A DNA stretch of 64,000 nucleotides from Podarcis cretensis (Eukaryota), in NCBI GenBank assembly GCA_951804945.1, contig OX638154.1, forward strand, positions 22,196,001-22,260,000, in the 5' to 3' direction. The position numbers were made by a program, and so were the translations under genes. The notes beneath the pieces were generated by a model. That model made no database searches, was not told the DNA's origin, and saw nothing but the letters and a program-made list of their open reading frames with translations. Shown one piece after another: positions 1 to 64,000 of this stretch (the stretch's first letter is position 1; each line of letters opens with the position of its first letter).

Positions 1-363
1 CATTTCAGTAGTCTATCTTTCATACCCTTGTTTCGACCTCCTCTCACCTCCCTTTTTGTATTCCACTTCTATTAATTGTTTCAGCAATTCCTTTCCATCT
101 TTCTCTATTTTCTGTCATATAAATATCTTAACTTATTTTTACCCTTATTTTCCATTAATACTATAATGCTTATTTATGCTTAACTCCTTATAACATTTCA
201 ACTAAAGCCATAAGATTTCATTCCAACATTTTTCTAACACTCAGTAATTTTACAATATTTCTATTTCTGAAAATAAACTTTAAAACTTTTTCCAATCTTC
301 TTCCACCATCTCTTCTCCCTGGTCTCGGATACTGCCAGTCATTCGTCAATTCCAAATAGTCCA

Positions 364-1110
364 TCAACCTGGTGATCTTCTGTCCGAGGCTCTTAACTCT
401 TTTCCAAGTCCCTTCTGCAGGTCTTCTTCATATTTATACTTGCACTTTACTTTGTCTTCTACTGATCTTGTTCTTATTTTCCTTTCTTTGATACTGAAGA
501 GCAGATCTCGGGGAAGCTCCAACCTAGCAATGCTTTTATTCCTTCTCGACAGGTCAACCAAATCTCCATGGTTAAATCTAAAATCCATAAGGTATTTCAG
601 GACATGTTTCAAAATTCCTCCAAATCCAAAGGCCCCCACAGCTTCAATCTCCTCACGACCCAAGTCCAAATCCCAAAAGTCAGTAAATCCCTGCTTGAAG
701 GGATCTATCCAACTTTCCTTCTCCAGTCCAGGCAGGGCTCCGATCCTCAAAATCTGACTTTTTCTAAATTCAATCATAAAAGGCCTCAACTTATAGTCCT
801 CAATTTGCCTCTGTAAGGCTGGGGCTCCCACTTGTATTACTTTAGGTTCAACAACAGCAACTTTCTCCTTCGCCTTCTCGACAATTTGTCCTGCCAAAGT
901 AGATTCCTGTATCAGATCCTGAATAATTTCTGTATTGATGTTCACTTTTTGTCTCAAATTAGTCACTTTTTGTCCCAAGTTAGTCACTTTTTGTCCCAAG
1001 TTATCAATTTTAGTAGTCATGATATCTGTCTTCTTGTGGAGTTGTTCCAACGAGTGACTTATCTTGCATAATGCAATCACTGTCGACATTCTCAAATAGT
1101 CCAAGGTCAA
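364..1110 (-). CDS. L1-type ORF1 protein (coiled coil plus RRM-like region), transposon-derived
   Basis: 248-aa ORF with heptad repeats NLGQKVT, followed by LRIGALP and PRDLL, which resemble the L1 ORF1p motifs LRIxGIPE and PRDII. First true ATG is at about 1089. Confidence 0.6.
   Translation of the reverse strand: MTLDYLRMSTVIALCKISHSLEQLHKKTDIMTTKIDNLGQKVTNLGQKVTNLRQKVNINTEIIQDLIQESTLAGQIVEKAKEKVAVVEPKVIQVGAPALQRQIEDYKLRPFMIEFRKSQILRIGALPGLEKESWIDPFKQGFTDFWDLDLGREEIEAVGAFGFGGILKHVLKYLMDFRFNHGDLVDLSRRNKSIARLELPRDLLFSIKERKIRTRSVEDKVKCKYKYEEDLQKGLGKELRASDRRSPG
941..1003 (-). repeat. 21-bp tandem repeat (about 3 copies) encoding coiled-coil heptads
   Basis: TAGTCACTTTTTGTCCCAAGT repeated; encodes NLGQKVT-NLGQKVT-NLRQKVN on the minus strand. 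Confidence 0.85.
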
Positions 1111-4100
1111 TCCCTGATTCTCACAGTCTCTTATCTTGCAGCTGGTTCCCCCAGCTCAGCTCTTATAACAGTTTCAAAGGCTCCCTCTAGAGGAAAACAG
1201 TTTCTATTTGTGTCAATCCTTTTAAGCACAGTTCAAACAGTAAATATAGTTTCAATTTTCAGTTACTTTTCCTCCTTTTTAAATGCAGAAGAGGACAATG
1301 GAAACAATATATTTCTCTTATTTAGCTAACTGTCAAGATACGTTCTATTCACAGCCAATGAACTTCAAAACATCAATCTTATTGGCAGCCCCTTTCCAGG
1401 TTCAGAGCAGTGGTGATTTAATTTTCAACACTCTCTCCTGCAGGCTTGCGCGATCCAAAATTTTCCCCCTTTTCTCCTGCTTCCAAGGGGGGTTTAATAG
1501 TTTTAATCGATGGAAGTTTAATCCTTTGCGGAAGACTTTCCAAGACCTTAGCTTGCAGCGTCTTTGCTTCAATCTATTTACAAAAGGGGAAGGCGGACTT
1601 CCTGTTTGAAACCTTCCCATTTTGGTGCCAAATCAAGACATTTATAGATCCAATTTTCCGTTCTACTCACGGGTAGTTGTTTAAAATCGAATTGTCCACA
1701 GGAAAAAGTCAGCGCTCTCCGGCAACAGCAATGCGGCTTCACTCCGTGAAAGAAGCAATCAATGCGAAGCACCGCGCCACTCACCCCACGTCACTCCGGA
1801 TCCCCGAAACCGGGTCTCCCCGCGAGTAGGGGAGGCACAAAAGGTGCCAGCCGAATCCCAGGCTCACAGGCTTCTCCCGCCTGTGATTTTTAGTGGGTCT
1901 CCGCCTTCGCCGTGGCGGCCAGACCCTGTTTCCACGGAGTAAATTCCTCCCGATCAAAGGAATTCCGCCATTGCCAGAGGCACTAACCCGGAAGTCGTCT
2001 ACCCTTTCTATATTCACTTATAACAGGTTCCCTCTCTTTTCCCATTCATTTCTTTTCCCTGTTTATTATTATTAATAATATATTATTTCATTTTTTAATT
2101 TGCTTCAACACCACCTCTTGCCCTTTCCTCTCAGAGGAAGGAGACCTTACTTCCCTTCCCCTCTTTACCAGGCAACCTTTACTCAGCATGCAAGAAGATG
2201 CTGTTGCTGGCATTCCTCCTACTAGAAGCCTATAGCATGACTGGAAGGCATGGCAGACAAATAAGGAGGCACTGCCTTGGCACAGAAGCCCATCTGAAAG
2301 TCTTGGCCCAAGGCCCACTCTTTGAAAAACACTGGTCTAAATTGCTTGAGAAACACTGAAGGAGAGATAACAGGATGCATCCTGATCGTTGTCATATCAC
2401 CTAACAGTACCCTTGCAGCTATAGGCTAGAAAGGCTATTATTACCCCTCAAGGTGATTTGCATAGCTGAAGGCTAGTTGGCATTGTTATTCCATTTACCC
2501 ATTATTACCCCCCAGTTCACTAGCCTGGATGGTTTGCCAACATCCTCCATATACCCTTTGCTTGCTTGTTAATTCATATGTTTAGAAAACTTTAACCAAA
2601 AGGTAAGCTTTCAATGCTAGGTAAGACTGTTTTGTATCTCATGTTTTATTTCTAATTTCTGTTATGCAAAATACTTGTTTCATATAGTACCTGAGCACCT
2701 TCTCTTTGGGGATTTTTTTTTTATTACTTGCATGATGCTAAAAAGATTATTCTGAACTACTTTACTAATGTAGACCCTTGAAATGTGCATAGGCCAATAA
2801 TACTACCAGTGAAGTCATATATCTTTTTCCAGTTACCACTTTTGAAATACAGTCTTCTGTCTATCAATCTTGTGGACATATTCTTCTCTCCCCCCATTTC
2901 AGAAACATGTATGCTGCTTCAGTCTCCTATCTGGTACAGTGAACCATCTGCAACAGCTCTCTGACTCCTTTGTAGTATGCATAGTTGAGCAGCCTACTTC
3001 TGTATGCATCTACCGTATTTTTCCTTTTCATATAGCTCATGTTGCCTGTTTTCTTCTACACAGCTTTTTCCTTTCTGCCTGAACATGTCTCAGCAATTAC
3101 TGTTTTCATGTCTTGTGATCAGAAAAGCATCTTCTTTTGTCTGTGTCAGGCACTGGCTGCTCTTTAGGGAGAGCTCTTATTTGTAGTGTTGTGGGCCATA
3201 AGTACCATGTGTGGCATTTTCTGGGAGCGACTCTCCCTCCCTTCTGCCTTATGGGTAATAATGCACTCTCTTTGAAGCAATCTGTAAAGAGAAGAATTGA
3301 GGGAAAGTGCCATGTTTCTAGAGTTTTCTACTGGCTTGTGGTTGATTAAAAAAAAAAACCTCTTCTCCCACAACCTTCTGTTTCTTTCTAGGCTTTGTTT
3401 TCATGGTTTTCAACCCCCACTTCATCTTTTACCACTTGGGTTCTTCAGACTGCTACTGATTAACATCTCTGACTTTAGCCCTCTATTTCCGCCTTCCTGC
3501 CTGTCCTTCCCATTTCATTGTTGTTTTTCTGCAGCCTACACTCTCAAATAGCCACACCCCAGGAAAAGCAATTGGCTAATCCTGCAGTAGGCCATGCATT
3601 TTAATGGCCTTTTATTACAGGATAAGACACTTCATTCACTGATTGCAGCAGGGGTTTTTTCAGTTGCCTTAGCTTGAAGCATGAAAAGCTTCCTTGCTTT
3701 CAACAACATATATTGTTCCAATAAAATGTACTTTTGCCTCTCATTCTTTTTGGGACTTAGCATGCAAGATCAAATGAGGGAAGATCAAGCTCCAATATTT
3801 CTTCCACTTTCCTAATTTAAAATACTTAAAGGATATGTTTACCATAGTGAAATAAATCTGCTGTTTGCCTTTGAGTTCAAAACAACATGAACTACCTGAG
3901 AGGGCTCCCCAATTAGTCTTTGTTTTTACTGGCACTTAAAAGCCCTTTGCTTTAGCTCAGTAAAGCATTTTGTTGTTTTAGAAGAGCAGAACTTGAGGCC
4001 CCATCTAGCTATTGCTGCTATTAAATTACTAGCTGATATGTGACCAAATCCTCCCTCCAGGGACTGAATGTGTCACTTTGGCTATGTGCCCAGCCACCAT

Positions 4101-5157
4101 CAGCGCCATTGCACTCCCAGAGCCAGGATGTCTTTCCCACAGAGAATCAAACTGTATACCAGTTGTATTTGTTTGGGAATGTTGTTCTTGATATGAATAA
4201 CACTGAAGCAGAGCTGCCAGTGAAATAAAGCCACACGGGCAGCCTCCATAGTGGACTCACTCTCTCTCTCTTTCTTGGCTTCTGAATGATTAAAACTTTA
4301 AAGCACCAAGAGTAAATAAGAGCTACATGTGCAGTTTGCAAAATGCTCCTCTGTATTAGACAGGGCAAGGCAAAAAAAGCTTTGTCTACAGCACTGACAC
4401 TGCTGCTAACAGCCATTTTGGTGTTAATATGGGTGTGCAGTCCGCTGGGGGCAATTGTGCTTGGAACGTGTGTCCAGTCCAGTACAAATTAGATATCTGT
4501 TTAAAGTTCATAAAATGAATTCATGGTGCAAAAAATAGCCACATTCCCATAATATTCTTTCCCCCTCAGGATGTAATAATTCAAGTAAATATTAGTTGCT
4601 CATTTCTCATTGTTAGAAAAGCACCATTGCAGTTTTACAAGTGGTGATTACATATAAATGCTAAGCCAAAGCTATGTTTTAGTAAGCCACACTGTGCATG
4701 TAGCTTGTGCACTTTCTGTTTCACCCCTTCCTTTGTGCAAGTAGGTAAACAAACCACCAAGGGCTTAGTGTGACGTCTGAACCCAAATGTACTTTGTTTC
4801 GCCAGAACAAACCCTGATCTCCAGCTAGCCTTAAACCATGATTTGCTGTTAGTGATTGTGTGTGTGTGTTTAGGGCAAAAGCTACCCTAGGTACAGGTTT
4901 ATACATGATGCTAAACAAACCCCCGTCATGGTTTGTTGACTTCCTAGTGGTGCATCAATAAAACTGCTAGCACATTTGCAAAACTAAACAGGGTCTGGTA
5001 TGGATTTAAATTGGATGGGGGATAGTGTGTGGAGATTCCTGCAACCTTAAGTATTCTTTCCAACTCTACAATTCTATGATTCATACAAAGGGAAGGAGCA
5101 AAGCACTCAGAACGCACAGCTCATGCACCAAGTGGCTTACAAAACTATTGTTTATGG

Positions 5158-5295
5158 CAGAGGTGGAAAACCTGTTGCCTTCAGGCATTGTTGGAATACA
5201 CCTCACACAATCATCCCTGACCACTGGCTTTGCTGGCTGAAGCTGATGGGACTTGTAATCCAGTAGCAACTGGAAGGCCACAGGTTCCCCACATG
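5158..5295. mobile_element. Short palindromic hAT-like MITE (degenerate)
   Basis: Imperfect TIRs CAGAGGTGGAAAACCTGTTGCCTTC ... GAAGGCCACAGGTTCCCCACATG with an internal inverted repeat. Related copies at about 6417-6530, 37335-37468 and 57440-57550. Confidence 0.55.
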
Positions 5296-6575
5296 CCTAG
5301 TATGTGGCTTAGCATTCCATGTTAGCATCAGACTTCAAAGACATTTGCCTATTGATTCGTGCCCCCCCATTCTTGAAATGTCATATATTATTGAAACAAC
5401 TGCACACTAAAGCTGTAGCTAAGTATTTCCAAGAAATGTGTTATACTACATGAGCAGCATTGTCTTGTACTGCAGAACTAAAGGAATATTCTTTCCTTTC
5501 TCTACCTGCAATGATTTGATCCCTTTGGTTTGCATGTTTTACTGTTTGGATTCCCCCCCGCCCCCCCATCTACCACCAGGAAGCACACTTTATAATTGTC
5601 CATTACTGTACAGTGTTGGTTGTCTAATGTCTATGTTCAGGCTCTCCCATTACATGGATAGAACATTACTGTGCTTTCAGTCTCTCCCTATCTAAGAGCG
5701 AGTGTATTTATTTGTTTATTATTTACATTTATATTCCTCCTTTCTTCTAACATGGAACACAAGGAAGCATACACATTGTTCCCTGGAGGCCTCCCAGGCA
5801 GGCATTGATCAGACCCAGTCCTGCTTAGCTTTAGCAAGGTGGTGCCCTCCTATTCCTTCAGACCATAACCATACCTTCAAACTTCAGTCCTTTACTCTCC
5901 AGTATAGCAGCCATTTGAAAACGCGACAGCTGTATGTGTTATATGTTGATTGTGGGAAGAGGCTGGTTGTGCTTTTTTGTCCTTTTTAGTGATCTTCACT
6001 GTCACAACACTCGTACCAGTTGACCATGTTGGGAAGAGGAGGTGAGGTAGAGCTAAAGGGGTTTTGGCAGGCTCTTCTTACGTTCCTGATTCTTATCTTA
6101 AAGTGTTTTTCTTAAGGTAGTGTTCTAAAACACGACCAGATTTCTAACTATCTGATATAAACTCCTATTGGATTATTGTTTGATCTATAAAACCACTGGA
6201 TACAAAGAATTACCAGAATAATAATAAAGAATTCAGATTAAGTGTGTGGTCTTTTATTATTCAGTAGTTTCAAATACTGAATAATATCCCATAGATTAGC
6301 AGTACTATCTGGTGATTCCTTCTTTCTCCTGTAGGGAATGAATTTGATCCTGTGTGGGTTGTCACCGCCTATTCCTTTGCATTTAGATTAGAAACATAGG
6401 TTTCTGTACTTTTATCAGGAGTTGCCAACAAGGTGCCCTCCAGATGTTGCTAGACTAATCATGATTCCCTAGCTTGGATTAATGAAAGCTGGGGTCCAGG
6501 AACCTCTGAAGGGCACCACATTGGGTATCCTAAAATTATAAAAACTGTCTTTGAGACTCCTGGATATAAACATGC

Positions 6576-7072
6576 ACAGAATCATAAAATTGCAGTGTTG
6601 GAAGGGATCCAAGGGTCATCTAGTCCAACCCCATGCAATGTAGGGATATCAACCAAAGCATCCAAGACAGATGGCCATCCAATCTCTGCTTAAAAACATC
6701 CAAAGAGGGAGAGTCTACAGTCTTCCAAGGGAGTCCCTTCCACTGTCAAACAGATCTTACTGTCAGAAAGTTCTTCCTGATGTTTAGTTGAAATCTTCCT
6801 TGTAACTTGAAGCCATTGGTTTGAGTCCTAACCTCAAGAGCAGGAGAAAACAAGCTTGCTCCATCTTCCATGTGACACCCCCTAAGCTACATGGCTTTCA
6901 TATCTCCTGTCTCCTCTTTTCCAGGCTAAAAATACCCAGCTCCGTCAACTGTTCCTCATCAGACCTGGTTTCCAGACCCTTTATTAGATCGGTTGCCCTC
7001 CTGCCCACACGTTTCAGTTTACCGACACCCTCCTTAATTTGTGGAGCCCAGAACAGGACACAGCATTCCAGG
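6576..7072 (-). mobile_element. CR1 LINE 3' fragment
   Basis: Typical CR1 3' end in reverse (AGAATCATA...GGAAGGGATCCAAGGGTCATCTAGTCCAACCCC). Homologous to the + strand copy at 32945-33472. Confidence 0.85.
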
Positions 7073-9361
7073 AGTATTCTGCTCTCAGATAGTAGAAAAC
7101 CTAGTAGATTTGCTATTTCCAGCTCCCTCTTGCTGCAAAAATGGGGTTAAAAATTCCACCCCCACTGGTGTACAGCAAGCCCACAATTTACACACATTTA
7201 ACTTGTGCACATTTAGCTTGGCAAAAAAGGGGGTTAAAAAGGAGGTGGGGTTCCAGGAAAAATGACTTTAGCAATCCCACCCACCATTGAACCTAGCGTG
7301 TTTTAACTATATGGAATTTTGACTTTAGACACAATCCCTGGAACATAACCCCCACATAAGCTGTAGGCTTACTTTACTTCTCATTGTTGAATTTGCACAT
7401 ATGTAGACCTATTTCTAATATATTGTCACGTACAGAGTAGTAAACAATGTCCCCAAGTTTTAGCCACAATTTTTTTTTTAATGTTCACAAAAGATTTCAC
7501 AAGCAAAAAGATTCAATGAAATCTGTAGATTTTTGGCACTTGGGGGCCTTTTTGTTTCAGGCAATTGTGGTTTAAAAATGCCATATATGAATGACACAGG
7601 GAAGCAGATAATGTGCCCTTCTGACACAATACACATGGCTTCATTGGGGGACATTTTACTGCCCTTAAACACTTTGGGATTTTGCTTGGGTTAGCAAAAT
7701 TGCTCAGAAATTGCCTATCTTAGTTTCCACTGAAGATGGTTAAGTGGCATATATATTTCCCCTTTATTATATTGTTCAGTTCCTGCTGCATTTTGAAAAT
7801 GGACAAAAACTGTGAAGGTACATTCTGAGTTTTGCTGCTCACCATCCTGAAAAATTGATTAGGTTTTGAAAGGCAAAAAGCTTCTGCCTCGCAGAAACTA
7901 GAATTTTGTATATCAAATCAGTATTAAACATAATTTGCTGGTATAGCCTGAAAAACAGCCTTGGTGAAGGACATACATCTTCTTAGTGGCATAAGCACTG
8001 AGTTTTCCTGTGAAGTGTAAAGATGATGGTTATCTTAGAAAAGCATGGCCACAGCATGAGGCAAGAGAGCCTAGGATTATTTCTTTGCCTTGGATTATGC
8101 ACATGTGATTTAGTGAAATCCACAATCAAAAGGTGTGTGTGTGTGTGTGTGTCCGTGTCCGTTCATCCCTCGGTCTTAACTTTGATTACATTACTGAGTG
8201 TTGAGATTGGGGCGGGGCAGTTAAGAAATAGATTTAATTTGGTTGCTAGCCTTTCTATTTTGCGGCCACAGAATGCTGTTGCTTGCTTGTGTACCTACCC
8301 ACCTGTGCTTATCGGTTCCCTGCTCCCATGGCTTTTCTATATATTATTTGAGGTTTATACTCAGAACTCTTTATTTTCTTTACTAATTGCTTTCAGCAAA
8401 CTCACACTTCCTTATTTTGGTCTGTTCATATACAAGGTTGCTAATATGCCTTTCACTTTTCGTATACACGTTTCTTTGCATGGTAATTTGTAGGTGCAGC
8501 TGGGGCTTTTTGTTTTCTTAACTGTTTTAGCTGTGAATACAGAAAAAGGTCAGCATAAATGTAAGCATTTACTGGAGAACCTGTGTGAAAACCTGTTCTT
8601 TGAAATGTTTCATCTAGAACTATTTCCTTTCCCTCAGCATAACAACATCTTTTATGGCCTATCGTAGCAAAACTGAAATACTGGCTGTTTTGGAAAAGAA
8701 TGAAGCCTAGGTGTGTGTCTTTTTCACACACATAGAAGTGCTTAAGAACTGGCCCCAAATCAGGCTATCCAGTTTTGGCTACAGTGTCCTGTGTATACTT
8801 ACCTGTACCATTGATAAACAACAGTGGTTACTTATTAGTAGTTACGTTCGGAATTGCACTGTAAATAAATTATCTTTTAAAACAACCTTTTAAAATTGCT
8901 TCCCATTTTTAGAAACCTAGTTTAAATGAGGGCTGTACATGAAATGTTTCTAAATTCAGACTGCACTCCCATTGTTCCTCCCTGCTCTGAAAGCAGCTCT
9001 GGTATTTTTCCACACACTGAAACTCAACTCTTCACAAGGCCTGCATCTTAAAAAGAGCCGAATGTGATAGGGTTAATGGACAGGAAGCTGCAGCTGCAGC
9101 AGACTAATAGGCAAGCGAGATTTTTGTTTAACTGACAACTTTAGAAGGCCTTAGGGATGAGGGAAGGGCAGTTTGTGAAAACAGCATGCAGCATACTACT
9201 GAAAAACGTAGCTATTTTCTGCATCCTTTATATTTAATTAGGAAAGGGACATTGTAAGTGATTAGGAAATCAGAATCCTGGTTAATAATCCAACTTTTGT
9301 TAGGCACTGCAACATATGTTGGGTAAAAATCCAGAATGTGGGTTCTTACAGCTCACGGCAA

Positions 9362-9364
<3 letters not shown>

Positions 9365-9396
<32 letters not shown>

Positions 9397-9408
9397 CTGT
9401 GTGTGTGT
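9365..9408. repeat. (TG)n microsatellite
   Basis: Direct reading; about 640 bp upstream of the ZMYND8 ATG. Confidence 0.95.
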
Positions 9409-9867
9409 AGGAGAGAGAATCATATTTGCTTTTTGAGCTGTGTAGATGTTATATAATAGATGAACTACAGCACTAACCTTGATCCTTTATTATATGTTTG
9501 TGTATCTGACTGTATCTGTGTCTGTGTGTTCTGCTTCAAAACATTTTCCTTCCTTTATGTAGTGTGCTTTTCACAGTGTTATTCAGAATCGCTGTTTCTC
9601 TGTAGCAAAAACAGCTTTTGTGACCTGGGGAAACCTCCATGTTTAGAAAACCTCAAGCAGAAGCAACAGATGTGGTTTGAGAAATTCTTTATTTAGACTA
9701 GCACTTAGTGTTCACTTTATTCTTCTTGAAAATCTGCTTTCTGCAAGGAGTTTGTATGTGTGTGGCTCTTTTTTTAAGTTTCTTTTGCTGAAACAGGCCT
9801 AGTTTAGCCTGTCTTCTCTGTGCACAGGATGGCTCCTGCTTGCCAGAGCTGCACAAAGATAATAGCT

Positions 9868-9929
9868 CAGGAAGTGTTTCAGCCAATCCCCTGAAGCTTT
9901 ACATTCAGATTTTCCAAAGTAGCCAATCC
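9868..9929 (+). promoter_or_regulatory. Candidate proximal promoter of the MHPQS exon: ETS motif plus two CCAAT boxes
   Basis: CAGGAAGTG at 9868; AGCCAATC at 9881 and 9921, about 120-170 bp upstream of ATG 10048. Motif match only. Confidence 0.4.
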
Positions 9930-10047
9930 AGGATTAGCTTTTATTAGGAAGACAGATCATCAAGCTGAAGTGCCAAGCCCTTTCTGTCTGAGTACTGAGA
10001 GCCTGTCCTCCATGTTTTATAAGTATTGACATAACACTGTGTTAACA

Positions 10048-10061
10048 ATGCATCCACAGAG
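10048..10061 (+). CDS. ZMYND8: ZMYND8 first coding exon (MHPQ-S)
   Basis: ATG CAT CCA CAG AG|GTAAGC. Phase-2 join to 25571 gives MHPQSLAEEEIK, the N-terminus I recall for the long mammalian ZMYND8 isoform. Confidence 0.9.
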
Positions 10062-12132
10062 GTAAGCTTTACTTTTTTACATTTTTTTCCTCTAAAACCT
10101 ATGAGTTGTGGTTTAACAGTGTGATTCTCTGTGATTTGTCGCGCAAAACTCACCCCACAGCACTTTATTAAGTTGAAAATGTTTAAATTTGCTTTCTTGG
10201 GTCACATGGTTTAGTAGCCATTAGCCATAGCTTTATTTTACAGACTCGCAAAACGTTTGCATACATACCTCTTCACAAGGGGATGGTGGTTTTTAGAGTT
10301 TGTCAAGATACTGTTCTTCCAAAGCAGCTTTCTGTATCTGAGCAGTTTGCCTGCACTATTGTCTGTTGTGTCACATGCCTGCTGAAGAGAAAATGGAAGC
10401 TAGGGAGCAGATGCATTTAACTGCCCTACAGGGAGACAAGCAGGGATAATGGCAGACAGCAGAACAGGCAAGTTTACCTTTTCAAACAGTGAAAAGAAGA
10501 GCTATGCTAAGTTATCCCTGATAAAATATGGGATTTTTAGCAGCCTAGACTGCAGTAAATAGTGCTAATGGTAGATTGAAGATACTGGGCCTAACTGGTG
10601 GATTGCTATTGCATCATGTTTTTTGTGCAGTTTTGCCTTAACTTAAAATGGATATTTAACTCTCTCTTTTTTAACAGGATCCTTAGAAGCAGTGTGTGCA
10701 TTTTTCTGGATGAGAATATATAGCTTACAAGCTGTCTCTTTAAAAATGACTTTCTTATTGTAGGTTTTAGAAATAGTTAAGGTCTAGGTCTGAATCCACC
10801 AGGCATAGCTATGCATCTCTTCCTGTGTCTTACTTATTTAAAGACAATTCAATTTTTAACTATTATCTACCTTTTATTTAGTACAGATAAAATGATTTGA
10901 CTTTTTAACTGTGCTTTTCTCTTCTGTAAAAAATCAGGCACAGTTCTCAGAGGTGGAGTGATATAAAATCATGTGTGGTTCATGAGAGCATTACATGTTC
11001 ATTTTTTTCCTCCTTTTCGGGCTTTTCTGGTTTTTGGCATGATGCTACGTAATTATTTCAAAAATTTCCTTTTGGTCAAATCCCAAATCTGCCAGCTTCT
11101 TGTATCCTATTTACTGGGAAAAATGAGATGGTTGCTTGAACACTTGGTAAGTAAACTTGTATACTATTCTTTGATAATTTTAAACAGTTCTCAATCTTTT
11201 GCTTTTAACAGGGCAAAATTAATCCAGCTAGTGAATTTTTGTGGATTCAGTAAAAATAAATATTATTGTATTCTCAAAATTCTGTTCATTCAAACAGAGT
11301 GCTTTTCACAATGTTCTGCCACACATGAAATGTATACTTCCTGTTTTCCTCTGAAAACAAAATTCTGCTTACTCTTTGTTCCTAGACCCCCTTAATTAAT
11401 GCATTTGCAGGTTAAAGCTCAATTCAGACTTTCCTCAGGCTTTTGAAGTGTGATGAATGTGCTAGTTCTCAGCAAAGTAATTTACTACATTGTTATAAGG
11501 CTATCCTTCAGTAACTCTATGCTTTTGTTATCCTATGATATATCATCCAGCATGAAATTTGGTTTTAGAACCACTTTTGAGTATCTTGTGCTTTTAAAAT
11601 AATCTGGAACTGAGACATTTTGTATGCATGTCTCAACAAGCAGCTTTTCATTTAACATTTTCTCACAGCATTACACTCTGCTGTGTGTTCAGTTTGTGCA
11701 TTGTTTTGTAACAGTGCAATTCACAATATTATACAAATGTATCTTCTGAAAGAATGCCTTGTCACCATTTGTGCAGGGGCCTCATGATGATTATAAACTG
11801 CTATCTAGTATCCCTTTTACTATGATTTTGTCCTTAAGCTCTATCGCTTGTTGAAAAGCTCCAAAGTATGTACCATTAAGAATACCTAATTCAGATTATT
11901 CTCTTCCCCTCCCCCCATTTCTAAAGAAGCTGACATTTATTATCGGGCTTTTATGCTATTTTAGAATTTATTACCAATATACCTTAAATGTTTAGTTCCA
12001 GTGGTTGTCAAAACTGTGCTCAGATGTATTTTTCTTGCAGCACTTTATTACACATTAGCAGCTGGGTGTGGAATCTTAACATTACACAATATGATCTTAT
12101 GAAGAAGCTGGAGAAAATGAGCTTGAATTAAA

Positions 12133-12188
12133 ATGGCTCCCCTAGGTTTTGTTGAAGAAGGATGTGTCTCAAATCTGCACCTTCAGAG
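12133..12188 (+). CDS. ZMYND8: Candidate alternative first coding exon of ZMYND8 (MAPLGFVEEGCVSNLHLQ-S)
   Basis: AAAATGG (good Kozak context), 18 open codons, ending CAG AG|GTATTG in phase 2, in frame with exon 2. No transcript evidence. Confidence 0.4.
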
Positions 12189-15100
12189 GTATTGTTGACA
12201 GGGGGAGGCATATTTGCATGGACTACCCTTGTGCACATAATGAAACACAGCATCACAAGTCCCCTGAAGTTCACCCTTTTAAATGTTCAAATGCTAATTC
12301 TTTCATAGTTCACAAAATATAAATGTCTGCATTGCAGCAAGATGTCTGAGGCAAGGAGAGACAGCAGTGTTGTTTCCAGATCAGACCAATCATGCTGCTC
12401 TTTCGAGAGCCTGAGCCAATAGAAACAAGATAGGTTAAAGATTGGCAAATACTGTAGCAAGGCTAAGAGAGGCCTTCTGGAAATTTCTCCCATCTTTGTT
12501 CCATCAAAGTAAAGCAAATTCAGCCAAACTGAGGAATTCCAATTAAAAAGAAATGTTTTTGCAAAATATAACAGTCACTTTTATGGATGTCATATCCTTA
12601 GAAGCACGGTGTGCCATCCCATCCCACCCTTTTTGAGCCAGGTGATGTTTTTGTCTTTAAACAACAGAGGGTGGGTAGATGAATACTTAAATCTTTTTGC
12701 CCAGACAGTACTGAATCTTGAAAGTTTTGTTGTTCACTGTAGTTTGTATGAAGCAACATAGCTGTGATTTGGTCTTCTGATAGAAAACAATAGTTTTGGC
12801 AATAAGGAAGTATTATAATTCCAATTTATTTATTTTTAGCAGCTACATATTTTTTAGCTTGGCCAGTATGAATATAATTCACCACCATTATTTAGACATC
12901 ATTCGGTTACTTTTGTAATTGACTCTGCAGAGAACAGAACCGAAAAACAAAGCGTTCTGGTTTAGAAAATAAAATAAAAACATTAGCTTTAAAAAGACCA
13001 CATGCCTTTCATTCTGAGTAGCAGTATTATTTTAGTTTTGAGCTAAATGGAAGTGGGTAAGCTTATTGATAGCATTTGACATTGCAGGGAAAGGAAAGGG
13101 TTCCTTATGTAAAGAGTCCAAAAAGGAATGCTTCTCCCCGCCCCCCCTTCAGCAGCTGCTTTGCTGACATTGGAAGAACCATATGCAAAAGAGTCCCTAG
13201 GATTTCCAACACATTTGTAAATTTAACATCTGTGTACATGAGCTTCTCTGTATAATGGCCACTCTCCCCCCTCCCTCGTTCAGAAAAGCAGCCATGTTTG
13301 TTTTATACCTGGCAAGAAATAAAAGAAATTCAATCCTCCCTAAGACAGGTGCTACTTTGTAGTCATCCGCTCTAGAGTGATAAGTCTCAGTGCCAGCTAT
13401 GCCCTAGATTCTGTTGAGCCAAGAGTATCAACTTAAAGAGCCCCAGATGGCATCTTGGTATTCTGGGAGCTGTGCTTGTACCAAATTCTCTACATAGCAC
13501 CACAAAATAGGTGCACTAGGCCTTAAGATTGGACTTTCAAAACCTGTTGTTAGAAACCAGGGCCCAATGTATTCCCCCCACAGAATCTGTTACATATAAG
13601 CTGAGGTTAACATATTTTGCTACAATCAGACATGTTTTTTCCCTTCAGTGATAACAATTTATTGTCAGAGCCCATGACGTTGAGTGATTCAAAATATGAT
13701 AAAAAGAAACCTTTATCTTGAGGTAATATTCACAGCACTAATCGAGTGTTGGTTGTGCACAAAGGAATATACTCAGTTATGTTTCCATATTTTGGAGGTG
13801 TTCAGCCAGAGTTGGCTTAGGCATGTCAGCTTCTCCATTGGATTGAGCTGTTAGTATTATAAGAAACCTATTATGCCATATAAGTATTAATTAAACAGTT
13901 GCTTGCAAGATCCTGTAATATGTGAACATTATTACCACTTTCTCATGCTTTTAAGGAAAAAGCACATTTAAAATGTATGTATGCATCTGGATATAAACTG
14001 CTTAATTTGTCTTGTACGTATTGTCAGTATTATTTAAATTTAATACACATTAGGCTTTTTGCAGGGTAGCTGGAGAAACATTTTCAGTGCTTGCACATGC
14101 AAACTGAAGCCAGCATCTAAAATGGAAGGATTTCCTTAGTAACCTGTGACTTCATAGAGCTCCCTGTCTTCTGAATTTTAGTTACACATTAGGTTGTCAG
14201 ATATCACTGTGTCATCTTTTACTATTTTTTCTGCTACCGAGGTGATTGCTTTGAATACAGTACTGCTGTTTAAACAAGGGACATAGTTATTGAATAAATT
14301 GCTACCATTTTAGCTTTCAGTATAGGAATGAGGCAATGCAGTGCTGCCAGACGCCATTTTAAGAATCCCTGCATAAATAGCATAGCTACCGATGAGTAAG
14401 AGACTGTTATAGGTGAGTGCTTATACACAGATGCTATTTATTCAGTAATGGCATGCAAAATACTTTGTCCAATTTCTTATTAAATGCAATTTCTGGACAT
14501 TTTATTTTATGATTGCTGCTCACAATCTGAGAGCAGCAATAATTACTTTGAAGCTAAAAATGAATTTAAATGTTTATGATGTTAAAACATTGTTTTTCAT
14601 TTAAATGAAATAGCTTCCAGAAATGTATAGTGCTTGAGATTAACTTAAATACAGTAATTTCCATAACTGATACTATTATATATGTGGGCAATATATTCTA
14701 GGTAGATTTCCATATCAGATTTCCTGGTTTAAATGTCAAGGTGCAGCAGTTCATCTACAACTTTTGATTGCTGTCTATAGTTAACCTAGGATAAGGGAAT
14801 ATGCAGATGTTTCTACATTCATATTTTTATTATTCAGGGTGTAATGAAATGATACTCTCTGAAGGATGTGTCTTATTTGTATAAATAAAAAAAACCTATA
14901 ATACCTTATGGAGGCAAATTGGAAATATGATTCTTTTTTTAGTTGTGATAAAGATAGATATGCCTCAAACCCATAGGGTATATTTGTGCTCATTTATAAC
15001 CCTCCTTTTTACTTCCCATCTCCCAGCTTCCCTGTAAAAATAAAGGAGGGGGAGAGCTTCCATTTGCAAATCATCTCTGTCATGCAAGTTAAAAAGTATA

Positions 15101-15737
15101 TGAGGAACAACTTTGTTTTGTTTTAACATTTGAGACTTAATTGAGTGTGTGTTACTGAACCTGATAAATGCTGTAGTTAATATAAATTTTAGTCAGTTAT
15201 GTTGTTGGCAAAGATTTCCTCACAGAAGTGCTCTCTTCAGTGTCTTTTTCTAAGAAAAGAATTCCCTCACAGAATATATATATTTGTGGTGGTAGAAACT
15301 TCAGTACTATTTGTGGTACACAGCTCTAGACTAGTATCTTCTTAAATGCACAGTAAAAGGCAAGAAATATCAGATTACTAAAATGAGCTGAATGAATTGT
15401 TGGTGAATGTGGTAGGAAAGATGTTGTATATTTACCCCTCAGTTTTTTACTGGTTTTCTTTAACATTTTCTTTAATATTTTCTTTCTGGTTACATTTCAT
15501 TTGATGTCAAAGTGCACCTCCATTTTTTTAAAAGCAAAAGAATAGAAAGGAGTATTGGGGAAAGAAAAAGCATTGCAAAAGTACTGAATCACAGCTGTTT
15601 GGGAAATGTTTTCTTTTGAGATTGCCTCTTTAAATCTTTTATTTAAACTGCTGGTGAGATGAATGAGATATTGTATTTAAACAGCCTGCAAACAATTCTT
15701 CTGGAGAATTAAAGGCTAGAACCTTAATTTTTTTAAA

Positions 15738-15947
15738 TAGAAACATAGGAAGCTGCAATGTACAGAGACAGATCATTGGTCTGTCCAGTTCATTGGTCCA
15801 TTTAGCTCAGTATTGTCTGCACTGACTGGCACTGATTCTCCAGGGTGTCAAAGTCTTTGCCAGCTCTACCTGGAGAGGCAAGTGATTGAATTTGGGACCT
15901 TTTCCATGCACAGTATGTTCTCCAATATGAGGTTTTGGCCCCTCCCC
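15738..15947 (-). mobile_element. Squam3-like tRNA-derived SINE (degenerate)
   Basis: Minus strand reads GGGGAGGGGCC...AAGGTCCCAAATTCAATC (tRNA-like head), then ...GACAATACTGAGCTAAATGGACCAATG...GCAGCTTCCTATGTTTCTA tail. Confidence 0.7.
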
Positions 15948-16019
15948 AGGTATTTAGGATTTGGAAAGCTGCTATAATTCAGAAGAGTATCACAAAAATC
16001 CTGACTTCAAGAAGCCAGC

Positions 16020-16067
<48 letters not shown>

Positions 16068-19000
16068 TTATTATTTGTACCCCGCCCATCTGGCTGGGTT
16101 TCCCCAGCCACTCTGGGCGGCTTCCAACAGAGATGAAAAATACACTAAAATGTCACATATTAAAAACTTCCCTGAACAGGGCTGCCTTCAGATGTTTTCT
16201 GAATGTCAGGTAGTTGTCCATCGCCTTGACATCCGATGGGAGGGCATTCCACAGGGCGGGCGCCACCACCGAGAAGGCCCTCTGCCTGGTTCCCTGCAAC
16301 TTGGCCTCTCGCAGTGAGGGAACCGCCAGAAGGCCCTCGGAGCTGGACCTCAGTGTCCAGGCAGACCGATGGGGGAGGAGACGCTCCTTCAGATATACTG
16401 GACCGAGGCCATTTAGGGCTTTAAAGGTCAGCACCAACACTTTGAATTGTGCTCGGAAACGTACTGGGAGCCAATGTAGGTCTTTCAAGACCGGTGTTAT
16501 ATGGTCTCGGTGGCCGCTCCCAGTCACCAGTCTAGCTGCCGCATTCTGGATTAGTTGTAGTTTCCGGGTCACCTTCAAAGGTAGCCCCATGTAGAGCGCA
16601 TTGCAGTAGTCCAAGCGGGAGATAACCAGAGCATGTACCACTCTGGCGAGACAGTCTGCAGGCAGATAGGGTCTCAGCCTACGTACCAGATGGAGCTGGT
16701 AAACAGCTGCCCTGGATACAGATTAGACCTGTGCCTCCATGGACAGCTGTGAGTCCAAAATGACTCCCAGGCTGCGCACCTGGTCCTTCAGGGGCACAGT
16801 TACCCCATTCAGGACCAGGGAATCCTCCACACCTGCCCGCCTCCTGTCCCCCAAAAACAGTACTTCTGTCTTGTCAGGATTCAACCTCAATCTGTTAGCC
16901 GCCATCCATCCTCCAACCGCTTCCAGACACTCACACAGGACCTTTACCGCCTTCACTGGTTCTGATTTAAAAGAGAGGTAGAGCTGGGTATCATCTGCAT
17001 ACTGATGAACACCCAGCCCAAACCTCCTGATGATCCCTCCCAGCGGCTGCATGTAGATGTTGAAAAGCATGGGGGAGAGGACAGAACCCTGAGGCACCCC
17101 ACAAGTGAGAGCCCAGGGGTCTGAACACTCATCCCCCACCACCACTTTCTGAACACGGCCCAGGAGGAAGGAGCGGAACCACTGTATGACAGTGCCCCCA
17201 GCTCCCAGCCCCTCAAGACGGTCCAGAAGGATGTCATGGTCGATGGTATCAAACGCCGCTGAGAGATCCAGCAGAACTAGGAAACAGCTCTCACCTTTGT
17301 CCCTAGCCCGCCGGAGATCATCAACCAGTGCGACCAAGGCAGTTTCAGTCCCATGATGAGGCCTGAATCCCGACTGGAAGGGATCCAAATGGTCCGCTTC
17401 TTCCAGGCGTGCCTGGAGTTGTTCAGCAACCACTCGCTCAATCACCTTGCCCAAGAATGGAAGGTTTGAGACTGGGCGATAATTGGCCATCGTGGCAGCA
17501 TCTAGAGATGGTTTTTTAAGAAGCGGTTTAATAACCGCCTCTTTCAGCGGGTCTGGGAAGGCTCCCTCACGGAGGGAAGCATTCACCACCCCACGAAGCC
17601 CATCGCCCAGTCCTTCCCGGCTAGCTTTTATAAGCCAGGATGGGCAAGGATCCAGGAGACAGGTGGTTGGCTTCACTCGTCCAAGCAGCCTGTCCACATC
17701 CTCGGAGGTAACAGATTGGAATTGATCCCACACAACTTGACCAGACAGGACTCTAGCACTCTCCCGCCCCGGCCCTGCTCCCACGGTGGAGTCTACTTCT
17801 TCCCGAATCTGAGCGATTTTATCTGCAAAAAAATTTGCAAAATCATTGCAGGAGAACCTGTGGCCCGTACTGGGCCCCGATGTTACAGGTGGTTCCGCTA
17901 AATTGTGAACCACCTGAAAGAGTCTCCTGCTGCTGTTTTCTGCAGATGCAATAGAGGCGGTGAAGAAAGTCTTCTTCGCCGTCGCTATCGCCACTTGGTA
18001 GGCTCGACGTTGAGCTCTAACCTGTGTCCGGTCAGATTCAGAATGGGTTATCCGCCACCGGCGCTCTAGCCGTCTCAACGATTGTTTCATTGCCCTCAGA
18101 TCCGTGGAAAACCACGGGGCTCTCCGGGCTCCATGCAATCGGAGAGGGCGCTTCGGAGCCAAACAGTCAATAGCCCTGGTTAACTCCACATTCCAGCGGG
18201 CCACCAGGGAATCGGCTGAAAGGCCATCAACATGGGATAAAGCATTCCCTACCACTCTCTGGAAACCATTTGGATCCATTAAGTGGCGGGGCGGACCATC
18301 CGAATTGGTCCCACCTCCCTGCAGAGGGGATGGGTCGCAGAGAAGTCCAGTTGCACCAGGAAGTGGTCTGACCATGGCACTTCTTTCGTTTCACTTTTAC
18401 TTAGGGTCAGATCACCAACATCCGTAGAGGTAAACACCAGGTCCAAGGCATGTCCGCAGCTATGGGTTGGGCCAGACTTATTCAGGGACAGCCCCATGGA
18501 GGCCATGCTTTCCACGAAGTCCCGAGCGGCCCCTTGTAAGGTCGTGTCGGCATGGATGTTAAAATCCCCTAGGACGACCAAGCTAGGTGTCTCCAGGAGA
18601 ACATCCGCCACGACCTGAAGCAGCTCGGGCAGGGAATCCTTGGTGCAGTGGGGAGGTCGGTACACCAAAAGGAATCCTGTACTGCCCCTATTGCCCAACT
18701 TCCAGAACATGCACTCAGAAAACTGGGTCTTCCCAATAGGACGCCTGGTGCAAACTAATGACTTCCTAAAAATCACTGCAACCCCCCCTCCCCGCCCACA
18801 TGACCTGGGTTGCTGTGCGTAAGAGAAACCTGGTGGACAAGCAGCGGCAAGGACAGGCCCATCTGCTTCATCCAACCAAGTCTCTGTTACACATGCCAGG
18901 TCAAGTCCTTCATCCATGATCAAGTCATGGATGGCAGTGGTCTTATGAATCATTGACCTGGCATTGCACAGCAACACTTTCAGGTCATGTGGGTATCCCT

Positions 19001-19631
19001 TGCTGATTCTAGTATTCATCCGGTCAGGGCCAGACCCGGAGTCAGGGATAGTCTTCAAACAACGACTAAACCTGCCTCCTCGGTAATGACATGGTCTGGT
19101 CTTAGCGTAACTCATCCTCCTACCCGTGATAACTGAGATCGGTTGTCCCAGTGCATTCCCCCCTGTGAAACATATCCCAGCCATTTTGTGGGCTGGGGCC
19201 CATTCCCCGGCAGCCCTGACCCCTCCCCTTAAGAACAAAATAACCCCTTTAAAAAACAAAAAAACAACAACAACACAAATAAAACAATACAAACAAAAAA
19301 CAATAAAAATTATAAAAATTACAAAAACATAAAATCAAACAAATTCCCAGGCCCAATAAACATCCACCCCACCCCACCCCACCCCACATACAAAAAATTC
19401 AAAATAAAAATTTTAAAACATTTTAAAAGCACTCTGCACCCCTCCAGCAGTAACAGCAACTGTCCTAGTGAGGCCCGTCAGGCCCTGCCCTGGGCCAGAT
19501 GGTGAGTGGCAGGAAGGAGCAGGGCCCCATACACTCACACAGGAGAGTCCTCCTGGGCAGCAGAGTCCAGCAGTCCTTATGAGGCTTCAGGCCCCGCCCC
19601 AGGCCAGATGGTGAGTGGCAGGAAGGAGCAG
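16020..19631 (-). mobile_element. Young L2-clade LINE, complete ORF2 (APE plus RT) disabled by one frameshift and one stop
   Basis: APE motifs (LLCNARS, CVTETWL, LLVYRPP, VLGDFN, WSDH) in 18279-19292. RT motifs (QSGFR, LDLSAAFDT, GVPQGSVLSP, YADD) in 16723-18375. C-terminus in 16153-16641. 3' stem-loop and (TTA)n tail at 16020-16122. Confidence 0.93.
16153..19292 (-). pseudogene. L2 ORF2 (endonuclease-reverse transcriptase), disrupted
   Basis: Frameshift near 18285 (VRPAT* versus PRHLMDP). In-frame TAA at 16723-16725; the downstream ORF continues in the same frame. Confidence 0.88.
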
Positions 19632-20560
19632 TCTTAAGTTACACTGTCTTAAGTTAAAACAGTGTAAATTACCCCATTCCTAACTCTGTTCAAGAGCAGG
19701 GCTGCTGCCAGCTGAGCTGGCCTAAGACTGGCAGTGGGAAAACAGAAATAGAATTTGAGTTACACCAGTATGCCACCCCTTTTGATGTTATAGGTTTGGC
19801 GCGGTCACCAGCTCTTGTGACCAAGCGCAACGGTGTTAACATTCTGCCCACCACACCCCAAAACACCCATTTTAAAGGGCTTATGCTCGTGGAAGATATA
19901 CCAGTCTCAGTTCAGCCAGCATAGTCAGTTTGAGGGAGTTATGCCAGTGTATCTCTGGCTAAACCAGAATGTGGGGCATATGCCAACATGGCCTGGTTGA
20001 GCTGGAGATCCTCTGGATCCTCACTTAACCATCCCAGCGAACCTTGGGTTTGGAACGTTCCTTAAATTACATATAGTGTGATTAAAATTAAAATGGAAGG
20101 TTATTCTCTATGTACAAAATTTCACCGCTATAACCCCAGTTGATAAGTGGAACGAGTGTGTGTTTATAGCTGTCAGAAAATGCAGGGATATTCTAGCCCC
20201 ATAATGCAAAACCATTGTGACAATTGGTAAATGTATATCTGTATAATGTTTCGCTGATCTTGGGATCCTGATAGAGTAGTGTATATAACAGAGATGTGAA
20301 GTCAAATCTATGGTCCTATCCTTAATCTATTTACAAAAAAGTATTCTGTTTTCGATGTAATTAATTACCACTAAAATGTGTTAACTGTTGTCTTGCACAA
20401 TTTTAGAAAATTTAGAAATTTCAGAACTGTGGGGCATTTGGAAGAGCAGCAGAGAAGAGGCAGAAGTAATTTATTGTATCTATGTTTGTCATGCCTGCAA
20501 AGAGAATAGTATCTTATCTGCAAATATGTAGATAGAAATTAGCTCAGACTATTCTAAATA

Positions 20561-21106
20561 CTGTATGTTTTGCCCTATAGGACACACTTTTCCCCCTCCA
20601 AAAATGAAGGGGAAATGTGTGTGCGTCCTATGGGGCAAATGCAGGCTTTCGCTGAAGCCTGGAGAGTGAGAAGGGTCGGTGCGCACCGACCCCTCTCACT
20701 CTCCAGGCTTAAGGAAGCTATCCGCAAGCCATGGGAGCCCGGCGCAAAATCGCGCAGCTCTCCCATGGCTTGCGGAGAGCTGCCTGCATCCTGAAGCCTG
20801 GGGCGCGCTGAGTTCAGCGCGCCCCAGGCTTCGAGCTTCGCGCAGCTCTCGGCAAGCCATGGGAGAACTGCGCGACTTTGGGCAGATATCCACAAGCCTG
20901 GGGAGACCGGCGCAACTTCCCGCCGGGCTCCCTAGGCTTGCGGATAGCAGCCTGTTCTGGGGGCAGGGGTTGGGGGAAGCTCGGGCTTCCCCCGCCCTAG
21001 CCCCGCGCCGGGGGGGGGGAATATTTTTTTTCCTTTATTCCCCCCCTAAAAAAAAAACCTAGGTGCACCCTATGGGCCAGTGCGCCCTATGGGGCGAAAA
21101 ATACAG
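20561..21106. mobile_element. Tc2/pogo-type non-autonomous DNA transposon (MITE), TA TSD
   Basis: TA|CTGTATGTTTTGCCCTATAGG ... CCCTATGGGGCGAAAAATACAG|TA; GC-rich interior; same family as 55796-56296. Confidence 0.8.
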
Positions 21107-21161
21107 TACTTTGAAAAAGATTTTTGACAGTTGACTCTTAAAGAATTAATTAGGGCATTGT

Positions 21162-21474
21162 ACGCGGGTGGCGCTGTGGGTTAAACCACAGAGCCTAGGA
21201 CTTACCGATCAGAAGGTCGGCGGTTCGAATCGCCGTGACGTGGTGAGCTCCCATTGCTCGGTTCCTGCAAGCAAATAAATAGGTACCACTCCGGCGGGAA
21301 GGTAAACGGTGTTTCTGTGCGCTGCTCTGGTTCTCCAGAAGCGGCTTAGTCATGCTGGCCACATGACCTGGAAGCTGTATGTTGGCTCCCTCGGCCAATA
21401 AAGCGAGATGAGCACCGCAACCCCAGAGTCGGCCACGACGACCTAATGGTCAGGGATCCCTTTACCTTTACCTT
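21162..21474 (+). mobile_element. Sauria SINE
   Basis: Head ACGCGGGTGGCGCTGTGG with B-box GGTTCGAATC and an (ACCTTT)n tail; homologous to 25806-26175. Confidence 0.88.
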
Positions 21475-21485
21475 ACAGATCATTA

Positions 21486-21657
21486 AAACAAAATAAAAAA
21501 ATTCCTTCCATGTATCTGAAGTGTGTATCTGAAGAAGTGTGCATGCACACGAAAGCTCATACCAAGAACTAACTTAGTTGGTCTTTAAGGTGCTACTGGA
21601 AGGATTTTTTTTATTTTGTTTTGACTATGGCAGACCAACACGGCTACCTATCTGTAA
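21486..21657 (+). mobile_element. Penelope-like element pseudo-LTR fragment with a partial inverted copy and 14-bp flanking direct repeat
   Basis: CTTACAGATCATTA occurs at 21472 and 21658. Inverted repeat 21485-21510 / 21597-21622. Contains a hammerhead core and ends CAGACCAACACGGCTACCTATCTG. Confidence 0.8.
21525..21562 (+). ncRNA. Minimal type-I hammerhead ribozyme (Penelope-associated)
   Basis: GTAT-CTGAAGA(A)-GTGTG CATG CACAC-GAAA-GC-TC^ATAC: stem I, catalytic boxes CUGANGA and GAAA, stem II, palindromic AGCU stem III, and a UH cleavage site after 21558. Confidence 0.8.
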
Positions 21658-21789
21658 CTTACAGATCATTAGTTGCTTAAAAACAAGGAGCAGATGGGCA
21701 TTGCTTGAGGCTTAAGTGACTTTGGTGGCGTGGAGTGGCCCACCTATGCTCCAATGTGGACACAAAGAGCCTAGTTTCTGTTTTCTACA

Positions 21790-22175
21790 CTCTGGTAATC
21801 TCTATGTTAATTACTTCAATCTATTGCACTTGGGGCTGCCTTTGAAGATCGTTTGGGAACTGCAGGTAGTATAGAATTCAGCTTCCTGGATGCTCACCAG
21901 GACAATATGTATGGTGTGAGAACATAACACTAATCTTGGTCTGTCTGCACTGGCTTCCAATTAGTTTCTCGGCCAATTTCAAAGTGCTGGTTTTGACCTA
22001 TAGAATGTTGTGTAGCTCAGGACCACAAGGACCAGCTGTCTCCATATAAACCAACCCAGACCCTGCAATTGTCATCTGAGACCCTTCTCCATGTGCCACC
22101 TCCACAGGAGGCCCATAAAGTGGCAACACAAGAATTAACCTTTTTAGTAGCTGCTCTCTTATGGAATGTTCTTCC
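21790..22175 (+). mobile_element. Old L2 ORF2 C-terminal fragment
   Basis: Degenerate homology to the LVISRLDYCNALYMGLPLK...LHWLPV.FRAQFKVLVLT segment of the young L2 at 16153-16641. Confidence 0.7.
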
Positions 22176-24289
22176 TAGGGCACCATCATTAAAAGATTAG
22201 ACAATTTCTACAGGACAGATTTGATAGCCATTAGACATGATAGTTAATAATGGGAACTTCCAGTTCATATGTGGTATATATTGATTACTAAGTGCAAGAG
22301 GTGATCAAAGAGAGAATGACTATTGCCATCATGTCTTCAGTGGCCACCTTTAGGCATTTGTCTTTAGGCATGGTTTACATGGTTTATAAAGCCATGGGTG
22401 CAAAGACTTCTCTCACTCCTCTTTTCCCCACTGTGCACTAGGTTCAATGTGGAAATCCATTAAGCCAGAGTTACCCATTTTGCCAGAAACTGGGAGCTCT
22501 GGCTTAATGTCATTTAACACACTGGGCTAATAAGGCATGAATTATGAAGCCATGGATGATTGCCTTTTGTGAGCTTCCCAGAGACATATGGCCAACTGTT
22601 TTTAGAAACAGAATGCAGGGCCTTGAATTCTTGTTATTTCATGACCTTAAGTATTCCTGCTGTGTCCTATTTGAACCTCTGCCATCCAATCATTTATATT
22701 CCATATTATTCTGGTTGGTGGCAACTGGGCAGGTTTCACAGGTATTGGCAGCTCCTATGAGTCTCAGACATTTGGAGAGCCATAAGACAATTTCCTGCTT
22801 TTTGACTGAAGCATATTGCAGTAAGAATAAACTCCCATGTTTCCCCTCAGCTATGGAGACAAACTGGACTTGTATAACCAAAGCCTGGAAAGCAGGGAAG
22901 GGGTGGTTTTTCCAAGTTGTGTCTGCCAGGGTTTTTAGTTCATCACCAGAGCAGATCTAAGGCTTGAGGAAGTTGTCCGTATAAATTGATACTTCTGTTT
23001 CTGGTTTCTGTTTCTGAGTTCCTGGTGTTGTGCCTGGCACTGGATGAACAGGACAGATTAGGGATTGCGTTTGCTCCTTGCTCCCGACAGTCTCCCCGCC
23101 TGAGCATCTGGGACGTGGTGTTGAGATTCTCCAGGCTGTCAGTCCTGAGGTATTTTAACATCCAAGCTGAGGCTGCTGTTTCTGGGGCAGCTCAAGACTT
23201 CACAGGGTTGTCCCAACTTGTCTTCAGCCCAACACAGGTGATCACACACCGGACCTGATTTTCTTGGTGGGGTAGGAAGAGAGTGATCTGAAGGTGATCA
23301 CTTTTGATACCATTTCCTTGGCATGATCAGCTCACCTGTTGAGGTTCAGATTAACAGTAACTTTCCCCCTCTGTTAGAATGGTCTGCCTTAATGTATCCT
23401 ATTAGTTTTCTGTTGGCTCTGGGGTCTTCTTCAGATGACAGGGTCTTGCGACCATATCAAAGATCTGGTCAGTCTGACGGATATAGAAATGATCCAGGCA
23501 GATGACATGATTGCTCCTGAGTATTTTCTTCCATTTAGCCAAGCCTGGAGTGGCACTGTGATATACCACAAAGCAGAAGGCAGTGATACCAGTTGGAAAA
23601 CAGCTAGAATGCAAGTGGAGAAAGTCTCCAAGCAATATAATTGAACTCAAGTGCATGCTCGTATAGTGTTAGAAACTGAGATATGAAAGCTAGGAGCTAA
23701 ATGGCACCCTAAACCTAGGTTATGGGCGCAAAAACAAAATGTCTAGACACACATGTTTATAAGAACACCACAAAGCTGAAAATGAATGAACTACAGCTAA
23801 AATATGCATTTTTCACATGGTCTAATCTTTTCCCTGATTACCCTCCTAATATTCTTAAGAGGGGTCTCTTCTCCAGTCTTCAGAGACTAGCTAGGAGTGG
23901 GGAGACAGAAAAAGGTCCTACTTTCCTTCCACTCTGCAGTTTTAATCTGAAATCTTAGGTGCAGTATTGTGCCCAGAGCTCAGAAACTGCTCGCACTTAG
24001 GAAGTTCCCTGTTGAGCCTGCTTTGTGGTGGAAAGCATCAAGGAAGAGTTGCTTCTCTGCCTCCATTGCACCCTTGGTGTCATGTTCAGTGGAGCTTTAT
24101 AGAGTAGTACAGTATGGAGCTTGTACACACTGGCTGAAAGGAAGTGGTAGAACACATAGTAGTCTGCATTGACTTTTTGCAAGGCTTTTGAGAATAAAAT
24201 TGCTTGTATTCATGGGGACCTAGACTCTAATATTGTAGCGGATCAGTAGTACCTTGTGCTATCAGGTCAGTTGTTGGAAAATTTGTTTC

Positions 24290-24522
24290 AGTTGATAAGA
24301 TTCAAGGATGTGGATGGGAGTGGTTGACCGTTTGTGTTCTTGGCCCTTGACCCTTGTGGTTGATAACATCTGACAGGGAGAGGACTGCTAGCTGACCAAG
24401 GAGATATATTAGTCCCTCTCTAAAGAAGGAGTGGTCCCAGGCTGCCTGGAAGAAGTGAGGGTTAGACCACCCCTTAAGAAAGCTTTCTTGTTACCACATG
24501 ATCTTAATAACTAATGGCCAGT
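24290..24522 (+). mobile_element. Old L2 RT-upstream fragment
   Basis: Degenerate match to the EDVDR..PTTC.LDPCPSWL...PLLKKPSLD...NYRPV region. Confidence 0.55.
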
Positions 24523-25570
24523 AAGCTCTAATGGTTTTAATCATGTTATAAATTACTTTTAAAAAAAAATCACAAATAGTTTCCATGAAAAATGTGTGCA
24601 TTAAGATTCACTGAACTTCATTCTGTGTCTCAGGGTTAGGGTTCACCACGGCAATTTGTTTTCTGTGGGCAACTCATTTATTCTCATTTTGTTTCAGGTT
24701 TAAAAAATATATTTAATATGGTGCTGCAATGGTATTTTAGAAAACAAATTTCCAGACTAGACTCTAAGAAGTGTAGTCACCATAGTCCCTTGAATATTAT
24801 CTCTTAGAAGTCTGTATATTTGTCATTTACAGATTTGCAATAGAAACCCATACAACTCTTACCTTCTCTGCTTTCTACCATCTTTCTTAGACTGAACATT
24901 TTATTGATTGATTGATTGATTGATTGGATTTATATACCATATTTCTTCCAAAGTGCCCAAGATGGTTTACAATTTAAACACTAAAACAAATACATTATAT
25001 GAATAATGAAATGTGCACTTGCAATCTTCTACTTCTGATAATGAAAAAAGGATATTGGAACAGGTTCTTAGGCATTTTATCCAACTTACAGGTCTATCCA
25101 TCCAAAATCAAACACCAATGTAATTTATTGTATCAATACTTCTGAAATGTACCTAATACATCTTTGTATTCAACATTTCTTATGTTGACATTACTACTAC
25201 TCAGACATTACTACTACTCAGAACTGTCAATTCTTGATAGGTAACATAAATTATTTCTTGCAAAAGTGGATTCAGGATCTTAGTCAAGCTCAGAACTATT
25301 TTGACCCCTCCTCTTTCCTGTCCCCATTGCTCAGTGCCCTTGGTATGTGTAGGTGATAGCATACCAGAGATCCTTATGAGGTTGGTGTGTACTCTAGTGT
25401 TGAAATTTGGATGAGAGTATTAACTCCGCTGTTGCCACAATACCCATGCACTGCAGTAGCACATGGAAGTGAGAATCAGGCTGCTAGTCAGCTTCCCTTC
25501 CTCTTTAAGGCCGCAGTATGTAAACTACAGTGTGAAAATAATAATCTTAAGTATCTCTTTGCTTTCTTAG

Positions 25571-25641
25571 CTTGGCTGAAGAAGAAATAAAGGCAGAGCA
25601 GGAGGTGGTGGAAGGGATGGATATCTCCACTCGATCCAAAG
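25571..25641 (+). CDS. ZMYND8: ZMYND8 exon 2 (LAEEEIKAEQEVVEGMDISTRSK)
   Basis: TTCTTAG| ... AAA G|GTGAGT. Includes the internal ATG (25617) of the shorter MDISTRSK isoform. Confidence 0.95.
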
Positions 25642-25805
25642 GTGAGTTAAAACAATGTTTCTGTTCCTCAAAGCATAAGGAGAAAACTGGCTAACGTTGC
25701 TTCATCTGGTGACTTGGAACCTTTGACATTGATTTGACCTATGCTCCTGCTCCTATGAATACTGTGGCATAACTATTTTACAAGTGCCATTCTTTTGGTT
25801 CCTGC

Positions 25806-26175
25806 GGGACGCGGGTGGCGCTGTGGGTAAAACCTCAGCGCCTAGGGCTTGCCGATCGCATGGCCGGCGGTTCAAATCCCCGCGGCGGAGTGAGCTCCCG
25901 TCTTTCGGTCCCAGCTCCTGCCCACCTAGCAGTTCGAAAGCACCCCTAAGTGCAAGTAGATAAATAGGTACCACTTTCTAGCGGGAAGGTAAACGGCGTT
26001 TCCGTGTGCTGCGCTGGTGCCGGCTCGCCAGAGCAGCTTCGTCACGCTGGCCACGTGACCCGGAAGTGTCTCCGGACAGCGCTGGCCCCCGGCCTCTTAA
26101 GTGAGATGGGCGCACAACCGTAGAGTCAGACACGACTGGACCGTACGGGCAGGGGTACCTTTACCTTTACCTTTA
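25806..26175 (+). mobile_element. Full-length young Sauria SINE with a 60-bp TSD
   Basis: Starts GGGACGCGGGTGGCGCTGTGG, has an (ACCTTT)n tail and retains CpGs. 25746-25805 is identical to 26176-26235. Confidence 0.93.
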
Positions 26176-26439
26176 CCTGCTCCTATGAATACTGTGGCAT
26201 AACTATTTTACAAGTGCCATTCTTTTGGTTCCTGCTCAGACACTTAATATTTATTATTAGTTCATAAATATTATTTTGTCCTGTATCTCAGTGAATGGAT
26301 ATCATTAACAAGGTCACCATCCACTCTTTAAATACTGTAGTTTTATCGTTGTTTCCCATATTCATTATATTGCCACCATGCTCTTTCTCCCAAACCTTCT
26401 GCTCAGCTAAAGCTCTGTGTTATGCTCTGGTCATATTCT

Positions 26440-26900
26440 GCTATGACTCACATTGAGTTGTTTTTCATCTTATCTAACACAAATCTGGCAAAATCATTCA
26501 TCTTTCTCAGTGTTCAGGCCATGTGACAACTTTTTTCAAATTCTTATGCTGGCATCCCCTTTCCCTTCTACATCCAGTACAAACTACTTGCTTTTTTAAA
26601 TCTTCCCTCACAAAGCTTTGCTTTCATAACCCAATATTTCTGTCAATGACCATCACTTCTCCAGCTCTACCATCCTGAGTTGCCTTAAAGTCTCTTTTTC
26701 TTGTAAAAGCTCTACCCAGTCTCCCTTGCTGCCTCTTAGGTATAACTACCTCCAAGAATACCTATAGGTTTCTACCTGCATTTGCCCCCATTCATTCCTT
26801 GTTGTGGTCCCCCTGCCCCTCCCATGATCTAAATTAAGGTTGTGTATGAGTTCCTTAGGGCACACATTATTCCCTTAAGCACTTTATACTCTGGTGGTGG
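26440..26900 (+). mobile_element. Ancient L2 3' fragment
   Basis: Degenerate match to AAKII.L....HVT.....L.W.P.PF.IQYKLL. Confidence 0.45.
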
Positions 26901-28855
26901 TGTATACTAATACACCTAATGTATATAACAGTCCTTCTGTGCCTCTCTTGGGATATTGAGGAGAAGACTTCCATTTGGGATCCCTCTTAGTTATACCAAG
27001 TCATAGCCAGCCAGACTCACACTCTCAGTTTCTCCTTTCTGGCATTGGAGAGTATGGCTCCATGACTTGGAATGGAGGAAATAGACTGCAGTATTAATCC
27101 CGTTTTAGTCTTGCTCTTTCTGTGACTTGTTCACCCTTTGTGCAAAGAAATGCAATTTTAGTTTTGCTAGTTGCACTGTGGTGCACTTACTGTTGTTACA
27201 CTGTATTTGCAAATAATTGGGGAAAGGGGCACCTAAAGCCTCTTCTTTTGGCAAATTTGGACATTATACTTGCATCAATAAGCATCTATTTAGCACTTTT
27301 CCTTGTTGTTCAAAGTGCTTTACATACTGAGAGGATATGTTTTTCACAACAGCTCTGAAAGGCAAGCCAAAATTATTGTTTTTGTTATCAGTTGTGGGTG
27401 CTGTAACTAAGATACACAGTGGCTTGTCTACTACCTTATGAATTTATTGATGAGGTAAGATTTGAACTGCAGACTTTGCTGCTCATTCTTGGTTAGTACA
27501 TCATGTCATGTCAACACAGCTCAGTTATGCCTTTGATAATGGGAAAATTAAACGAGTTCCCATCTCTGAATTTAAATAGTTCCAAAGCAGCAAATCTCTT
27601 ATTATAGGCCCCAACAAGTGCAAAGTATACATTGAATTCTCTCATATTTTTTGCTCCTGAGTTATTCATTTTTCATGTAACAAAATATAATATTGAAAAC
27701 CTATGGGATTGTTTACATTTTCCTTCATGCAGAATATTTTGCTGGAATCCAAGATCATGAATGATGGCTGTTTATAAATAAGTTGTGACACTACATAAAG
27801 TTGCATTTTATTTTTGTCATTTGGGTAATTATTTTGGGTAAAAAAGCATGGACTGGCAAAATGTCCAGGTGTTGTTGTTCGCTGTCACCATGGGTGGAGA
27901 GGGGGTTTGTGACTGAAGCACAAATAAGAGGAAAGGGAAGTCCCATTCCACGAGCAGAAGACAAATCTGCAAGTGGGCTGACAGTGTTGGATGAAAATCA
28001 ATTGCATCTGGACTTCTGGCAAGGCAAGATGGCAACCGCCACAGGATCTGCTAGGAAAAATACAATACCAGCGGGAGCATCTGGCTGGTCCTTGCGCCTC
28101 CAAAGCCGTTGCTGCAACTGTTGGTGCAGGCAGAGAGGAGCCCAATGGGAGTGAGGGAACTGGAGAGTTCGTGGAGAAATGTGTCTCCCTGGGTGCCTCT
28201 CATCCTGGGATGGAGACAGAGCCAACTGGTGGCCTGATAGAACCTGGAGGCCTAGGAGAACCGTGTGGTAGGACAGGCACAACAGGAGCCTCTCCCTTGT
28301 ACTGAGTGGCCGCTGAGCTGCTGCTACTGCCGCCTTTACAGAGGAGAGGCCGAGAGGGATCAGAGACGGGTGGAGCAGCCACCGGGTGGATGCGTGCCAC
28401 CGGGACTGACCTGCTGAGGAGGAACGCAGTAGCCTGGGGGACTGCGTGGGAAGTGGAGGAAGAGACTGTTCAGGCAAGGGACAGGCTGATCAAATCCACT
28501 ACCCCACTGTTTCCTGGGACCTGGAGCAGATGGAAGAGGCAAATGCAGCAGCAACTTCCTTGTGTAGGAGAAGTGACTGTTACTTGTCCACACTCCATAA
28601 TATGAGGATACTTAAGCACACGGTGCAGGCGTGGTCCCACTTTAAATGTGTGGTTTTGTCATTACAGAATTTAACTACCAACCATTTGTTCTCTTTGGTT
28701 GGGTGTGCTCGGGACAAACTGGTATTCAGAAGCATTATTGTCACACATAACAGTAAATCATGGTGTAACAGTTTAGTGCTACATGAACGAGTCTGCATGT
28801 GCAAAGCATTGGGCTTGCATGCTCCCTCTTTCCCTATCATCTTTCCAGTGTTACA

Positions 28856-29365
28856 GAATCCTTATGAGGAAAGATTGCAGCATTTGAGACTGTTTAGTTT
28901 AGAGAAAAGGTAAGAGAGAGAAATTTATAAAATTATGTATGCCATGGAGAAAGTGGATAGAGAACCCCCCCCCCCCATAACACTAGAACTCATGGTCACC
29001 CAATGAAACTCAATGTTGGAATATTCATAACAGATAAAATGAAATATTTCTTCACACAGCACATAGTTAGACTATGGAACTCCCTCCCACAGGAGGCAGT
29101 GATGGCCACCAACCTAGATGGCTTTAAAAGAGTTTTGGACAAATTCATGGAGCAGAGGACTATCAATGGCTTCTAGCCATGATGCCTATGCTCTACCTCC
29201 ACAGTTGAAGGAACCAATGCTGTTGAAAACAAATTGCTGGAGGGGAGAGTGCTCTTGTGCTTGAATCCATCTTGCAGGTTTCCCACAAACATCTGGTTGA
29301 CCACTGGGAGAACAGGATGCTGGACTGGATGTGCCATTGACCTGATCCATCAGGCTCTTATATGC
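28856..29365 (+). mobile_element. CR1-type LINE 3' fragment
   Basis: CCTTATGAGGAAAGATTG..TTTAGTTTAGAGAAAAG (PYEERL..L.LFSLEKR) through GGCTTTAAAAGAG..GGACAAATTCATGGAG, followed by a 3'UTR. Confidence 0.8.
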
Positions 29366-32259
29366 TTTTGTTTTAGACCATGATCCTTGGTTCAAATATA
29401 ACAGTAAACTGGGATTCTGTAAAAGTGAAACTAAACTTAGCTGAAGTCACATTCCTAGCCATGCTGGAGGAAGAGGAGACAGGAGCTTGCACGCTGAGCA
29501 TTTTGCTGGAGTTTAAGGCTCATCCACAGATCATGAATTATGGTTTAGCAATGCATTACATGCAAACAAGACCATTGAGTTTGTATTGTCACTTGGAAGT
29601 ATTCATAGTCCTTGTCTCCTTTAGACAGATTTTGTATTGATGAATTTGGTGTTTGTGTTCTATGATTTTTGACTGTGAACACAATATGGGTTGGTTTAAT
29701 GGCTTTTAAATATTTTTATTGACACTGTAAGCTGCCTAAAGTCTGTTGGTTGAGTAGAGTATAATGTAAATAAGAAATATTTAAGAGGGCATAATTATGA
29801 GGGTGTGGAAAATGTTCTCCCTTACTAAGCAATTGAATTAGAATACATAATTTGGTAGGATTTTAATGGGAAAGTGACTGTTACTAATATAATGTAATTA
29901 GCTCCAAGCTGTGTTGGCAAGCTGAACTTTATTTTAGCAGTTCTGCCAAGGGATCTTCAACAAGACTATTTTTTTCTTGTGTTCTTGACTTTGCTGTACC
30001 TCAGTTTTTCAGGCTCCTAAACTGGAAAGGCAAAAACGTCAATATATTTACAAGTGGCTTGAGTGGAGAACTGAGAATGTTCCTTTTTGCACATCAGGAA
30101 GGATGTGGAAGTGAGATATTTCTCTAAAAATAACGTAGCTAGTCCTGCCATCATGACAAAGGCTGACTGTGAACATTGCTGCAGTGCACAGTCACATTAT
30201 ACTAGTTTTTTGAATCTGGTTGTTATAACCTCATTTCCATAGTGGATTCAGATATTTTGCTGCTTCCTTGCAGTTATATAGTTAGTCAACATAGAGCTAT
30301 ATTGTACTTTCAAGGAGATTTGCCATGGCTGGTTCTGAGCTAGATAATCTGGGTGCAAGGAGCAATGACTCTATTCTCATGCGTGCACTAGAGTGTGGTG
30401 TTGCCACTTTGTGTATGTTTTTCTTCGTACTGGGGAGTGCTCTCTGCTTTAGATTGCAATAACATCAGTGTGTGGGAAGAGAATCAATAGTGTGTGAACT
30501 CCACAATCAGGACCAACAGGACATCGGTGACTTCCCAAGGCAAGCATGAGCTTGTCCAGGGGACAATGGGGAATACAACAACAGCTGTACTTTAATTTTG
30601 TGTTATGCCATGCCCCCATGGCCACCATTTTGTGATAGTGCCCATAGCAGTTTCTCAAAATTCAAAATGTGTCCATTGGTTGAAATTGATTAGTAAATCC
30701 TGGTATTCAAAATACCAAACGAGCTGGGCCTATGATATGATTTGGTAGAAGGCAACTTTCATGCTCATCATGTTTTGCTTTTGATCCAATATATTTGTGC
30801 TGTGGTTGCTCTTAGTGGGTGATTATAGGAACTTTGATTACATTTGATAACACACAACTTTCTAGGACATATTTGAATACAAATATGAAGTGACATAAAA
30901 AAAAATTCTACCACAGAAAGTACATTTTGTAACCCTGTCACCCGACAGTACATTTTGTGTGCTGTCAAATATCTTAAACCCAAAGTATGTTAATTTTCAT
31001 GCTAATTTTTAAAAAAGTACAGCAAATACATAAATACATTTTTTTTCTTGATGATTCAGAAAGGTCATGTCGCATACAGTGGTCAAAACAGCATCATTGA
31101 ATATTACATGTATGGGAAACAATAGCTTTCACCATATCATTGCAGAAGTGTTTTATTTTTATTCAATAATCAATATAACTTAATTTTAAAAATATATCAG
31201 ATGACATTGTAACATAAGAGGGTACAATTTTAACTATTCTCATGAATGTGTGATACCAAAATAAGCCCAATCGGTTGAAAAATAAGCAAAACAGGAGGTT
31301 TTTTTCTAAAATGATGCAGAAATTTCATTGGCCTAAATCACGTGAAAATAGAAATCTTCAAAAAATTATCCTGCGCCCAATTTTGGACCAAAAATCGTAA
31401 AAAAATAATTTGAGGTTATCTCATAGGTATCTACATAGAAAATTTTTTTTGAAGAAAATCTGAGTTGTGAGAGCACATGGCATCAGGTGATTTGGCATCA
31501 GGTGATTTGTGGAATGACACACAAATAAGTAATACAATGGTAGGGAAATTGTCATGTGAAGATTAAAAATTTGGGTAGCTACATTCCAAACTGAATTTCT
31601 ACTTGGTGTGTTTTTCTCTGGGTATTTATATAGTATGCAATATTAAAATAAATTTATTTTCCAAAGGCATGCTTTGGAACCCTTCTGGAACCCTTTCTAG
31701 TTATGCTTAATCAGTAGAGTTAAATCACATCATCCTCTCAGCATTTACTGTTCTTAAGCTGTTGACTTTTCACAGTTGTGCCCAGCAGTATTGTTTAGGT
31801 TCTGTATAACCATTTCACAAGACCAATGACCAAGAGTGATGTTAGGTATAATCATTCTGGAACTTTCCAAGGTGTGTAATATTTGCCTGCTTGGCCTCAG
31901 TTTCATACTTTCTTGTCTAGGCTGATTCCTCATGGCTTGGTGGTGATAGTCATGTAGCTGAGTAAGTGGAGAGCTAGATTATACATATAGAAATTACTTG
32001 CATGTAGTATTTGATACTTGCTGGCTATATCTTAAATAAAATACTTTTAAATTTGTGGCAAGGGGAAATTGGTGGAATTGTTCACAATACTGTACAAGAA
32101 AAAGTAGTTCTGAGAGTCCACAGAGAGCCTTCCTGGCATTCTGTCTCTTTACTGCATTATTACCTGTATTATTATGTCCTGTTCATTGAAATACTAAAAA
32201 GTGCTAGTACATTAGTGGTATGCTAGGGGTGCTTAATGTTGGTATAATTTTTGTTATAG

Positions 32260-32408
32260 ATCCTGGCTCTGCTGAACGTACAGCACAAAAAAGGAAGTTT
32301 CCAAGTCCTCCACACTCTTCCAATGGCCACTCCCCGGAGGACGCATCATCAAGCCCTATTAAAAAGAAAAAGAAACCTGGCTTATTGAACAGTAATAATA
32401 AAGAGCAG
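32260..32408 (+). CDS. ZMYND8: ZMYND8 exon 3 (DPGSAERTAQKRKFPSPPHSSNGHSP...KKKKKPGLLNSNNKEQ; basic NLS-like stretch)
   Basis: TTATAG|AT ... GAG CAG|GTAATA; near identity to the recalled human sequence. Confidence 0.96.
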
Positions 32409-32616
32409 GTAATAGAAGTCGTGGATTTGATGCAGTGTTTTATATGAAACCATTGGAGATTACTAGGTGCTCTACTCTTTCCTTGGTCCAGTATCTGTAC
32501 TTATGGTAATAGTTCTGCATTGGCTGTAGGCGCTACTGAAGATGGAGATTACTGTTTTATTTCTAGTTTCTACAGCAGCCAAGATTTATCTGAAACTAAG
32601 AAGTGACGTCTAAATG

Positions 32617-34182
32617 AGTGCTATTTTTGTAAGTAAACAGAATTCTGGTAAAACAGACTCTAATGTCAGTCAAATTTTCTTGCCCCTTATATTGAATAGA
32701 CCCCCCCCCCCCGTACTTCCAGGGTTTGACCAACCTAAACAAAGGGAATCGTTTATTCTTTATTTATTTAAAATAATGAATTCACATAACGTATGAAGAG
32801 GTCTACTGAATCAAGCCAAAAGCTTATCTAGTTCAGAATCTTACTTCCAGACATGGCCAACCAGTGTTTCTCCATCACTTTGGGCCTGAAGCTCTGGTAG
32901 CCAGTCCTGCTCCTCTTTTCTCAGTTCCCACACTCAATAAAAGTATAGGTGCAGATCAAGGGAAATAATAGTACCACTCTATTCTGTGTTGGTCAGACCA
33001 CACCTGGAATACTGTGTCCACTTCTGGGCTCCACGTGTGCAGAGAAGGGGCAACCAAAATGATCAGAGATCTGGAAACTAAGCCTTATGAGGAGCGCTTG
33101 AAGGAGCTGGGTATGTTTAGTGTGAAAAAGAGACTGAGAGAAGATGTGATAGATGTGATACCTTAAAGGATGTCACATGGAAGAGGGAACAAGCTTGTTT
33201 TCTCCTGCTCTGGAGGGTAGGACTCAAAACAATGGCTTCAAGTTGCAAGAAAGGAGATTCCAACTAAACATTCGAAAAACCTTTCTGACAGTAAGAGATG
33301 TTTGGCAGTGGAACAGACTCTCACTAGAGGTGGTGGACTCTCCTTGCTTGGAGGTTTTTAAGCAGAGGTTGGATGGTCATCTGTCGTGGGTGCTTTAGCT
33401 GAGATTCCTGCAATGCAGGGGGTTGGACTAGATGACTCTTGGGTCCCTTCCAACTCTAAGATTCTATGGTTCTAGGACTCCTATGCTAAGCACCACTTAC
33501 TTGCTGCTTGCTAGGTGTTCTGCTGGCTTTTACCTTGGAGAAACCCAAGTAACTGAAGTGGATGAAAACAGCCTCGTGTGGCTGTTGTTCAAGAACTCTG
33601 GAGGTGGACTTAGGGCAGAGCAGCAATTAGCAATTTCAGTGGAACAGGCTATCGTGAGGAGGGGCTGTTATATTGCTCTGCCTACCATTTGCCCCACTCT
33701 GCTTGTTGCACTCTTTATAACACATTAAATGGCAGTGTCTCCCAAAGTGTGCTTCTGCCAGCCCTAATGGCAACGGCCTCCCAAAGTGCCATTTTGTAAG
33801 TAAACAGAATTCTGGTTAAATAGACTCTAATGTCAGTCAAATTTTCTTGCCCCTTATATTGAATAGACCCCCCTCCCTCCATACTTCCAGGGTTTGACCA
33901 ACCTAAACAAAGGGAATCATTTATTCTTTATTTATTTAAAATAATGAATTCACATAACGTATGAAGAGGTCTAATGAACCAAGCCAAAAGCTTATCTAGT
34001 TCAGCATCTTACTTCCAGACATGGCCAACCAGTGTTTCTCCGTTACTTTGGGCCTGAAGCTCTGGTAGCCAGTGCTGCTCCTCTCTTCTCAGTTCCCACA
34101 CTCAACAAAAGTATAGGTGCAGATCAAGGGAAATAATAGTACCACTCTATTCTGCGTTGGCCAGACCACACCTGGAATACTG
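32617..34182 (+). repeat. Local ~398-bp direct duplication (32617-33014 and 33785-34182)
   Basis: Two near-identical copies (roughly 5% mismatch by eye) separated by about 770 bp. Confidence 0.92.
32945..33472 (+). mobile_element. CR1 LINE 3' fragment
   Basis: Encodes [18 protein letters not shown]...[11 protein letters not shown]..., then the CR1 3' end GGGTTGGACTAGATGACTCTTGGGTCCCTTCCAACTCTAAGATTCTATG. Confidence 0.88.
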
Positions 34183-35679
34183 CACCCTTCATGGGTGCCT
34201 TGCCAGCAGGCTACTTAGCTCTTTTGCAAGTAAACTGGGCAGGGCTGGGAAGTTCTGGAGCTGTATGTTTTGAGAGAAATACAATGCTGGAGTGCTAAAG
34301 TGCTGCTGATCATTCATTTGCTGAAATATCCTACTCAGAAAGTGTTTTGTCTGTGATGGCAAAATACCTTCTACATTGCTACTCCAGTTGCTACTTTTGT
34401 ATCTGTATTGCTAAAATGAAACAACAAATGCACCACTAACAACTAATGCTACTTAGTAAATAAATATAGCAAGAGAATATCCAAGAGATAATTTTAGATT
34501 GCTGATATTTAGATTGCTAAATAGTTCCAGGGAAACTAGGAAATTTTTCTACATTATCATGCTCTATTGATCACTATGTAAGCACACTAAAAGCAACTTT
34601 TTCCTAGTAATAATGATTTCAAGTAAATGACTCAAAGCCCAGGTATACTTAAGCAAATGTAATATTTATGCATTTTATTTGTATACCACACTTCAACCAA
34701 AGTTCTCAGAATACATAGAGAATATCTATTACAGATTAATCCTAACTGACTAATCATTGGATGCTTACTGTGTTAAACAGTTTCTCCATGCCTTGGAGAA
34801 ACTCAATGTTTAGCTGTGGTATTAGTTTCTCTGATGCTGTAGCATTTGTTGAAAAATGGTATCTCCTAATGGAGATTTCCTATTTTCTGCATACTCATCT
34901 CCTAGTCTGTCTTCTATTAATAGAAAATAATTAGGGCATCATGTGGCGCTGCCCAAATTTTTGAGGTGGCAATTGAAGACAATGAGTATGTGGTTGCTAT
35001 ATTTGTATGATTGCAATAATCATCTTCTTGTGATTGTAGTATTCATAATGTAACTACAACTACTAAAGCACTTTCAGATTAAGTATAACTAAGCAGTGAT
35101 TATTTCTGGTAGGCTAAGCAACCACAACAAAAAGTGAACAAAGCATTCTTGGAAAATACTGTAAAATTCTTCATACATTTTACAGTAAAAAAGAAAGATC
35201 TATGTTTGAATTTTTGCAGTAATTCTACAAAGCACTAATCTTGCTTAAATAACAGCAGTGCTATTGTTCTTTTGAAGCAACTGCAAAGTCATTCTAAACT
35301 ATCAGTACCACATTTGTCATTTTTAGTATTCTAGTTTTTGATACAGTAAGAACTGAAACTAAGTCTTCCTATCCTGAAGCTGCTGAGAGAGAACATAACC
35401 AAATGTCTCTTTTGGTATTTCTGATACATGTGTTCCTTCTCTATTTCTATGGGAGTAAATCAGGGGAGTGTAACATGTTTGGTATTGGCATATAGTTGGT
35501 GATAATATGACACACTATTTGTTGGCACACTTCTCAATGTAAAAATTAATACTGTAAGTGGGAACAGCAGCAGTAGCAATTTGGATATGGTAATCTTAAT
35601 GTGTTACCTATAGTGTTGAAGTAGGATTTGTAATGGGAAGTCTCTCTCAAACAGCAATGTAGTTAGGACTATTTATGTA

Positions 35680-36260
35680 TTAAATATTTCTATCTTACTT
35701 TTCTATGGATCATGCCTAAGGCAGCTGCCAACAACTGGTACAAAAACATGAGTAAAACTATCTTATATTTTAGAACTAAATACATTAAAGAAGTGGAATA
35801 AAATATAATGAAAGAGCAGAATAAATAATGACAATAACATGCCAGAGAGAATGGAAAGGAGAGTAAAAACTGTCTTGTTATTAGCATGCTGATAGTACAA
35901 CATTTAAATCTCCAAACAGCCTCGCCCAGTGATTTTGTGCAGATGTTGAAAAGCTTAGATGACAAGATGGAACACTCTGAGTTACCATAGCCTAATTGCA
36001 AGCAGTAATTTTCAGCATTGTGTTCTGGAACAGACCCTCCAGGAAAGACTGGAGCCACTATTAAAACAATGTCCCCAAGTCCCATCCTGGCCAGGCTATG
36101 CAAATGGATACCGTGTTTGATTCTATCAGAAGCGACTGAATGGATGTAGAAAATCTACCTCATCCAGGAAAACCTGGAGTTGATAAGTCATCACATGCTC
36201 TGTCAGCTTAACCAGGAATGGAATGTTGGAGACTGGCTAGAAATGATCAATGAGAGTTTT
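35680..36260 (-). mobile_element. Degenerate L2 fragment (RT region)
   Basis: Minus strand shows remnants of DPFQS..., GLG..VL.W...F..GR.Q and SILS..LFNIC.KSLGE. Confidence 0.5.
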
Positions 36261-36277
36261 TTCCAAGAAAAGTTTTA

Positions 36278-36572
36278 CAGTGGTGCCCCGCAAGACGAAT
36301 GCCTCGCAAGACGAAAAACCCGCTAGACGAAAGGGTTTTCCGTTTTTCGAGGCGCTTCGCAAGACGAATTTCCCTATGGGCTTGCTTTGCAAGATGAAAG
36401 CGTCTTGCGAGTTTTTCCCCTTTCCCCCCCTTTTTCTAAGCCGCTAATAGCCGCTAAGCCGCTAATAGCACTAATCCGCTAAGCCGCTAATAGGGATGCT
36501 TCGCAAGACGAAAAAACCGCTAGACGAAGAGACTCGCGGAACGGATTATTTTCGTCTTGCGAGGCACCACTG
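36278..36572. mobile_element. Tigger/pogo-like MITE, TA TSD
   Basis: TA|CAGTGGTGCCCCGCAAGACGAA ... TTCGTCTTGCGAGGCACCACTG|TA; internal GCCGCTAA repeats. Confidence 0.88.
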
Positions 36573-37967
36573 TACTACCACTTCCTTAAGACCATATTGG
36601 ACCATGCAAGAAAGACATTTACCACTCTTCTGACCTACTTGGCTAGTTTTTATCTGGCAATCTTAATAAATTGTATGTGGTAGGCCCTAGCCTTCAAAGA
36701 ATCTTGTCCATGTCCTCAGGTTCTACAAAATGAAAAATATCCATAACAGTTAGGTAAGCAGTTATTTAGAGGTGCATCCTGCAGTACATACTAAGCCTGC
36801 AGCATCTAAGTTGGAGCAGGTCCAAGCAACTTTTAACTGAAGTGTCTCAGGTGTCACCTAGTGGTCATAACTGTTACTAACCTATTGCAGCAAAAAGAAA
36901 AAAGACACATTTAGTTATGTTACTGTTTCTAGAATTGAATTAATATTGATAGAGTATCTCTAGTGTTACAGCTATTTTCAAGTTGCTGTGAAAATAAGGA
37001 AAGGAACCTTTTTTGAGCTGAAAAGTTTTTGCAGCAAGTTGTCCAACAGGATGTGAAATCCAGGATGATTACTGTCCTAGATTGCAAGCAACATATTTCA
37101 TGCCTTCATAGAACTCTATAAACTTCATCTCCAGCAGCAGCCAAATAATTGTTTGAACTTCAGAGTCACTGATTTCTATATGAAGCAATAGTTACTTCCA
37201 AGAACTACTGATTTCCCAGTGGCAAACTGAACTTCAGTTTTTGATTGAATACTGTAAATGAGTTTGAGGTTGCAGTAGTGTTCAGTTGTGCAACATTTAA
37301 AAATATATAAAGAAGGCTAAAATTGTATAGAGTAGCCTTTCTCAACCATTGGTCCTGAGATGTTGTTGGACTACAACTCTCATCATCCCTAGCTAGCAGG
37401 ATCAGTGGTCAGGGATGATGAGAATTGTAGCCCAACAGCATCTGAGAACTGAAGCTTGAGAGAGGCTGGTAATAGAGAGTTCAAAGACTGAAACTATATA
37501 AGAGTTTTAAGTTTCTCCTTGGGTCTGTTTATTTGGTTTTCTAACTTTGGAAATATTGGGAATGTCAGGTCTCAAGTGTGGTCTTTTTGTTTTGCTGAAG
37601 GTGTTCCTTGGAGGCTCAAGGAATGTGAATGAGGAGCACTCTCAGGACAAATCTTGTCTGCGCTAAAGAATTGCTCCTAATTGGAGCAGTGGGGCCACTT
37701 TAGTTTTAGTAATAATGTTTGGCATTTGCCCTCTGTCTTTGCTTATTTTGTCCATCAGTGTTGTGTATTCATTATCCTTTTGACACACTACTGCAGTTTA
37801 TGTTGCAGCATATTTTATGATACCTACTGGACCACATTTAGAATTGTACACTAGGAAATGATGATAGGTTGGGTCATATTAGTGACCTCTTTTCACATTG
37901 ACATGCCTTATTGTAGTAACTAGATTAGAAAGTATGTTTGATGCATTTTGGTGTGAACAGAACAGCT

Positions 37968-38059
37968 AGCCGCCCAGAGTGGCTGGGGAAACCCAGCCAG
38001 ATGGGCGGGGTATAAATTTTATTATTATTGTTGTTGTTGTTGTTGTTGTTGTTGTTATT
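37968..38059 (+). mobile_element. Extremely 5'-truncated L2 insertion (3' stem-loop plus microsatellite tail only)
   Basis: AGCCGCCCAGAGTGGCTGGGGAAACCCAGCCAGATGGGCGGGGTA is the reverse complement of 16078-16122; followed by (TTA)/(TTG)n. Confidence 0.85.
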
Positions 38060-38731
38060 ATAATAACATATTTTGAACACATGCTGCTGGAACTGCAGAG
38101 GTGTTGGAATCATGTGTTTCTTTGGAGTTGACATGGGTTTAGCTATTTTAAGTGTTTTTTTATTCCTGCACGATTACTTTCTTTGCAAAGATATTAAAGG
38201 CAGAAAAAGTAAAAAAATAATTTCTATTGTGAACAAACATGTCCTGTTTCTTTTGGGCTTTTATTGAATGTGCTCATATACAAAATGGCTAAAGACCAAA
38301 ATATGCTTTGCTTTGAAGCCAACTTCCACTGTTAATTAATTTAGAATCAATGTTTTCTGAAGTGATAGCTGAGCAACTATTGAGTTGACCCAGTTGTCTT
38401 TTAAAAATATGTTAATGATTTTGAGCAAGAAGGACTAGCATTGGAAGGGTAAAGGGTCAACATATATTTAAAGCATTTTATCTGAGCTGAAAGGACTCCC
38501 TAAACTTCTGGAAGCTAAATGACAAAGAAGTCTGCCCTCAGACTTGTAATCTAAAAGAAAAGCCATGTAAAGGGAAATAAGCTAACACAAGCATATATTT
38601 TTAAAGGTACAAAGTTCTAGTAATAACAAATTTGAATAGAAGCAGAGCAGGAAGATATTCTTTTCTCCATCTCTCGCTTGGCTAGCCTGATGGAATGGCA
38701 CATTTTTCCAGACAGATACTTGAGAGGTATA

Positions 38732-38960
38732 CAGTGGTACCTTGGTTTGCATACATTTTGGATTAGAAACACGTCAAACCTGGAAGTGCGTGTCCCGGTT
38801 TGCAACCTTTTTTGGGAATACAACCCATCTTTTTTGGATTACGAACAATTTTTTTTTTTTTTGAGGCCCCATTGGCAAAAGCGCACCTTGGGTTACAACC
38901 TGTTTTGGTTTACAAACGGACCTCCGGAACGGATTATGGTTGTAAACCAAGGTACCACTG
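38732..38960. mobile_element. Tigger/pogo-like MITE, TA TSD
   Basis: TA|CAGTGGTACCTTGGTTTGCA ... TGTAAACCAAGGTACCACTG|TA. Confidence 0.85.
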
Positions 38961-39576
38961 TATGTCCTCTCCCTTCCCCTTCTAATTTTTTCACAAATGT
39001 GCACATGGTTTACTACTGTCCTGCACCTTCCTGTTCAAACATTCACACATTTAAAGCACATGAAATGTCGGGAAGCTTATGTTTATATAACTATTGATTG
39101 TATAAATACAAATAAGTTAAATTCAGATTTTTCTGGTGAAGGTTGTCCGATAGAGTCATCTGCCCCATAAATATAGTTAATTATGCTTATCTATGTACCA
39201 TTGCAGCTAATGCAAGTTTCTTTCCCAATGCAAGTATCGGATGTGGTGTAGGGTGTCTGATATATTTCTGGACAATGGGTTGATTCTCCCCTCAACCCAC
39301 CCATGGTATTTGCTTAAAAAACACACACAAGTATACAGTTACTAACTGCATCTAGTTTGGTCCTAATTAAAGTCCATTAAAGTACATCTATGCTGAAACA
39401 ACTGTACTTGCCTGAGGGAGATATATGTTGCTCTGGTTTCAAATGCTTATTATGTACTGAATGAGAGAAGTCATCTGAATTAATATTAGGTGGGCTGTAT
39501 CAAATGCTGGTGGGGGCTGGTTGGTCATGTTTGATCATCATATTTATTTTAAAATACAAATTTGTTTTGAAACCAA

Positions 39577-39708
39577 NNNNNNNNNNNNNNNNNNNNNNNN
39601 NNNNNNNNNNNNNNNNNNNNNNNNNNNNNNNNNNNNNNNNNNNNNNNNNNNNNNNNNNNNNNNNNNNNNNNNNNNNNNNNNNNNNNNNNNNNNNNNNNNN
39701 NNNNNNNN
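39577..39708. other. Assembly gap (132 N) covering the acceptor and 5' part of the PHD exon
   Basis: Run of N directly abutting in-frame (T)GT CAT CGG GAA. Confidence 0.98.
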
Positions 39709-39998
<290 letters not shown>

Positions 39999-41092
39999 TG
40001 ATTAATGTTTCTCTCCACCCTTATCACCTACATCCTCTTTGTTCACTGTGTCTTGTACCACTGTATGGGGATGGCAGGGGCATTTGTGTCCATTTGCGCC
40101 TCCTGAGCGACACTTAGCTTGTTGTGGTGAAAGCAGTTTACGTATGATATCTTCCTCGCATCACTTTGGTGTGTGCAAGGCCAGTTGTATGATTCCTTTC
40201 TGCCTTATTCTTTCCCTGCTGGGAAGGATTAGCCTTCCCTACCTGTTTTCTTCATTCAGATACTTACTGAGGCAATATAAAAAAAAACTTCACAGGGAAG
40301 CAGGTTCCAGACCACTAGCATGAAGTATGAATGGGGATTTAGTCATTGCCTCTGAGATTATTAGTATAAAGAGCAAAGAAGAAAAAAAACTTGGCAAAGT
40401 AATACTGTACAGGATAGATACCAGCAATCATTCTAGGTATGGCAAGACTGCTAGCCTTGCACACCAACAGGTAGATGCCTCAGTATAATGAAAAATGGTA
40501 CACTTCATTTAGAAAGAGTGTAATTATAGTCCTCTACATTTGGAAGCATTTTCAGTTTTATTTGTTAGGGGGAAAATAGAGGACCTAAATAGGTTATTTG
40601 GAGTGATTATTGCCACTCACACAGATTCCATTATCCTCTATGGCACCATGATTCTTTCCTGTTAACCACAATTCTCTGGTTCACAATCTTCCTTCCTGTC
40701 CAAGACAAGTGGTGCAAAATCCTAAACTCCTTGGGCATAATGTTGGAAATAAGGAAGATTTGGGCAAGTGCCCAGCCACATTTAACTTCAGGATTCATAA
40801 TTCAGTAGCATTTGGGGGGGTCAGTCAGAAACTGCCAGCAAAGCCAGCCTGTCTTCATCCTCCCCCATCCACACGTGAATCTTTTTAGGGTACCATTTCT
40901 GAACCAATAGGACATTTTCATGAACACAGGACTGTTGCAATATTCATTGCACCACTTAAGGGAAAATTAATTATCAACACCCATGTCTGCATGTGGCATT
41001 AAACTTCATGATCCACAATAATGAAGGGGTGATGGGGTGCTCATCTGCACGCATTTTGCAATTTTTTCAGTATTTTCAATCTTTACTTTTAG

Positions 41093-41260
<168 letters not shown>

Positions 41261-41982
41261 TAGATTTCTGACTACATGTAAAGCTCCCCAGAATTGTCCT
41301 ACCCTATCTAATGTATAGTGGAAAAAATTGGTTTCCTGCCACCATGGGGGGGGGGGGGAGGGAGAAGGCATTTACTATTAAGACCAGCAGACTGCCATCT
41401 ATAATTTCATGGCAGATGTTTGTTCACAAGATGTTGGTTTATGTCTAACTTGCACAATCACTTTTGAACAAATCTTTAGCCAATTATATAAAAGAATTTA
41501 GATGATTTGATATCTATACATTTAAAAGAGTAAAAACAATAGTTCTGAAGTGAAAGGCAAGCTTTCTTTGTTTTAGATTATTTATCTCTCTGTCATAGCA
41601 TGTAAAATTTTAAAGGTGGTATTCCCCTATTCCCCCATTTCTCTCACTGGAGGCACTTAGTTGTATCCAACTGAGTTATGTTCAGAGTACACCCATTGAA
41701 ATCAATGGGCTTAAGTTAGTCTATTGATTTCAGTGGTCTGTTCAGAGCATGATTGAATTGGATGCAACCCGATGGTTCTAAAATATCCTTGCCACTTGCT
41801 GTTTTTATGAGGACTTGTACTACTGTTGCTTTTGCTTATGCTAAATAATATTAGATAATGTGTCATCAGCCTGTTTGGGCAATTTTTTACTTTGACAAAA
41901 GTTTTAATTGATTAGTTGAAACCAGTTTTAATGCAATAAATGTTGCAGTCCTGACTCTCTATTTTTGCCTTTATTTAAACAG

Positions 41983-42075
41983 ACAGAGCCATTTCAAAAG
42001 CCAGTTTCACTTGATCAGCATCCAGATTATGCAGAATACATATTTCATCCAATGGACCTTTGTACATTAGAAAAG
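41983..42075 (+). CDS. ZMYND8: ZMYND8 exon 6 (bromodomain: [31 protein letters not shown])
   Basis: AAACAG| ... AAG|GTTGGT; 31 codons. Confidence 0.96.
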
Positions 42076-42248
42076 GTTGGTTGATAGCAAGGAGAAAAAT
42101 CCTATTTAATTCTACTAGATTGTTGTTACTGTGCTCATAACTATATGTATTGTCTCATTCTAAAATCCACGCAGTTTTGCCTTTAGATGATGAGCAAGCT
42201 TGCCCAATAGCTATACTGGAAATATTGGCCTTTATTATCCTTTGTGCT

Positions 42249-42250
<2 letters not shown>

Positions 42251-42286
<36 letters not shown>

Positions 42287-42345
42287 CATTATTATTATTT
42301 TATCCACCCTTAACCACAAGGTCCCAGGACAGGTTATAGCAATTT
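42251..42345 (-). repeat. (ATT)n microsatellite, probably the tail of a short LINE/SINE 3' end
   Basis: (ATT)n at 42251-42298 followed by a short L2-like 3'-end sequence. Confidence 0.6.
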
Positions 42346-43028
42346 AAAACACTAATATTAAAACACAATATTAAAAACAGCTTAAAACAACTTAAAATTA
42401 CAAAAATAAGGTGGGTGTTGGTCTTGCTGCTGTGCTAACTTCTCTATTATTTTATCTCTTTGTTGTCAGTAACTATTTTCTTTTAGAACACAACAAACCT
42501 GTTTCCCCCTCTTTTTATATGGGTGAAAATTTGCGTCACAATAATTTTTTAAAGAGTTTATTTTGCCCCCATCTTACTGGGGTTTCCTTCTTTGTGTTAC
42601 AACTTTTATCCTGTATTATATGCATACCATTTAGAGGTTTAGTGAATAAACAATATATAAATCCGTTTAAATAAATAAATATATCCAGATATAACTATTA
42701 TTTCCCACAGCCTATAAGAGCCATGCTCTTTCTAGATGTATTCTCGCATGACAGCAAACCATGATTAATGGTTTGCTATGAATGCACAGATAGGTCTTCC
42801 TTCACCCTGCCTTGCTAGTATTTGAGTGAAACAACCACAATTTTTGTCTTAGTATTTATGTCTGAACCAGGGGCTGTGGTTTGTTTCACTCCCAACAGCT
42901 ATGATTGATAAGCCAAGAAAAAATTTTTGCTTCAGATTGTGGTTTTGTTTGGGGGTTGCAATTGTTCCACTCCAATTTGTAGGTAATGCCAATCCAGGCA
43001 CTGTGGTTCTTGCTCCCATTCTCTAGTA

Positions 43029-43356
43029 CAGTGGTGTCCCGCAAGACAAACGCCTCGCAAGACGGAAAACCCGCTAGATGAAAGGGTTTTCCGTTTTGGA
43101 GGCGCTTCGCAAAACGAATTTCCCTATGGGCTTGCTTCGCAAAACGAAAATGTCTTGCGAGTTCCTGCAGGGTTTTTTCCCCTCCCCCCCCTTTTCCTAA
43201 GCCCTAAGCCGCTTATCAGCTGATCCGCTAAAAGCCGCTAAACCGCTAATAGCGCTAATCCGCTAAGCTGTCAATGGGCTTGTTTCGCAAGATGAAAAAA
43301 CCGCTATACGAAGAGCCTCACGGAACGGATTAATTTCGTCTTGCGAGGCACCACTG
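43029..43356. mobile_element. Tigger/pogo-like MITE, same family as 36278-36572
   Basis: TA|CAGTGGTGTCCCGCAAGAC ... GTCTTGCGAGGCACCACTG|TA. Confidence 0.88.
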
Positions 43357-44066
43357 TAAGGAGGAGTGAAGCAGGAGTGAACAGCTTGTCCATGGTGAAC
43401 TGTTGTCATTATTTGTTTGTTTGTTTGTTTGTTTATCCATGTTAACCATGGCTTACTGTGACACATGGACACAACTTCTGTTTCTCCCATATCTGTCATG
43501 TGCCTCAACAGTTACAAACTATTAAGGTTAATTTGATGGAATTTAGGAGAATATGGCAGATTCTGGAAACAGGCATAAACGGCCCCGTTGTAGATGAATT
43601 TTCTCTATTTTTAAAATGGCTGCAAACTGCACTAGAATGTCCAGTTTACAAAATGTTGACAATTTTGAGGATGGCTTTCTTAACTATTAATACCAATTTT
43701 ATTGCCAACATTTTAAAAATTGTGATCCTACTCCACCAATATTTTGTTGAGCTGTCTTCTACCTGATTTTGTATATGAAACAGAAATTACCTTAGCAGCA
43801 ATTGTTTTGAGTATCTTGGGACTTCTAAAACTCTTAGTCATAGTATGCTATTTTGATATGCAAATAAATTACATTTGTGTCAAATTAGGGTAAAGTTGAT
43901 TATGTCAACTAAGTTCTTGACTATGAACAAACTAAAACACTTTTGATAGTAATCTCACTTTTGGTAAAATCTAGGTACAGCTTTTCATTAATATGTATGG
44001 AATAAAATGTGAACTTAGTTTCTGGATTTTCAAATTCCAATACATTTTTTATATTTTCTTTTGCAG

Positions 44067-44154
44067 AATGTTAAAAAGAAGATGTATGGATGCACAGAAG
44101 CTTTTTTGGCTGATGCCAAATGGATTTTGCACAATTGCATTATTTACAATGGAG
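44067..44154 (+). CDS. ZMYND8: ZMYND8 exon 7 (bromodomain: [29 protein letters not shown])
   Basis: TTGCAG| ... GGA G|GTAAGT; conserved YN acetyl-lysine pocket residues. Confidence 0.96.
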
Positions 44155-44680
44155 GTAAGTATGTGTAAGATGATAAACTGTATCATTTGATCATGAGGCC
44201 ACATTATGGTAATGCCACAACAAATGGCAGGCGAAGCATCCATAAATAAGAACTTGAAATCTAAATAAGTTGAGGGATTTAAACTCCAAGAAAGAAGATA
44301 TTTCTAGTTGATTTTTTCATACTGGCATGACTTAAAATATATGTTAAGTTGGTTTGCTTTGTATGAGACTAAGTTAAAAAATGTGGTTCTGAAATGCAGA
44401 ATGCTAACACTAAAAGGGACTTCTATCCAATAATTACTATTTAAAGAGAGGATTCTTTCCAAAATGTTGTGGCCATGTTATGCCTGGGTTCAGGAAAGGA
44501 TGAAAGCCTTATTTTTGCAAACCGTTCTTTGTTCTGTTAGTTTTCAATATACCAATAATTTCCCTTTAATAAATATTTTGAATACCAACCAATAGAAATA
44601 TTTATTATAGATTGTAGTACAAATAACATGTCTTTACAATGGAGATTTTATTAGACATCTCTGCTTATCTGTTTCCTCAG

Positions 44681-44736
44681 GAAATCACAAATTAACACAA
44701 ACAGCGAAAGTCATAATCAAAATCTGTGAGCATGAG
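44681..44736 (+). CDS. ZMYND8: ZMYND8 exon 8 (GNHKLTQTAKVIIKICEHE)
   Basis: CCTCAG| ... GAG|GTATGT. Confidence 0.95.
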
Positions 44737-45000
44737 GTATGTATTACTTAGTTAGCTTTCATACTGTATACATATTTTCACAGTAGTAAGTTCCAATGAG
44801 ACTTGCTCTCACTTTAATCAGGATTGCAGCCTTAGTATGCTTAGTATGCTTAAATTTCAGAATTCTCAGACTGGCAGAATGTATTATTCTCTGCAGTAGA
44901 AAATTATGAATGACTGCTCTTCTTACTCTGGATTCCTTCTAATAGAACAGTTGGAATAATTAAAATTGAATAACACACTCCCAACTCCTACAGTAGCTGA

Positions 45001-45174
<174 letters not shown>

Positions 45175-46510
45175 TAAGTGACCTAGAGAAATCTACTTTA
45201 GTTTATAAGTATGCATTTTTAAGCTACATTTGATGTGTAAATCCAAAAGTTGAATTTGTTCATGGTCCTCCTCCTCCTTGGCAGACCCAAGCACTCCAGC
45301 CTTTTGTGAAAAACGGAATTTTGCTAAAACATCCAGTCCTTAAAAATCAGTCTTCAGTTTTGCACTTGAGTTCAGTTTTAATTTATGTGAATTAAATGTC
45401 AAATATATGGTTTGATTGTCAATGTGCAAACTACTTCAGCAGGTAACAGAAACTTAATGTAGTGGCCAAGAGTACAAGCACAGTTCAAATTCTCAGCCAC
45501 TGTCTCTTGTAGGGACTTCGGTAAGCAAGCAACCGAGAATCAAAAACAGCCATAAAGAAAAAGTTTTTGGGTTCCTAACAAATTTTGAGATAGGGCATTT
45601 CTTTCAGTACATATCTGCTTTGGTGAACTGAAAGAAATTTCCCCAAGCAGTCCTATTAAGAAGCATTGAAAGAAATTCATTTGTTAAATATGTTTTCTTG
45701 AAATGCATTGGGAAACCTAATCACCTGTACGGCTATCTTTCCCATTTTAACACCTTGACAAGCCCCTGGTCTCCGTCTCTTTAATTCTCCTGCCCTCTAA
45801 TATGCAATACATGGATAATGGAAAAGCCTACTTTAAATGACTGTTGTAATAGAGACTGAAGTAAAGGCCTCAGTTCTGCGTTACATAGTCTGAAATAAAT
45901 AATGGTTCACTGTACCTTCATTCTCATGTAACTCAAGCCAAACCTTGACTTAGCACAAACAAGTAGGCTCCTGAAACAGAGATCATACCTGCTTTACTCC
46001 TCTCCAGTCATTTTGCTGTTGTCCGGAGCTAAGCCATCGCTTTGCTCGGCATCTTGTCTGAATTCAGGCTTGTGGTTTAATGCTCTCCATACAAACCATG
46101 AGTGTTGTTCGTCTTGTTTTCATGGAGATTCAGCAAACCCCATTCCAAGCAACTTCCAGAAGTGATGCAAAACTTTCAATGTTGGGTGAGTTTTGCTAGC
46201 TATAGAAATAAAATAATTTCTAGGGCAAGCCTTCTGAATTCCCCTCACTACCACCACAAACAGGACTGAGATTTCAAGGAAAGGCAAGACAAGCATTTCT
46301 CTTCATAACATACAAAGAATGGGAAAACTTAAAACTGTTCAATTATCTGGACAAACACTACCCTTTCTGCATAAGGAAGCTACATTGCAATATCTGAAAT
46401 ATGCAATCCATATCATATCTTAAAGTATTGTCTTGCATGCCAATAATTAGAAAGTACTACATGTCTTTAAATAGTTTCTCACTGTGTGGTCTCTGTGCAC
46501 TTTCCTCTAG

Positions 46511-46675
<165 letters not shown>

Positions 46676-48135
46676 TAAAATATATATCTATTACCACACA
46701 GTGGTTGCTATTGCATAGTTCACATGTTATTATTCTGCTTTGTAGTGCTTCATATTAGTAGCATGTATAGTACATTCCATTTCCCCATTAATTATCATAT
46801 TTTTATGTCTCATACCAACTGGTTGCCACCATGGCAATGTAAGCTTACTAAACATATTTTGAATATGTAAAGTTAATCAAGATGTTGTTTTTGTATACAC
46901 AACATCGAGGCAATGTTTTACTCCAGTAGCATTTACTCTCTGGGACATTATAAAGCCTATGCTAAATTTTGTGGCGGGGTAACGGATCATCATTAGATCA
47001 AACTATGTTTTTCTGCCTTATACACATTATGTAGTTACTCTAACATTTTAGCATCACTGTAATGTTGTTAATAGAGGGGGGGGTCACAAAAAAGCAACTT
47101 CGTAACATATAAACTTGAAAGACAAATATGTTGATGCTCCATGAGAATTTGTGTGATGTGGGGGCTCAGCCTTCATTTCCCCTTGAAACTGGAGCATAAA
47201 ATTGATGGTGTGTGAATGGTGGAAGCAGCTGCTAAACTGAGTGCTTCAGCACTACAGAGCAAAGTTTCAAGGATGGCTATATTAGAACCCCTAAATTTGA
47301 AAAGACAGGTAGGGATACATGTTACATTGAGGAGAGTTACTTTTCCCCATTGCTTTCATTGAACCTGGGTGGGGACCCTGGCTTCCCCAATGACACATTT
47401 TCACCCACCAACTATTTATCATGCTCTATACCTGCAGAAATGCTTTGTGTATGTGCTACTCTCTCAGAAGGAGGTATGGCAACATTCTTTCAAAAAAGAA
47501 AGTAATACTATTAGTATTTTACTGTGTACCTGGGGAATCCCCCCACCCTCCACCCCACAAAAGCATGCAGGAATTCCTACACTTCCTGTAGATGCCTGCT
47601 CTCACTGCCCTTTTGGTTACCATGGGGCCACCAAGTTTGCCAGTCAAAGAACTGATTGTGTGATAGTGTGGTATTCATGGTCTGTCATATGAACAGGTCT
47701 TAACAATCTAGTCCTACAACGTCATGTAAGTGCTTGTGGTGAGGTGTTTAATAAGTACAGTATATTAGTGCAGCGTTGCAAAAGACATGCCAACACTACA
47801 GGAAAATTACAGCCTGCTGGATAATAATTTCCTGGTTAATTGTGACTGAAAGTTCAGTGAGAAAGTGTTTTGAATGGCTCAGTGTCCCCTTTTTTGATTC
47901 TGTCAAATGTTGAATTTACTTAATCAAATTGTTTTGAAAGCAAAACATACACCTGGAATGGTTTTGTCTCAACTGCAGTATGTATTGCATAGACTGGAAG
48001 TATCCTTAAGTTTGTCCTAAATGAAGGTTTCAATCTCAAACACGCATAATTTTATGTAATTCATTCATAGGATTGTTATTCACATTCTAAACATACTTGA
48101 AGGTAAGACTTAGACACAATCTACATGAAATGTAA

Positions 48136-48750
<615 letters not shown>

Positions 48751-51700
48751 TAATCTGGTGTTCATTATCAAAATACTTGTAGGAGGTATTGTTGGACTCA
48801 GGTGCAGCTCTGCTCCTAAGCATCTGCACAGCTACCTTGGGAATAATTAAAAGATTGGGTCAAAGCCAGGAAGGTTGTTGCCCATGCTAATAGCAGAGGA
48901 TTTGTGTTAACTTCAAGGTGGGTCAAAGGCACCTGGGAAGAGTATCATTTAGGAAAGAATCCAGAGCAGTTGTTCAACAAAGGATGTCAGGTCAGACTGG
49001 CATTGCACTGGAGAACTAAGAACCAGGGAGGTGGGGCATGATCTGAGCATCTGGATCAGCAGGAACAGGTAGAAATGTGTTTCTGATACTTCGATGTGTT
49101 GATGGGATGAAAAGAAGGATGCTTTTTTTGGTCCAGAGGGTCAGGTTTTCATACTACCTTCTCTAGGTGCAATGGGGAATATGATGTCTTGGTGTCTCCT
49201 TGGATAGGAGCTATTGTTTAAAGTTACTGGAAGTGTCATTGCAAGGAACACATCAGTGGGACTGTGTAACTTTGGGAGGGGGTGTCTGCCCCAGTATCAG
49301 CAGTGGTTTGCAAGGAAGGCACCTACAATTCACAGAATACTGAATTTTGAAAGGTAGTGCAGAGTGACAAGTTAGGGACTAGAATACAAAGACCATTTTG
49401 CCATGGTGTTCTTTTATTTTTAGCCAGCTTTTAAAAATCTCTTCTAGAATTTAGCTTTACATGCTTACCATTAAGAGGCAAGGAAGCAACAATATCTAGC
49501 ACTATAAGCTATAAAAAAAAATTGCAAAAATAGATTGTGTATAACGCAAGTTGTTTACAGACTCTTCATTTACCCCCCAGGGCTTTTTATGTGTAGTGTC
49601 AGTATAGTACTTTACCAAAAAGCTGTATTAGATCCAATATTGGTATTCTAATTTGTTCATTCATGAATGTCTTCTCTCTTCATTAGGCATGGCTGAATTT
49701 TCTATTTGTTATGTTAATAACATCAGGAAGTTTTCTTAACATTTACTATTGTGCTAGGCTCTTGCATATTTGCTTAATTCTTTGCAAGAGTGACTGCTTT
49801 CCATTTTTAAAATATTACACAACTTCTTTTCATTTGAACATATAACATGAAGAATCTTGCTCTGCATTTAAAATTTGAATTGGAGGAGAATCAGATAATT
49901 TTTGAAGTTTATGATCATCTTCCTTTTTGGAATGTAGACCAAGTACCCAGTAATCTCTAATCTGCTGCCACCACCTACCAAGTTATAGAGAGCAATAGGA
50001 ATCTTCCTTTATTTGCTTAATTGTGCACATTAAAGTAAGCCTAAGGGGGAAATATATTATTTCTAGAATCAACCTAGACCAGAACACATAGATACATTTA
50101 AGAACCAGTAAACTTTATAAAATAAACAAGAAAAAATAGTTACTTAGTTATGAATAACATGTATTACTTCTAAATCCCTTTTTCAATATCTACCCTAACT
50201 GCCAGCCTTTCACCTATGCCTTTCCTCTCTGATCTTACCTGCTCACCATATTCTCTTAACTGTCCTTTCTCAGAACTCCTTCACTTGTAACTCACTCGGA
50301 TTCCTGCTATCACTCATCTTTCCACTCATTACTCTATTACAGAAACACTCTGAACTTGAGATCTTTACCTGGGGAGAAAATTATCTTGGACTTGGTATTG
50401 TGCAGTGTATCGGTGGCATGCATTTTCAAACATAAGGGCACGCCTGGCTTTTAATTGATTCATATATTAGGTATACTATGATGCACTGGACAAAATGGAA
50501 TTTTGAGCCTGAATGTGCCATTATTTGTTCTGGTAATGAAATCCGGGTTCTGGAAAGACATATTTTAGGCAGCAGTCCAAACCTCCGTAACTCTAGGATG
50601 AGGAGGCATCCCTCTACTTGCTTCTGCTGGCTCAACCAGTCTCCTGAAGAGGGACACTTGTGCTATTCTTGCCACCAACAGGGGTTGCACCTGATCTGTT
50701 GCCCTCCCCACCTTCTGCCACCATTGTAAGTGGGTGGGTTGCAGATACGTTGGAACTTCCAGAGAGCTGCAGCAGCAGGTTTGGATTGCAGTCTTAATGC
50801 TTTAAAATAGTCTCTTGCTCTGTGTTTGTGAGGCTTATGAAGGAAATTTGGGTTTGCCTCCAATTTTCAAGTTCCATGGACATTCAGTTCCCACTAACTC
50901 ATCCTCACTATTTCATATAAAGGGAAGAAAACAGGTGCAGATATTTCTATTGATGTGTATTCAGGACTGTGACCTGAAAGAATACAAACTTGGACCTGCA
51001 ACACACTGCAAAATTTTGTCCTTCCACATAAAAGAAGCTCCTGCTCGGGTTCCAGCCAGCCATTCTCTCCAAACGCATTTCTCCCTTCTCTCCCAGCCCA
51101 TTGTTCCATTTTTCTTTTTCAGATGTGATTCTTTATTCTATAAGTACTAAGCATGCTCAGTCCTCATTGGACTATTCATTTTGTTGCCACTTTAGTTTGC
51201 TTTTTTAAAAAAAAATACTTCTTCAGAGCATGGCATTCTTCCAAGCATGCTGATATCTCCTTGCTTCTCTGTGACCCTGTTTTGGCTACAGTCTTGTTGC
51301 TATTCTCCACCCGAGTTTGCTATTAGAAGAAGTGATGACATGAAGCATCTTAAATTTGAAGGCTAAATAGTATAATGAAAGATTTCTCTGCTTTGCAAAT
51401 ATTAATCTAGGGTTCTTTGGCTTAACTTGCTGGCAAAGGAGCATGTTAGAATTTGATAAATACTTGTTTGCAAGACATTCAATTTAAACTATCTTAATAA
51501 GTAAGTAAGCAAGCAAGCTAGCAAGCTGTAAAGCCTGTAGAGAAGCTCAGTCATGTTTCAAAATAGTTCATTTTGATTTAGCAAGTTGGAACAGTCTTGA
51601 GAATAATATGGTATAGGAAATCCACATACAGGTGAAATTTACCAGAATCTAAGGTGGGCAGAGATAAATGGGGAAGTAGTCCTAAAACTGGGTATTTCCT

Positions 51701-51755
51701 TTCCAAAGTGAAAGCTGGTAAGTTGATGGTATCTGAAAGCATTCCAAACTAATTA

Positions 51756-52921
51756 CCGTATTTTTCGCTCTATAACACGCACCTGACCATAACACGCACA
51801 TCGTTTTTAGAGGAGGAAAACAAGGGAAAAAACATTCTGAATGAAACAGTGGATGTATCATTTTTGTGCTTCATGCTGTGGCCACAGACATGTGATTTGA
51901 TGGTGAATTTGGGGTGACCCAATGCAAAAATCCTGAGAATCCCTGTGGATCCATGCTTTGTAACCACGTTTTTGCACCATTGCAGCCCCAGGCAACAGTG
52001 GGTGTGTGGTTTTTGGGGGGCAGGCTGTAGCCATGGACATGTTATGTGATCTGATGGTGAATTTGGGCTGACCCAATGCAAAGATCCTGAGGATCCATGT
52101 AGATCCATTCTTTTTAACCACGTTTTTGCACCATTGCAGCCCCAGGCAACAGTGGGTGCGTGATTTTGGGGGGGCAGGCTGTAACCATGGACATGCTATG
52201 TGATCTGATGGTGAATTTGGGGGGACTGAATGCAAAGATCCTGAGGATCCATGTGGATCCATGCTTTTTAACCACGTTTTTGCACCATTGCAGCCCCAGG
52301 CAACAGTGGGTGTGTGGTTTTTGGGGGGGCAGGCTGTAGCCATGGACATGCTATGTGATCTGATGGTGAATTTGGGCTGACCCAATGCAAAGATCCTGAG
52401 GATCCATGTGGATCCATGCTTTTTAACCACATTTTAAGTGGGGAGGGAAGGAAAAACACAGAAGGGACAAGGAGCAGGAGAGGGGTGTGCAGAGAAGCAG
52501 CTGGCTAAGAATGCAGGAGAGGGGTAGGGAGGAAAGGAAGGCAAAAGTTTTCTCTCACCTACCCACCCAAGCCAGCCAGCTCGCGCTCTCTCTCTCTTCC
52601 CTCCTGCATGTTTGCAGCTTTCCCCTCTGCTTGCCTGGAGGGGAGGGGCTTTCCCTGCTCTTTGTTCCGTTTCAGCAAACACAGCAAGGAAACAGAGGTG
52701 GATGGGCAGTAAGACCCTGAGGCAGAGTGCCGGAAAGCAGCCGCTTCCTCTTTTCAGGTTTCCCTTCTAGGAGACTCATGATTTGATTTTTGCCTGCTTT
52801 TTTTTGCCTCCCCTCGCACCAATTGGCTCCAGGGACCACACATTCGCTCAATAACACGCACAGACATTTCCCCTTCCTTTTTAGGAGAAAAAACCTGCGT
52901 GTTATAGAAGGAAAAATACGG
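51756..52921. mobile_element. Tc2/pogo-type non-autonomous DNA transposon with an internal 154-bp tandem array (~3.5 units)
   Basis: TA|CCGTATTTTTCGCTCTATAACACGCA ... TGCGTGTTATAGAAGGAAAAATACGG|TA; array at about 51890-52430. Confidence 0.88.
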
Positions 52922-53491
52922 TAGTTATCTATGTTAATCAACACATCATTGGTATAATTAATCTTCTTACTTGACATAATAAAAGAGAATTTTACTCTCA
53001 GTTGAAATTGTTTAAATAAATTCACATTTTTTGCACTCTTTTTATTCCAGTGCAGCTACTTAATAAGGGCCCTCATATTTTCCAATGCTTATGTTGTGGA
53101 AGGATTAGGGATGAATCAAGCAGCCTCCTGCTTTCCTGTTTCATTTCATTTTCACTGGCACTCCTGTCCCGTCCTACTGACTTTTCTGAAAGAACATGCA
53201 AAGTCTGCATTTAATTAGTACACATTTTGTATAAAATAAACATTTCCAGTGTATTTTCTCATAAAATGTATTTTTAATGTAAAATACTGATTTTTTGTGC
53301 TCTTTGCACACCTAATCTGCAATGCAAAATCCAGTAAGTGCAAACCACAACCTGGGTGGGGGGTGGGTTCCTGTTCAAAGCAAAAATGCTACAAATCCCA
53401 CAGAGTGGACCCAAGACCTTGGTCATACTTGAATAAGGGGTTTCAGTCATATTTTGAAATGGCAGTTATGTCAATTGTCTACTTTTGTTAG

Positions 53492-53626
53492 CTTCTCCAG
53501 CACCAACAAGGACAGGCCAAGCAGGGAGCTTATCTGGCAGCCCCAAACCTTTCTCTCCTCAAGTCTCAACGCCTGCTAAACAGGAAAGAACATCCACTCC
53601 AGGAAGCATTCTGAATCTTAATCTTG
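53492..53626 (+). CDS. ZMYND8: ZMYND8 exon 12 (ASPAPTRTGQAGSLSGSPKPFSPQ...GSILNLNL)
   Basis: TGTTAG| ... CTT G|GTGAGT. Confidence 0.95.
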
Positions 53627-54437
53627 GTGAGTTAAAATTGTCAGTACCAACTTTCATTTTATCAATGCTATTTGCTATATGAGAAGTTTCAAGGTGATTC
53701 TATGAGTGCAGAATCATAAATGTGGACAGGTACACTTCAATTTCATTCAATTGAAGGATATTTTAAATGCTTTAAAAATATATGGGAAAGTACATAGTTA
53801 AGCAGATACAGGATTCTGAGAACTAAATGATATTTGCTTACCTGCTCTGCTACCAAAAACCATAGTTCTTTATTCTTGTATAAAACTAAATATTTCTGAC
53901 AAAATCCTCTGGTCCTTGGATACCATTGGTTTTCCCAATCAGCCTCACTTCAGAAAAGCCCCCTGGCATATTTGGGCAATTTGTATAACTTTGATGGATA
54001 GGTTTTGTGAGAGCACTGACTAGGGCTTGACAAAGCATTATGCTAAGTATGCGAGAGTATAAGGTTTTCACATCAGCATAATCAAGGATCAGAGCTGGAC
54101 TCTTAATTCTCACTCAGTACAGCTTTGATTATAGAAGGAGTTTATACTCAATTGTACTCCTTGACTGCAAACCTTCACATCAACTTCAGTGAAAATTAAA
54201 TCTGAAATTGAAATCTGATCAATTTCTGTGAAATTTAAGCAGCCTAATTGTTTCTGGGATTGCAGACATGCTTCCAAATAGTCGTTCAGCATTTATTTTG
54301 AAATGTAATATATGTTGTAAATATTACCAAGTATTAATACTGAATGTGGACTGATTGAATTAGGTTTTTTCCTTGACATAAACAATTTCTGTTTAAGCTG
54401 TGTTACGTAATGAAAACACTTTTATTTAATATTCTAG

Positions 54438-54590
54438 ATCGTAGTAAAGCTGAGATGGATCTGAAAGAGTTGAGTGAATCAGTCCAGCAGCAATCCACAC
54501 CTGCGCCACTGATTTCCCCAAAGCGGCAAATTCGCAGCAGGTTCCAGCTTAATCTTGACAAGACAATAGAGAGCTGTAAAGCACAGTTAG
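54438..54590 (+). CDS. ZMYND8: ZMYND8 exon 13 (DRSKAEMDLKELSESV...IESCKAQL)
   Basis: TTCTAG| ... TTA G|GTATGC. Confidence 0.96.
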
Positions 54591-54966
54591 GTATGCACAT
54601 GGTAATATCAAATTTGCATTGAAGGCATTAGAGTTGAAACATTGTTCATTTTAACATAAATGAGGGGAAATCTTAAATATGGTGTGTTGTCCATTGTGCA
54701 GAGAGTTTGGCTTGCATCTTAGCAAACCAGGCTTCAAATCTTCTTTATTTGGGGAGGCAAATGAACCTTGCTTGCAAAACTACTACTTGAACAACCTACT
54801 TCACAGAATTATTATAAGCATGGTATATAATTAGTCTGTTACAATGTATGTGTGCTCATTATTTTATATCTATGGCTTAATTCTTAAGTTTTATAAGCCT
54901 CAATAATTGTAAAGACGTGTGTGGTAGAAATATATGAATAAATAAATAGTCTTCTTTTATTCTTAG

Positions 54967-55464
54967 GGATCAATGAAATATCTGAAGATGTTGCAGTAGA
55001 ACATAGCGACTCAGAGGACTCTGAAAAGTCAGATTCTAGTGATAGTGAATATATCAGTGATGATGAACAGAAATCCAAGAACGATCAGGAAGAAGAAGAA
55101 AAAGAAGGTGCAAGAAGTGACAAAGAATCCTTGGCCATGAAAAAAAAACCAAAACCACCAACGCCAACTGAAGAAAAAGAAGAAATTAAAAGTACAGTCT
55201 CAGAAGTGGAGAAAACAGATACCCCTGTCAAAGAAAAGGCAAATGTAGACTCTGATAAAGAAGTTTCTGAAAAGGGGAAAAGTTTGTCACATCCAACAAA
55301 AGAGAAGTTGAAAGGTAAAGATGAGACTGACTCACCAACAGTACATCTTGGTCTGGACTCTGACTCAGAAAGTGAACTTGTTATTGACCTAGGTGAAGAT
55401 CAGTGTGGGCGTGAGGGACGCAAAAATAAAAAAGAACCCAAGGAATCTCCTCCTAAGCAAGAAG
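54967..55464 (+). CDS. ZMYND8: ZMYND8 exon 14 (acidic/Lys-rich disordered region, GINEISED...SELVIDLGED...PPKQE)
   Basis: TCTTAG| ... GAA G|GTAAAA; 498 nt, phase 1-1. Confidence 0.95.
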
Positions 55465-55565
55465 GTAAAAAAATATACTTTTTCCTGTTATGCGTATTGG
55501 CAATCTAAGATTAAGCACTTTGCTGTCTGTGGTGTTCAGTCCCAGAAATCCTGATACCTTATGTG

Positions 55566-55591
55566 GTGTGTGTGTGTGTGTGTGTGTGTGT
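55566..55591. repeat. (GT)n microsatellite
   Basis: Direct reading. Confidence 0.9.
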
Positions 55592-55795
55592 GAACATGTG
55601 CTTCTAGAATGGGGTGGAAATAATTTTATTTTCCTTAAAAATCTAACAGTGCAGCTATTTTGAGGATTACTTCTCAAATAATATTTGCTCAATGTTGTCA
55701 AACATGCACATATAGATATCGATTTTGAAACCTTTATTGCACAAGGTTCAAATGCTGTCTTTGTATTTTCTCACTGTTTGAGCATTGAGGAAATA

Positions 55796-56296
55796 CCGTA
55801 TTTTTCGCCCTATAGGACGCACTTTTCCCCCCTCCAAAAATGAAGGGGAAATGTGTGTGCGCCCTATGGGGCGAATGCAGGCTTTCGCTGAAGCCTGGAG
55901 AGCGAGAGGGATCGGTGCGCACCGACCCCTCTTGCTCTCCAGGCTTCAGGAAGCTATCCCCCCAGCCCGGCAAGCTCCCAGAGCGATGCCAAAGCTGCGC
56001 GCAGCTTCGCCATCGCTCTGGGACCCGTTCTGGGGGCTGGGATCGGGGGAAGCTCTGGCTTCCCCTACCCTCAGCCGCGCAAGCTCCCAGAGCGATGCCG
56101 AAGGTGCGTGCACCTTCGCCATCGCTCTCCGACCCGTTCTGGGGGCTGGGGGCGGGGGAAGCTTGGGCTTCCCCCACCCCAGCCCCGTGCCTGGGGGGGG
56201 GGAAAATAAAAAATGTTTCCTTTATTTCCCACCCCCCCAAAAAAAAATCTAGGTGCGTCCTATGGGCCGGTGCATCCTATAGGGCGAAAAATACAG
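55796..56296. mobile_element. Tc2/pogo-type MITE, TA TSD (family of 20561-21106)
   Basis: TA|CCGTATTTTTCGCCCTATAGG ... CCTATAGGGCGAAAAATACAG|TA; internal ~110-bp duplication. Confidence 0.88.
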
Positions 56297-56569
56297 TACT
56301 TGTGCTTACAGTAAAAGCAGAAAGGGATCAAAGGACCACAAAGCCCCACTGCAGGACCATTAACAAATCAGCTTCTAACCCATGAATATAGCTCATGCAT
56401 TCCACAAGGTGCCAGAAATAGAGGCCTGCAAAGCGAATTGTTCTGCATGTTAAAATGAGCCTAGCCATACTAACACAGGCGAACAGCATGTTTAGGTTTA
56501 GAAGACTGTGATCAGTCTGATTTCAACATAAGATACTGATGTGCTTTTCTCTAAAAGTCTCTAAAAGAA

Positions 56570-56757
56570 GTCTAGAGTTGAAAGGGATCCCAAGGATCAT
56601 CTAGTCCAATCCCCTGTAATGCAGCCATCTCAGCTAAAGCATCCATGACAGGTGGCCATCCAACCTCTGCTTAAAAACCTCCAGTGAATGAGAGTCCACC
56701 ACCTTCCAAGGGAGTCCATTCCACTGTCAAACAGCTCTTACTATGAGAAAGTTCCTT
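56570..56757 (-). mobile_element. CR1 3' fragment
   Basis: Homologous to 6590-6780. Confidence 0.8.
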
Positions 56758-57164
56758 CTCAACAAATATTTTGAAGAATAAGGTTAGAATTATCAGAGTT
56801 TTGAATATTTTAAAATAATCAAAGTAGACTGTTTCAGTTGCATGCACAGACATGTGATGAGTGCTGCTGGAATGAATAGGGCTAGGGATGCACAACTGAG
56901 TCCTAAACTGCAGCCCAGGAAGCAGGGCTGTTAGGGGCAGTTCACGCAGCCGCAAATGGGAAATGGGTGTGCATAGTGGGGAAGCAGCCCACCCCCATGT
57001 ACCACTGTATGCACTGTGTGTACTTTGAATATACCTGAAGTCATCCCACTGTGCTGTACAGAGCCAGGTGGCCCTCTAGGGTGCTTCTACAACTGCGGGG
57101 GGGCAAGGGTGAGGAAGGAGAGATGAAGGAATCACCCTGCTGAAAAAAGCAAGGCATTAGTATA

Positions 57165-57348
57165 CAGTGGTACCTCCGCTTGCGGACGGGATCCGTTCCA
57201 GAGGTCCGGTCGGATCCCAAAGTTTCTGCAACCTGAGGACCACTTCTGTGCATGCGTGCGCAGCGAAACCCGGTAAAATACTTCTGGGTTTGCCACATGC
57301 ATCCAAAATTTACATAACCAGAGGATTATGTAAATGGAGGTTCAACTG
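57165..57348. mobile_element. Tigger/pogo-like MITE
   Basis: TA|CAGTGGTACCTCCGCTTGC ... GTAAATGGAGGTTCAACTG|TA (imperfect TIR). Confidence 0.7.
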
Positions 57349-57859
57349 TATCTTCCAAAAATGTATCTTTGCTACAGTGGCTTGAAAACATGCAGCTGTA
57401 CTATAGATTGCACTAGCTTTTGTCATTATGTACAGAGTATTAGTATCTTGCCACTCTTCAGATGTTGGACTCCCATAAGCCCCTACCAGTCTGGTCAATG
57501 GTCTTGGATGATGGGAGTTTAAGTTCAACAACATCTGGAGGGACCATGATCTGTATTCTGCAATGCTCAGGTAGATAGAAAGGTTAGAAACACTTCAAGA
57601 AGTTTTTTGTTTTTTTTTGAGATTATTTCAAACCTTTCGGTATTTAATGTGAGAGAGGGAGAGTTGAATTTGTGTCACTGTTGCTGGTGTTATTTGTAAG
57701 CAAATTCTGTGTTTTGTTCTATAGTTTCTGAGTTTTATTTAATTTTTGGTTTGGACTGCATATATTACAATTAGTTTAAATAAACAAATGAATACATTCT
57801 TACTTAAATTTCATCTTCCCTGGCTTTCGGCAGCATGTATATGACTTGTGTTCTTTATA

Positions 57860-58087
57860 CAGTAGTACCTCGTCTAGCGTCCGCCTCGTCGCACACCCGT
57901 TCTGTCAAACGTCCACAGCAAACCTGGAAGTACTGGAATGGGTTACTTCTGGGTTCGCTGCTCGCGCATGTGCAGGAGCACAAACTACTCCGCGCACGTG
58001 CACAGACGCGGTGCTTTGTCCAGCGTCCTTTTCAGCCCGCGACTGGGGCTCCGGAACGGATCCTGGTCGCAAAACGAGGTACTACTG
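57860..58087. mobile_element. Tigger/pogo-like MITE
   Basis: TA|CAGTAGTACCTCGT ... ACGAGGTACTACTG|TA. Confidence 0.85.
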
Positions 58088-58404
58088 TAGTAGTATCCAA
58101 TCACCAGGGAACGTGTGATCATGAGAGTCTTGAAATCTTGGTGTGTGTGCTGCCTATACTAGCAAATTCCTGAAACTTCTGCTGAGAATGCAATAATTAA
58201 GGGTGGTTTCATAATCTGTATGAAGACGTTTCAAAACCTAATATATGTCAGTGTAAAACAAGGATAAATAGTAGCTCTGAGGCATCATCTATATGATGTG
58301 AGGGACTAAAAATAGTTCCAGAGTAGATGATGGAAGGGTCAAAATGAAAGTTTAGGCAAAAAGATGGCATTTGTAGGTCTGTGATGTGTAAATTGCTTTT
58401 GAAA

Positions 58405-58532
58405 GTCAGCTGGCAATGAACAATGCAACTTTCACCCACTGAAAAATAATTATGTGCACCGATATCTGTCAGCTGGCAATGAACAATGCAACTTTCACCC
58501 ACTGAAAAATAATTATGTGCATTGATATCTGT
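58405..58532. repeat. 63-bp tandem duplication
   Basis: GTCAGCTGGCAATGAACAATGCAACTTTCACCCACTGAAAAATAATTATGTGCA occurs at 58405 and 58468. Confidence 0.92.
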
Positions 58533-58616
58533 TGTACTATGTTCCTCACAGTAGTTTTGTTTTGTATTACCTGAATTGTCAGTAAAAAACATCATGTTTT
58601 TTTCCTACCCACTTAG

Positions 58617-58982
58617 CTGCAGCTAAAACCCCACCTTCTTCAACAGTAAGTAGTCAGCCTCCAGCTGAAACTCAGGTGCTTACTCGATCCGCATCCCAGA
58701 CTCCTCCAGCTGGTGTCACAGCTACAACAAGCACTACTTCTGCTGCCAGCACTCCAGCTGCAGCCACCGGGAGCCCAGTGAAGAAGCAGAGGCCGCTTCT
58801 ACCAAAGGAAACTGCCCCAGCAGTCCAACGGGTTGTATGGAATTCTTCCAACAAATTTCAGACTTCTTCTCAGAAATGGCATATGCAGAAGGTGCAAAGG
58901 CAACAGCAGCAGCAACAGAGTCAGCAGCAGCAACCTCAGTCCTCCCAAGGAACAAGATATCAGACAAGACAGGCCGTGAAAG
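58617..58982 (+). CDS. ZMYND8: ZMYND8 exon 15 (Ser/Thr-rich, KKQRPLLPKE, polyQ, ...TRQAVK)
   Basis: ACTTAG| ... AAA G|GTATGT; 366 nt, phase 1-1. Confidence 0.94.
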
Positions 58983-59128
58983 GTATGTATCACCTTTCCC
59001 ATTTTGTTTTCACTGCTGTATTTTTGCTGTGGTCATTGTGCTCAAGTACTTCAAACTATTCTTCCATAATTTGTCCTGTAAAGATATGAAAATGCAAAAT
59101 CGCTCCACCAGTGTGGTCCTTAAGTGTA

Positions 59129-59339
59129 CAGTGGTACCTCGGAAGTCCATTCAACTTCCAAAATGTTCGGAAACCAAGGCGCGGCTTCCGATTGGCTGCA
59201 GGAAGCTCCTGCAGCCAATCAGAAGCTGTGGAAGCCGCACCAGACATTCGGGTTCCAAAGAACGTTTGCAAACCAGAACACTCACTTCCGGGTTTGTGGC
59301 GTTTGGGAGCCAAGGCATTTGGGAGCCAAGGTACAACAG
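59129..59339. mobile_element. Tigger/pogo-like MITE
   Basis: TA|CAGTGGTACCTCGG ... CCAAGGTACAACAG|TA; internal palindrome GATTGGCTGCAGGAAGCTCCTGCAGCCAATC. Confidence 0.75.
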
Positions 59340-59873
59340 TACTTAGAATAATTTGTTTATCTGCAGCATTTTAGTTGGAATGTGAACTGCAATATCAATA
59401 TCAGTATCAATATGGAGATGCACAATATAGGTTGTATCTAATGCTGTCTGTGCTTGAGTCCCTTCCTCTATAACCCCCCACACACTTAAAATCTGCTCTG
59501 GAGAGTTAGCAAACCCTCCCGTGCAAATTGTTTGTGTGACTGGGTACTAGGGCATGGCTGCAATGAAGAGGTGAGGAAAATGAAGTCCCATTGTGCAATG
59601 TTAGATTCCATCATATAATTTTGATTGGTTATAAAGTGTCCTTAAAGAACATGTTGATCCCTTTTTATGTGATGACAGAAGGTTTTTTATTTTCTGTGAA
59701 ACATGGTTATGAAAATGAAGAGTGCCAACCTTTTAAGAGGATAGATCCAAGTAATTTCTAGATTTCTTATTTTCCAAACATGGGGAAACAGCCATTATTA
59801 TTATTGTCCAAGCAGTTCTTAATCTAATTAATTCTGAAATTTAATTTGCACCTAACAGATACTAATCTAATTA

Positions 59874-61504
59874 CCGTATTTTTCGCTCTATAACACGCAC
59901 CTGACCATAACACGCACATCGTTTTTAGAGGAGGAAAACAAGGGAAAAAACATTCTGAATGAAACAGTGGATGTATCATTTTTGTGCTTCATGCTGTGGC
60001 CACAGACATGTGATCTGATGGTGAATTTGGGGTGACCCAATGCAAAAATCCTGAGAATCCCTGTGGATCCATGCTTTGTAACCACGTTTTTGCACCATTG
60101 CAGCCCCAGGCAACAGTGGGTGCGTGATTTTTGGGGGGCAGGCTGTAGCCATGGACATGCTATGTGCTCTGATGGTGAATTTAGGCTGACCCAATGCAAA
60201 GATCCTGAGGATCCATGTGGATCCATGTTTTGTAACCACGTTTTTGCACCATTGCAGCCCCAGGCAACAGTGGGTGCGTGATTTTGGGGGGGCAGGCTGT
60301 AGCCATGGACATGCTATGTGCTCTGATGGTGAATTTGGGCTGACCCAATGCAAAGATCCTGAGGATCCATGTGGATCCATGTTTTGTAACCACGTTTTTG
60401 CACCATTGCAGCCCCAGGCAACAGTGGGTGCGTGATTTTTGGGGGGCAGGCTGTAACCATGGACATGCTATGTGATCTGATGGTGAATTTGGGGGGACTG
60501 AATGCAAAGATCCTGAGGATCCATGTAGATCCATGCTTTTTAACCACGTTTTTGCACCATTGCAGCCCCAGGCAACAGTGGGTGTGTGGTTTTTGGGGGG
60601 CAGGCTGTAGCCATGGACATGTTATGTGATCTGATGGTGAATTTGGGCTGACCCAATGCAAAGATCCTGAGGATCCATGTAGATCCATTCTTTTTAACCA
60701 CGTTTTTGCACCATTGCAGCCCCAGGCAACAGTGGGTGCGTGATTTTTGGGGGGCAGGCTGTAGCCATGGACATGCTATGTGATCTGATGGTGAATTTGG
60801 GCTGACCCAATGCAAAGATCCTGAGGATCCATGTAGATCCATTCTTTTTAACCACGTTTTTGCACCATTGCAGCCCCAGGCAACAGTGGGTGCGTGATTT
60901 TTGGGGCGCAGGCTGTAGCCATGGACATGCTATGTGATCTGATGGTGAATTTGGGCTGACCCAATGCAAAGATCCTGAGGATCCATGTGGATCCATGCTT
61001 TTTAACCACATTTTAAGTGGGGAGGGAAGGAAAAACACAGAAGGGACAAGGAGCAGGAGAGGGGTGTGCAGAGAAGCAGCTGGCTAAGAATGCAGGAGAG
61101 GGGTAGGGAGGAAAGGAAGGCAAAAGTTTTCCCTCACCTACCCACCCAAGCCAGCCAGCTTGCGCGCTCTCTCTCTCTCTTCCCTCCTGCATGTTTTCAG
61201 CTTTCCCCTCTGCTTGCCTGGAGGGGAGGGGCTTTCCCTGCTCTTTGTTCCGTTTGAGCAAACACAGCAAGGAAACTGAGGTGGGTGGGCAGTAAGACCC
61301 TGAGGCAGAATGCTGGAAAGCAGCCGCTTCCTCTTTTCAAGTTTCCCTTCTAGGAGACGCGCGGTTTGATTTTTGCCTGCTTTTTTTTGCCTCCCCTTGC
61401 ACTATTTGGCTCCAGGGACCACACATTCGCTCAATAACACGCACAGACATTTCCCCTTCCTTTTTAGGAGAAAAAATCTGCGTGTTATAGAAGGAAAAAT
61501 ACGC
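59874..61504. mobile_element. Second copy of the Tc2/pogo-type element, with ~6.5 units of the 154-bp array
   Basis: Same TIRs and unique arms as 51756-52921; units start at about 60008, 60162, 60316, 60470, 60624, 60778 and 60932. Confidence 0.9.
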
Positions 61505-62017
61505 TAAATCTTCCTAATATCTTTATACAGATGCAATCTGTAGATTTTGGGGTGTCAACCTAATTTGCAGACCCCCCTTCCTCCCTGCCCCATTTTGCTT
61601 AATATAATACTGGAACAGTTCCTAATAACTCAACAGCTTGTTCACTACTTTGTGACATTTTACTTGGCCATAATCAAGGTATTATCCCACTATGGTACAT
61701 TTTAAGGAGTATTTTCCAGTGGCTGGTGAAACCAGCATAGACACTCACTAAAAGTTGCCCTAAGAATCCTTAACTGCCTTGTTTTCTGCCCTGGTTTACA
61801 CAGTTATGCAAGCATAATGTCACAGAATAAGGTATGTCACCACTGCAAGAAGTATTATGGGAGCATCACACACCAATCCACCAACACAAATGTTCTAGAC
61901 TGAGATGTGAAAGGCTATTGAACAGCATTTATTTAGCATTGGTTTGCCTGTTTTTTGACATTTCAAACACACTGAAATCTGCAGTGATTCACTTGTGGGT
62001 TTGTTTTGTGTCCTTAG

Positions 62018-62208
62018 CTGTACAGCAAAAAGAAATTACTCAGAGTACTTCAACGTCAACCATTACCTTGGTTACAAGCACTCAACCTGTTTCCATAGTA
62101 ACCAGTTCTGGATCAGCAAGTACACTTTCATCTTCAGTTAATACAGACTTGCCAATAGCAACAGCTTCAGCAGATGTGGCTGCAGATATTGCTAAGTATA
62201 CTAGTAAA
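62018..62208 (+). CDS. ZMYND8: ZMYND8 exon 16 (AVQQKEITQSTSTSTITLV...ADIAKYTSK)
   Basis: CCTTAG| ... AAA|GTAAGT; the gene continues beyond the window. Confidence 0.96.
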
Positions 62209-64000
62209 GTAAGTTTTTTGTTTTTGTTTTAAAAAAGCACTACATTCTTACAAGTTTTACTTTGAAGTTCATGCAGTTGCTGATGTGCAACAAAGCACGT
62301 TATCCACTTGCCTGAACATTTTTCCCCATCCTGTGATGTGGATAAGTTTAACCTTTGAACACGTGGAAGAACCTTAACAGCAATATTTTAAACTGGCTGC
62401 TGGTGTGTAGCTGGAAGCACTGCAACTTTTCCTGCCATAGTTCTCCAAAAACAGAAGCCTGGGTTTTGGGGTCAGGGATGGAGGGAAGAGACAAAAACAG
62501 CCCAAATGTATGCATGGTTAATATACATTTATGGATAAATTTTATTAACCCAACGTGTGTGGATATATGTATGCACATCATAATTTTATTAGTACTTATC
62601 AGACTTATCTGTAATGTTTGACAAAGTTTTTTTTTTCTACTTCGTGCATGTTTCTTTTAGCACAGACAACCATCTGTATGGTGCATTAAAATAATAATGG
62701 GAAAACAAATGCAAGTGCTTGCCTCAAAGAGCCTAAATCTATATTTAAGCAGTAGGAGAAAAGTAGAGAAAAATTAATACAAGGAAATATAGTTTCATGT
62801 CCTTAAACTTTGCTCCAATTGGAGATGATGATCTAAAGATTAAGCCTGAGGCTTAATAGAAAAGGTGGCCTTTGTGGAGGAATTTGAAGGAAGTCTCTGA
62901 GATGGCACCATGTAGGTGTTCTAGCATAAAGGCTACAAGAGAGAATTTTTGATATTCTGTTCGGGGGGAAATGGTATTCTGAGCTGAGTATTTTCCACTT
63001 CAGTGTACAGAGCAATGATGTCACAGCAATAGCCTTAAGCCCAGCACTTCTTGGGACAGAGTAGTCTTACAGATATGTAAAGCTATCTCTATAGAAGCTA
63101 TTGGTACAGGAGCCCATTGGATACAGCTGTATGGGAGTAGCTGAGCTATATGAGTTTCTGGCAGCCGAGGAAGATGATGCCTTTGCTTGGCCTATCTGGG
63201 CAAGTGGTATGCCACAGTGACCAATTGGGTCTTGCTCAGGAAAGCCGGCATCTTTGGACAAGCACTTTCAGCTACGGTTACCAAACATGGCTGCCAAACA
63301 GATATGGGGGCTTTGATGGTGGAGTGGGGATAGAGGATGAACTGTCCTGTAATTAGTGTGTGCAAGGTGTGACACAACAGTTCCAAAGGCTTTAGGCTCT
63401 GGTACACATATGGTAGATAAAGGACTGTATATGAAGGGTTGACATTTTTATTTTTAGGCAGGGCTGTAAAGCCTAGTCTTGCATACCTTCTCCCTGAAAA
63501 ACTTGCTACACATTCTGTGTATGCAAGAGAGAAATAGTAGATTTCAAATCACTTGTAAGTCATAAAGTTCATCGGTTGGCCTTGGGCAAGTCAGCATCTT
63601 TCAGCCATACTTTCTTGCCTGGGTAAACTAGCCTTGTGTACTACCTGGACTCCTTCAAGGAAGACAAAGGAGAAGTGGCCAGAATGAGAACTGAGCAGGC
63701 AAGGCTGTAAACAGGTGCTTCATTGAACATCAAGCTTAAGTGCATAGCTGGCCAGTTTAAAATACTGCTGTGAAAGTTTCCCCGTGTGTTACAGCTGGCG
63801 TACCTTAACACCACTAGTGAGACCACACAGGGGCAGCACAACTGGAAGAACAATTAATGACAAGTAAGTAATTCCATTTTTGTTCAGGTACCAAAATCAT
63901 GAAGTAAAAACAACTCCTGCTTCTTATGTGAAGTGGTTCTTCTAAAATGTGTTCATTTAAACATAATGAGAAGTTTTAGAATGATGAAAAATGAGCCATC

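Follow-up and report, generated by a model that had tools for sequence, protein, structure and literature searches.

A minimal hammerhead from the pseudo-LTR of a young, abundant Penelope-like element, likely inert, in an intron of ZMYND8

Results

The hammerhead motif lies between two exons of ZMYND8

The window, i.e. the whole 64,000-nt stretch of DNA that was analysed, carries ZMYND8 on its forward strand, as an exon at 48175 matched ZMYND8 PDB chains (E 2e-55). The two exons that flank the motif (Table 1) were located using short motifs of the human protein, and their positions place the motif in sense orientation within a 15.5-kb intron (10061 to 25571) whose splicing is predicted from the sequence. 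A MYND exon was found near +68.3 kb, and a CpG island near -43 kb is likely the ZMYND8 promoter. Between ZMYND8 exons downstream of the hammerhead, the segment 27800-28600 is GC-rich with raised CpG and possibly represents an alternative first exon or promoter.

The window also contains several repeats. Two related GC-rich, MITE-like repeats with many inverted repeats occupy 20561-21110 and about 55770-56290, and a near-complete, broken LINE-like element lies on the minus strand at 16153-19334, with endonuclease-like/RT-like frames of 351, 555 and 189 aa. Also on the minus strand, a 263-aa frame at 364-1155 includes a 21-bp tandem repeat (942-1011) and resembles the coiled coil of a LINE ORF1. 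Arrays of one 154-bp unit with similar flanks (51890-52435 and 60008-61014) mark a dispersed repeat with an internal minisatellite.

Table 1. Features of the hammerhead, of the insertion that carries it and of the surrounding intron (positions of the window; those with a plus sign count along the element)
Feature	Position	Strand	Basis or remark
End of upstream ZMYND8 coding exon, GT donor	10048..10061	+	Sequence
SINE-like repeat, very abundant	21160..21474	+	Contig depth; loose ends at 21162 and 21474
Target-site duplication, left copy, 13 nt	21473..21485	+	Direct repeat; empty site in organism A
Inverted arm, 26 nt	21485..21510	-	Complementary to 21597-21622; its outer end coincides with the short end of the family (about +97)
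Junction patch	21511..21522	+	Repeats element +3 to +13 (11 nt); second GUAU competes for stem I
Sense arm	21523..21659	+	Pseudo-LTR +2 to 'tail' end (+133/134, L153 numbering)
Minimal type I hammerhead	21525..21562	+	Element +4 to +41; agrees with the descriptor in the accessible text of PMC4209133
Stem I, GTAT / ATAC	21525-28 / 21559-62	+	Sequence
Core, CTGAAGA	21529-35	+	Sequence
Unpaired extra A	21536	+	Between core and stem II
Stem II, GTGTG / CACAC, loop CATG	21537-41 / 21546-50	+	Sequence
GAAA; AGCT	21551-54; 21554-57	+	AGCT palindromic, stem III loop absent
CUC triplet	ends 21558	+	Predicted cut site 21558/21559
First 11 codons of parent ORF	21627..21659	+	ATG at +102 in L153; ends at tail end
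Target-site duplication, right copy, 13 nt	21659..21671	+	Direct repeat; empty site in organism A
Downstream ZMYND8 exon, AG acceptor	25571..25641	+	In-frame join to upstream exon

The motif has the anatomy of a minimal type I hammerhead

The motif combines a CUGAnGA core, GAAA and an NUH triplet with helices I and II, while helix III is absent, which is the composition of a minimal hammerhead ribozyme (min-HHR). It also carries the extra base between positions 9 and 10.1 (A21536), the G10.1-C11.1 pair (G21537-C21550) and the palindromic 15.2-16.2 that are set out in the accessible text of Cervera and De la Pena 2014 (PMC4209133), where the extra unpaired base is given as a conserved feature of the minimal hammerheads of Penelope-like elements (PLEs). 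Stem II and its CAUG loop together form a perfect 14-nt palindrome. A relaxed hammerhead pattern matched once in the window versus a mean of 0.01 in shuffled sequences (one of 100 shuffles reached one match). By every sequence feature tested, the hammerhead belongs with the PLE minimal hammerheads.

An Infernal search, which the preliminary description had proposed as a check, did not return a hammerhead family match: in an Rfam scan of 20500-22700, hammerhead families such as RF00163 were absent among the 67 matches at E <= 10, and spurious miRNA matches arose from the GC-rich MITE-like repeat. Such a miss would be expected where helix III is absent, and we did not take it as a refutation because the motif agrees with the published min-HHR descriptor. 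The parts named in the preliminary description were all found at the positions it gave, although it had left out the unpaired A at 21536. Its identification of a Penelope-derived minimal type I hammerhead, intronic and on the ZMYND8 sense strand, is borne out by the parent element and the strand of the gene. Its statement that every transcript from the upstream exons contains the motif holds for unspliced pre-mRNA only, since the motif is intronic.

That the motif is locally a single copy, as had been described, is true of the window and of the 204 kb around it (window -100 kb to +104 kb), where a search of both strands revealed no further hammerhead. The only related piece in these 204 kb, near -45.7 kb, is degenerate, covers +24 to +90 and lacks the core. 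This piece (G000:C6, about 45.7 kb upstream of the window) is older, 88% identical to the family, and situated just upstream of the CpG island.

The hammerhead is carried by a 186-nt insertion at the tail of a SINE-like repeat

The insertion that harbours the hammerhead measures 186 nt, bears a 13-nt target-site duplication, has its 5' arm inverted and is 99% identical to the pseudo-LTR of the parent element described below; 134 of 135 nt of its sense arm are identical to the element copy L061. This stub was inserted at the 3' tail of the SINE-like repeat, which resembles a Sauria SINE and points to a lizard as the probable host. The 3' junction of the insertion was present, without differences, in all three organism D sequencing runs examined, and in organism A, whose sequence of the intron diverges by ~3% (26 of 961 nt differ), a contig joins the SINE tail directly to one copy of the target site. 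This empty site is evidence of moderate strength: it is seen in one contig, of depth 8.5, whose shorter flank spans 25 letters and which stems from a run whose RNA nature is a guess. Because the empty-site contig contains the SINE, the SINE-like repeat is older than the stub, and judged from the sequences compared the stub is a young insertion. Further downstream, position 21701 is a common breakpoint of the contigs from organisms A, B and E, with at least 255 other letters there in organism A, which reflects either an insertion in these three or a deletion in the window's lineage.

The parent is a recently active Penelope-like family

The exact 38-mer had 6,322 matches across the 1.5-Gb genome (3,134 forward and 3,188 reverse), versus none for the reversed control. 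Longer copies continue upstream, reaching a frame that encodes RT and GIY-YIG, and the location of the motif in the pseudo-LTR of such an element was confirmed at two loci, L061 and L153. The latter (G000:C14:51054500-51064000) comprises tandem 3,011-bp units that are 99.97% alike, with two intact 910-aa ORFs, the ORF starting 60 nt past the hammerhead. Its predicted protein matched RVT_1 (E 9e-12) and, barely at the cut-off, GIY-YIG (22.6 bits). This single ORF with RT plus, at its C terminus, GIY-YIG with CCHH is the arrangement of an endonuclease-bearing PLE, and tandem or partial-tandem units, inverted 5' copies and a tail at one end, all of which were found, are likewise PLE characters. 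A CX4CXXC linker at residue 770 corresponds to the definition of Neptune/Nematis in the accessible text of Craig et al. 2021 (PMC8557442), so that by its zinc linker the parent would be of Neptune/Nematis type, of either clade.

Copies of the family vary very little (120 of 178 sampled were identical), and, given the near-identical tandem units with intact ORFs at L153, the family has evidently been active very recently. The copies proved too young to inform a covariation test, with no compensatory pair change evident among the 40 commonest variants listed.

Copies begin at the edge of the hammerhead and not at its cut site

To map where copies begin, we numbered the element from the A of TTCAGT (+1) and counted as a junction each copy whose two bases just upstream of a given position both depart from the parent, a procedure that misses chance-matching junctions and in which microhomology shifts positions. 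In total, 9,332 copies carry the downstream anchor and 3,750 continue upstream of +1. The 5' junctions numbered 29 at -7, 267 at +1, 1,022 at +2 and 452 at +3, with 1,741 at +1 to +3, at the 5' edge of the hammerhead. At the cut site (+38), the 9,332 anchored copies yielded 27 junctions and hence no excess versus the neighbouring controls +36 (25) and +40 (15); 14 of these 27 fit self-complementary microhomology. Since the 5' ends lie at the edge of the hammerhead and not at the cut site, the templates would have been uncut, which shows only that family copies derive from uncut RNA; cut RNA may be degraded unseen.

A TATA-like box, TATATAG, starts exactly 30 nt before +1, and for this reason the likeliest cause of the 5' pile-up would be transcription start 1–3 nt before stem I. 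It could instead stem from a 3' splice acceptor (TTTCAG followed by TGTAT) or from an RT-blocking structure, a reading we consider unlikely. In its favour, a pyrimidine tract and an AG lie just upstream, the 452 junctions at +3 fall on the would-be exon start, and a D. virilis Penelope intron ends at helix I according to the accessible text of PMC4209133. However, the peak itself, at +2, falls on the would-be last intron base, the 30 inspected +2 loci adjoin inverted arms or flanking DNA with no common upstream exon, and TATATAG stands exactly 30 nt ahead of the A of TTCAGT. A literature search, largely outside subscription papers and supplements, found no report on the start site of the parent family. 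GT or AT precedes most of the +2 junctions listed, and some +2 copies (L160, L161) carry extra GT repeats or repeated element-start patches, which may reflect slippage of the RT or successive template jumps at the RNA 5' end.

The 3' ends of 132 arms among the loci listed (114) were bimodal, falling near +98 and +134, and 40 of 45 inverted pairs among these loci had one 3' end of each kind, both arms and pairs having been picked by pattern and forming a non-random sample. The copy in the window fits these two ends, with its sense arm at +134 and its inverted arm at about +97.

Predicted folds of the stub avoid the active form

In its context, the hammerhead is predicted to lie in the loop of a 26-bp hairpin, with probabilities of about 0.2 for stem I, 0.4 for stem II and 3.5% for both with an open core. 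Folding separates the copy poorly from its parent, because the open fold predicted for the parent RNA is likewise low (3–13%). For two copies, the predicted energies were -11.1 kcal/mol for the active dimer, -14.6 for two monomers and -30.6 for a stem II duplex, and a predicted co-fold with the parent RNA also avoids the active form; these nearest-neighbour energies omit core tertiary, Mg2+ and protein terms. Trans pairing is predicted to run through the stem II palindrome and not through an active double hammerhead, and on these models trans cleavage of ZMYND8 pre-mRNA appears unlikely. As a counterpoint, the copy is intact in sequence and its motif is identical to that of the parent.

Discussion

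The hammerhead shares with the PLE min-HHRs, as described in the accessible text of PMC4209133, its type I topology, the absence of helix III and loop 3, a 4-bp helix I and its place in the pseudo-LTR (pLTR), and these too are scattered in their thousands as single copies derived from truncated elements and have been reported in reptiles. The uniformity of the copies resembles that of the young D. virilis set in the same study, which in its accessible text names no lizard family. In contrast, helix II is 5 bp long here and 7–8 bp in the Schistosoma min-HHRs, and the palindrome formed by helix II and its loop sets the motif apart from typical min-HHRs. That text also bears on activity, since it reports PLE min-HHRs to be uncleaved as monomers and of low activity as dimers or trimers. 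This agrees with the weak or inactive monomer expected in the preliminary description, as does the missing stem III, but not with the efficient dimer cleavage that had been assumed alongside it.

A further close comparison is PAc (Poseidon_Ac) of Anolis carolinensis, whose hammerhead, according to the accessible text of Frangieh et al. 2024 (PMC11167929), depends on the element's protein for cutting, its cleavage being dispensable for insertion and RNA-seq ends being absent at the cut site. Compared by description, the present family resembles PAc in having RT followed by a C-terminal GIY-YIG, tandem units and a hammerhead at the junction of pLTR and ORF, as well as two internal RT start sites that bound the tail, an uncut RNA template and a long end situated about 120 nt beyond where stem II starts. 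It differs in that its ORF begins at +102, past the hammerhead, whereas the PAc ORF begins at stem II. Unlike in Penelope/Poseidon, a CX2-5CxxC linker is present in the parent protein; this linker and the C-terminal endonuclease with CCHH are shared with Neptune/Nematis, as are an inverted 5'-truncated copy adjoining the pLTR and a 30–40 bp tail often at one end only (accessible parts of PMC8557442). The same parts describe microsatellite targeting as a feature of Neptune/Nematis, whereas the insertion target here is the tail of a SINE.

Very probably, then, the motif came from a young, abundant PLE, as the minimal hammerhead of its pseudo-LTR, was left in a 186-nt stub in a ZMYND8 intron, and is likely inert there. 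The anatomy of the stub, its parent element, the copy number and the positions at which copies start and end were observed, and from the sequence we infer a two-nick, two-primer origin. The element protein would nick both target strands 13 nt apart. One nick would prime reverse transcription at the internal tail site (+134), and synthesis would proceed to the 5' terminus of an uncut transcript, the likely start of which lies 30 nt past the TATA-like box and 1–3 nt before stem I. The other nick would prime at the second internal site (about +97), yielding the 26-nt inverted arm, and the two cDNAs may have joined through a short patch left by a template jump. Within the pre-mRNA, the motif would lack both stem III and a cis partner and would mostly adopt an alternative fold in the hairpin-closed loop, and it would therefore be spliced out uncut. 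Regulation of ZMYND8 by the hammerhead is unlikely.

Could the copy nevertheless be cut under some conditions? Expressed element RNA or RNP might pair with the intronic copy such that AGCU completes stem III and the ZMYND8 pre-mRNA is cleaved in trans. The intact core, the palindromic AGCU and the thousands of identical copies and intact parents as possible partners would allow this, and the anole hammerhead is protein-assisted, by a protein predicted to be a dimer (accessible text of PMC11167929). Nonetheless, we consider such conditional cleavage highly unlikely, since pairing in the predicted homo- and heterodimers goes through the inverted arm or the stem II palindrome, dimers show low activity in vitro (accessible text of PMC4209133) and cut-site junctions are not in excess. 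Furthermore, the anole protein requires the first 172 nt of the ORF, from stem II (accessible text of PMC11167929), and because the stub retains about 120 nt it would, by analogy, bind the protein poorly. Likewise, the special tie between transposon expression and ZMYND8 that the preliminary description had raised is not supported: 6,322 identical copies exist, this one is young and absent from the organism A contig, predicted trans pairing gives an inactive duplex, and the family's copies bear no trace of cleaved templates. Hammerhead cleavage in trans is known from schistosomes; our literature search gave no matching paper. A broader version, in which the family RNP, when switched on, activates silent stub hammerheads in introns including that of ZMYND8 and cuts the pre-mRNAs in trans, would amount to a genome-wide, transposon-triggered RNA cleavage network if true, but its prospects are exceedingly slim.

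An intronic ribozyme domesticated to shape ZMYND8 splicing, similar to that of RECK, is a reading in which we have next to no confidence. Domesticated intronic hammerheads are known, and as in RECK, CTCL and DTNB (accessible text of PMC6155905) the motif is of type I and in a host intron; it is also sense-oriented, with an intact core. However, those hammerheads are conserved across amniotes, whereas the present one lacks stem III and was inserted recently. Its 99% identity to active parents and its crisp target-site duplication argue against domestication, a sense orientation is as likely as not for any of 6,322 copies, and the orthologous site is empty in the related, ~3% divergent organism A (one contig, of moderate strength). 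A non-LTR retrozyme was rejected as an identity for the motif, the locus holding a single copy and no tandem hammerhead units. In the accessible part of a preprint (10.64898/2026.07.22.740005), hammerhead retrozymes are under-represented within the introns of Xenopus, a hint that genic copies carry some cost.

For ZMYND8, the consequence of the insertion is probably none. Its modest value lies with the family, in which the counts of young copies fit the in vitro anole model and extend it, with two internal RT start sites, one per end (40 of 45 inverted insertions among the loci listed), and an uncut template. The copies further suggest that the element transcript starts 1–3 nt ahead of the hammerhead, and the intact tandem copies offer material with which to test the role of PLE hammerheads.
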